This document shows, piece after piece, positions 1-64,000 of a stretch of DNA of 64,000 nucleotides. The notes below the pieces were generated by a model. It was not told the DNA's origin. It ran no database searches and worked only from the letters and a program-made list of their open reading frames with translations. Source of the DNA: Mobula birostris (Eukaryota); assembly GCF_030028105.1 (NCBI RefSeq), contig NC_092381.1, positions 71,450,505 to 71,514,504 on the forward strand. The letters are read 5' to 3'. Each line of letters opens with the position of its first letter. Positions within the stretch are counted from its first letter, which is position 1. Made by a program: the position numbers and the translations under genes.

Positions 1-464
1 TTGTGGTATGTGGCTACTCTGTCAAATGAAGTTTCCTGGTCTTTAGAGAAGAGTCAAACTGCTCTTCATTGCATTTCCACCCTCCTATCTTGGTGAAAGA
101 GACTTCAGTGCAGTGAACCACAATATCACAAAAAAACAGAAACCGCTTGGACATTGTTATGCCTGGGGACTTTAGGCCACAACTTCAACCAGATATTTCA
201 ATTTTTGCTAAAAGTCATCAAGCTCAAGGATCACATTGATATCGAAGCTGCTGTACAGCGCACAGGTACTGTGTAAGCTAGGTTAAAGACAAATAAAGAT
301 TTAAAGCAGAATAATTTTCTCAGTTAGCATATGATAGACATATTTTTACACCATGGGGGCACTAGAAAGTATACTGTGCCCAAGAGGGGCATTGGCAAGT
401 ATGAGGGTACTTCAGGGGGGCGTTGGCAAGGGGGCTTGGGATTAAACAAGGTTGGGAAACACTG
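1..464 (+). mobile_element. 3' end of a degraded hAT (Charlie/Buster-type) DNA transposon
   Basis: Translates to ...VKLLFIAFPPSYLGERDFSAVNHNITK.., resembling the hAT C-terminal dimerisation motif. Ends in a Charlie-type terminus aaggttgggaaacactg. Confidence 0.65.
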
Positions 465-550
465 CTATACACCAAATCAAATGTTAGCACAATGTAAAAC
501 AGCTTGGGAGAAATCTTTCAAGTTTACTAGCATAGAACGGTTCAGTGGTT

Positions 551-1180
551 AGATTAGATTAGATTATGAGGACACTCAGTCCTTGTTTATTGTCATTTAG
601 AAATGCATGCATTAAAAAAATGATACAACGTTCCTCCAAAATAATATCACAAGAAACACAGGACAAACCGAGACTAAAACTGACAAAACCACGTAATTAT
701 AACATATAGTTACAACAGTGCAAAGCAATACCATAATTTGATAAAGAGCAGACCATGGGAACGGTAAAAAAAAAGTCTCAAAGTCCCGATAGCCTCATCA
801 TCTCACACAGACGGGAGAAGGGAGAAACTCTCCCTGCCATGAACCTCCAAGCGCCGCAAACTTGCTGATGCAGCACCACTGGAAGCACCCGACCGCAGCG
901 GACCCTGAGTCTGCCCGAAAACTTCGAGCCTCCGACACCGAGCACCATCCTCTGCCGAGCGCTTTGACCCTGCCCCGGCCGCCGAGCAACAGGCAAAGCC
1001 AAGGACTCAGGGCCTTCCCCTCCGGAGATTTCGGACCACACAGTTGCAGCAGCAGCAAAGCAGGCATTTCAGAAGTTTCACCAGATGTTCCTCTGTGCTC
1101 TCACTTCTGTCTCCATCAAATCAGGATTGTGCATGGCACCTTAAGGCAACATACTGAGTATAATACAAGTTTTTTTTAAA
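551..1180 (-). mobile_element. Non-autonomous retroposon with an (aatct)n 3' tail
   Basis: Minus strand ends in gacaataaac...cataatctaatctaatct, a LINE-type polyA signal plus microsatellite tail. The body is GC-rich with no coherent ORF. Confidence 0.4.
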
Positions 1181-1864
1181 AGAGAAAGCCTGAATGGCAC
1201 AATGTCTTAAGCACTGACTGCCCCACTAGCTTAGCATAACTGTACAGTCAATTGAGGTGATTTTAATTGTAAATTTAGGGAGCATTAGATCCAGACAGTT
1301 TAGTGACATGTAGCCAAGTACAGTAAAACCACCCAAAGTTCAGAACTATACAGTGGACTGCAATGCTGTTTGTGAATTTTGGCTGAGAAAGATCAGAGCT
1401 ACCAAGTATATTTCAAACTCACATAACCTAACCAACAAAGGTCCAAGTTGAGTTTATTGCCAAATGCACTAGTACACATATGCACAAGTGCAACCTAAAA
1501 CTTACTTGCAGCAGCAAAGAACATTGTTTTTTTTTTGTCTATCCTGATTATGATGCGAAGTTTTTACAATAAAACACATTAAAGACTTTAAATAATGGTT
1601 CATGGCAGTTCCATGCACAGCACAGTCTTACTTTCCAAGATGGAATATGATGTTTAAATCAAACTCTCAACTGAAAAAGGACACCAGCACACAAGAAGAC
1701 TACATATATATAGAAATTTAATTATTCATGGTACATGAGCATCACTGGCTACTCCCAGATTTAGCTACTTGCTGGCCATTTCAGAGGGAAATTCAAGAGC
1801 AAGAATATTATTGCATATCTGGAATTACATAAATCAGACTAGGCAAGGGTGGAAAATTTTAAAC

Positions 1865-2515
1865 CACAAGACACAAGCGCAGAATTGGGCCATTTTGACC
1901 CATCAAGTCTGTCTTGCCATTCCATCATAGCTGATTTATTTTCCCTATTTTTCCTTTAAATATACTCAATAACTTGGCTTCTACAACCATCTGTGTAAAT
2001 TAATTCCACAGATTCACCACGCTCGGGCTAAAGAAATTCATCCATACCTCTATTCTAAGAGGACATCCTTCTATTCTGAGGTTGCGTCCTATGGTCCTAA
2101 AGTCTCTACAGGAAACATCCTCTCCACATCCACTCTGGGTCTTTTAACATTTGGTAGGTTTCAATGAGACTCATACCCCTCATTCTTCCAAACTACAGCA
2201 AGTACAGGACCTAGAGCCATCAAACTTTTCCTGGAGTCATTCTCATAAACCTCCCCTGGATCCTTTCCTATGCCAGCACAACCTTTCTTGTACATAGATC
2301 CCAAAACTGCTCACAATACTCTAAATGCAGCCAAAGGATCCCTTAATAAAGCTTCATCATTATACTCACTCTTCCTTCAGTTAGTCCTGGCGAAGGGTCT
2401 CGGCCTGAAACGTCGACTGTATCTCTTCCTACAGATGCTGCCTGGCCTGCTGCGTTCACCAGCAACTTTGATGTGTGTTGTTCATCATTATATCCTTGCT
2501 TTCATAGCCTAGTCC
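1865..2515 (-). mobile_element. CR1 LINE 3' fragment
   Basis: Reverse complement of the CR1 3' end (gtggtgaatctgtggaatt etc.), homologous to 21600-21880. Interrupted by a Penelope piece. Confidence 0.75.
2365..2480 (+). mobile_element. Short Penelope terminal-repeat insertion with a 12-bp TSD
   Basis: Near-identical to 26194-26304. Flanked by ttcatcattata at 2353-2364 and 2481-2492. Confidence 0.85.
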
Positions 2516-2699
2516 TCAGGAGACCAAGTTATTGGATATATTTAAAGCAGAGGCTGATAGGTTCTTGATTATTAAAGATGTTAGAGGTTACGGGGAGAAG
2601 GCAGAAGAATGGAGTTGAGGGGAAAATAAATCAGCCACCATTGAAGGGCAGAACAGACTTGATAGGCTGAATGACCTAATTCTCCTCTCATGTCTAATA

Positions 2700-5265
2700 G
2701 TCTTAAAAATTTGAAAACGCTTTTGCTGTCCTCTTCTATATGGTTTGCTAGCTCCATTTCTCTCTTAATTTCTGTTTTTTTAAGAACTTCTCAATCTTTT
2801 AGCTTCCCACTAATTTTTGCGATATTGCAGGCCCTCTCTTTTGATTTTATGCTATCTCTGACTTTCCTTGTTAACCACAGTTGCCTCATCCACCCTTCAA
2901 ATGCTGCTTCTTCTTTGGGATGAACCAATCCTGCATCTTCTGAATTATTCCCAGAAACTCCAGCCATTGCTGCTCTACTGTTGTCCCTGCTAATGTCCCC
3001 TTCTAATAAACTTTGACCTACTCCTTTCAGATCAGAATCAGGTTTATTATCACCGGCATGTGTCATGAAATTTGTTAACTTAGCAGCAGCAGTTCAATGC
3101 AATACATAATACAGAAGGGAAAAAATAATAAATAAATTACAGTATACGTAAATTGAATAGATTAAAAATCGTGCAAAAAACAGAAATTATATATATTAAA
3201 AAAGTGAGGTAATGTTCAAGGGTTCAATGTCCATTTAGGAATCAGATGGCAGAGGGGAAGAAGCTGTTCCTGAATCGCTGAGTGTGTGCCTTCAGGCTTC
3301 TGTACCTCTTACCTGATGGTAACAGTGAGACAAAGGCATGCCCTGGGTGCTGGAGGTCCTTAATAATTCTGAGAGCGATGCCTTTCTGAGACACCACTCC
3401 TTGAAGATGTCCTGGGTACTTTGCAGGCTAGTCCCAAGATGGAGCCGACTAAATTTACAACCATCCGCAGCTTCTTTCGGTCCTGTGCAGCAGCACACCC
3501 CTCCCCCCCAATACCAGACAGTGATGTCAGAATGTTAGAATGTTTTCGAGTGTATTTGTTGACATACCAAATCTCTTCAAACTCCTAATGAAGTATAGTC
3601 ACTGTCTTGCCTTCTTTATACCTACATCGATATGTTGGGACCAGGTTAGGTCCTCAGAGATCTTGACACCCAGGAACTTGAAACTGCTCACACTCTCCAC
3701 TTATGATCCCTCTATGAGGACTGGTATGTGTTCCTTCATCTTACCCTTCCTGAAGTCCAGAATCAGCTCTTTTGTCTTACTGACATTCAGTGCCAGGTTG
3801 TTGCTGTGACACCACTCCACTAGTTGGCATATCTCACCACCATCTGAGATTCTACCAACAATGGTTGTATCATCAGCAAATTTATAGATGATATTTGAGC
3901 TACGCTTAGCCACACAGTCATGCGTATACAGTAGAGTAGTGGGCTGAGCACACACCCCTGAGGTGCACCAATGTTGATCATCAGCAAGGAGAGGTTATCA
4001 CCAATCTGCACAGACTGTGGTCTTCCAGTTAGGAAGTCGAGGATCCAATTACAGAAGGAGGTACAGGGGCCCAGGTTCTATAACTTCTCAATCAGAATTA
4101 TGGGAATGATGGTATTAAATGCTGAACTATAGTAGATGAACAGCATCCTGAAATAGGTGTTTGTGTTGTCCAGGTGGTCTAAGGCCATGTGGAGAGCCAT
4201 TGAGATTGCATCTGCCATTGACCTATTGTGGCAATAGGCAAATTGCAATGGGTCCAGGTCCTTGCTGAGGCAAGAGTTTAGTCTAGTCATGACCAACCTC
4301 TCAAAGCATTTCATCACTGTAGACGTGAGTGCTACTGGGCAATAGTCATTAAGGCAACTTACATTATTCTTCTTAGGCACTGGTATAATTGTTGCTTTTT
4401 TGAAGCAACTGGGAACTTCAGCCCGCAGCAGTGAGAGGTTGAAAATGTCCTCGAATACTCCCGCCGGTTGGTTGGCATAGGTTTTCAAAATCTTACCAGG
4501 TATTCCAACTGGACCTTCCGTCTTGCAAGGGTTCACTCTCTTTAAAGACAGCCTAGCATCGGCTTCTGAGACAGAGATCACAGGATCATCAACTGCAGCA
4601 GGGATCGTCACAGTTGTAGTTATATTCTCCCTTTCAAAGTGGGTATAGAAGGCGTTGAGTTCATTTGGTAGTTAACTTTGTTAACTTCTCTGTAGTTAAC
4701 TTTACTATAATACCAATAACATCCCATTTTATCTACTCTCTCTCCAACTGCAGGGTGAATTATATCATAATATGATCACTGCCTATGTGTTTCTTTACAT
4801 TAAATTCTCTAATCAAATCTGGTTCATTACACAACACCCAATCTAGAATTGCCTTTTCCCAAGTGTGGTCAACCATAATCTGCTCTAAAAGCCATCCCAT
4901 AGGTATTCTATAAATTCCTTCTCTCAGGATCCAGTACCCACATGATTTTCCCAATCTACCTGTATATTGAAATCCCTCATAACCATCATAACATTGCTCT
5001 TTTTGTTTTTACAAGCCTTTTCTAGCTTCCACTGTAATTTGTATGCCACACCCTGGCTATTGTTCTGAGGCCTTTATGTAACTCACAACATGGTTTTTTT
5101 TTAACCCTTCCAGCTTCTCCCCAACTCTACCCACAAGATTTCTACATCTTTTAATCTTATGTCACTTCTTCCTAAAGATTTTATTTCATTTTTTAACAAA
5201 ACCACCCAACCGCCTCTACCTATCTACATGTCCTTTCAATACAACGTGTATCCTTGGATGTTATT
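2700..5265 (-). mobile_element. Degraded CR1 ORF2 (endonuclease/linker region), split by a Rex1 insertion
   Basis: ORFs include LWLTRKVRDSIKSKERACNIAKISGKLKD and AILDWVLCNEPDLIRE, homologous to 26808-27305. Confidence 0.75.
3027..4672 (-). mobile_element. Rex1/Babar-type LINE, 5'-truncated and degraded
   Basis: RT segments LAGVF-like PAGVFEDIFNLSL...PVALTSTVMKCFERLV...[22 protein letters not shown] and [12 protein letters not shown]. 3' tail aataaacctgattctgat. Confidence 0.85.
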
Positions 5266-5702
5266 TTGACATTTTTTTTTACCTTAGTCCTGAGAAAAGG
5301 TTGAGATATACCGCAGGCTCATTTCTGCACAAATGACACTGGACATTAATGTTTAATAGTTGGTTTGTCTTCACATTTATTTATTTAGAAAAATAGCACA
5401 GGACAGGCCTTTTGGGCCCAACAAACTGCAGCCCCCCCCCCCCAGCAACCCACTGGGGGGGGGGGGTGTACAATGACCAACATCTTCAATTATTGCATGG
5501 ATCCACAACCTCCGCTTTTGTTTTCAAGTATTTCCACCCGAGGATAAAATCCACAGGTTTCCATGCATACCTGACAAGTGTAATTGCTTTCTCAGTCGTA
5601 AAATATTTCTTATTCCATTACATATACACCTCATGTACATTACAAACTTGACAATATCCAATACAATCAATCCCGCCTCATCTCAGCCCTCCCGCAACCC
5701 TA

Positions 5703-6052
5703 GCAATGTGGAGTTGTATCACCTAAAACATAGACAATGTGGAGCTGTATCACCTAAAACATAGACAATGTGGAGCTGTATCACCTAAAACATAGACAAT
5801 GTGGAACCGTATCACCTAAAACATAGACAATGTGGAGTTGTATCACCTAAAACATAGACAATGTGGAGCTGCATCACCTAAAACATAGACAATGTGGAAC
5901 TGTATCACCTAAAACATAGACAATGTGGAACCGTATCACCTAAAACATAGACAATGTGGAGTTGTATCACCTAAAACATAGACAATGTGGAGTTGTATCA
6001 CCTAAAACATAGACAATGCGGAACCGTATCACCTAAAACATAGACAATGTGG
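5703..6052. repeat. 31-bp minisatellite, 11 full copies plus a partial copy
   Basis: Unit acaatgtgga(g/a)(t/c)(t/c)gtatcacctaaaacatag recurs at 5703, 5734, ... 6013, with a partial at 6044. Confidence 0.95.
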
Positions 6053-7389
6053 ACAATGTGAAACATAGAAGACTATAGCACAGGAACAGGCCATTTGGCC
6101 CAGTGTTGTGCCAAACCAGCTGAAAAGCAAATCAAAAACACCCAAACACTCTCTCTCCTACCTACACCATTAGACTTCTAATTTCAGAACTCCATTTTTC
6201 TGAAGAATTGTTTCACACAATAAACCCAGTAGTTTCAAAATTTTGTAGAACTATCTACTTGATGCATTATATTAATTCTCTAAATCAGCAGTCAACACTA
6301 TCAATGTAGAATATCTGCAAAATATATTTTACTGGGTAAGTCTGTTGCTGAGAATTCAATAAATGATAAATAAAATCTCCCTTATACTAAATGAAGCTGC
6401 TGTTTTTCTAAATTGAATTGTCTCTAAAAAGCAAACTATTTTCAAATCAAAGAAATCATTACTAATTTTAAAACCAAAAACAAACATTTGTTACTAGTGA
6501 CTTTTTTCTACAAAGCCCAAATATGGATCTCAGCCTTTCACCTTAATTTCCCCAATGTGACATCACAATGAGAACAATGCTACAAAATACCTTCAATTTT
6601 CAACTATTTAACCACAGAAACAGGCAACATAAATACTATTCTACAGGTTTTGCCAGCTGTTTGATCAAGTTCAAAATCATCACTATTAATGCTTAAACAC
6701 AAATCTCACTTCAAAATTCAATTTAAAGCCAAAGTTATGGTTAACCGGGTTTCTGATACCTATGACTTACTTTAGAGATCTCCAGATAAAACCAATAAGA
6801 AATTCTCATATGCAAGAGCTTCTCCTGGTCACTGATACATGCTTACTCTGCAGGATTGCATCCCAATTCCCAAAACCAGAATCAAGAAACAGGTTGGCAT
6901 AATCTCCACAATCAGGTTGGCGTAATCAGCATAATCAACTATAACCATAAATTTTCTCTCAAGAGACTGGAACAATAACTGCATAAGCAATCTCAGAAAA
7001 TGCTGCAGGAATCAAATTACAGATTGTAATAGTTTGACCAGCTTTCCCCCATAAAAAAAATCCAGCAATGTAAAGAGTAAGGTCAAATATTTTCTAATTT
7101 ATGGTAAATAATCCAGACCTCCATTATCCAAATCTGCCTTAAAAAATTGATGACATTTCCAGCAGATCATTGCAGATTGGTTAAATATCATTCAAAACCA
7201 CACTTTCAATTTAAATCAATTTCTATTACCTCCGGCTCGATACTTTCAAGATAGTTGCCAGAAAACTTACATTTTAGATGGTAATGATTAAGATCCCAAA
7301 TATACTTTTCCTGCACCGTTCTCGTGATTTACAACCCAGTAACTTCATGATTCAATTGTTCAAAGTTATTTCTATAGAATACAGAATTT

Positions 7390-8070
7390 AATTTGCAGGT
7401 TGAGTCAGTGGCAAGGAAGCCAAATGCAATATTAGCATTCATTTTGAGAGGACCTGAATACAATTGCAAGTACGTAATGCTGAGGGTTTATATGGCATTG
7501 GTCAGACTACACTTGGATTATAGAGAGTTGTTTTGGTCCCCTTATCTAAGAAAGGATGTGCTAGCATTGAAGAAATTCCAGTCCAGAAGAGGTTGACGAA
7601 GATGATCCTAGGAATGAAAAGTTTAACATATGAGGAGTTTTTGATGGCTCTATGCCTGTACTCACTGGAGTTCATCAGAATTAAGGGGATCTTATTGAAA
7701 CCTATCGAATATTGAATTGGAAGGTCTGGATAGAGTGGATGTGGAGGCGCTGTTTCCTATAGTGGGGGTGTCTAGGACCATAGGGCAGCCTCGGAATACG
7801 TCCGTTTAGAACGGAGATGAGGAAAAATTTATTTAACCAGAGGGTGGTGAATCTGTGGAATTCTTTGCCCCAGACGGCTGTGGAGGCCAAGTCATTAGGT
7901 ATATTTAAGGTGGAGATTGATAGGTTTTTGATTAATCAGGGCGTCATAGGTTACTGGGAAAGGGCAGGAGAATGGGGTTGAGAGGGATAATAAATCAAAA
8001 CAGCCATGATGGAATACAGAGAAAACTCGACGGGCCGAACGGTCTAATTTGCTCCAAGGTCTTATGGTCT
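7390..8070 (+). mobile_element. CR1 LINE 3' fragment
   Basis: QVESVARKPNAILAFI..LVRLHLDY..FWSPYLRKD, followed by the CR1 3'UTR ending tcttatggtct. Confidence 0.85.
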
Positions 8071-8241
8071 AATATGTGAGCTTTTTAACAAAATTCACAG
8101 GATTCACCAATTTAGATATCTGAAATGAATAATACACATCAGTTACTCAAAAAAGACTGCGTTATTAAAGTAAAATAATGAGCAGCTTCAAGCCTCAGAA
8201 CAACAAGGTTTTACATAAAAATACCAGCCGGCCAGCCCTAC

Positions 8242-8427
8242 CTTCGGATAAGTGTGCAGCGTATAGGTCATCTCACAGGACTTCTGACACGACGATGTAT
8301 CTCCCAAAACAGCATCGAACGCGTCGGAAGCCAGCGACACATTACTGAAAGACAGAGCCAATATCGAGACCAAAGCAAAGCCGAAGACCGACCCGCAGCG
8401 ACTAGTACCGCCCGCCGCCACCGCCAT
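8242..8427 (-). CDS. TMEM59: Transmembrane protein 59, coding exon 1 (later exons not found in this window)
   Basis: MAVAAGG..signal peptide..SDAFDAVLGDTSSCQKSCEMTYTLHTYPK matches the TMEM59 N-terminus (AFDSVLGDTASCHRACQLTYPLHTYPK). Phase-0 donor GTAGGG at 8241. Syntenic with TCEANC2 and CDCP2. Confidence 0.93.
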
Positions 8428-8763
8428 CTTCCGCCTGTTTGTTGTGATCCACAATCCCTTACCTCACCGCGCGTACCTCACTGCCATCGGTTTTACTACA
8501 ACTTTCATCTTACATCTGATCCTACAGATTTACTGTACAAATTTACCGCAGTTAGGTTTGTGTTAGATGTAAATATTATGTTTTTTAAAAAAATACTTCC
8601 AGCTGCTGGCGCAAGGGTGGCTGGGACTTGTAGTTGCCAGCTGTTTGCGTAGTTGCCTGAAGGCAGGCCGCGGTAGGACACTGGCCGGAGTGGGCTTGTC
8701 GTGTCGTATTCCGTAACCAAGAACGGGAGTGCTTCGTCCTGTGCCCTGAGCTTGGGGTCATCC
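8428..8763. promoter_or_regulatory. Bidirectional promoter between TMEM59 and TCEANC2
   Basis: Divergent ATGs separated by 336 bp with CpG-rich flanks. ZNF143/THAP11-type motif ACTACAAGTCCCAGC on the minus strand at 8620-8634. YY1 motif CCGCCATCTT at 8421-8430. Confidence 0.8.
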
Positions 8764-8847
8764 ATGGATCGGTTCATAGTGCGGGGCTGCGCGGCGAGCC
8801 CGGCACAGCCCAAGGTTTACCGTCAGACTACTCTGGAGTCTTTGAAG
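8764..8847 (+). CDS. TCEANC2: Transcription elongation factor A N-terminal and central domain-containing protein 2, coding exon 1
   Basis: MDRFIVRG...KVYRQTTLESLK (human MDKFVIR...KVYKQATIESLK). Donor GTAGAG, phase 0. Confidence 0.9.
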
Positions 8848-9457
8848 GTAGAGAATTTCCCCATTGTGGAGGGGTTTCCGGAGTTCACTTGAAACTGTGG
8901 ATTAAGGGCATTCGAGATGTTTTTGTTCTGTTTACTACCTGTTCTAATCACATTTCCCAGTAAACCTTTGCTCATTTCTAAAGACACAAAGCTATCAGTC
9001 CCATCAGTTCCAATCTCCCATTGTTTCGCTGAGGCCCTCCAAATCACTAACAATCCCTCTCTCTCCCCCCTCTGGAAGTCAAGATTGAACCCAGGTCACT
9101 GAAAGTGTGGGGCTGTACTCCCTGCAAAGAAGGCAAAGTAATTCATGGTCAGTCAAAAGTTTCCTTTTTGTTTTTGTTTTGGTTAAAATGACAATTTAGG
9201 AGGGTCTGTCGAGTTATAAGAGTTAATTATTGTTACAGAGTAATTACTTTTATACAGCATTCTAGAAGAAGAGTATAAGTGATCCAAATGTCTGGCATGG
9301 ATGAAGATTGAAATTAGTAGTACTATGGAGAGGAGGAACAGTTATACGTGGGTGCAGACATTGGGAGAAGGAACATTGGCTATCCACAGTTAAAAGTGGC
9401 GTGGGAGAAAAGCAACAGGATTTTTCCTGAATGGAAGTGCTCCGGACAGACTCGAGA

Positions 9458-9538
9458 GGGTAGCACGGTAGCGCAGCGGTTAGCGCGCCGCTCTTGCAGC
9501 GCGGTGTGTTTCGGAGTTCCAATTCCAGTAAGGAATTC
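9458..9538 (+). mobile_element. tRNA-derived SINE 5' part (continues at ~12060-12230 after the hAT insertion)
   Basis: ggtagcacggtagcgcagcggttagc..ggagttccaattcc contains A/B-box-like motifs. The body ctgtacc..gcatgggtttcctc..caaaggcatacc resumes at 12061. Confidence 0.6.
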
Positions 9539-12059
9539 CAGGGTTGCCAGATTGAAATTTTAATTTAAAGCCAAACAATACTTTTTAAAAAGCCAGATAA
9601 AAGCCCACTATTTTCCCCATACTCACAACACAAGAAAAGCTCCAGATCCAGGTTATTACTATCCTCTTCACTGAAATCAGTGGAACATACGGCATAAACC
9701 TTGTCCGATGTGAAGTTTTTTTTTAGCATTTCTGGAGATGCAGTAAAGTCTTTGCAACATTTGCTTGAAAGCAATACTTCTGTCCTCATTCTCACAATAC
9801 CATCAAGAAGATTCAGCTGCATTCTGTTTCTTGCCTTCCTTTTAACGGAGGATACAAGAGAAAATATCCTCTCAACTGCAGCATTGCCGACAGGGGTTAT
9901 TAGACAAGTAAGGGCAAAGGTGGCGACCTCTTTAAATGCCTGATGCTGAAGTACACCAAGCCAAAACTCTTCAGTGTCTGTCGAGAGTCCATCTTTCTTA
10001 AATGGAGCTGCTTCTTTCCAATCCACAAAAGGCATTTTTCTCTATTCTTCTTCAATTGTGCTGACGTTGTTTCCTGCAAGGTGTATAAAGGGTAACTTGG
10101 AATACATGGGCCTTGAAGCTTGATTTAAAATTATCACATGGCTCAATTTTGATAAACTTGCAAATGTATCTCCCGCTGACGCAAGTCTACATGTAACTTG
10201 ACTCAGAGCTTCTTCTAGCATAGACATACATCTTTCTTCGACATTTTTTATTTCTAGATGGGCCTCAGCACTCTTCTTCTGCTGTAGGAACTTATCACAT
10301 GCTGTTAAGAATTTGATACAAAATCAACTTCATTAATATTTTTTTCTGTATTGGCATCATACAGTCTGATCTGAAGATTCTTCTGGTGTAAGAATATTTG
10401 TTGCTACATTTCATGAGGATCAGCTTTGGTTTGCTGAAAAAGGCTGTTCAGTCTTTCAAATTCCTGCACAACAGGTGTTGCAAACTCAAAGAACAAGTTT
10501 TTGTAGTCTGACAACATTTCCTTTAGGAGTCTTGCTTTGAATTTTGTATCAAACTTTCAGCAGAAGTGAAATAAGCCCTTAGCTCTTCCCAGTTCATCAA
10601 AATATTAAGCATGACCTTTCCACACACAAGCCACTGAGTAGACGCAGGCTTTTCAAGGGGGAGGGGGGCAGTTAGGGTTAGCTCAAATTCTGTAGCTGTG
10701 TTCATCACTCTAAACAATTCTTTGTATGCTTCCTGTCTTAATTCACTATGGCAAAACCAATTGGGTATTTCTGACAGTGAAAATCCAATACTTGATGGTA
10801 GCTTGGATACTGCATATTGAATGCACAGTGCCAGCGAATGACAGATACATTTGAGTTGCACACAGAAAGGAGACACATCTTTTAGTCTAGACCACACGGA
10901 GTTGTTGCACCCAACCATGTTTGATGCACCATCCGATGCAAAACCAATGCAATTTGCAAGACCCTGGCCACATCTTTTGATTTCCTTGTCAATCAAATTG
11001 AATATGTTTTTTCCTATAGCCTCTTGCACCGGAATTAAACCTAGAAATCCACTTACAATTTCCTTTGTCCTATCACTTAAAAATCGACAAATACGCAAGT
11101 GTTTTTGTGTTGAAGTGTCAGTAGATTCATCTACAAACAATATAATGATGGCATATTTCTTATTCCGAAAGTCATCAATGAGATCAGTTTTCAGTGCAGG
11201 CGAAATGATATTTTTGGTTAAGCATGCACATTTAGTTTTATGTAACTTTATGTGCTCCAGTGTGCTCCCATGCCCATGTGCTATCATGACTTCACTCAGG
11301 TGGTCAACTGTACGTATCGCACAATGGCAGGTCATGCTTACAGCAATTTGCAGCTCTGCTGCCTTAACCTTATCATTATCATGCCTAGGAGTCTTTGTTA
11401 CATTAAGTTGTGTCTGGCCTTTTGATCGAGTCCTCCGCTTGTGTTTCTCCGATTTTTCATGATCTGAAAGGTTGCTAGCTCTTGGTACAATGGTGCTGTG
11501 GCACAATTTACAATAAGCTGCCTCCAATCCATCAGCAGCCTTTTGGACCCATACAAGTGTTTCGTCCCATTTGCTATTGTACTTACGATTGCTATCATAA
11601 GAAGCTTTCCATTTCTTTAACGACATGGTCATGGGTGTTGATAATAAATGATTTATGAAAACAGCCGAAGGCATCACAGTTTCACCACAAAATGTTATTA
11701 TGTATAGAAAGTACACTTCACGTTCGATTTGTATGATTATAAATCACATCCGAAAACTTCGGAGCTCCAAGAGAAACTGCACTCGCCCGGGCGGGTTGGC
11801 ACGTGATCGTGTTGCCGACTTGCTGGTTGGCCGCTTCTTGCCCAGACTCTTGGCAGAAATATTGCCAAATGTAACTGACCAAAAAACATTTTTCTGAAAG
11901 GAAAATGTTTTAGAAAAAGGATGTGTGTAATTTTTGTGCAGATAATCTTAGCATGTAGAAAAGCCCAAAAAAGTCAAATGATATTTCTGGTGCTAACCAG
12001 ATTAGGAAGAAGCCAGCTTTCTGGAATTTGGCACCAAAAAAGCCAATCTGGTAACCCTG
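9539..12059 (-). mobile_element. Near full-length hAT DNA transposon (Blackjack/ZNF862-like) with a frameshifted transposase
   Basis: 16-bp TIRs cagggttgccagattg / caatctggtaaccctg. ORF 10523-11632 has a CKLC..H..H zinc finger, DESTD, SDGASNM and CICHSLAL. ORF 9565-10035 has the hAT dimerisation motif NAAVERIFSLV..KRKARNRM. Confidence 0.92.
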
Positions 12060-13189
12060 ACTGTACCCACTCCTTGTGAAATGCATGGGTTTCCTCTCAC
12101 AGTACAAAGGCATACCGCGTAGTTTAATTGTCTGTGATTAGTTAGGGATAATCAGGTTTGTCGGGGGTTGATGGGACATCATGGCCCAAAGGGCCAGAAT
12201 GGCCTACTCCGTGCTGCATCGCTAAATAAACAAAACTAATAAAAATACATTTCTCAACAAAGGCGCCTTGGCCTAGTTTTTTTACTTGTTTTTTTTTAAA
12301 TACCCAGGTCATTTCGTTAATTAAAAATCTCAATGTGTTATTCCAATTTTAAAAAACAAGAAAATTATTGTTTCCAAATGTAAAACAAAATGTGAATAAG
12401 GCTTATGGTAAAAGAGCAGTTCATAATTGTTTTCTTACACCAAGAACCAGCTAGGTCAGGCAGAAAGACACAACCTTTAATTATCTACTTAGAACTACAA
12501 AACTTGGACAGAGCAACCATTAAAATATTTATTGAGGTATGTACAGGCCCCTCTTACTGCAGCACATTTCCCATTCTGCTGATCCGTGGCACTGCTGACA
12601 ACCAGCCCATCAAAGAACTACCCCCAAGCCCCTCTGAATGCTCTACACCCTCTCCATTGGTATGGAACGTTGCAGTAGCATCAACTCAGACCACTGAACC
12701 AGAACCAACCATCACTTATCACACCCTTCACAAGTCCCACCCCTGTGTTCACCTAACTTTCACGTTCCCATGGCTGTGCTCCCTTAGTATATTGCATTCT
12801 ATTCGCATAGTAGTAAGCTAAGCTAATTCTGTTATGTTTAATGCCACATTAGTGGTGAGACAATGAACAATCACAAAGATTAACCCTTTATAGTACAAAA
12901 ATATGAATTGGTGAAAAACAATTGAAATAATGTTAAAGTTGGAAATAAAACACAATTAAAAGTCTTTTAATGGAGCAAAAACTGGATGAAGTATTCCATT
13001 GTATGTGGGTTTGTGTTTTTTTTCATCTATGCTTGCATTTGTGCGATTTTTTTTATTTAATCCAAGGTATGGTTTCTGAGATGTTAAATACTTCTTTTGA
13101 CTCTTACTGAAAATCTTAAACATGTTTTGTAGTAATACTTCAAGTACGATTTGAGTGAACATTAATGATTGTTTTAATTCTCTAAACAG

Positions 13190-13331
13190 AGAGTTGTGGT
13201 GATTGAAGATATTAAAAGATTGAAATCCATTCTGGAACTCCCTAATCAAACAAAGGAGAACTTAATTGAAGCATTGCTGGAACTAAAGAAGAAAATACCC
13301 TCTCAGGAAGTTCTCATCTCAACAAAAATAG
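13190..13331 (+). CDS. TCEANC2: TCEANC2 coding exon 2
   Basis: cag|[48 protein letters not shown]|gtaaag, phase 0 to 1. Confidence 0.95.
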
Positions 13332-14005
13332 GTAAAGATTGTACTGTATGGTTATTTGCAAGATGGTGCCACAAACTGACTAGAGGATGGAAACTTTTTA
13401 ATTGACAAAAACAGAGTTGTTTTCAGGTGTGGTCTCCAGGCACATTGCACAAATAATTTAATATTATCCCCTCATAGCTCTACCCATTAATCAAAGTCTG
13501 ATCAAACCACCAATACTGCATTAAGGAACTACCAGGCTGAAAATAACATTTGCAACTTGGTGCATATATTTGATAACACCAAGCTGAAAAGGTTGACTTC
13601 TCTTGAGTGAAAATTGTAAGGTTCAGGCAAAGTGGAAGGGAGTAAAGAGTGGCTAGCTGTGGTCTTTATTGAATGCAGGCAAAGAGGTGAAAATGGATGT
13701 ATTTGAGTGCCTAGGTTTGAACCACAGTTTGAAATCTGGGCATGCTTTGAAAAGATTTAATGTTGCCAGAAAAAACTTAAAAATTGTGAAATTCATGTAC
13801 AAACAAAAATCATTTGGGGAGTCTTCCTTGCATTGCCTAGGGTGTGAAACATATACCGGCAGGTTCCCAGTGTGAACTTGTCTGTGAACCAGAGCAGTGC
13901 TGAATTTTTACTGTATTTAACCACTAACTATATCATGCATAGAAATGCTTATACTATAAATCAGTTCTCTTTCTGCTTTTAAAAGAAGTTTATACCATGC
14001 ATCTC

Positions 14006-14217
14006 AAACACGAGAAAATATGCAGATGCTAGAAATCCAAAGCAACACACACAAAATGCTGGAGGAACTCAGCAGGTCAGGCAGCATCTATGGAAAAGAG
14101 TAAACAGTTGAAATTTCAGGTTGAAATCCTTCATCTCAGCCAAAATGTCAGCTGTTTATTCTTTTCTGTAGATGCTACCCGTCCTGCTGAGTTCCTCCAG
14201 CATTTTGTGTGCGCTGC
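14006..14217. mobile_element. Palindromic Penelope-terminal-repeat mini-element
   Basis: cacacaaaatgctggaggaactcagcagg... is paired with its inverted copy ...cctgctgagttcctccagcattttgtgtg. Confidence 0.8.
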
Positions 14218-14490
14218 TGTCCTTAGTATCTTTTCAGTTAAATTCAAGTAAGTTTAAGGGGTTTTTAAAGTTGAAGCCTAGAGAACTACTTTTGTAGTTT
14301 TAGTTGTGAATTGTTGGACAAAATAAAAACATGCTTCTGCCTTAAAAATGTGGTTCGATGTGCTGGATAAAGTTGTGTGACAGAGATTGCCTTCCACAAG
14401 TAGTAGTATGTTTTTTTAAATTTAGTCTGCGATTGCACAAATCATTCTTATTGTATTCTGCTTTCAGACAAATATTCTTCCTATTTCTAG

Positions 14491-14684
14491 GACACACTGT
14501 AAATAGGATGCGGAAAAACTCAGACCCTGAAGTTGCTGAGCTTGCTAAAGTCATTTTTAAAACCTGGAGAGATTTTATAAAAGAAAATAAAAATAAGCCA
14601 TCCATCGAGGTGCGATGTGATTCTAAGACTGAGAGTCTCAGGAGTAATGCTCGAAAAATGTTCACTGAAGTCTTGGAACTGGAG
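14491..14684 (+). CDS. TCEANC2: TCEANC2 coding exon 3
   Basis: tag|(G)HTVNRMRKNSDPEVAELAK...KPSIEVRCDSKTESLRSNARKMFTEVLELE|gtattt, phase 1 to 0. TFIIS N-terminal-like region. Confidence 0.95.
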
Positions 14685-15237
14685 GTATTTTTTTTTAATG
14701 CTGATTTAAGTTTTTGATTTTAAAACTTATTTTCAAACAGAAACTGTATTGCAGCCTCCTGTCCATTATCTTAAAGGCAATCATGATGTGTAAGACTAAT
14801 TCACTTATCCTTTTTAACACCTTTATTAAGAACTACCTTCAATGTGGATTGGCTTAAGGGAACACTCATAATTGGCAAGATTGTCTTCACCTTTCGGGCC
14901 AGATCCACGATATTATTAAAATAGAGAAGGTTCTTTCCAAACACTTGCCATAACTGGTAAGATGATCAGAGGTATTAAGTATATCCAGCTCCTCAACTCA
15001 GTACACTGAGCTCCACTTCTGGGCTCGTTGCTGGTCTGTCACTATAGCAGGAGGTTCCACACTTTCATTCCATATGCATGGTAGTTGGAAACACTAATTC
15101 ACACAACGCTGTCAGCTAGCAGTTTTCTCTGGAACTGGAGGCTAAAGAGAGGCATAATCTAGGTCATTAGCTCGTATAAACTGAGTATATTGTTACTATC
15201 TGTAATAATTAATGTATTTTTTATGTATTTGTTATAG

Positions 15238-15429
15238 AAGGAACATCCGCTGATTGAAAACTTAGAACGAGAGGTTTTTCACCAGTGTTCCCGTTTGATC
15301 AACATTTCATATCGGAGGACAATACGAGCTCTAATCTTTACTTTAAAACACAAACCAGAAATCCGAGAGCAGGTTAAAACCTACAAGTTCCCAGTGAAGC
15401 AGCTTGTTGAAAATCACAAGAAATGTTGA
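15238..15429 (+). CDS. TCEANC2: TCEANC2 coding exon 4 (terminal)
   Basis: tag|[47 protein letters not shown]...ENHKKC* matches the human C-terminus. Not present in the ORF track. Confidence 0.93.
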
Positions 15430-15641
15430 CTTTTTATTAAAGAAATTTATGTATATACATGAATTGTGAACTTCCAGAAGTACTTTGCCTTTTTAAACTG
15501 TCACCTAATTTTTCTTTGGATGCAATGGCAGAGTGAAGTGTATAAACACTGTTATTTAATACCTGGATTTGTACCAAGATGCCAGAGCATTCTTTTGATC
15601 TGATTTATGACTATTGGGAAAGTGACATTGCATTGATGATA

Positions 15642-16197
15642 CAGTTGAGTATTTGAAAATCCAAAATGCGAAAACCTCTGAAATCCAAAATTTTTTTGAG
15701 TGTTGACAAGTTAATGAAAAATACTCCATAAAGTGGAAAATGAAGATCTGAAACGTGTATTTATAGAGTGGATTCATCGGCACCAGAAAGAACATAATAG
15801 TATGCTGATCATGAAACAAGCAAAGATCTATCATGAGGAACTGAAAATTGAGGATAATTTAATATTCAGCAGACTGGGTTGCAGGAATTTAAGAAAAGGC
15901 ATAGCATTATATATTTAAAGATTTGTGGTGATAAAGTGTCTGCTGATCATGAAGCAGCAGAGAAATTCATTGATGAGTTTGCCAAGATTGTCGCCGATAA
16001 AAATCTAAAATGCTCAATGGCTGCATCTGTATTTATGTGTGATGAACAAGTGTAAGGCAAAAACTGCTTACTGGTAGCACATAATTCAGAATCAGAAATG
16101 ATATTGGTGTCATGCTATCTCGTTACATATTCCAAAATACAGAAAAATCCTAAACCCTTGCAGCTCCAAGCATTTCGGACAAGGGGTATGCAACCTG
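15642..16197 (+). mobile_element. Internally deleted Tigger4/Zombi-like pogo transposon
   Basis: TA-flanked ends ta|cagttgagtat...atgcaacctg|ta. CENP-B HTH fragment NEDLKRVFIEWI..MLIMKQAKIYHEELKIE..LKICGDKVSADHEAAEKFIDEFAK. Confidence 0.85.
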
Positions 16198-16531
16198 TAC
16201 TGTGTGTGTTTGATATTAAATGCATTTCAATTTAGTCGATTAGCAAAGAACAAAAATATTAATGTATCGAAAAATCCTGTTTAAGAATTGGGCAAAACAT
16301 AATTAATACACAGTATAATTGAATAGCATTGCCTGGATAAAATATCTCAAATGGTTAATAATAATGTAACATTTAGCTTCTCCTATGAGAAGCTATTGGA
16401 GCTGGTGATAATTAGTTGGGTAGAATAAACTATTTGTACAAATCATCATGTTTTTCTCTATCAAGGTAGTTTGATCCATTTAACTTCGTTCTGTTCCGTC
16501 TTATAATAAGGGACACATAGCATGTATAAGA

Positions 16532-17374
16532 CGTGACAAGAATACACATAGATGTAGCTGTCCTGTGCTGGCACCAGTGGGATCAGCAGTTGGTCTGCCA
16601 CCTGTCTTGAGAGAGAGATAAGGAAAACAATGGAGCAGCATTTGGAGATGTTAATGAAGGGGAAGGAAGCTGTCAAGATCGGCTCCCCCTTTGAACCCTG
16701 AACTGTTTGAACTGATGGACAGGCGATACCCCAGCAGGGGGATAAAAAGGGACAGGTTCGCTAAGGCAGGACACACACACGACACCCGAGGTAACAAGAC
16801 CCTGGAAGCGATGCGTCTCTCACAAGTCGGTGGGAAGTACCGGGCCATAGACGCACAGGGTGGAAAGGCACGATCGGTGGGAACCTGGTGTGTGTCCACC
16901 CTTGCCTGGGTGCCAGGTTCACCGCAGGGAAACAATCGTATCTGGAAACGGAGGGGTCACGGTCAGTGACCTCAGATGACATCACAAAGGACTCGCCCGA
17001 AAGCTGACTGCGAAGGTCTGTGTGGAAGCCTTGAATATTCATTCGTTTTGCTCTCTCTCTCCTTCCCCCCACACTGTCCATCTCCCACGGCAGCGATTAC
17101 AGCGAACTGAACTGAACTAATTTGAACTGAACTTTGCATCACTTTGAAACTGGTCATTTACCCCTAGACAACGATAGAGCTTGATTGATCCTGTTATCTT
17201 AATTCTGTGTACATGTATGTTTATCATTGCTGAACTGTTGCATTCATTATCCTTTTGATTAGAGTACTGTATTGCTTGTTTCCTTAATAAAACTTTCTTA
17301 GTTCTAGTAATCCAGACTCCAACTGAGTGATCCATTTCTGCTGGTTTGGCAACCCAGTTACGGGGTACGTAACA
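16532..17374 (+). mobile_element. Solo LTR (Gypsy-like)
   Basis: Termini (c)gtgac...gtaaca, TATA-like gataaaa at 16741, (actga)n tract, aataaa at 17286, possible agac TSD, no internal ORF. Confidence 0.65.
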
Positions 17375-18259
17375 GACAGCAGTAAAATGCAGTTACAAAA
17401 GAAATATAGTTCAAGTCCCTGAGTTCATGAATGTTGCAGCAGTCTGCAGTTGCATACAATACATACCACATGAACACTAGAGGCCAGCACAGACTCCAGC
17501 ATGTAGGCCACATCTCAACGTGTCCGGCCCTCCAGTGGAGCATGCCAACTCTGACACCTCTCTACTGGGTGGTTGCAAGCAGGTGATGCCACAGTTTAAG
17601 GCCCAGTTCTCACTATGGCACAAGCCACGCAATTCTCCCACTGTTCACCAATGAATCGGACTTGCAGTATTCCACATTAACAATGTCCAGCAGGGTCTTG
17701 CAATCACAAGAAAAGAGACTAAGACAACCTCTCGCATTGAGACTGCACACCACCTTTGTGTACCCACTCCAACATCTCTCTGACACAGGTAGCAATGTGA
17801 TCTGCACCAAGTCAAGCTCCATTGATTTCTTGCTAATGAGCAACTTGCTGATGGGGTAGACCTGCAGTACTTTAAGTTCTTAATGTCTAGCTGGGTCTTA
17901 TGATTGTAAAAAATACATTTAAAAAAGACAATACCAGCTTTGGCTAGCCCTGTAGAAGCCACTGTGTACGAGCATGCAGCCATCTTTCCAGAAGCATATC
18001 TTGCCTCCACTTTATCTATCTTGCTGCCAACTTCAGTGATCTCTAGATCTGTACACAAAGTCCATCCGTTCCACAGTATTCTCTAAGACTCCCGCCCCCC
18101 CCCAACTTGTGTGTCATTCCAAAATTCTAGCTGCTATTGTTTTGCCCATCTTAACAACTGATTAGTATCATCCTCTAGCCTATGACTATCTGCCACACTA
18201 TAAATAACACCAGTTTTAATGTCATCTGCAGACTTAGGATTCATGCCTCCTATAAAACA

Positions 18260-18460
18260 CAGTGAGAAGATTTGAGAAGTCATGTTACAGTTGTACAAAA
18301 CATTGTTTAGACAGTTCTGGTCACAACACTAAAGGAAGGATATGATTAAACTCAAGAGGATGCAGAAAAGATTCAGAAAGCAGTTACTTGGAATGGAGGG
18401 CTTGAGTTATAAGGAACAATTGGGTAGACTGGGACTGTTTTCCTTGGAGCAAAGGAAGCC
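18260..18460 (+). mobile_element. CR1 RT C-terminal fragment
   Basis: KDMIKLKRMQKRF..MEGLSYKEQLGRLGLFSLEQR. Confidence 0.7.
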
Positions 18461-19419
18461 GATGGATTTTGGTGTTTTAATCCAAGGTTCTTTTAGAAGT
18501 CAGGAAAGAGGCATAAGACTTGTTGCTTCACAATTAAAGGTTGATGGAACAACGGAAACAGGAGCAGAAGGCTTACAGACAAGAGACTAGGAAGATTAAG
18601 ATGGCACTACTTTGTGTTCAGCTACTTTATACCCACAGAAATAAGAAAAATTCCATTCTAATCTATAGTTAAAATTAACCAGTTAGAAAGCACTTAGTCA
18701 ATACTGTAGTAAAAATTAACCAATGAGAAAAACATTGATTCACTTCATGTAGTATGAAGAAGCTCCAGAATTATACTTTGTATAGCCACTAGAGGCACAT
18801 TACAATGTTATGCATACTATACCTACCAGGAATCACAGTAACCAGATACTTGTATATAAGTAATTCAAAGGTTCATTTATTGTCAAAGTATGTACCTATA
18901 TACAACTCTGAGATTCATCTTCTCCAGAGAGCCGCAAAACAAAGAAAATCATGAAACATCAAACCCACCTCCCTGCCCCCCCACACAATAAAGAACAACA
19001 TCCTGATCATCAACCCCCAAACCCACCTCCTGAACAAAACAGAATTATAGAATAAACACAGATCATCGTTGAACTGCAAAGAAAATGACAAATAGTTGGA
19101 TCCAACAATTCTTCCCCTCTCCATGTTTGATTCTAAATCACACACTTAGAATTTTTACAACTGAAAATTCAGAGGCAGAAAATCTTGTGGTATCTACATT
19201 ACGTATAAAATAACTCTGGACAAATTTTTCTGAAGTATTGCTTCCTCAAATGTTTGTTTTGATAGATTGTTTGAAGCTGAACAAATATAATTTCAGTCTA
19301 CTTGTATCATATAGGAATTTGGAGAAACAAGAAATTAACTTTTATTGAATATAATTAGTTTAATTGCATAACAGTGCTGATGCATTGCAATAGTCCAACT
19401 AAGTTAAAAATGTTTTGTT

Positions 19420-19960
19420 GATGATTTTGTTTACACTCAGTATCAGAGGCTTCTAGGTTAAGTGTTCCAACAATAATCAGCCAACATTGATGGATTCCAG
19501 TTGCCCTGATATCATTTCTCCATGAACACAATGTCCTGGTGAAACCTTTCACCATGCTCGTCACTGAAATGCAGAAAACTAATCTTTTGTGACATGTTGT
19601 ACTTCATGGTTTTCTATGCTGGAAGCATGTTGTCAACCAGCTGCGCATAGTTTGGTGCTCTGTAGTTGCCAAGAAAATTTTCAACAAAATCCTTGAATGC
19701 CTTTCATGTGATTTTCTCCGGTCCCACTGGAAGTTCTTCGAATTGCCAGTCATTGATGACTTCTGGACCAACAAAAATGCCTTTTCCTTAATCTTGGCAT
19801 CAATTATTCTGACGAATTATGAATTGAGATAACATGTAGGTGATTTCAAACAAAATGGTGCGTGATAGGGAAATTTCATGTTGGTTTCCATGATCTGCAT
19901 CCCAAAATCCATAAGGTACATCCAAAAGTATTCAGGAAGCAAAACCTTTGTTGTCTAGTA
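19420..19960 (-). mobile_element. Chapaev3-like (CMC) DNA transposon deletion derivative
   Basis: Minus-strand translation pieces AKIKE.GIFVGP, ENFLGNYRAPNY, SDEHGERFHQDI and YQGNWNPSMLADYCW. Confidence 0.7.
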
Positions 19961-20111
19961 TAATCAATATCAAAGGATATATATTCCTCAAAGTATTCAT
20001 AAAATTATGTAAATTATAAGATTAGGCAGATTAGTAGACATACCTGCACAAGTTTGAACTATTCTATTAATGATTGCTTTTAAACAAATAAAAAATGTAG
20101 ATTATGATGAG

Positions 20112-21880
20112 GCAGGCAAGGACATGGCAGACCAATTGAATAATTACTTTGGTTCTGTCTTCACTAAGGAGGACATAAATAATCTTCCGGAAATAGTAGG
20201 GGACAGAGGGTCCAGTGAGATGGAGGAACTGAGCGAAATACATGTTAGTAGGGAAGTGGTGTTAGGTAAATTGAAGGGATTGAAGGCAGATAAATCCCCA
20301 GGGCCAGATGGTCTGCATCCCAGAGTGCTTAAGGAAGTAGCCCAAGAAATAGTGGATGCATTAGTGATAATTTTTCAAAACTCGTTAGATTCTGGACTAG
20401 TTCCTGAGGATTGGAGGGTGGCTAATGTAACCCCACTTTTTAAAAAAGGAGGGAGAGAGAAACCAGGGAATTATAGACCGGTTAGCCTAACATCGGTGGT
20501 GGGGAAACTGCTGGAGTCAGTTATCAAGATGTGATAACAGCACATTTGGAAAGCAGTGAAATCATCGGACAAAGTCAGCATGGATTTGTGAAAGGAAAAT
20601 CATGTCTGACGAATCTCATAGAATTTTTTGAGGATGTAACTAGTAGAGTGGATAGGGGAGAGCCAGTGGATGTGGTATATTTGGATTTTCAAAAGGCTTT
20701 TGACAAGGTCCCACACAGGAGATTAGTGTGCAAACTTAAAGCACACGGTATTGGGGGTAAGGTATTGATGTGGATAGAGAATTGGTTAGCAGACAGGAAG
20801 CAAAGAGTGGGAATAAACGGGACCTTTTCAGAATGGCAGGCGGTGACTAGTGGGGTACCACAAGGCTCAGTGCTGGGACCCCAGTTGTTTACAATATATA
20901 TTAATGACTTAGATGAGGGAATTAAACATAGCATCTCCAAGTTTGCGGATAACACGAAGCTGGGTGGCAGTGTTAGCTGTGAGGAGGATGCTAAGAGGAT
21001 GCAGAGTGACTTGGATAGGTTGGGTGAGTGGGCAAATTCATGGCAGATGCAATTTAATGTGGATAAATGTGAAGTTATCCACTTTGGTGGCAAAAATAGG
21101 AAAACAGATTATTATCTGAATGGTGGCCGATTAGGAAAAGGGGAGGTGCAACGAGACCTGGGTGTCATTATACACCAGTCATTGAAAGTGGGCATGCAGG
21201 TACAGCAGGCAGTGAAAAAAGCAAATGGTATGCTGGCATTTATAGCGAGAGGATTCGAGTACAGGACCAGGGAGGTACTACTGCAGTTGTACAAGGCCTT
21301 GGTGAGACCACACCTGGAGTATTGTGTGCAGTTTTGGTCCCCTAATCTGAGGAAAGACATCCTTGCCATAGAGGGAGTACAAAGAAGGTTCACCAGATTG
21401 ATTCCTGGGATGGCAGGACTTCCATATGAAGAAAGACTGGATGAACTGGGCTTGTACTCATTGGAATTTAGAAGATTGAGGGGGGATCTGATTGAAACGT
21501 ATGAAATCCTAAAGGGATTGGACAGGCTAGATGCAGGAAGATTGCTCCCGATGTTGGGGAAGTCCAGAACGAGGGGTCACAGTTTGAGGATAAAGGGGAA
21601 GCCTTTTAGGACCGAGATTAGGAAAAACTTCTTCACACAGAGAGTGGTGAATCTGTGGAATTCTCTGCCACAGGAAACAGTTGAGGCCAGTTCATTGGCT
21701 ATATTTAAGAGGGAGTTAGATATGGCCCTTGTGGCTACGGGGATCAGGGGGTATGGAGGGAAGGCTGGGGCAGTGTTCTGAGTTGGATGATCAGCCATGA
21801 TCATAATAAATGGCGGTGCAGGCTCGAAGGGCCGAATGGCCTACTCCTGCACCTATTTTCTATGTTTCTATGTTTCTATG
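20112..21880 (+). mobile_element. Young 5'-truncated CR1 LINE (RT domain plus 3'UTR)
   Basis: ORFs 20070-20534 and 20531-21781 form CR1 ORF2 with one frameshift (YLDFQKAFDKVPH, GVPQGSVLGP, KFADNTKL). (ctatgttt)n tail. Confidence 0.97.
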
Positions 21881-24293
21881 AATAATATGACTTATAATGT
21901 TGAGTCACCCCAGGTGGAGACCTGAATGGATCCAGTCAAAGAAATTCCATCGATCAGATGGATCCTTGTTGCTTCTTTACGGATATGATCAGCCAAATTA
22001 GTTATGTTTTCAGACTCTACAGGTATGTGACTCTTCAGAGCTTTACCAAGAGGTATTTCTCGCAGGTTGGCAGCGGTTATTTAAGAAGGGAACTTCGAGG
22101 GCATTTGTCCATTGTACATGGCCTATCAGTGGCGTCAACAGAGCTCTACGGATTAAATAAAAGTACAGAAAGGATAAGCGGAGTGGTCATTGTCGGGAGT
22201 GGCAAGAGTAGAAACAACAGGCTTTGGCTCAAAGGAGGCTTCGGCTAGGAAGAGGTGTCGACTCTGTAAAGTGTCTGTTAATGTTTCCTTTTTGTTTTTT
22301 TTCCCTCTCTCTTACCGTACCATTTAAATGGCTGTGGTGTGTTGTTCGTGCCAGATGTTGCAGAACTGGGAGACCCAGAGTCTCCTGGGAAACTACATCT
22401 GCGTGAAGTGCGTCCGGCTGCAGCTCCTTGAAGACCGTGTTAGGGATCTGGAGCAGCAACTGGATGACCTTCGGCTTGTATGGGAGAGCGAGGAGATAAT
22501 TGATCAGAGTTACAGGGACGTAGTCACCCCAAGGTTGCAGAAGGTGAGTAGCTGGGTGACTGCAAGGGGAAATGGAAATAGACAGTTAGAGCAGAGCACC
22601 CCTGTGGCCATTCCCCTGAAAAATAAATATACCTCTTTGGATAATTTTTTGGGGGATAACCTCCCAGGAGAATGCCATGGCAACTGGGTTACAGGCACTG
22701 ACGAAAGAGAGAGAAGAAGGGAGCGGTAGTGATAGGGGACTTGATAGTGCAAGGAACAGAGAGGAGGTTCTGCAGACATGAACAGGACATCCAGATAGTA
22801 TGTTGCCTCCCAGGAGCCAGGGTCTGAGATTGCTCAGATCATGTCCACAACATTTTGGAGGGGGAGGGGGAGCAGTCAGATGTCTTGGTACATATTGGTA
22901 CTAATGACATAGGAAGGAAAAGCAATGAGGTCCTGAAAGGAGAATTTAGAGAGCTAGTTAGAAAGCTGAGAAGCAGGACCTCCTGGGTAGTAATTTCTGG
23001 ATTACTGCCTGTGCTACGCACCAGTGAGGGTAGAAACAGGATGATTTGGCAGATAAATGAGTGACTGAGAGCTGGTGCAGGGGGCAGGGCTTCAGGATCT
23101 TGGATAATTGGGATCTCTTTGGGGGTGGTATGACCTAACATAGAAATATAGAAAACCTACAACACAATACAGGCCCTTCAGCCCACAAAGCTGTGCCGAA
23201 CATGTCCTTACCTTAGAAGTTACCTAGGGTTACCCATAGCCCTCTATTTTTCTAAGCTCTATGTACCTATCAAAAAGTGTTCAAAACACCTGTTCAAGAG
23301 TGACGGGTTGCACCTGAACCGGAGGGGGACCAATATTCTCATGGGCGTGTTTGTTTGAGCTGTTGGGGAGGGTTTAAACTAACTTGGCAGGGGGGTGGGA
23401 ACCAGAGTGAAGGGACTCAGAATAGGACGGATGGTATAAAAGTAAAGATAGTGTGCAGTCAGACTATCAGGAAGGGCAGGCAGGTGATGGGACTTAGTTG
23501 CAGCCAACAGGCTGAGTATCAAATCATTAAAGATGAAAAATCAGAAAGGATAGCAAATAGGGTACTCAAGGTGTTGCATCTAAATGTGTGTAGTATTAGA
23601 ATTAAGGTGGATGATCTTAATGCAATATTACAGATTGCCAGGCATGATGTTGTGGCCATCACTGAATCGTGGCTGAAGAATGGTTGTAGTTGGGAGCCGA
23701 ATGTCCAAGGTTACACGTTCCATCGGAGGAATAGGAAGGTAGGTAGAGGGGGTGGTGTGGCTCTACTAGTAAAGGATGGCATCAGATCAGTAGAAAGATG
23801 AGACATAGGATCGGAAGATGTTGAATCCTTGTGGGTTGAGTTAAGAAACTGCAAGGGTAAAAGGACCCTGCTGGCAGTTACTGTATATACAGGCCTTCTA
23901 ACAGTGGCCGGGAGGTTGCAACAGGAAATAGAAAAGGTGAGTCAAAAGGGCAATGATATGGTAGTCATGGGAGTCTTTAACACGCAGGTCGATTGGGAAA
24001 ATCAGGTTGGTAATGAATCCCAAGGGAGTGAACTTGTTGAAGACCTACAAGATGGCTTTTTAGAGCAGTTTGTCATTGTGCCTACTAGGAGATCAGCTAT
24101 ACTGGATTGGGTGTTATGTAATGAACTAGAGGCGATTTGGGAGCTTAAGGTAAATGAACCCTTAGGAGAAACTGATCACAATATGATTGACACGGAAACA
24201 CGAGGAATTCTGCAGATGCTGGAAATTCAAGCAACACACATCAAAGTTGCTGGTGAACGCAGCAGGCCAGGCAGCATCTCTAGGAAGAGGTAC

Positions 24294-24329
24294 AGTCGAC
24301 ATTTCGGGCCGAGACCCTTCGTCAGGACT
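24294..24329 (-). ncRNA. Minimal type I hammerhead ribozyme motif in the Penelope terminal repeat
   Basis: Minus strand reads agtc CTGACGA a ggg tctcgg ccc GAAA tg TC gact: conserved core boxes, stem I agtc/gact, stem II, GUC site. Confidence 0.7.
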
Positions 24330-24552
24330 AACTGAAGGAAGAACTAGTAAGAGATTTGAAAGTGGGAGGGGGAGGGGGAGATCCAAAATGATAGGAGAAG
24401 ACAGGAGGGGGAGGGATGGAGCCAAGAGCTGGACAGGTGATTGGCAAAAGGGATATGAGAGGATCATGGGACAGGAGGCCCAGGGAGAAGTAAAAGTGGG
24501 GGGGAACCCAGAGGATGGGCAAGTGGTATAGTCAGAGGGACAGAGGGAGAAA

Positions 24553-24555
<3 letters not shown>

Positions 24556-24599
<44 letters not shown>
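24556..24599. repeat. (GA)n microsatellite inside the Penelope element
   Basis: Direct reading of the sequence. Confidence 0.95.
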
Positions 24600-24603
<4 letters not shown>

Positions 24604-26206
24604 ATGTGTGTATATAAATAAATAACGGTTGGGGTACGAGGGGGAGGTGGGGCATTAGCGGAAGTTAGAGAAGTCAATGTTCATGCCATCAGGTTGGAGG
24701 CTACCCAGACGGAATATAAGGTGTTGTTCCTCCAACCTGAGTGTGGCTTCATCTTTACAGTAGAGGAGGCTGTGGATAGACATATCAGAATGGGAATGGG
24801 ATGTGGAATTAAAATGTGCGGCCACTGGGAGATCCTGCTTTCTCTGGCGGACAGAGCGTAGGTGTTCAGCAAAACGATCTCCTAGTCTGCGTCGGGTCTC
24901 ACCAATATATAGAAGGCCACATCGGGAACACCGGATGCAGTATATCACCCCAGCCGACTCACAAGTGAAGTGTCGCCTCACCTGGAAGGACTGTCTGGGG
25001 CCCTGAATGGTGGTAAGGGAGGAAGTGTAAGGGCATGTGTAGCACTTGTTCTGCTTATAAGGATAAGTGCCAGGAGGGAGATCGGTGGGGAGGGATGGGG
25101 GGGACAAATGGACAAGGGAGTCGCGTAGGGAGCGATCCCTGTGGAAAGCGGGGGTGGGGGGGAGGAAAAGATGTGCTTAGCGGTGGGATCCCATTGGAAG
25201 TGGCAGAAGTTATGGAGAATAATATGTTAGACCCGGAGGCTGGTTGGGTGGTAGGTGAGGACTAGGGGAAGCCTATTCCTAGTGGGGTGGCAGGAGGATG
25301 GAGTGAGAGCAGATGTGCGTGAAATGGGGGAGATGCGTTTGAGAGCAGAGTTGATGGTGGAGGAAGGGAAGCCCCTTTCCTTAAAAAAGGAGGACATCTC
25401 CCTTGTCCTGGAATGAAAAACCTCATCCTGAGAGCAGATGCGGCGGAGACGGAGGAATTGCGAGAAGGGGATGGCATTTTTGCAAGAGACAGGGTGAGAA
25501 GAGGAATAGTCCAGATAGCTGTGAGAGTCAGTAGGCTTATAGTAGACATCAGTAGATAAGCTGTCTCCAAAGATAGAGACAGAAAGATCTAGAAAGGGGA
25601 GGGAGGTGTCAGAAATGGACGGTGCTCCCGATGTGGCCTTCTATATATTGCCGAGACCCGACGCAGACTGGGAGATCATTTTGCTGAACACCTACACTCT
25701 GTCCGCCAGAGAAAGCAGGATCTCCAAGTGGCCACACATTTTAATTCCACATCCCATTCCCATTCTGATATGTCTATCCACGGCCTCCTCTACTGTAAAG
25801 ATGAAACCACACTCAGATTGGAGGAACAACACCTTATATTCCATTTGGGTAGCCTCCAACCTGATGGCATGAATATTGACTTCTCAAACTTCCGCTAATG
25901 CCCACCTCTCCCTCGTACCCCGTCCGTTATTTATTTATATACACACATTCTTTCTGTCTGTCTCTCTCTCTCTCTCCTTTTTCTCCCTCTGTCCCTCTGA
26001 CTATATCCCTTGCCCATCCTCTGGGTTCCCCCCCCCCCCACTTTTCCTTCTCCCTGGGCCTCCTGTCCCATGATCCTCTCGTATCCCTTTTGCCAATCAC
26101 CTGTCCAGCTCTTGGCTCCATCCCTCCCCCTCCTGTCTTCTCCTATCATTTTAGATCTCCCCCTCCCCCTCCAAATTCAAATCTCTTACTGGCTCTTCCT
26201 TCAGTT

Positions 26207-26241
26207 AGTCCTGACGAAGGGTCTCGGCCTGAAACATCGAC
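26207..26241 (+). ncRNA. Minimal hammerhead ribozyme motif (second arm)
   Basis: agtc CTGACGA agg gtctcgg cct GAAA ca TC gac. Confidence 0.6.
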
Positions 26242-27501
26242 AATACCTCTTCCTAGAGATGCTGCCTGGCCTGCTGCGTTCACCAGCAACTTTGATGTGT
26301 GTTGCTACGATATGATTGAGTTCAACAAAATTTGATAGGGAGAAAGTAAGGTCTGATAGCAGTATTTCAGTGGAGTAAAGGAAATTACGGTGGTATGAGA
26401 GAGAGGAGTTGGCCAAAGTAAATTGGAAGGAGATGCTGGCAGGGATGACGGAAGAGCAGCAATGGCCTGAGTTTCTCGGGAAAATGGAGAAGGGGCATGA
26501 TAGATGTATTCCAAAAACACAGAAATACAGGTACTCAAATGGGAAAACAGTACAACCATGGCTGACAAAGGAAGTCAAAGTTAACGTAAAAGCAAAAGAG
26601 AGGGCATACAACAAAGCAAAAATTAGTGGGAAGATAGAGGATTGGGAAGTTTTTAAAAACCTAGAGAAAGCAACTAAATGAATCATTAGAAGAGAAAAGA
26701 TGAAATATAAAAACAAGCTGGCAAACAATGTTCAGGTGGATAGAAAAAGCTTTTTCAATTGCGTAAAAATAAAAGCGAGATGAGAGTGGATACAGGACTG
26801 CTAGGAAATGAGGCCAGAGAGTGAGCTTGTTGAATGCCTAAGAGATAACTTTTCAGGGCAGTTTGTCGTTGAGCCTACTAAGAGATCAGCTGTACTGGAT
26901 TGGGTGTTGTGTAATGAACCAGAGGCAATGAGGGAGCTTAAGGTAAAAGAGCTCTTAGGAACCAATGATCATGATATGATTGAGTTCAACTTGAAATTTG
27001 ATAGGAAGAAAGTAAGGTCTGACGAAGCAGTATTTCAGTGGAATAAGGGAAATTACAGTGATATGAGAGAGGAGCTGGCTAAAGTAAATTGGAAGGAGCT
27101 ACTGGCAGGGATGTCAGCGGAGCAGCAATGGCGTGTGTTTCTGGGAAAAATGAGGAAGGTGCGGGACATGTGTATTCCAAAAAAGAAGAAATACTCAAAT
27201 GGTAAAATAGTACAACCGTGGCTGACAAGGGAAGTCAAAGCTAAGGTAAAAACAAAAGAAAGGGCATACAACAAAGCAAAAATTAGTGGGAAGATAGAGG
27301 ATTGAGAAGTTTTTAAAAACCTACAGAGAGCAACTAAAAAAATCATTAGAAGGGAAAAGATGAAATATGAAAGCAAGCTGGCAAATAATATCAAAGTGGA
27401 TAGTAAAAGTTTTTTCAAGTATGTTAAAAATAAAAGAGAAATGAGAGTGGATATAAGACCACTAGAAAATGAGGCAAGAGAAATAATAATGGGGGACAAG
27501 G

Positions 27502-28587
27502 AAAACACGAGGAATTCTGCAGATGCTGGAAATTCAAGCAACACAACTCAAAGTTGCTGGTGAACGCAGCAGGCCAGGCAGCATCTCTAGGAAGAGGTAC
27601 AGTCGACGTTTTGGGCCGAGACCCTTCGTCAGGACTAACTGAAAGAAGAGCTAGTAAGAGATTTGAAAGTGGGAGGGGGAGGGGGAGATCCAAAATGATA
27701 GAAGACAGGAGGGGAGGGGTGGATCTAAGAGCTGGAAAGTTGATTGGCAGAAAGGATACCAGATTGGAGAAGGAAGAGGATCATGGGACGGGAAGCCTGG
27801 AGAGAAAGAGAAGGGAGGAGGGGAGCCTGGAGGGTGGAGAGCAGGCAAGGAGTTATAGTGAGAGGGACAGAGGGAGAAAAAAGAGAGAGAAAAAGGGGGG
27901 GTAAAAAATATATTAAATAAATAAGGGATAGGGTGTGAAGGGGAGGAGGGGCATTAATGGAAATTAGAGAAGTCAATATTCATGCCATCAGGTTGGAGGC
28001 TACCTAGACGGAATATAAGGTGTTGTACTTCCAACCTGAGTGTGGCTTCATCTTGACAGTAGAGGAGACCGTGGATAGACATATCAGAATGGGAATGGGA
28101 TGTGGAATTAAAATGTGTGGCCACAGGGAGATCCTGCTTTCTCTGGCGGACAGAGCACAGGTGTTCAGCGAAACAGTCTCCCAGCCTGTGTCGGGTCTCG
28201 CCAATATATAGAAGGCCACATCGGGAGCACCGGACGCAGTATATCACCCCAGCCGACTCACAGGTGAAGTGTCGCCTCACCTGGAAGGACTGTCTGGGGC
28301 CCTGAATGGTGGTGAGGGAGGAAGTGTAAGGGCATGTGTAGCACTTGTTCTGCTTGCCGGGAGGGAGATCGGTGGGAAGGGATGGGGAGGGACAAATGAA
28401 CAAGGGAGTCGCGTAGGGAGCGATCCCTGCGGAAAGCAGAGAGGGTGGAGGGAGGGAAAGATGTGCTTGGTGGTGGGATCCCGTTGGAGGTGGCGGAAGT
28501 TACAGAGAATTATATGTTGGACCTGGAGGCTGGTGGGCTGGTAGGTTAGGACAAAGGGAACCCTATTCCTAGTGGGGTGGCGGGAGG
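27502..28587 (-). mobile_element. Penelope-like element, 5'-truncated (GIY-YIG plus terminal repeat)
   Basis: ORF 27954-28403 GVIYCVRCSRCGLLYIGETR, highly similar to 24196-25300. Confidence 0.92.
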
Positions 28588-28860
28588 CAGTATACGTATA
28601 TTGAGTAGATTAAAAAACATGCAAAAAACAGAAATACTGTATATTTTAAAAAGTGAAGCAGTGTCCAAGGGTTCAATGTCCATTTAGGAATCAGATGGCA
28701 GAGAAGAAGGAGCTGTTCCTGAATCGTTGAGTGTGTGCCTTCAGGCTCATGTACCTCCTATTTGATGGTAACAGCGAGAAAAGTGCATGCCCTGGGTGCT
28801 GGAGGTCATTAATAATGGACGCTGCCTTTCTGAGACACCACTCCTTGAAGATGTCCTGGA
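28588..28860 (-). mobile_element. Rex1-type LINE 3' fragment
   Basis: Close match to 3140-3416. Confidence 0.8.
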
Positions 28861-29219
28861 TAGTACAAAGTCAGCATGGTTTCCTTCAGGGAAAATGCTG
28901 CCTAACGAATCTGTTGGAATTCTTTGAGGAGATTACAAGTAGGATAGATAAATGGGATACAGTGGATGTTGTATATTTGGACTTCCAGAGACCTTTGACA
29001 AGGTGCCACACATAAGGCTGCTTACCAAGTTAAGAGCCCATGGTACTACATGAAAGTTACTGGCTGATTGGTAGGAGGCAACGGGAGGAAATAAAAGGAT
29101 CCTTTTCTGATTGGCTGCCAGTGACTAGTGGTGTTCCGCAGGGGTCGGTGTTGGGACCACTTCTTTTTATGCTGTATATAAATGATTTAGATGATGGAAT
29201 AGATGGCTTTGTTGGCTTT

Positions 29220-29425
29220 GATGGCATCGACACCAGACATCAAGGCGAGTGGTTCCGGGTTCAAATCCAGCCAGCTCCTTGCATGCTATCCATCTGTGCT
29301 GGGTTGAGCGTTGAGCTAAGTTAGCAACTCGGCCTCATTTAAAAAAAACAGACAAATGCTAAGGAAACGGCAAAGGTTACCGCCCGATGGTCCACAAGGT
29401 GCAGAGAGGATCAACAACAAACAAT
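29220..29425 (+). mobile_element. tRNA-derived SINE with a (caa)n tail
   Basis: B-box-like ggttcaaatcc. Ends aggatcaacaacaaacaa. Confidence 0.5.
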
Positions 29426-32207
29426 TGTTAAATTATGATCATTTGAATTACTAATGGTAAATCACTTTACTGGAACATTGTATTTGGTTATTATGAACAA
29501 TTAAAATAGACTGCATTCTATTTGTTGCTTCATCAAGCAGAATTACATACAGCTAAGAACTGTTTTTGTTAAGGAGGTTATTAAATACCTCTTCTTCCTT
29601 TGTTTTTTATTGAATGAATAAAATCTGAATTTCAAGCATTGGTAAAGTAATTCAGAAACTGGTGACAAAGTATGTGGTGTTTGATGCACCAACCTATTAC
29701 ACTTCAGGACATTGACTCAACAAAAGTCAGTGTTGTGGAGTAAAAAGATAAAGATTCCATCCTGCATCCCATAAATAATTGATTTAAAAAGGTAACTTGA
29801 AGAGTAGACTGTTTTCAACATAATGTATTTCCCAGCTCCACAAAGTATTGATTACCTTTCACTATATAGACCTGAATTTGATATATCCTTCAATATAAGA
29901 AGATGTTTTAGCTAATATCTGAATGTAGCTGGACCGACAGCTGATGCCCTCATCCAAAGAAAGGAAGGTTCAAAATTGATGTGGTCATTCCTGCTAGAAA
30001 ATTGTACCCATATTGGAATTGATTTGTGTTCCTGATGGCACAGATTCAAATAGATGGATACTTTGCTTTTATATCCACTATTTCACTTTTGCTATCAATT
30101 CATTAAAGGGAACCAACAAGATAACTATAGAAATAAACTAATTATGCTAGTTAAGGGAATCCATAACTAGGATACATGTGTCAAAATTTAAACCCAGTAG
30201 CTAAGATGAGAAACTTCTAAATGACATTTCCAAATTTGGAACTTTCTTCTATAAATGGCAGTTGATGCTCAGGCAGCCAGTAGTTATAAATGTCTGTTAA
30301 TCAAAGATATTATGGAAATAATGGGGGGGGGGGGGCGGAAGGAGAGTGTAGGTTTGAGGTGCCTGCTAAACGCATCCAAATATCACAGCTTTCCTTCAGA
30401 CAAGAGGAGATGTGAATCCTCGAGCGAACTGGTGTTTGTTGTCATCCTATTCATATCTACATTCTCCACAAGGGGTCACTGAAAAACAATGGTTCACACA
30501 GTATGAACAATTATTTGGACAATGCGTCTGTAAGTGTACCCCAGCAAAATTAAGCAGCTTTACAAAATGAAAGTGTAATTAGCAGAATTATTAATTCTTC
30601 TGCTTGAATTTAATGTTCAAGGCTTGCTTCTGCTAAATGGACAGATAAGCTAACAGTGATTGAAGTATAAACTATAGATATTGCATCAAATAACAATGTT
30701 TATGAAGCTCACTGGGTCAAACAGCATCTGTGCAGGAAACAAGTGCAAGTTACTGTTTTGAGTAGACCCTACATTGAGACCAAGGTGGAAGAGGAAAGAT
30801 TGCCGGTATATAGATGGTTGAGAGAGGGTGTGGGTGCAATAGAGACTGACAGCTGTGAGCTGGACCCAAATAGAGAGCGAATGATATAACATCTGCAGTC
30901 TTTTGTCTTCACACCATAGACAGTGCATTTGGTAGAAAGAAATGGGTTTAAAAATTATCAAACAGAGTTAAGCTTGTTTTGACGTGTCGGACACAGTAAT
31001 TTTATAATGATAATATTGAATACAATTAAAACACTGATGTGTTTATTCTTCTGTTCGTAATTCTAATATTAACTGCATCTTAATCTGATAAAACGTTTCT
31101 AAACAAGATTTAGTACATCTTCTGAATGAATCAGCTTCACTGAGATGAGATAGCTCAAAGGAAGCAATCTTGATCAGGCTGTCTCTGTGACACATTCTGT
31201 AGAATATGTTCCGACTAATTTATACAGAGGCAGGTAGTTTTTAACCCTCATTGACCCCCCATTCTACATTGGTGGTGGTTTGCTGTAGTCCACATCTACA
31301 TCTACAATTACAGAAAGACAGTCACACAACAGTTCATTGATACAAATGTGAACACGTAAACATCGGAAAATGAGGGGCTGGAGAAAAATATAACTTAAGG
31401 TCTCTGGATCAATACAAAGAAAATGATGGAGGAACTTAGCAAATCAGGTCGCACCTAATGATAAAAATGGGCAGTCAATGTTTTGGCCAAGACTTCACTG
31501 GGACTTATGATTTCTGACTATCCTCAGATTATTGAACCAATTCCTAAACAAAAATACAACCAAATCTTTAATAATTTTGTAAAACCTTTAAATCATCCAA
31601 CTATACACATTTCTAAAAGGAGTAGAACTAGTGTTTTAGGCATTACAGATTCACAATTAAACTATTATTTCCATGGCCCTTCTTTGATAAGTTTCAAATT
31701 TTCTATAGTGATCAAATAGAAAACCAAAATTCATTAAGATTCCAAATGAGGTCTAACCTGCATTTTGTACTAAGACAAAATGTTTGTTTTATATCTAATA
31801 ATTCTATTTGTGGAAGTTAGTAATCTATTTACCCAGACTATGACTTTGTAATATTGATCATGATACATTAAATACTTCTGAAAGGTTACAATTTTGAATC
31901 AGTAGAATTTACTGTGCAATTATGCTTGGTATTTACCTTGTCCATGTTCATTCCATTGTGATTACCTGTGTGGAAACGTAATTATACCAACATTATACCA
32001 GAGTATGAGAAATGCAAGAGAACACTTAAAAAGGGAATTAGGAGTGCTAAAAGGAGGCATGAGGTTGCTCTAGCAGACAATGTGAAGGAGAATCCCAAGG
32101 GCTTCCACGCGTATAGTAAGAACAAAAGCATAGCAAGGGGCAAAACTTGTCCTCTTGAAGATCAGAATGGTATTCTATGTGGAGCCAAAAGAGATGGGGG
32201 AGATCTT

Positions 32208-32698
32208 TCTTTCTTTTCCAATATTTTTATAATTTACATATAAGAATACAGAGTACAGGAAAAAAAATATATCAATACATTATATTAAATCACATATAAA
32301 AACTCCTTACAATATATTCATACAGGTTAATTAATTTGTAACATTGAAATATAATGATTTTATTATATAAAAAAATCTAACCCACTACCAAGACCAAAGC
32401 TGATTAGTAAAGAAAAAAAGGGAAAAAATTATTAGGCATCATCTGTGCTTTAACATCAAATCAAAAGTTTTGAAAATAATTCAGAAAAGGTCCCCACAAT
32501 GTTTGAAAGTCTTGACTAGGTTCAGAGATTGAGCATCGAATCTTCTCTAAGTTTAAACATGACATCACATCACGTAACCATTGGGGGTGAATAGGAGGGG
32601 CCGCATCTTTCCACTTAAGCAAGAGCGTCCTTCTGGCCCTGAGAGACATAAAAGCCAAAATGTGCAAGTCAGATGACCCCAAAATAATATCCTTTCTT
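32208..32698 (-). mobile_element. L1-clade LINE 3' fragment nested in CR1, with a 13-bp TSD
   Basis: ARRTLLLKWKDAAPPIHPQWLRDVMSCLNLEKIR..FQTLWGPFL is a fish-type L1 ORF2 C-terminus. TSD tgggggagatctt at 32195-32207 and 32699-32711. Confidence 0.85.
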
Positions 32699-33680
32699 TG
32701 GGGGAGATCTTAAATGGATTTTTTGCATCTGTATTAACTTGGGAGATGGACAGAGTCTGTAAATGTGAGGCAATGTAGCAGTGAGGTTATGGGCCCTACA
32801 CAGATTACAAAGGAGGAGGCGTTTGCTGTCTTGAGGTAAATTAGGGTAGATAAATCCCCAGAACCTGACAAAGTGTCCTGTCAAGCTTTGTCGGAGTCTG
32901 GTGCAGAAATTGCAGGAGCTCTGGCAGAGATATTTAAAACTTGCTTAGCTACGGGTGAGGTGCTGGAGGATTGGAGGATAGATGATGTTGTTACATTGTT
33001 TAAGAAAGGCTCTAAAAATAAACCAGGAAATTACAGTAGATGTCAGTCAACCTAACATGAATAGTGGGAAAGCTATTGGAAGGTACTCTAACAGACCGGA
33101 TATATAATAAACAGAGACTGATTAGGGATAATCAACATGGCTTTGTGCACGGCGAGTCACGTCTAAACAATTTTATAGAGTTTTACAAGGAAGTTACCAG
33201 GAAAGTTGATGAAGGCAAGGCAGTTGATGCTTACATGGACTTTAGCAAGGCCTTTGACAAGGTCCCACATGGGAGGTTGGTAAAGAAGGTTCAGTTGCTT
33301 GGCATGCAAGATGAGGTAGTAAATTGGATCAGACATTGACTTTGTGGAAGAAGCCAGAGAGTGGTAGTAGGTGGTTGCCTCTTTGATTGGAGGCCTGTGA
33401 CAAGAGGTGTGCCTCAGGGATCGGTGCTGGGTCCATTGTTTGTCATTTGTATCAACAATCTGGATGATAAGATGATAAACTGGATCAGCAGATTTGCAGA
33501 TAACACCAAGATCAGGGGTGTAGTGGACAGCAAGGAAGGCAATTAAAGCTTGCAGCTGAATCTGGACCAGCTGGAAAAATGGATTGAAAAGCAGCAGATA
33601 GGATATAATGTAGACAAGTGTAGGGTATTATGGAGTACAGTAGGACAGAGAAAGTGGCATCACGGGTAGGTAGGGTCGAA

Positions 33681-33772
33681 CAACACACATCAAAGTTGCT
33701 GGTGAACGCAGCAGGCCAGGCAGCATCTCTAGGAAGAGGTACAGTCGACGTTCCAAGCCAAGACCCTTCGTC
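33681..33772 (-). mobile_element. Short Penelope terminal-repeat insertion with a 13-bp TSD
   Basis: Matches 24232-24325. Flanked by aggtagggtcgaa at 33668-33680 and 33773-33785. Confidence 0.85.
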
Positions 33773-34711
33773 AGGTAGGGTCGAAGAAAGCTTTTCATGC
33801 ATTGGTCTTTATAAATCAATGAACTGAGTATAGGAGATGGGATGTTATGTTGAAGTTGTATAAGACATAGGTGAGACCTAATTTGGAGTATTGTGTGCAG
33901 TCTTGGTCACCTTCCCGCAGGAAAGGTGTAAGTAATATTGAAAGAGTACAGAGGAAATGTACAAGGATGTTGTCGGAACTGGAGACCCGCGTTATAGGGA
34001 AGGATTGAACAGGGTAGGACTTCACTCGCTGGAACGTAGAAGATAGAGGGGAGATTTGATAGCGGTATACAAAATTATGAGGGGCATAGATAGGGTAAAT
34101 GCAAGCAGGCTTTTTCCATTGAGGTTCAATGAGAGTTCAACCAGAGGTCATGGGTTAAGGGTGAAAGGTGAAATGTTTAACGGGAATATGGGGGCTACTT
34201 CTTGTGCAGCGAGCTGACAGCACAGGGTCAATTTCAACATTTAAGAGAAATTTGTATTGGACCATGGATGAGAGAGGTGTACGGAGGGCTATGGTTCTGG
34301 TGCAGTTCAATGGTAGTAGGTAGATTAATGATTCAGCACAGACTAGATGGACTGAAGGGCCTGTTTCTGTGCTGTAGTGTTCCATGACTCTATGAATTAA
34401 GCCTAACTGATCAGCAGATTTAAGTTCTGTTTACTGTACAATCATATGTCCCACAAAAGATGATAGCATTAACTCCAGTGAGTTAAGACCTTAAGATATT
34501 GGAGCAGAATTAGGCCATTTGGCCCATCAAGTCTTCTCCATCATTTGATCCTGGCTGATCCATTTCCCTCTCAGTCCTATTCTCCTGTCTTCTCCCCATA
34601 ACATTTCACACCCTGGCTTGTCAAGAATCTATCAACCTCCACCTTGAATGCGCTCAAAGTCCTAGCCTCCACAGCCGCCTCTGGCATTGAATTCCACAGA
34701 TTCACCACTCA

Positions 34712-35619
34712 NNNNNNNNNNNNNNNNNNNNNNNNNNNNNNNNNNNNNNNNNNNNNNNNNNNNNNNNNNNNNNNNNNNNNNNNNNNNNNNNNNNNNNNNN
34801 NNNNNNNNNNNNNNNNNNNNNNNNNNNNNNNNNNNNNNNNNNNNNNNNNNNNNNNNNNNNNNNNNNNNNNNNNNNNNNNNNNNNNNNNNNNNNNNNNNNN
34901 NNNNNNNNNNNNNNNNNNNNNNNNNNNNNNNNNNNNNNNNNNNNNNNNNNNNNNNNNNNNNNNNNNNNNNNNNNNNNNNNNNNNNNNNNNNNNNNNNNNN
35001 NNNNNNNNNNNNNNNNNNNNNNNNNNNNNNNNNNNNNNNNNNNNNNNNNNNNNNNNNNNNNNNNNNNNNNNNNNNNNNNNNNNNNNNNNNNNNNNNNNNN
35101 NNNNNNNNNNNNNNNNNNNNNNNNNNNNNNNNNNNNNNNNNNNNNNNNNNNNNNNNNNNNNNNNNNNNNNNNNNNNNNNNNNNNNNNNNNNNNNNNNNNN
35201 NNNNNNNNNNNNNNNNNNNNNNNNNNNNNNNNNNNNNNNNNNNNNNNNNNNNNNNNNNNNNNNNNNNNNNNNNNNNNNNNNNNNNNNNNNNNNNNNNNNN
35301 NNNNNNNNNNNNNNNNNNNNNNNNNNNNNNNNNNNNNNNNNNNNNNNNNNNNNNNNNNNNNNNNNNNNNNNNNNNNNNNNNNNNNNNNNNNNNNNNNNNN
35401 NNNNNNNNNNNNNNNNNNNNNNNNNNNNNNNNNNNNNNNNNNNNNNNNNNNNNNNNNNNNNNNNNNNNNNNNNNNNNNNNNNNNNNNNNNNNNNNNNNNN
35501 NNNNNNNNNNNNNNNNNNNNNNNNNNNNNNNNNNNNNNNNNNNNNNNNNNNNNNNNNNNNNNNNNNNNNNNNNNNNNNNNNNNNNNNNNNNNNNNNNNNN
35601 NNNNNNNNNNNNNNNNNNN
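34712..35619. other. Assembly gap (908 N)
   Basis: Run of N. It probably hides most of the Gypsy 5' LTR. Confidence 1.
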
Positions 35620-37454
35620 GTAAGATCTATAAAGTATAATCGCATATGGTGTACTGTCTGTTATTTGGCGTGGTGGGGTACATCACAAAGCATCCTCACA
35701 AACTTGATTACCCAGTTTGGCAGGGCTGAAGGCTGCTCCCCCTAGACGGAAGTGAGCTGAGTGAGCCTGAGACTTACCAGGGGCTACGTTTGGGGGCTTC
35801 GTCTGAGATTTGATTCCGTGGGGTGCTGTGTGATTGTCCTGTTTAAATCAGTACTGCTGTGTCTCTGTGGGATTGCGGTTAGTAATGTGTGTCTCTGGGA
35901 TTGCTGGTTATTACTGCATGCGTGTTAGGTGGGGTCTTTGTTCGAGTTCAGACTAGCGCTGACGAGTTGGTGGTGGGACTGCCAGTGTCTATTGGTGCCC
36001 CGGGTGAGGCGGGACCATGGGCTGTCCATACTGATAGGAGAGACAGGAAAGAGTGGTCCGATTCAGAGGTAGTGTCTGCGAATAAACTTTCCAGCTATGG
36101 CAGGCTCCACCTGGCTTTTGGGATAATGTCCACCCCTAAAGGGGCCGAGGCATACGAGACGTGGACGGAGCAGATCTCTCAGTTGTTAGATGAGTGGCAG
36201 TGCTCGGTTGAGGGAGAGCGACAGGGATTGGTTGAAAGTTTGAGTAGACGGGCTGTTGATGGTGTTAGAACTATCAGGTTCAATTACTCCGTAGTGACGG
36301 CTGCCAGTTATCTGAAGTGGGGGGGGGGGGAAATGCGTTTGGTTCGACTGGAAGTAAAATGCAGCGTCTGGGGGGCTTTCCATACCTGTGTCAGGAGATT
36401 GAGGAAAAGCTTTCAGTGTATCTTCTCTGGCTAGGGGGCAGCTAAATTGCTTGTAGTGCCAGGGGGATCATTTCAGGGGATCAGCCCCTCCTTCAGTTCT
36501 TCAGCTGATCAGAGAGGTGTTGGGAAACTTAGTGGAGGCCCAGTGGGGGAACGGCTTGGGGTCTTTGGGGGAGCACGTTCCCAGCAACGTACCAAGGAAC
36601 TCCCGAAAGGAACAGACCCTATTCCTGAAGGCTTAGAGGGACCACGCCCCCGTGTGTCATTACGGATAGATAGAAGCTATGCTAAAGCCATTCTCGACAC
36701 CGGGGAGCAGGTCAAGTTGTTGTACAGTTCGTTTTACAATCGGTTTCTGAAGCATTTACCCTTGACAACATTAAGGGCACTGGAGATTTGGGGTACCAGT
36801 GCCAGTGATTATCCAGAAGGCAATTATTGGTCAGTAAAACTGGTGTTCATAGGGGCATTATCTGTGCACCCGGTGTTTCGAGCCGCTTGTGAGGACGCAT
36901 GTAGCAGTCTTGGGCCGGTACCGAATTTAAACGACAGCCGATTGTGGTACGGTCAGGGGGAAGTATCTGAGGGTGAGACCCTCTTAGTAGACGCTCTGAA
37001 CTACCATGAAGGAGGGGAGTTGACTGCTGAAGACACCTCGGTGAGACAGAGGTCGCGGTGACTGGACCCTGTAGCCATGGAAGATGTAGGCAGCGTGTGT
37101 GTGGATTATAGGACTCTGAACAGGTGCACTATCATTGACTAGAATACGGCCCTGAGGGCCGAAGATGCGATGGTCTGTTTGTATGGTGCGACGTGGTTCA
37201 ATGTGCTGGATCTGAGGAGTGGATGTTGCCAGATCCCGATGAGTGAGGCCGACAAAGAGAAGACGGACGGTACAGGTTCCCTAGGATTCTTCCGGTCCGA
37301 AAAGATGTCACAAGGTATATTCAGACCCCCTGCAACCTTCCCGCAGGGCATGATGAAGATCATGGTGGATGTGGAGGTGTTTGGAGTTCTGGCGTATGTG
37401 GATGATTGCCTAGGATTTGGATTCGCCTTGGGGGATGATAATGTGCGGCGAGTT

Positions 37455-37830
37455 CCGGAGCCCGGGACGACCATTGAAGACTTGGAGTTCACGCTCAAAG
37501 TGGAGATGGGAAATAGAATTCCAAGGCGAAACTGCGGTCATTTACTGATGAATTAATGCAGAGAGATGAAACAATGACCAACCTTCGAAAGGATCAGCAG
37601 AAACTCAAGAGATCGATCCAGAACAGATTGGAAGAAGCTGCTGGTGTAATTGCGTCCCAGATGGAGATGGACATGAAGCATGGGTCAGAACTGCTGAGAC
37701 TGGGGCGAGAGTTGGAGGAGTCGGAGAAGAAGCTGACGTCTCGGTTGCCGGAGGCTGAAGAGGCTGCAGAGGCAGCCCAGGCCAAGTGCTTCAGTTTGGA
37801 GAAAAGCAAACAGCAGCTACCAATCGAGGA
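37455..37830 (+). pseudogene. Captured, internally deleted fragments of a sarcomeric myosin heavy-chain rod
   Basis: TIEDLEFTLKVE../..KLRSFTDELMQRDETMTNLRKDQQKL, RLEEAAGVIASQMEM..ELLRLGRELEES and ELEESEKKLTSRLPEAEEAAEAAQAKCFSLEKSKQQL match three separate MYH rod segments. Confidence 0.8.
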
Positions 37831-38354
37831 AATGGGGAAGAATATAGATTTGAAGGATGATGTGCGGGATGTGTGGTACATGCTGCCTTTCGCTAACTTC
37901 CCCTTGATTGAGGAAGAGACTTTTGGCCCTTCTCCCACTGAGTCAGGGGTAGTGAGGAGGGTTGGCTGCGGGCAGCCTGGGTTACTGCAGGACCCTGAAG
38001 GAAAAGAAGCAGGGCCCCGGACACAGGACAGAGGGCCCCGGACACAGGACAGGGGCTCCGAGTTGCAGTGGGGGCATGAGTGAGAGATTGAGAGAGGAGT
38101 TGGCAAGCAGACCCAAGGTATCCCCAGTAGTGTCCGAGCCTGAAGGGTTTAGGTGAGGGGGTACAGAGGTCTCGGAGGATTAGGAAACTCTCAGATAGGT
38201 TGGCCTATGTAGCGCCCATGGAACAGGGCGTAAGGTCTACTGTTAGGGGAGCAATGTGACTGTTTGTACCTGGATTGGGTTTTTGTGTCTGCAGGAAGGG
38301 TTGGCGAGTTATTTAGAAGTCATGAGGACATGACTTTATTTGGTGGGGGGAGAG

Positions 38355-39068
38355 TGTAAGGGGTTTTTTCTACTGCGGAGGCTAACAAAATGGCTTCTTT
38401 GTTATGTTTTAATTAAAATGGCTTTTCTGTAATAATAACTGTGATGTAAGGAGTTCTCTCTCTCTCTTTCTCTCTTTCTCTCTCTGCTTGTTTGGGTTAT
38501 ATTATTAATAAGAGAGAAAATGAACCAATTGGGATAGATGTTATTCTTTCTTGTGTGTCTGTAAACTACTGTTTTCGTGGGCTTTGGGGCAGAAGGCGGA
38601 TGGGGGCAGACAGAGAAGACTCAATGCTGTAAGCTGGGCAACGGGATGGACCCCAAGCGGGAGTCCGAGGCCCAGGGTTTTGGGGAGGAGAACCGAAAAG
38701 GACTGGACATGCTGGATGCGCTCTGGTTGGTCCCAGGCAGTGGGTCGAGGGGGTGAGAAGGGACCGACTAGTGGAAAGAGGACTCCGTTAATCGAGTTCC
38801 AACTGTGTGCACAAAGTGGTTGAACTTTGATAAGTTTGGCGCCTTTCACCTTCCTTTTATATTTTATCTCTATTAATTACATAGTTCCAGTAAGATCTAT
38901 AAAGTGTAATCAGTTAATCGCATATGGTGTATTGCCTGTTATTTGGCAGGGTGGGATACATCACACAGCACCCACACAAACTTGATTACCCAGTTTGGCG
39001 GGGCCAAAGGCTGCTCCCCCCAAGACGAACGCGAGCTGAGCGAGTCTGAGGCTTACCAGGGGGTTACG
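38355..39068 (+). repeat. Gypsy 3' LTR
   Basis: Starts TGTAA directly after the PPT and ends ttacg. The last ~180 bp match the 5' LTR remnant. Confidence 0.9.
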
Positions 39069-39990
39069 TAGGAAATATCCTCTCCACATCTCCTCTAACT
39101 TTCAACATTCAATAGGTTTCAATGAGATTCCCTCTCATTCTTATAAATCCTAGCGAGTACAGGCCTAGAGCCAACAAACACTCCTCTTATAACAAGTCTT
39201 TCAATCTCAGAATCATTTTAGTGAACCACCATTGAACCCTCTCCAATATCAGCATATCCTTTCTTAGATAAGGGGCCCAAACTACTCATAATATTCCAAG
39301 TGAGGCCTCACAAGTGGCTTATAAAGCCTCGGAATTACATCTTTGTTTTTATATCCTAGATCTCTCAAAATGAATACTAACATTGCATTTGCTTTCCTTA
39401 CCATTGACTCAGCCTGCAAGTTAACCTCTAGGGAATCCTGCACAAGGACTTCCAAGTCGCTTTGCACCTTGGAGTTTTGAATTTTTTCCCCTTTTAGAAA
39501 ATAGTTTATGCTTTTATTCCTTCTACCAAAATACATGACCATGCATTTCCTGACACTGGATTCCATCTGCCTCTTCTCTGCTAATTCTCCTAATCTGTCT
39601 CTGTCTTTCTGCAGGCTCCCTGCTTCCTCAACATTACCTGCCCCTCCACCTATCTTCATATCATCTGAAAACTTGGCCACAAAGCCATCAATTTCATCAT
39701 CCACATCATTGACATACAACGCAAGAAGAAGTGGTCCCAATACCGACCCCTGTGGAACTTCACTAGTCACTGGCAGCCAATCAGTAAAGGCTCCTTTTAT
39801 TTCCACACATTTCCTCCTACCAACCAGCCAATACTTTATCCAAGCTGATATCTTTCCTGTAACACCATGGGTTTTTATCTTGCAAACTAGCCTTACGTAT
39901 GGCACTTTGTCAAAGGCCTCTTGAAAATCCAAGTACACAACATCCACGGATTCTCCTTTGTGTATCCTGCTTCTTATTTCCTCAAAGAAC

Positions 39991-40902
39991 TGCAAGGCTC
40001 ATGACAGAACCTCCTTCCCTAAGGCTGGCACCTGATGGCCCATGGACATCTGGAGAACTTGACTCCGGGCTGGTAGAACCTGAGACATTCTGGAAAATTA
40101 GAAACAGACCTGATGCTCTCGAGATAGAGCTGGAAAGTTCAGAATAGAGCATATAACAGGAGCATTGTGTATGTAACTCAGGAACAATGCATATGGCTCA
40201 GAAAATTGCACATACCTCAGAAACATTGCATATCATAGGAGACCTAATGAACCTTGTTGACCTAGAGAACCTTGGAAAAATTCTTGAATGTAGACTGGAG
40301 AAGCTCGGAAATAGTCTTGGGGCACTCAGAACGTAGACTCGGGACACGAACTGAGTAAAGAAGTCATCCTTGCCTTCAGCAGACTGATATCCAAGCTGCT
40401 GTTGTATCTCCACAGGGCCCATAGGTGGTGGAGTCTTTCTGCCACAGTGAATGCTGGCCATGACTGAACCCAGGTGCAGAGGAACAGCAGGACTCTGTCA
40501 TGGTAAGGGCTGGAAACAATAAAACACAAACGCGAAGGAACTGCAGACTCCGTCACAGTGAGCAGTGGCATCAATTGAATGGACGTGTGGAGGAACAGCA
40601 GGCTCCCATGTAGAGACAGAAGCAAGAGGTTATACATAGGAATTCCAGCAGAGCATTGGTGGCACAACCGTATGACACCACGAGCAAATCATTCTCCATA
40701 CAAGGACTCTGCAATCAGTGCTAAATGGGAGTCTGCATTATATAATCATAGGAAGCAGAGAACCCATGCCAATGACAATTAACTTGACAATATTAAACAG
40801 AAAGCATAAGGGATTAATGGCTCTTGTTAAAACAATAATCAGTAAACACAGGTGCTCAAGAAATCTACAAGCCCAGTGCTCCACGGCACACTGCAGAGGC
40901 AC
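39991..40902 (-). mobile_element. Non-autonomous sushi-like LTR element with one permuted LTR
   Basis: Minus strand: LTR ending ctgcacctgggttc..actgtggca (40440), then gaaagactccacc ATG GGC CCT, short internal region, PPT agggaaggaggttc, then tgtcatgagccttgcag. Confidence 0.5.
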
Positions 40903-43900
40903 CGTCTCCCTAGTAATAGCAACTGAACTCACTTCTTCCCCCTGACACCCTTGAATATCTGGCATACTGCTAATGTCTTCCACAGTAAAGACTAATGCAA
41001 AATACTTATTCAGACTGTCTGTCATTTCTTTGGCCCCCATTAATACCTCTCCAGTGTAATTTTCCAGAGGTCCAATATCCACTCTCGCCTCTCTTTTACC
41101 CCTTATATATCTGAAAAACTTTTGGTATCCTCTTTGATATTATTGGCTAGCTTAACCTCACACTTCATCTTTATACTCCTTATGGCTTTTTTAGTTGCCT
41201 TCTGTTGGTTTTTAAAAGCTTCCCAATCCCCTAACTTCCCATTAATTTTTGCTCTATTATAGGACCTTGCTTTTATGTTGACTTTGGCTTCTCTTGTTAG
41301 CCATGGCTGTGTCATCTTGCCTTTAGAATACTTCTTCCTCTTTAGGACGCATATATCCTGTGCCTTCCAAATTGCTTCCAGAAATTCCAGCCATTGCTGC
41401 TCTGCAGTCAGTCCTGCTAGAGTCCCCTTCCAATCAACTTTAGCCCCGTCCTCTCTCAGGCCTCTGTAATTCCCTTTACTCCACTGTAATACTGATACAT
41501 CTCCTTCTCAAACTGCAGGGTGAATTCTATTATGTTATGATCACCTTCTCCTAAGGGTTCCTTTACCTTAAGCTCCCTAATCAAATCCAGTTCATTATAC
41601 ACACCCAATTCAGAATAGCTGATCCCCTAGTAGGTCCAACCACAAGCTGCTTTTAAAAACCATCTTGTTGGCATTCTACAAATTTTCTCTCTTAGGATCC
41701 ATCACCAACCTGATTTTCCCAATCTACATGCATATTGAAATCCCACATGACTATTGTAACATTGTCCTTTTGACAGGCATTTTTTATGTCCTGTTGTAAT
41801 TTGTAGCCCTCATCCAGCCTATTGTTTGGAGTCCTGGATATAACTTCCATCAGGGTCTTTTTACCTTTGCAGTTCATTAACTCTACCCATAACGATTCTA
41901 CATCTTCCAATCCTATGTCTCCTCTTTCTAAGAATTTGATTTCATTTTTTACCAACAGAGCCATGCCATCCCTGCTGCCTACCTGCCTGTCCTTTCAAAA
42001 TAATGTGTATCCTTGGATGATACAATCTACTTTCAGCCATAACTCAGTGATGCCCACATCATCATACCTGCCAATCTCTAACTGTGCTACAAAATCATTT
42101 ACCTTATTCCATATACTGTATGCATTCAAATATAACACCTTCAGTTCTGTATTCATCACCCTTTTCAATTTTCTCCCCTGTTACACTGGAACTCATTCCA
42201 CTGATTGCAATTTTGCCCTATCACCTGCCTGTCCTTCCTAACAATCTCATGACACACTGCCTCTTCTAATACATCAACTGCCCTATCCTCAGCCCTATCA
42301 CCCAAAACATGTTGGCAATCTGAGAAGTACTGTGGCAGAAAGTAATGAACCAAGTCTTATTCTGTTGGAGCTCCAAAGTAGATATACTGCCAAGGAACTC
42401 AACCTTCTGCTTAGGAGAACATAGTCAATCATAATACATATTAACTTGATGAGCTCAGAAATTTTTGATTCTGGCTTCTGTCCAAGGGCATAGTCTCAAC
42501 TTCAGAAAGCGCTTAAAAATTAAAGCCAGCATCCTGAAAACTATATGATCTAGCTGGGCCTTTTTACCTGCTGCCAATCTATTTTAAACCAGAAATAATA
42601 TTATTCTGATATTCTTTCCTTCTATTTTATTGCAAAAAAAGAACATAGTTTTTTTTCTTTTCCACAAATTTACATCCAATGATTAGCACCAACCAAAGAG
42701 TTTACAATAAACAGCATTTCAGTTGTACCTGAAATTTCAGTTCAATTTGTCCTAAGATACTTTAATTTTCTGCCAAGACTGTCAACTGAAAAAGCCTTTC
42801 CCATTAGTTGGACAATCAGCAGAAATCTTCTTCCTAATTAATCTCTCAGCTGTTTTAATTGTTACTTTTTTTGTCCTAAATTGTGCTTATACCTAACTGT
42901 GTTTGTGAGCAATTTCCAATTATCCATATCTAGCTAAATTTTTGAATTACACATGATGTACTATTTCTCAAAAGAATTGGGCTATAATCCAATCCACTTA
43001 TTTCTCACACTTCTCCACTTATACATATTCATTTATTTAACATTAAACCTACCAACAGAGTGGCATTAATTTTGTCAGATCACATCTTGGTGGGAATGTA
43101 ACTCTGTTTCTTCCTCATTCCTCTTCTGTACAATGACTCTGAAACTAGATAACAAGCTAAAGTCAAGGTGTTCTTTCCCAGCTCACCACAGTTTCCCTAG
43201 AGATCTTTCTGTTGCCTCTAACCTCAATTTGAACCTCAGGTCACCATATTTGCTTACTTCCCAAACTCTACAAGCAATATTACTCTTGTAGAACCGTTCT
43301 CACAGCCATGCTTTGGAACTATTTTCTTCCTGGTACCAATTCATTTTTGTTTTCTCCCCTTTTCCAATATTTTCCTGTTTATTTCCAATGGATCATGCCT
43401 GTGTCAGCTGTCACGTGAATAGTTTATAATTTCCCAGTAAAGCTCTCATTTTTGCAAAGTATGTTCAATCCAGCTTGCAAGAACTTGGGAACACAAAACA
43501 GCAAGTTCACAATATATAATAAATCTGATTCTGATTCTAAGTGTGATAACGTAGAGGCTAAATTACTGGATTGGCATTCAGAGACCTATATTGATTGATC
43601 CGAGGACATCCCACCAAAACAACTATGCAATTTTTCAAGCCTTCTATTCCTATTAGGGTTGAGCAAAAATGCTGACCTTTCCAGGGAATTAATGACTTTA
43701 AAGAAGAACACAGCTCCCCACTTTCCATTACACCTTTCTGTACAATTAGTTTCTCTTGACCCTCCTCCTTCCCTGATCCCAAACACCCTTTCAAAATAAA
43801 ACACTAACCTGTACACTTAATGTAGTATACAGGCTGTACCCAGGTGACAAACAAGCTCCATTTTATAGATGTTCATAAGCCAATGTTGTCCATCGACAGA

Positions 43901-43963
43901 AAATACAGAAAAAAACGGTCAAAATGGTAACCATACTTACTTTCTTCCTGGACCAACTCATTT

Positions 43964-44201
43964 TGTAACTCCAAGTCATAAAATTAATTTAAAGAAAAAC
44001 ACAGAGCCGAGAAATGAGTGTCTTAGTTTCATTTTACTTTTAGCGAGGCACGCACCAATGATGTGGTGGCGTGATGGTGGATGCCATTCACATACTTTTA
44101 CATATAACATGTAATGAATCATTTAAACAACAATAAATGCTCAATCAAACAATATATTCATCATATTACTCAAATACTACTGAAATATCAAATACACAAC
44201 A
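43964..44201 (-). mobile_element. Short solo LTR
   Basis: Inverted termini tgtaac...acaaca (TG..CA). No clear TSD. Lies next to a Tigger-like end at ~43829. Confidence 0.45.
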
Positions 44202-44821
44202 ATACCTCCACAGTGTTGTAATGCATGGCATCAAAAGCACATAAGACTCATAAGAGAGAACAATTACTAGAAGTAGGTAGAGAGAGAGGGGAAAATAATT
44301 CTGACATTCACAGGAACAAATGTACGTATATACATTGGACTTTTGAATTTAATAATATTACAGAAACTTGCCTACATAAGTCTGGCTTTCGTAACCCAGG
44401 GGACTTGTACTGTGTTCATTGCTCATTGTGTAGTAACCTTTGGACTGTGTGACCATAAAGTGATCCCAAACCTTCAGCGGTCCATCATTTTTAATTCTCC
44501 GTCCCACTCCTACTCTGACCTTTGTCTCTTTGACCTCACACTCTGTTCCAATGAACAGATCAAAATACTGAACTGCATCTTTCAATATTGATATAATGTT
44601 GAATTCAACAATATCAAATATTTACTCTGCTCTTTATATCTTCTCAGGACCCATTCTTTATTTCTTTTAAGTCATACTATCATCCCCTTCACCGTGTCTA
44701 CTTTAAGAATCATTTTTATCCTTCAGTCTCCTTCCCTCAAATCCTCTTTTTCATTGCTGCTCTCTTTCCCTTTCTTTCATGTGTCTCTATTTTTTTTAGG
44801 TCATTTACCGGAAGCCTTAAG

Positions 44822-45460
44822 AAACAAGAGAAAATCTGCAGATGCTGGAAATCCAAAGCAATACACACAAAATGCCAGAGGAACACAGCAAGCGAGGCAG
44901 CATCTATGGAATAGAGTAAACAGACGGTGATTCAGACTGAAAAGGAAGATGAGAAGTCAGAGTAAGAAAGTGGGGGGAGGGGAGGAAGAAGTACAGGGTT
45001 GTAGGTGATAGGTGAAACCGGGAGGGGGTGCTGTTGAAGTAAAGATATGGGAAGTTGATTGGTGAAAGAAATAAAGGACTGGAAAAGGGGGATCTGATAG
45101 GAGAGGACAGAAAACCATGGAAGAAAAGGAAGGGGGAGGAGCACCAGAGGGAGGTGATGGTCAGGTAAGGAGATGAGGTGAGAGAGAGAAACAGGAATGG
45201 GAATGGTGAAGATGGTGGGGGGAGGAGCAATTACCAGAAGTTTGAGAAGTCAATGTTCGTGCCATTAGGTTGGAGGCTATGCAGATGGGTTATAAGGTGT
45301 TGCTCCTCCAACCTGAGCGTGGCCTTATTGTGGCAATAGAGGAGGCCATGGATTGACATGTTGGAATGGGAATGGAAAGTGACTGGCAACAGGGAAATCC
45401 CTCTTTTTTCTGGTAGGTGCTTGGAGAATTGGTCTCCCGATCTACGTCAGGTCTCACCAG
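44822..45460 (-). mobile_element. Penelope-like 3' fragment
   Basis: Terminal repeat aacaagagaaaatctgcagatgctgg plus a degraded GIY-YIG 3' end homologous to 24655-24905. Confidence 0.85.
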
Positions 45461-46254
45461 AAGCTTTAAGTCTGTTTCTCTCTATACAACTGTTGCCTGA
45501 AATGCTGACTATTCTAGTTTGATTTATATTTATGTTAGATCTCCATCATTAACAGATTCTTATTTGTCTAGACAGTATCTGTGCATTTCATAAGACCACA
45601 AATTTGATAAAAACTATGTCCTTCCAGAGAATCAAACTAAAGCAAATGGAGGCCAATCTGTAAAAAAAGCAACAAGCATCAACAGCATTACAAATACAGT
45701 TCTGATTAAAACAAACATTAGCAAGGTGATAAATCTTCCTCCTCTTTACTGCAACAAAATTAAATTCAGAGTTTACCAGGTCAGATGGTGTCACAGAAAT
45801 AAAATAGCTGGTGTTGTGAAAAGCAGAAACTAAGACTGCCACCCCTGTGTTAGGTACAATTTTCATATGTCCGCCTACAGATATGATTAAAACAGGTTAC
45901 AACAGAATGCTTTCAAGTAAGTGGATATCAGAGCTTGTAAAAAAGGCTGTTAGCTAACCTGTCCCCAGGGGAATAAATAGAAAAGTTGGTGTAACAGTGC
46001 AATGCATCTACTGCAGTCTCAGTTGTTAGAAGAGATGTACTGTCTAGCCAGCATCATGTATGTGGTGCTGCGACTAAACTTTCCTGAATCCTTTTGCAAT
46101 TTAATGACCACTATAAATAACGCAAGGCACACAGAACAAATTTGCTGGAGGAGCTTCTCTGTGCACTTACAGTATGATCCCATTATTATAGCTGTAACTC
46201 TGTCTCATTATTCCTTGTGAAAGGAGGATTGCAAATGTATGTGTTAGATGTTTG

Positions 46255-46540
46255 TATGAACACTGTAGTTAAACCACTGGACTGGAGACCAGAGTTCCAG
46301 AACATTGATCTTGAGACACAGGTTTGAATCTCACTATAGAAGCTGGAGAATTTATAGTAAATTCAAGTAATATCCAAGTCCAGAATTAAAGATAGTCCCT
46401 GTAACATTAGTTATGAAACTACTGGATTGTTGTAAAATCCTGTCCAGTTTACTAACATCTTGCAAGGAAAATAATCTTGTTCCCATACCTGGTCTGCTTA
46501 ACATATGAGTCCGATGTGGGTGAATCTTAACTGCCTTTTC
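46255..46540 (+). mobile_element. Old tRNA-derived SINE
   Basis: B-box-like ggtttgaatctc. Body ..cctggtctg..atgtgggtgaatcttaactgcc, with a related reverse fragment at ~1770-1860. Confidence 0.45.
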
Positions 46541-47073
46541 AGTAAGATCTGACTTAGGCTATTGAGTGAAAAATTAACCCACTTCAATGAGAAATAAACC
46601 AAAGAGCTGCTGTCCTTGGAGACATAGAGCAAAATTTAAAATCATGAACAGTTTTGTTTCAGATATTGTTTCCAACAGTGGAAGAATTGATTACCAGAGG
46701 GCATAGGTATAAGGTAATAGCTAAAAGATCGTGTGGCAACTAATTTTTTTTCTGAAATGAGTGATTAGGATTTGAATATATGTACTGCCTGAAGCAGCAC
46801 GTATCCGGAAGGGACCTGGAGAGGTAATTGAAGGAAAGAGATATTGAAGGGGTATGAGGAGAGAGACAAGGATGAGAATTAAAAAAACAACCAGTATGCT
46901 CTATAAAGCAGCTTACACAGACTCATGGACCAATTTTCCTCTTTATGCATTGTTCAAAATTTTAGGAAAATGAGCAACAGAGAAGAACTTTATGGAAAGT
47001 GGAAATTACTGACGTCCTGCACTTCTGAGGGAGAAAAAATTAATATTTGCATTTCAAATAGTTGTTTTCTTGA

Positions 47074-47308
47074 ACAGCACACACAAAATGCAGGAGGAAC
47101 TCAGCAAGTCAGACAGCAACAATAGAGGAGAATAAACGATTGATGCTCCCGGCCCTTGTCGGGACCTGATGAGTCCTGATGAAGGATTTTAGGCCAAAAC
47201 TTCAACTGTTTATTCCCTTTCATAGATGCTGCATGACTTGCTGAGTTCCACCAGCATTGTGTGTGTGTGTTGCTCAAAATTTCCAGCACCTGCAAAATCT
47301 CTTGTGTT
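47074..47308. mobile_element. Palindromic Penelope-terminal-repeat mini-element just 3' of the CDCP2 stop codon
   Basis: Inverted arms cacacaaaatgcaggaggaactcagcaagtca / tgacttgctgagttccaccagcattgtgtg. Centre cctgatgagtcctgatgaagg. Confidence 0.8.
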
Positions 47309-47367
47309 TATATTTGCTCTCCTGAGACTTGTTCACACCTCATTTCTCATGTGATTGTCTCATGCCT

Positions 47368-47688
47368 CTACAGCAGAACCAGTCCTATGATAGCAATCAG
47401 CATTAGAAGTCCTGCCAAAACACAAATACCAATGAAGACAATATCACTGGTGTCTTGCATCCTTGAAACATCAGGTCCATCTACCACCTTTGATTCTTCA
47501 GAATTTGAATCGTCCAAGTTCACAGCCAGCTGCTGGAGTTGATACAGTTCGGTGTCTGTGATGACGTTGTAGGAGGCTGCTTTGGTTTTGACATTACACT
47601 GCATCTTATATTCCTGGGTGTCACTACGTGTTCCAACGGGGAAACGTATATACAAAATGTTCACAAAAATGGTGGCATTCTTAATTCT
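47368..47688 (-). CDS. CDCP2: CUB domain-containing protein 2, coding exon 6 (terminal, transmembrane)
   Basis: cag|RIKNATIFVNILYIRF...QDTSDIVFIGICVLAGLLMLIAIIGLVLL* matches the CDCP2 C-terminus. Confidence 0.93.
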   Translation of the reverse strand, partial: RIKNATIFVNILYIRFPVGTRSDTQEYKMQCNVKTKAASYNVITDTELYQLQQLAVNLDDSNSEESKVVDGPDVSRMQDTSDIVFIGICVLAGLLMLIAIIGLVLL

Positions 47689-48400
47689 CTGCAAAGTGAA
47701 AACTGAAATAAGGACCAAGTTTTCAACTACTTTCTGTAGATAACACTGATGTGAATATTTGAATTAGGAGCAAAAGTTTGCCGCTCAAACCCATTCCATC
47801 ATATAATCAGACATTGAGAGATGGAAAGGCAGGTAGAATATTTGTTTTTATCAGTTCAGGCACAGAGTACAGGAGTAAGGACATCATGCTAAAGCTACGT
47901 AAGTTAGAAGTTAGACCACAATACTGTGTACAGCTTTCGTCACCATACTTAGGGAAGAACGTGATGACATTTGAGAAGGAAGAGTTCTGCAAGAATGTGA
48001 ACAGGACTAGAAGAAAGATAGTTATGAAGAAAGACAGTCCAGGCTAAAACTGAGGCACAAAAAATTATAAGTGGTATTGACACGGTGAAAAGGAAGGATC
48101 TATTCCTCCTCGATGAGATTTCAGTAACTAGGAGAAACGTGCATGTTAATTGGTAAAAGGATTGGCAAGCCATTCAGGAAAGTAATGTAAATCTGGAACA
48201 CTTTCCTGAAAAGATAACCTAAGGCAGAAACTCTCATCACATGAAAAATCTACTGGGATGACCAATTTAACGTTTATACCTAAAGGGTTGGGAAGTGAGA
48301 TTAATCAATAAAGCTTCCTTTTCACTGGCAAAGAGCTCAATGCTCTTACATGACCTAAAGGTATATTTGACCATCGACTCAGTTTATTATCATTAATCAC

Positions 48401-48579
48401 CTGTGTTGTTGTTCCGCAGGCATCAAATCGTGAAATTATCTTGAATGTTGAGCTGAATACCTGTGCCATGCAACCGGGCCTTCCAAGATAAATGCTGTTA
48501 CGATTGAGTGAAGGAAGAGCCTGCACAGCTATCAGAATCTGGAAATCCGTTCTAGAGCAGCTGACGTTCATGGGAACGA
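48401..48579 (-). CDS. CDCP2: CDCP2 coding exon 5
   Basis: tag|(V)VPMNVSCSRTDFQILI...ISRFDACGTTTQ|gtgatt, phase 1 to 0. Confidence 0.93.
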
Positions 48580-49649
48580 CTAAAATAAATAAAACGTAAA
48601 AAGTCAGTTAATATTAAGTAGCTATGGTTGCATCTGTTACATAGAACAATCCTCAAAAAAGACTGACGACGCTGTTGATAAAGACCCTGCCTGTTATACT
48701 CAGTCATTCAGTTGGCAAACGAACAGTCCAGTGAACCTACATCTGTTGAATGTCCTGCTTTATGTGCCACTAGGACAATTGACTCTGTTGGTGAATGAGC
48801 TGCACAAACTAAAAGGTCCCTGGCCCAATCACTATGACATCTCTGCCAGGAACCAGCAGGGCCACCACATTTGACCTCAGTGTACTTCATAATGCAGCAG
48901 AGGGAGTGAAATATGTCGTCAGTTCTCCCTTTCACGCTTGGTGTATAATTGGGAAGCGTACACACGCCTGAAGTGTAGATGAAAGGACAGGTCATGTCCT
49001 GTTATGATTCACTCACAGTTGTAAAGTTTTCCACTCTCTCCCACAGGTGCACATCTGAAAACTTAATACCTAAGTTAGGAAATGAGGATAGCCTGGGCTG
49101 GAGCATGCCACAACATGAATGGGGAAGAAAACCAGAGAAAAATTAAAATTTTAACTTCCTTTTAAAAAATGCACAAGATTATAGCCTTAGAAAATCATAC
49201 AATTGAGTACAATATGAAAAAGAGGTGTTGGCCACAGGTACAGTGACATGGAGACATGAAAATACTTGATACAATGTAATTTATTATTGTTAACCTTTGT
49301 GTACCAGTTCCCATGGATTCAAGAGATAATTAGTATTAGTCTATCTTCTTTTCTTATTGCAGCTTTATTGCTTGTAAAAATCTGGACCTTTTTTTTAGAG
49401 GTACACAGAGCCAATAATAATTAGATTGAATCTGTAACCAGGAAAACTAATTACAGTGTATTTTTATTACCATAATTTGCTGTATTTTTGTATTAAATTG
49501 TGGAAATTTACACATCACAGTAAAGGTGCCCAGGAGTGTTACCAAAAACTTCCACGCTTGATTGTCTCGACTGCAAAGTCAGAAATATTTGATGAGAACT
49601 CAGATTCCACACGCTAATGCCATTGTGCCATAATGAACTCCTAACTTAC

Positions 49650-50003
49650 CGCCATTGTAGGATACATGGAAGCCACGGGAAGCTGTGTTCCTGTCAGCCG
49701 ACAACACGAACAGAAGTCTGTTCCCATTGGACAACAGAGAAGGAGGTGAGTTACGACCACACCATTTTCCCAGCAATGTGTCAGTCTCACTGTCTCCATC
49801 AAAGATTGCCAGAAAGTCATAATCGCAGGCATCGCTCAGGCTATCCCTGTCCTCCAACTCAAAATCAATTAAGTGAACTTTGATCCTGTAACTTAGAGGC
49901 TGTCGGATGGTCCAGTGACAATTGATATTATTAGGATAAATGCTTGGGTAGCGAGGGCTGGAGAAATTCCCTTTAATGGCTGTGAAGACCTGTTGACACT
50001 CAC
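49650..50003 (-). CDS. CDCP2: CDCP2 coding exon 4 (CUB3)
   Basis: cag|(G)ECQQVFTAIKGNFSSPRYPSIYPNNINCHWTI...SRGFHVSYNG|gtaagt, phase 1 to 1. Confidence 0.96.
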
Positions 50004-50649
50004 CTGGAATAAATATGACAAACATAAACGATAAATGTTAGAAAATAGAAACTGTAAATAAATCATCATTTTATACACTTCAGCACTGAATAAAACCAAA
50101 TCCTGGCTACTACCTGGTACAGACATACCGTAATTCTGTTGTATCTGGGAATAAGAAGGATTAGCCCTATGACGAGCCATTGGTCAGTAAACTTTTAAGG
50201 TACGGGATTGTTGAAATAAGGTTAATTACTTTCCCAGTATGAACTCCCTGTGTCAACGGTGAAGTTAGTCCTGTGACTTGCATACCACAGTAGGGCAGTA
50301 AAGCATCGCGTACTTTACTGTGATGTAGTGAAGTATCATGCACTATATGCTTTTAGGGCATAAAGTATCATACCCTACCTATTTATTTCTGATGCTCCCG
50401 TTCTGCTGCCTCTCACTGTAACTCCCTGAAGTTCACCTGCATTAAAATGAGGGTCAGGGAGAGGAACAGGAGCACCAAGGGCCAAGCAGGCGCTGTAGTA
50501 ACTTGACGAAAAATAGGTTGTATAGATATTGGATCCCAAAGGTTACATCCCTTAACCACAACATTACCTTCCACACTTTTTCCGCCATCCCTGAATACTG
50601 CTTTCTGAATACAGCAACAATCCTGATTTGTTTTCTTATCGTCTCTACT

Positions 50650-51030
50650 CCTCACTGCCTCAGTAAAGCAGCCAGCATGATCAAAGACCTCACCCACCCC
50701 AGACCTTCTCTCATCTCCCTACTTCCATCAGGTAGAAGATAGAAAAGCCTGAAAGCATGTATCACCAGGCTCAAGGACAGCTTCTACCCCACCGTTCAAA
50801 AGCTATTGAATAGTTCCCATGTACAGTATGAAGCACAATCTACCTCGCTATGATCTTGCACCTTATCATTTACCTGCTTTGCACTTTCTCTATAGCTGTT
50901 ATATTTTATTCTGCATTGTTATTGCCTTACCTTGTTCTACCTCAGTGCACTGTGTAATCTGTATGAACAAGATGTAAGACGAGCTTTTTACGGTATCTTG
51001 TTACATGTGACAATAATAAACCAATTACAA
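50650..51030 (+). mobile_element. Rex1/L2-type LINE 3' end
   Basis: HCLSKAASMIKDLTHP..LLPSGRR, followed by a tail gacaataataaaccaattac. Confidence 0.65.
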
Positions 51031-52987
51031 TCATACGTTATTCATACAGATCTTTGGAGGTCTTAACTACTTGCCTAACCTGCTGACACCCATCTTCTAT
51101 CCCTATCTCTATTCTCCAAGAGTATCCAATATCTGACCTTCTGGAGATTAGTGTGTCTCACTCATGTTGCAAACTGCTTTATGTGCATTGGATCCCAAGG
51201 AGCTGATGCTACTGAACCTTTTTTAAGTCCCAACCCACATTTTAGTTATGTCATCTTGTTCAAAGTAGAAAGAGGAATGTTCACTCTTTTGGAAGCTGGC
51301 TTTCCATTATTTCTGCTGGAGCTTTCCAGAATTACTGTGAAAAGCTGAGAAAAATAAACAACCTTGGTACATCACTCCCAGAAAAAAGTCACATTTAAAT
51401 TTCTCATGGCATCATTCCTTGTAGCCTTGGGAAATATAAATGTGGGAGCAAATTATTGAGGGTAATATCAATGCAACAAGAGGTGAGGAATCTTAAAACC
51501 CTGAAATTATAAGAAGAAAGAAATACTACAGGATGTAAGTATTTCAATTTATTTTAGGAAATTAAGTTTATTGCAATAGCTTACTGCAGGAAAGGTGTAG
51601 TGTAGCAGTAAGTTGGGTAGAAATATGTTTCTTTTCTGATGTCATGCAGAACTTGACAGAAAAGCAGGACAATGGTCGGAGAAGTTTGCTAAACAGGCAA
51701 GACTCCTCATATTTTTTGAACAATTTAAGAGAGTTGTTAGGACAGGCTTCTCTAATGCAGGAACAGTTGTCAAGTTGAACAAATGAATGAATTTTGTTCT
51801 GAGTTAAGAAATCTTAAAGGAAATTTTTTTTCAGGAAGGCAAGAATCAACTTTGCTGAAAGATAGTTTTATGAATGAAAGATGTCTGAAGAGTTCAGACA
51901 TCTCTGCTGGCAAAGACTTGAATACATTTCACTTGGACCCTTCATCCCTTATAACCCTTATAACATAATCATTTAAGTATGTTATAATTAGCCAGGGTAT
52001 GAATGCCAACTCCTGGAATGTACCATCCGTTACAGATAATCAATTTCCACCGACATTCAGTTATCCATCGGTTAATCAATTCTGAATGCAGACTAATATA
52101 CAATTCTCAATCCCCCGGCTGCTCTAATTTTGATTAATAATCACTTGCACCTGGACAAAAGCCTTCTGAATATCTAAATAAATGACCTTCACTGGTTCTC
52201 CCTTGGCTATTTTGGTGGTCACAACATCAGGAAAATGCAACAGATTTTCCTTTCACGTATTTATATTGATTCTGCTGAATGTTATGACTTAAAAGATTCT
52301 GGCATTTTCTCTACTACCAATGTCAGCTAAATGGTCTGCAATTTCTCATTTTCTTTCTCCCTTTCTTTCTTAAGTAGCAAGGTAACTTTCCAGTGTGTGG
52401 AAAGCATTCTAGAATCTGTGGAGCTTTGGAAGATGACAACCAATGCATCCACTATTTCCATAGCAACCTCTTAAAATTCTGGGACATGGATTCTGGGATG
52501 TGAATTCTTTAATTTCTCCATTCCTTTCTTCACTGATGCTGATTTATCTTACCTCCCATTCTCCATTGCCCTGCAGTTTTCCAATTATTTCCATGTTTTT
52601 AATGTCTTCTATAAAAACAAATACAAAAGTGTTCTGCTGTTTCCTTATTTTCTAATATAAGGTTGTCTTTTCTCGTTCTGCAAAGGATCAACATTATCCT
52701 ATAGTAATCACATCCCTTTTACATATTTATGAAGCTTTTATGGTCCCTTTTCATGTTTCCCACTAGATTACTCTCATATTCTACCTTTCCCTTCCACATT
52801 AAGGCCATGATCCTCTGTTGAATTCTGACATTTTCCTCATCCTTTTGCTTTTAGCAACATTATAACCTTTTGCTTTTAATCTAATCTGGTTTTTTACATC
52901 TCCAGTCATCTGTGGCTGATGTACATTTCCTCTTCGTTTGTGTTTTCAAAGGATATATATTTGTTATAAGTAATGTATTACTTTTTT

Positions 52988-53196
52988 AGCAGCACACACA
53001 AAATGTTGAAGAATCTCAGCAAGTCAGGCAGCATCTATGGAGGGGAATGAACAGTCGACGTTTTGGGATGAAAACCCTCATCTCGGCCCGTCACAGGGAG
53101 TGTTTATTTCCCTCCAAAGATGTTGCCTGACTTATTGAGTTCCTCCAGTATTTTGTGTGTGTTGTTCAAGATTTACAGCATCTGCAGTATCTCTTC
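52988..53196. mobile_element. Palindromic Penelope-terminal-repeat mini-element (inside an old CR1 remnant at ~51900-53600)
   Basis: Inverted arms around aaaaccctcatctcggcccg. tattactt is duplicated on both flanks. Confidence 0.75.
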
Positions 53197-53858
53197 AGAT
53201 TATTACTTCTTTAAACGTTAACTATTCCCTGTCTACTGCTGTACTCTTAAAACAAATTTTCAATCTAGCACAGCCAAACCACCTTGCTATTTGCTCTGCT
53301 TAGGTTTAGGACTATGGTTTTGGATAGAAGTAAATTACTTTTAACCTTATTTAACATTGTATCTTATTATGATCACTTTTACCTTAAAGTCCTTTAGATG
53401 CTACTGTTATTTAATTATATCTCAGCACAATACTAGAACTAAAATAGCATCTACTTCACTGGTCCATCAACATACTGATCTCAAAAATTATCTTATATAC
53501 ACTCCATAAATTTATTCTTCATACTATTACTGCCGGTTTGGTTTGCCCCTAGTTATAGATTAAATTCCCAATGTTTACTATATTTCTCTAGTTACATGTG
53601 TCACTCAATATTGAGGGATGCTAAAAATGTAGATGGTTGTAATTCTTGACAAATTCATACGTTAAAACTCGTCATTATGTTGAGCTTTCAAAGCACAATT
53701 AACATTAGTGGAAATAGAGCGAAAGAAGGAAAAACAAAAAATAATAATCACTCTAAAGGCCTTCAATAGGCAACTCTTAAACAGGCTTTAAAATGAACAT
53801 GAACAGAAGGAAAATACTAAAAAGCTGTCTATTATCAAAATAGTTTGAAACTTTCTTA

Positions 53859-54293
<435 letters not shown>

Positions 54294-55586
54294 TCAATAT
54301 TTCATTTTTGTTCATGCAAATCATTCCCTGATATTTTATCTAAATCCCGTATCAAGGCCCCCATTCAGCTGCTGTCTTGGAGAAATAACCAGCTGAATGC
54401 TTGGTATGGTTCAGCCTGAGGAGCAAGGGAGGGCTCTTGGACGCTTCCACCTTCTCTGCCAGATTGTAATTTGTAGTCTGTTTGTAGTCCGCCTTTTTGT
54501 TTATTGGCATTCCGGCTTCAAGAACTGCTAAAGCTATATGAATATTGGAGTGGAATCCGGCATGTTTGGTGAGAGCAAATGACAAAAAGGTCTCACTTAC
54601 TGAAAGATTTACAGGTACTCATCAAGTAGTTATTGGGTTTGTGTGGATGTAAATAACAGTCAAATCACTTCTATAGCATTTCCCTTTAAATTTATCATAA
54701 AAGACTACAATTGAGTGATTCTGCTCTTTGGGCTCCATTCTGCATCCTGTAAAGTAGTGCTGTGGACAGGAATCCAGCGGCAGAGTTAATTCTTCAAACT
54801 AGATCTTTCTACTCGGTGTCACTAGATACCGGCCAGTGGTATAAACATCTCATAATCTGATTCATTTCTTCACCATTCATATCAAAACAAACTTTGTCCA
54901 CAAAATTATTGGAAAAGTGAAGCACAACAGCATAGCAAGGGGAATCGGGCATGGGGATCTTTGATGAGAAACCAATGAAATTTAGGGACTGTGAAATAAA
55001 CAAAGGAAGAACTGCAATACAAGCTACATTGAGCTACGTGTAAATTAAGAAGCATAAATAAATATACAAGAGGAAAAAGTGGTATTAAGGAAACAAGATG
55101 GAAAGCAAATGTAAATTTTGACATTTTAAAAAATTCTGGGATCACTTCATAACCTGATGAAATGAGACTCCACAAGGTGTCTCTGAATTTAAATTGTCAA
55201 CTATCATAAACTGTTAACAGTGATTTTACCTATTAATCGCTAGATTTAAAATCAAATCAGTGTGTAAGTAAATCAGGAAAGTTCAGAAAGTCAATAGCAG
55301 AATACTATTGATATTGGACCAACGTGCTATTTTGAAGTTCAATGGATATATTCTCCTTTCCACAGATTGCTGGCAACACACTTTCATAACAACATCTGTT
55401 TATCAGCAACACACATTAATAACAACATCTGTTTTTCAGTAAATTCTGGAATATCATTGGTTTAATGTTCACTATATCACCATCTAGCAAAATCATAATC
55501 GAAATTCTGACATACTAGATCAAAAGAAATGTTCACCATTTGGATGTTTACTTAAATCTAAAAGTTTAACATTGCAAATAAGATTA

Positions 55587-55982
<396 letters not shown>

Positions 55983-56402
55983 TTATGCACGCAATTTGCT
56001 TCACTGTTAACAAAGCATGATAATCATGTTTAAGATGGCTAAGTGCTTCTTCCATGCATCGTGTTGCTATAGAAGCCTTTCAGAAGATTGCAAGTTCCTT
56101 CACTTTTCCTGTGCTCAGTTGGTTTATTGCAACTAAAAGACATTATTCCTTTTACAATCAAATGAAAAGAACTTTCATTTATATATAATTTTCATGCTTA
56201 GGATACTTTCCTTGACATCATACACTTGTGGTCAATATTCTCTAAAATCGGTACTCTTGGTTCCATTGGCTTTAAGTTAAGCAGAACTTCGTTTATTAAT
56301 GTTCAGGAAGGCACTTTCCTGAAAATGCATGGAAAGGGAGAAAAAGAGAGATGTAACCCATGCAAAATATATCAGCTAAAAGCACAGAGATGGAAGCTTT
56401 AC

Positions 56403-56478
56403 CTGGTCTGGCTGTGACTCTGCAGGCTATCCACAGAAACAGCACTCCTACAGCAGCCTGCCCTACAATATTTTGCAT
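56403..56478 (-). CDS. CDCP2: CDCP2 coding exon 1 (signal peptide)
   Basis: MQNIVGQAAVGVLFLWIACRVTARP-G|gtaaag, phase 1, in frame with exon 2. A pyrimidine-rich acceptor at 56497-56498 implies an upstream UTR exon. Confidence 0.8.
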
Positions 56479-58612
56479 GCTGAGTGCTCAAGAAAACTAA
56501 AAAAAAAACCAACAAGAAGGCAAAATTATATCATCCTTTACAGTGACATATGAAGTAACACACAGTGGTTGTAGAATTAATAGTGGCATTAATAATTCAC
56601 TAGGAGTCTGAATTAGTAATTTAACCCATCTCTGGTTCCTTTCAGTAAATATTAATGAGCTGGATCCAATGTCTTCATTCTCCACACTGCACTATACAAC
56701 TTGTTATACATTCTTGCGAAAAATGATCTAAATATTTAATTTGCTAAAGTCATAAATATTCTTTCATGAATTTAGGGATGGTCCCATATTCATTAATTAT
56801 TCTATGGAAACTTATACAATTTAAGATTAAAAATGTATGCATTTAACAGATGGTGGGCCAGTTCAAAACTAGTATGCACAAAAGAACCCAAAATGGATTT
56901 TGAAAGCTACAAAGCTGCATGGTTTTAGGACTGTAACTAGAAGCCCATGGATATCAATAGACTCTTTGTTCACTAGCTCCCAACACCAGAATTCTCGGTT
57001 TTAACTAGTTTACATCAATTATATTGAAAAACAAAAATATTTGTCTCAAGAAGTCATTGAATTGAATTTCAAAATTACTTAATCTTTTCAATGCTAAATT
57101 ACATGAGAGAGTCTGGAGGGACATCTTGGATTTTGTTTAGTTATGAGGAAATTTATGGCTGAGAAGTTTACTGACCCTCATATTCTACACTCATACACAA
57201 AGAATACTTGAGCTAGATCTATTTCAGATGAAAAAGAAAGGTTTGTTGTTATCCAGAAAAATAGTGAAGTACATGCAAGTAATGTGTTAGAGTGTTAAGA
57301 AGTTCTTCAATTTAAGTTAGCTCTCTTAATAATTTTTAATAGTGAAATATTTCTTGTTTTACTAAATTAGATAAGTGAGTAGATTGTTCCCTGTTACAAA
57401 ATTTGCGTTTTTTTCAGGCAATAGTTGGCAGTCTGTTGTGTCTCCTTGATCTAGCAGAAGATATTTTACTATTGAAATAAGTATATTTAAATAGAGAATC
57501 TACTGCATTCCATTGAAATGCCTTCGAATAATGGAGTACAGTATCTTCAATTAAAGATGAAATGTAATACGATATCCACTTGTAACTAATCTTACTTCAA
57601 TTATTTAACTTTTGACTGTAACTGACATACTCACTCCATGTCATGTAATTTAATGATTGCTTGATAGAGTCCAACTAGTTCAATCATTGTCGGTCCCCGA
57701 AAAAGTTCTACAGTATTCTGACATTTTCTGATGATACAAATCTACATCTATCAGCCTTGAGGATCCTACTCATCATGATCTTGTTGCTGCACCTTTGTAC
57801 ACTACTCCTCAACACTATGGTGTTGGTCCCTCTGTCTTTTCCATTCTCCACTAGTGGAATGTGGACTGTTCTCCAATGCTAGTGAACCGTATTCACTTGT
57901 GAAATGGATTTTCCCTCTTAACAACATTTACAAAAGTGTGTGGCATAATCAGGCGGTGATAAGCACAGACGGCAGCCATTCACTAAGGACCATAGTGAAA
58001 GAGTCCTCTCATCGCTGGCAATTTCAGGCTCTTGCTTTCGTGGCTTTTGATTAGATGACTAATGCACTTGCAGTGTCTAACAGTAGAGCAATCGGTCATC
58101 CCATGAGGTACCAGTACTGGTAAGATGTAGCCCTGGAGCAGAGGCAGAGATTTGCGGAACATTTGATGGGTTGGACCCTCTCAGAAAGACAGTGTTCCTT
58201 AGTATCACACTGGAAATGCCACTGCTTTACCTTCCTCCCGCGGTGCAGTCAGAGATCAGCCTTATTGCACGATGTGGGGAATTATCATTGCAATAACTGA
58301 TATCACTCATGGTGATCAGTTCTTCAAGAACAGCCACAGGAAATAGAGTCTTTCTCGGTTTTGTCCCCCCCCCCCCATGCTTTTGGTCTCCAGCTGCTCA
58401 CTGCATGATGCCAAAGCTCCGCAGACTACCATGAGTTGTGACACTTGACTTACTGAGTGTTGCTGGGCTCCACCAGGGTGGTGCAGGCCCCAGGAGTGTT
58501 GATTCAACATACAGATGCTCTGCACTATCCCATTAGCAGCTAATTATTGGAGTGTGCCAATGTATAGCCACACAGAGTGAAGAAACTGTGAGCTACCAGG
58601 GTTACTGCTGCC

Positions 58613-59525
58613 TGAATCAGAATCAGGTTTATTGCCACCATCTTGTACGATGTGAAATTTGTTGTCTTGAGGCAGCAGTGCAGTCCAAGGACATAAAATT
58701 ACAATAAAGTACAGAATTAATAGTGAAAAAGGGAATAATAAGGTCGTAACACACACACATCATGCTGGAGGAACTCACCAGGCCAGGCAGCATCTATGGA
58801 AAAGAGTACAGACATCACTTCAGGACTGCTGAAGGGTGTCGGCCCAAAACACCGACTGTACCTTTTCCATTGATGCTGCCTGGCTTGCTGAGTTCCTCCA
58901 GCATTCTGTGTGTGTTACTTGGATTTCCGGCATCTGCAGATTTTCTCTTGTTAATAATAAGGTAGTGTTCACAGCTTCATGAACTGTTCAGAGGTCTGAT
59001 GACAGAGGGGAGAAAGCTGTTCCTGAATTGTTAGTTGCAGGTCCATGGGCTTCTGTACCTCCTTCCTGATGTTAGTAATGAGAAGGGGGATTGTGGTGGA
59101 TGGTGAGAGCCCTTAATGATGGATGCTGCCTCTTGATGACATCCTCGATGGGAGGGAGGGGGGTCAGAAAACTGCAGATTTTATGCCATATATGACTGTG
59201 ACAATAAATCTGGTTCTGATTCTGAGATGAGGAGCAGTAACCTGGTGGCCAAGTTTGCAGCCATCTGCAGCTTCTTGCTATCCTCTGCTTTGCATCGGAG
59301 CCACCGTACCAGGCGATGATTCAACCAGTTCAGAATGCTTTCCACTGTAAGTCTATAGAAGTTTGCAAAAGTCTTTGGTGACATACCAGGTCTCTTCAGA
59401 TTCCAAGTTATACAGAGTCACTGGTATGCCTATTTCATGACTGCATCTATATGCTGGGCCCAGGATCGATCCTCTGAGATGTTGACATCCAGGAGCTTAA
59501 AGCTGCTCACCCTTTCCACCACTGA
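58613..59525 (-). mobile_element. Degraded Rex1-type LINE 3' fragments
   Basis: MSPKTFANFYRLTVESIL and tails aataaacctgattctgattc, homologous to 3030-3700. Confidence 0.7.
58748..58952. mobile_element. Palindromic Penelope-terminal-repeat mini-element with TSD
   Basis: Inverted arms around cttcaggactgctgaagg. aataataaggt is duplicated at 58734-58744 and 58953-58963. Confidence 0.8.
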
Positions 59526-60237
59526 TACCTCAATGAAACCGATGTATGCACGAAGTGCTGACAAGGATAAGACGTAATCTAAATGACAAGGGAGTGGATT
59601 TGCCTTGGCTTCGACAGAAGGTAAAATTGACTTGTGGTACCATAAAGCATTGTAAAAGCAGCTGACAGCAAGCTGTACCCTTGGGAATTCCGTAATTTTG
59701 ATATCCTAATTCTCTCCCCACGTTTCTGACAAGGAAAAGTGAAGTGTGCTTGGTTAAAATGTGTTTACCAAAATTCATATCTGCAGATCCAGAAATATTC
59801 AGTTACACTTAGGCTTTCACTGGCCTGCCATTTTCTCCCGCGGTTTGCTTATTCTGAGAGTATAACGTACAAGCTAAGAAACTCACTGTTCATTTCAATT
59901 CACCATGAGGCTGGACAAAAGTGAATGGTAATGGAACAAGTAAAAAAAACAGAAAAGATGATTCTAGGAGAAAGAAAAGAGCACAATTATCATTTGAAAT
60001 TGTTGAACCCTATACTTGATTCTTCATTTAATCTCTCCTGCCTTTTCACCCTGTCAGGCCTTCTACTCATTTTTTTTTCCTGCTCAGGTTTTCAGTCCTA
60101 TCTCCCCTGTTTCTCATACAGTTACAGATCAATGCTAAAATTTCCATGCTGAAGTTAGATAGTAACATAATACGGGAACCACTGTTGGATTGGCAATGAA
60201 AGGTCAGGAGTGCACAAACAGGTGGAATTGAACTCTG

Positions 60238-61722
60238 AACAAGAGATTCTGCGGATGCTGGAAATCCAGAGCAACACATACAAAATGCTGGAGGAACTTA
60301 GCAAGTCAGGCAACATGTATGGAAATGAATAAACAGACAACGTCTTGGGCCAAGACCCTTAATCAGGACTGAAAGGGAAGGGGGAAGATGCTAGAATAAG
60401 AATGTTGGGGGGAGAGGGAGGATGACAAGCTAGAAGGTGATAGGTGAAGCCAGCTGGGCGAGAGAGAGGGGTGAAGTAGGAATCTGGGAAGTGATAGATG
60501 GAAAAGGTAAGGGCTGGAGAAGAAGGTATTTGATAGGAGAGGAGAGTGGACCATGGGAGAAAGGGAAGGAGGATGGACACTAGATGGAGGTGACAGGCAG
60601 GGAGGAGAAGAAGTAAGAGGCCAGAGCTGGGGATTGAAAAATAGGGAAAGGGAGGAGGAAAAAATTACCAGAAGTTGGAGGAATCCATGTTCATGCAATC
60701 AGGTTGGAGGCTTTCTAGTTATAAGGTGTTGCTCCTTCAACCTGAGAGTGGCCTCATTACGATAGAAGAGGTGGCCATGGATCGACATGTCAGAACAGGA
60801 ATAGAGATAGGAATTAAAATGTTTAGTCACTGGGGAATCCAGTTTTTTGCATTTGGAGCAGAGGTGCTTGACAAAATAGTCCCCCAATCTACATTGTGTT
60901 TCACCAGTGTAGAGGAGGTCACATCGGAATCATTGGATACAGTAGACGATCCCAACAGATTCACAGGTGGAGTGTTGCCTCAGCTGGAAGGACTGTTTGG
61001 GGCCCTGGATGGAGGTGAGGGAGGAGGTGAATGGCAGGTGTAGAACTTCAGCCTCTTGCAGGGGTAAGTGCCAGAAGGGAAATTAGTGGGGAGGGACGAA
61101 TGGACAAGGGAATCCCCGTGGAAAGCTGAGAGTGGGGAGGAGGTAAAGATGTGTTTGGTGTTAGGGTCCTGTTGGAGAATGATGTGCTAGATGCGAAGGC
61201 TCATGGGGTGGTAGATGAGGACAAGAGGAAGTCTATCCCTGTTAAGATGGCAGGAAGATGGGGTGAGCGTGGATGTCCAGGAAACAGATGAGATGTGAGT
61301 GAGTATCAATGGGAGGAATAGTCTTTGAAGAAGGAGGACATGTCTGATGCCCTGGAAAAGAAAGCTTCATCCTAGGAACAGAAGTGGGATCAGAAAGGAA
61401 CTGAGAAAAAGGAATGGAATTTTTACAGGATACAGCGTGAGAAAAAGTGTAGTCAAGATGGCTATGGAAATTGATAGGTTTATAAAAGATATTGGTAGAC
61501 AGTTTGATTCCAGAAATGGCGAATGAGAAGGAGGAGAGAGGTGTCAGAAATGGACCAAGTGAACTTAAGGGCACAGTGGAAATTGGAGGCAAAGTTGATG
61601 AAATTGATGAGCTCAGCATGGCGGCACGAAGCAGCACCAGTGCAATTGTCAATGTAGCCCAGGAAGAGTTGGGGAGCATTACCAGAGAAGGCTTGGAACA
61701 CGAACTGCTCCACATAGCCAAT
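60238..61722 (-). mobile_element. Older Penelope-like element (RT C-terminal half, GIY-YIG, terminal repeat)
   Basis: PQLFLGYIDN..FASNFHCALKFTWSISDTSL and FYKPINFHSHLDYTFSHAVSCKNSIPFSQFL. Terminal repeat at 60238-60370. Confidence 0.88.
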
Positions 61723-62407
61723 TTAGATGAATTCCAATCTATTTTCCATTTCTCTCCTGTAGTGTTTCTTAATGAATCATCTCCTCTGCTTATACTTTCT
61801 CCAATTTTTGCCTTCTTTCTGTGTCCATGTTTGTTTCTTTTAATGGTCACTAGTTTTGATTATTCTTTAATTTTGTAGTCACTGTCTTCCCTCCAATTGA
61901 TTTCAATACCTGCATTCTTTATGATTAATATTTATTGCTCTCTCCTGATAGATTAAACGAGGCTGTTTCTCCAGGTGGATAGAAGACCGGCAGAAGAACC
62001 ATTTTGTCATGTATGCCCTATCACAGGAGGTAGGTTATTATTATCGAGCAGACCAATTAGAGAAACAGAAAAGTCTGGCATTTCTTTTAACTAGCACTAA
62101 TTCACCTTTACTTTTCTTTGCAGGTTACAGGAGTGCGAATCCCACTGCTCTGCAATTTGGAAAGCGAAACTACCTCTACATCATTTACAAATACCAGTAA
62201 CAAAGTGACAGCTACCGATAATAATCTCCAGTTCCTATTTGCTTTTCACTTCCATCCGTCGTACACTTGCCTTTTGTTTCAAACACTTTTGCCTTGTCTC
62301 ATTCTTGAACTGCAAGGAATAGATCTCTAGGGTTAATCATACAGTCATAAAACACTCTTGTGCAAATTCTTAGCACTGACATTTTGCAGGATGTTGCCTG
62401 TTCTACT

Positions 62408-64000
62408 TGTGACCCTCAGATTCTGTTGCCTGTGTAAGCCTAGGGAAGACAATCTCTGGCCCCGCCAAACACGTGAGATTGAGGTGCAAAACCTGTTTGT
62501 GTGGATGCTGTGTGAGGTGTTACCCTGTTACAAATCAGTACCACAAAATAACAGACAGTATCATCATCATCATCAGGTGGCGTGCCCAGTTTGAGCTTTG
62601 ACTGCCATGGTCCACACACCCCTGTTTCGGGTCAAGTGGATCAATTCATTGGTATTCATTTCCAGTTCTCTGGCTGCTGTCTCCATCATCATTTGTCTTT
62701 GCCTTCCTCTTGCTTTCTTCCCTTCAGTCTTTCCCATAATTACTGTGCATTCTAACTCCTCTTTTCCCAATCACATGTCCAATGAAGTTACGTTGCCTTT
62801 TCATGATCTCATACATTATTTCTCTTTTTATGTTTGCTCTGTTCATGACATCCTCGTTAGATATTTGTTTCGTCCATGATGTTCTTTGCATCCTCCTCAA
62901 AAACCACATCTCTGCTGCTTCAATTTGTTTCCTCATGCTTCTGGATATTGTCCAACATTCTGAGCCATATGACATAACTGGATAAACGTAACATTTCAGT
63001 ACTCTGAGGCAGGTTGTCATGCCTAGTTTAGTATTTGTCAGTATACTCTTCATTCTCGTAAAGGTGTCTTTTGCCATCCCTATTCTTCTTTTGATGTCCA
63101 TATCATACCTGCCATCTGATGTCACCCAGCTTCCTAAGTAGCAAAAGTTCTGTACTTGTTTTATGTCTTCCCCGTTTATTTTCAGCCTGCAAATAGGATT
63201 CTCCTTTTTTTTGGATATCACCATACATTCTGTCTTTTTGCAATTGATAGACAGACCCATTTTTGCACTTTCTCCAACAACTATATCAATTAAGTTTTTT
63301 AGTTCTTCCTCCGTACTTGCAATTAACACAGTGTCATCCGCCTATCTGAAATTATTGATGTTTTCACTGCCAACTTTGATTCTCAAGATGTCTCTTATTT
63401 TTTTTAATATTGTTTCACTGTACACATTAAACAAATCAGGGGAGAAAACACACCCTTGTCTAACGCCTCTCTTGATTTTCGTAAACTGACTCACTTCTCC
63501 ATCTATTCTTACAGCGGCAGTTTGTTCCCAGTACAGATTTCTGATTAGGCGGAGGTCTTTCGAATCTAGATCTAGAGTTTCCTGTAATATTTCAAATAAC
63601 TTAATGTGCTTCACTTCATCAAATGCTTTTGCATAGTCGATAAAACTACAGTATACCATAAAAACAGACAGTATACCATATGCAATTAAGCGATTTATCT
63701 TTATAATTCTTAATTTGACTAAAGGGTTAGTAAAGAAAAACAAAAAGGAAAAGGCCCATTTTAGTGAAACAGTCTAATGTGCACAAGTTAGAGCTCGCAG
63801 TTTCCCTTCGTTGGTCCTCCATCAACTTCCCTGGGTTTCGTTGACTCCTGGCCCCACTCCAAGTCCATTCCTTTCTGGTGTCTACAACCTCTCCTTTTTG
63901 GCCCCTTCTCTCTCAATCTCTTGCCAAACAAAAGACCTAGATCACCTCGGTGTTGGGCACACAGCACGAAAACACACTCCCCCATTGGATGGCTCACATT
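62408..64000 (-). mobile_element. Gypsy-type LTR related to 38355-39068, split by an RTE and running off the window
   Basis: Shares ccccgccaaac..gtttgtgtggatgctgtgtga..aaataacagacagtataccatatgc with the reverse complement of the Gypsy LTR. Terminus tgtgacc at 62408. Confidence 0.75.
62561..63650 (-). mobile_element. RTE-clade LINE, 5'-truncated
   Basis: FIDYAKAFDEVKH..RGVRQGCVFSPDLFNVYSE..INNFR*ADDTVLIAS..FCYLGSWVTSDG..IEAAEMWFLRRM, with a (gat)n tail. Confidence 0.93.

What the first reader, a model, noticed from the sequence alone, without database searches (positions are those of the whole stretch)
37455..37830. Gypsy retrotransposon carrying a stitched-together myosin heavy-chain rod inside its pol region
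Seen: between the RT remnant (..YVDD..) and the pol tail, where RNase H and integrase should be, the sequence encodes a coiled coil. From recalled sarcomeric MYH sequences it matches three non-adjacent rod segments in native order: (i) DIDDLELTLAKVEKEK..DETIAKLTKEKKAL, (ii) [29 protein letters not shown], (iii) [35 protein letters not shown]. Segments ii and iii are fused at their shared ELEE motif. No introns are evident, and the later part stays in one frame with the Gypsy tail (ORF 37556-38083). Inference: a host myosin mRNA (MYH16/MYH7B-like) was captured by RT template switching and then shortened by microhomology deletions. It may have spread as a non-autonomous family encoding a chimeric coiled-coil product. 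Host-gene capture by vertebrate Gypsy elements is seldom described.
Basis: partly seen in the sequence, partly recalled or inferred. Interest (0 to 1): 0.85.

Follow-up and report, generated by a model that had tools for sequence, protein, structure and literature searches.

The report
Jumping gene carrying spliced myosin fragment
This is one decayed copy of a crippled jumping-gene family that carries an intron-free piece of a host muscle-myosin gene, likely picked up once by a copying slip, and that now stands in at least about 240 places in this genome, a known kind of accident seen on an unusually large scale.

Summary
Confirmed. Window 37464-37829 is 88.5% identical (324/366 nt) to six exons of one host myosin gene (G000:C28:18.02-18.20 Mb) and crosses four exon junctions without introns, so the source was spliced RNA. 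The donor is a divergent MYH16-related paralogue; the true MYH16 lies on C11. The element is a non-autonomous Gypsy LTR retrotransposon: 240 loci match a myosin motif, and 43 aligned copies fit one capture followed by nested deletions. Older copies keep RNase H and about 976 nt from ten exons. Correction: the myosin did not displace RNase H or integrase. It replaced about 55 nt of an element whose integrase-less junction also occurs in myosin-free sisters. Both switch points show 10/11 and 10/12 nt microsimilarity, as in known LTR-mediated retroposition (PMC5131818). No amino-acid-level selection (p=0.83), so the cargo is likely a passenger; the pol-myosin frame stayed open more often than chance (stops p=0.03), which is unexplained. 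The family also occurs in Mobula birostris and four other coded organisms. This scan noted it before in two other genomes; I found no paper on it.

The parts
35620..35788 (+). 3' end of the 5' LTR (its start lies in the N gap 34712-35619)
   Evidence: 83.8% identical over 173 nt to 38890-39062; end read
35790..35808 (+). primer-binding-site-like stretch; likeness to a tRNA-Pro primer site is recalled, not tested
   Evidence: sequence directly after the 5' LTR
35886..36434 (+). gag remnant, PNMA type, internally deleted and frameshifted
   Evidence: Pfam PF14893 E 1.2e-8; frames
36435..37142 (+). protease remnant and shortened linker up to the RT start
   Evidence: Pfam RVP E 0.17, weak; deletions of 159, 60 and 99 nt against older copy L121 in 13-14 of 16 copies
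37143..37463 (+). RT remnant with YVDD, then a deletion of about 570 nt net that removes the rest of RT, nearly all RNase H and the start of the captured myosin
   Evidence: Pfam RVT_1 E 1.2e-4; comparison with L121
37464..37624 (+). captured myosin, segment i: end of host exon Z, all of exon A, start of exon B; private frameshift between 37494 and 37517
   Evidence: 27/31, 14/15 and 102/115 nt identical to C28:18017269-18075739; crosses two splice junctions
37625..37714 (+). captured myosin, segment ii: end of exon F and start of exon G, joined to segment i by a 429-nt in-frame deletion
   Evidence: 79/90 nt identical; crosses F|G; deletion present in 33 of 43 aligned copies
37715..37829 (+). 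captured myosin, segment iii: last bases of exon H and exon I, reached by the G-to-H jump
   Evidence: 102/115 nt identical; jump in 41 of 43 copies, and the other two have a larger deletion across it
37830..38083 (+). pol C-terminal tail with the integrase-less junction; stop at 38081-38083
   Evidence: matches myosin-free integrase-less copies L157 and L158 from the junction on
38342..38354 (+). polypurine tract
   Evidence: sequence directly before the 3' LTR
38355..39068 (+). 3' LTR, 714 nt, TG start, end decayed from CA
   Evidence: other copies end in CA with 4-bp target duplications

Best explanation
The stretch is an intron-free piece of a host MYH16-related myosin gene inside a non-autonomous Gypsy LTR retrotransposon, likely captured once when reverse transcriptase switched from the element's RNA onto co-packaged myosin mRNA and back, and then likely carried as a passenger through further rounds of copying by helper elements. 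Shown: the donor gene, loss of introns, sense and in-frame orientation, shared junctions, microsimilarity at both switch points, nested deletions, LTRs with 4-bp target duplications, at least about 240 copies. Inferred order: (1) an integrase-less variant arose by an in-frame deletion; (2) about 55 nt after its RNase H were replaced by about 976 nt of myosin from ten exons, with a jump of about 620 nt inside the mRNA; (3) later microhomology deletions gave subfamilies, of which the window's (429-nt deletion) has at least 153 copies; (4) copying ended and copies decayed. Inferred too: myosin mRNA met the element's particles in cells that feed the germ line.
For: Exon-only match to one gene over 180 kb, 88-93% nt in most copies against 70% for fast myosins and 75-83% in short patches for the C11 MYH16. 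Same 5' junction in the 4 copies that reach it; myosin ends at host position 1338-1356 in 42 of 43 alignments. Microsimilarity 10/11 nt (5'), 10/12 (3') and 10/12 (G-to-H jump), against 1.5e-5 and 7e-5 per random register. 3' junction equals that of integrase-less sisters and not the integrase-bearing tail; integrase-bearing relative L160 has Integrase_H2C2 and rve. Copy counts 153 and 240 with 0 control hits. TSDs in L120, L122, L027, one mismatch in L125. N/S of inherited versus singleton changes 108:42 versus 332:122, p=0.83.
Against: The pol-myosin frame has no stop shared by most copies over 36355-38077 (one codon at 8 of 30), inherited stops are rare (1 of 151 versus 18 of 472, one-sided p=0.034) and nine of nine junctions in that frame are in frame, which a pure passenger does not predict. 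In the RNase H tree the chimeras do not nest inside the integrase-less copies (9 rows, weak support). Where the donor is expressed is untested.
Confidence: 0.85

Rival explanations
1. Same capture, but the chimeric frame was under selection while the family spread: the myosin coil was translated as part of a Gag-Pol fusion, or an open frame protected the RNA from nonsense-mediated decay, and this helped the family multiply.
For: Nine of nine junctions in the pol-myosin frame are in frame against a microhomology null of 38-50% in pol DNA and 52-76% in the myosin; stop depletion p=0.034; older copy L120 has gag and protease in one frame.
Against: No selection on residues (p=0.83; p=0.49 for the myosin alone); two thirds of the cargo was deleted; gag and protease frames differ in 10 of 14 scored copies; a slippery heptamer is present in only 2 of 24; the myosin-free sister family spread as well. 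The junction set was picked after seeing the data.
Confidence: 0.25
2. The capture began at DNA level: an element sat in an intron of the myosin gene, a read-through transcript was spliced onto exon Z, and only the 3' junction came from template switching, as in retroviral oncogene transduction (recalled).
For: The 5' junction falls within 3 nt of a possible acceptor of exon Z.
Against: The parent has no GT donor at the junction, and the junction has 10/11 nt microsimilarity. The true start of exon Z was not fixed.
Confidence: 0.1
3. A LINE-made processed pseudogene of the myosin inserted into an existing Gypsy copy, which then spread.
For: The genome is rich in LINEs, and the insert is spliced.
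Against: The insert is an internal coding piece cut at both ends, with no poly(A) and no target duplication, and it replaces about 55 nt of the element at microsimilar sites.
Confidence: 0.03
4. Generic coiled coil of a Gypsy polyprotein, or an assembly artefact.
For: Pfam finds no myosin family in the window ORF.
Against: 88.5% nt identity to one host gene across splice junctions; 40 of 40 scored hits span the stretch on many chromosomes; contigs of four other organisms bridge the junctions.
Confidence: 0.005

Closest known systems
LTR-mediated retrocopies of animals (Tan et al. 2016, PMC5131818; passages and section 5 read)
   Same: Partial spliced mRNA replaces part of the internal region of an LTR element; microsimilarity at switch points; sense strand, often in frame; can be re-copied as a non-autonomous element.
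   Different: In the parts read, two Drosophila retrocopies had more than one site (18 sites for nine retrocopies). Here one capture gave at least about 240 copies, several deletion subfamilies and persistence in several species. Supplements, which may give copy numbers, were not read.
HERV-K capture of FAM8A1 (passage in PMC5131818)
   Same: Vertebrate LTR element with a captured, processed host gene and microsimilarity at the fusion points.
   Different: Endogenous retrovirus, not Gypsy; copy number not given in the passage read.
Maize Bs1
   Same: LTR retrotransposon with spliced host-gene fragments in place of pol parts.
   Different: Plant; low copy number and several donor genes as I recall.
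Gene capture by Drosophila telomeric LINEs, nxf2/piwi/aub (PMC13534243; passages read)
   Same: Captured host coding fragment at about 90% identity carried by a spreading element family.
   Different: Non-LTR elements; cargo is piRNA-pathway genes and acts as anti-silencing. A myosin gives no such obvious benefit, and the donor shows no burst of amino-acid change since capture (4 synonymous to 1 non-synonymous).

Membership tests
Ty3/Gypsy LTR retrotransposon (non-autonomous) | Two LTRs with TG...CA ends, PBS and PPT | tested here: met
   Window LTR pair 83.8% over the 173 nt outside the gap; TG/CA ends and LTR pairs of 85-91% in L120, L122, L125
Ty3/Gypsy LTR retrotransposon (non-autonomous) | Short target-site duplication | tested here: met
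   4-bp TSD in L120, L122, L027; one mismatch in L125. Not testable for the window copy (N gap).
Ty3/Gypsy LTR retrotransposon (non-autonomous) | Domain order gag-PR-RT-RNase H-integrase in the parent | tested here: met
   gag, PR, RT in the window; RT then RNase H in L121; RNase H then integrase in L160, whose RNase H, tail and LTR are 76-83% like the chimeras. Pieced from several copies.
Ty3/Gypsy LTR retrotransposon (non-autonomous) | RT phylogeny places it in Metaviridae | not tested
   No RT tree with named references was built; PNMA-type gag and domain order are the basis.
LTR-mediated retrocopy (Tan et al. 2016) | Introns of the parent gene are absent | tested here: met
   Four junctions crossed in the window copy; nine host exons matched in order in L121 plus the end of exon H
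LTR-mediated retrocopy (Tan et al. 2016) | Replaces part of the element's interior; microsimilarity at both switch points | tested here: met
   L121 5054-6029 replaces about 55 nt of L157/L158; 10/11 and 10/12 nt
LTR-mediated retrocopy (Tan et al. 2016) | No L1-type hallmarks (poly(A), TSD around the insert) | tested here: met
   Junction views
LTR-mediated retrocopy (Tan et al. 2016) | Co-transcription with the element | tested here: inconclusive
   No listed run is on record as RNA
MYH16 orthologue (donor gene) | Groups inside the MYH16 clade with shark myosin-16 | tested here: not met
   On 111 residues the C11 gene pairs with shark myosin-16-like (100/97); the donor lies outside the 15 MYH16 rows on a long branch, on the MYH16 side of the split from skeletal/cardiac myosins (99/96); midpoint root, long branch, so placement is unsure. 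Identity 57-59% to MYH16s, 51-56% to others.
Domesticated or functional captured gene | Purifying selection on the encoded protein | tested here: not met
   N/S inherited versus singleton p=0.49 and p=0.83

The most novel reading that the evidence does not exclude
A vertebrate Gypsy lineage that had lost integrase took up a myosin rod in frame at the integrase position and was selected to keep that frame open for much of its spread, so that a Gag-Pol-myosin coiled-coil fusion or its translatable RNA helped it ride on helper particles. The capture would also record germ-line or gonadal expression of an unnamed, divergent MYH16-related myosin.
Probability: 0.15. Interest if true: 0.8.

Novelty: new variant of a known kind. 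Interest (0 to 1): 0.55.

Why it matters
It is a clear vertebrate case where one LTR-mediated gene capture founded a lasting, high-copy family. The stacked deletion series is a natural record of how non-autonomous elements shrink, and allows a test of whether open frames are kept without selection on the protein. It predicts that a sarcomeric myosin paralogue, for which my two protein searches found no close database match, is expressed in or near the germ line. It also warns annotators: copies are being called as genes (P0001, XP_072120675.1, 'uncharacterized protein', Mobula birostris), and hundreds of myosin-like fragments can disturb read mapping for the donor.

Tried and rejected
Fast-myosin cluster on C28 and the C3 myosin as donor: only 68-75% nt in short patches. 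C11 MYH16 as donor: 75-83% in short patches. Programmed -1 frameshift between gag and pol: heptamer in 2 of 24 copies. In-frame deletions in the myosin as proof of selection: by my count 16 of 17 large deletions are in frame (two pairs merged by eye), but several are alignment-split, and long microhomologies there are 64-76% in frame anyway (p 0.005-0.06). Whole autonomous parent: L163 and L164 are interrupted by other repeats. RNase H tree did not resolve the parent type. Expression: no RNA holder listed; the 'RNA?' labels are guesses, so one search is used only for presence. Orthologue of the donor in protein databases: best full-length hits 61-67% on exon G, none at E 1e-5 for exon Z; weak evidence. 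Atlas gave myosin-tail clusters only, with recognition below its threshold. 'Thousands of copies': the 1349 and 1311 first-look candidates were mostly unscored and are not copy numbers. Look-ups by sequence and by genome in earlier findings were empty. Nine paper searches showed no paper on this family; most subscription journals and Repbase/Dfam were not searchable.

Full report
Observation. Three-frame translation shows an RT remnant with YVDD at about 37395, then a coiled-coil stretch, then a Gypsy-type tail. The ORF 37517-38083 matches sarcomeric myosin rods in the PDB at E 3.7e-9 to 3.7e-6, in three separate pieces in native order. Pfam finds PNMA-type gag (E 1.2e-8), RVT_1 (1.2e-4) and a weak protease upstream, and no myosin family in the ORF itself. 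The element runs from a 5' LTR whose start is hidden in an N gap (visible 35620-35788) to a 714-nt 3' LTR at 38355-39068, with PBS-like and PPT sites. The interior is only about 2.6 kb.

Donor gene. Searches of the own genome for myosin rods gave a fast cluster on C28, a gene on C3, and two genes with extra introns on C11 and at C28:18.0-18.2 Mb. Only the last matches well: window 37464-37829 aligns to exons Z, A, B, F, G, H and I-type blocks (my labels; six exons with substantial matches or junction bases plus the H end) at 324 of 366 nt. It crosses four splice junctions whose introns are 38,847, 19,459, 2,120 and 23,825 nt; the H|I crossing rests on few bases here and is clearer in L121. Fast myosins reach about 70% and the C11 gene 75-83% in short patches. 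The rod exons found by tblastn read without stops. Database relatives of exon G are mostly named myosin-16-like at 61-67%. In a 111-residue tree the C11 gene pairs with shark myosin-16-like, and the donor is a long branch outside the MYH16 rows but on their side. So the donor is a divergent MYH16-related paralogue; its head domain and start were not fetched.

Family. A DNA search with 37400-37900 scored 40 of 1349 candidates; all 40 span nearly the whole query, at 89-91% apart from the window itself, on many chromosomes. A 30-nt pattern over the junction of segments i and ii gives 153 loci at up to 1 mismatch. A 30-nt exon I pattern gives 240 loci at up to 2 mismatches, one of which may be the host exon; both controls were 0. 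That pattern catches 36 of my 43 held copies, so a few hundred copies is my estimate. Full copies have TG...CA LTRs of 85-91% identity and 4-bp TSDs. Thirty copies of the window's subfamily differ by 10.5% on average, minimum 5.3%, so copying appears to have ended long ago; these 30 were the best hits to the window, not a random sample. P0001 from Mobula birostris is a related copy called as a gene. Contigs of four other coded organisms in four studies bridge the same junctions, for example X3 record 28, X17 record 13, X2 record 17 and X11 records 4 and 5.

History. Older copies L121, L124, L161 and L162 keep RNase H and join it in frame to the start of exon Z at one shared point. L121 holds about 976 nt of myosin. 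Of 43 copies aligned to the spliced donor, 41 share a jump from exon G to the end of exon H, and two have a larger deletion across it; 33 share the 429-nt deletion; others have 24- to 222-nt deletions. Relatives without myosin are of two kinds: L159 and L160 have integrase (Pfam E 2e-18 and 3e-10 for L160), while L156-L158 run from RNase H straight into the tail. The chimeras carry the integrase-less junction and not the tail of the integrase-bearing copies. The myosin therefore replaced about 55 nt of an element, or returned to a template, that already lacked integrase. A 9-row RNase H tree did not settle the parent.

Mechanism. The 5' switch has 10 of 11 matching bases between element and mRNA, the 3' switch 10 of 12, and the G-to-H jump 10 of 12; random registers reach this at 1.5e-5 and 7e-5. 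The 429-nt deletion has an 11-nt exact repeat. There is no poly(A) and no duplication around the insert. These are the marks of microsimilarity-dependent template switching described by Tan et al. (PMC5131818; passages and section 5 read), who report LTR-made retrocopies in zebrafish (5 of 7), chicken (4 of 10), mouse and human, and further copying of some as non-autonomous elements. Co-packaging of the mRNA in cells that feed the germ line is inferred, not shown.

Function. Inherited changes in the subfamily have the same N/S ratio as singletons: 16:9 versus 97:40 in the myosin (p=0.49), and 108:42 versus 332:122 over protease-RT, myosin and tail (p=0.83). Gag and protease motifs lie in different frames in 10 of 14 scored copies (30 examined), and there is no conserved slippery site (2 of 24). 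Against a pure passenger: the pol-myosin frame has no widely shared stop over about 570 codons while the other two frames have 47 and 49 over the whole interior; RT and myosin motifs are in one frame in 22 of 22 scored copies; inherited stops are 1 of 151 against 18 of 472 (p=0.034); and all nine junctions in that frame keep it. With nulls of about 0.5 for pol and 0.7 for myosin that is roughly 0.004 by hand, on a set chosen after the fact. I read this as a likely trace of selection for an open frame early in the lineage, probably at RNA level. Expression could not be tested.

Novelty. The mechanism is known. Nine paper searches (listings only) showed nothing on this family. PMC13534243 (passages) gives a precedent for captured fragments that target the donor through piRNAs; PMC6402096 (passages) gives background on MYH16. 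No supplements were read; those of PMC5131818 may bear on copy numbers. Two earlier notes of this scan describe what appears to be the same family in other genomes; they are not independent support, and 'thousands of copies' is not what I measured here. Verdict: real, a new variant of a known kind, interest 0.55.

Noticed in passing
G000:C28:17.97-18.23 Mb (L108-L114, L128-L155): Divergent MYH16-related myosin gene with very long introns, about 0.6 Mb from the fast-myosin cluster and separate from the true MYH16 on C11; no database protein above 67% on exon G.
   Followed up: partly
L156, L157, L158: A myosin-free, integrase-less sister family whose RNase H reads in frame into the pol tail; 1838 first-look candidates for the RNase H query, 40 scored.
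   Followed up: partly
L031-L034, L037, L038, L053 (e.g. G000:C16:85153809-85154483): Long intron-less matches to the non-muscle myosin tail model with internal stops, probably processed pseudogenes.
   Followed up: no
L089 (G000:C28:19278211-19278486): Decayed myosin exon with stops at the edge of the fast-myosin cluster, not part of the element.
   Followed up: no
L091 (G000:C4338:216618-216770): GC-rich, frameshifted sarcomeric myosin exon next to an N gap on a small scaffold.
   Followed up: no
window 9565-11743 (-): Two ORFs (158 and 406 aa) that look like a hAT-type transposase remnant; likeness judged by eye.
   Followed up: no
window 20058-21781, 32840-33627, 39282-39998: CR1/L2-type LINE remnants, one with a 431-aa open RT frame; the Gypsy copy sits inside such a LINE remnant.
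   Followed up: no
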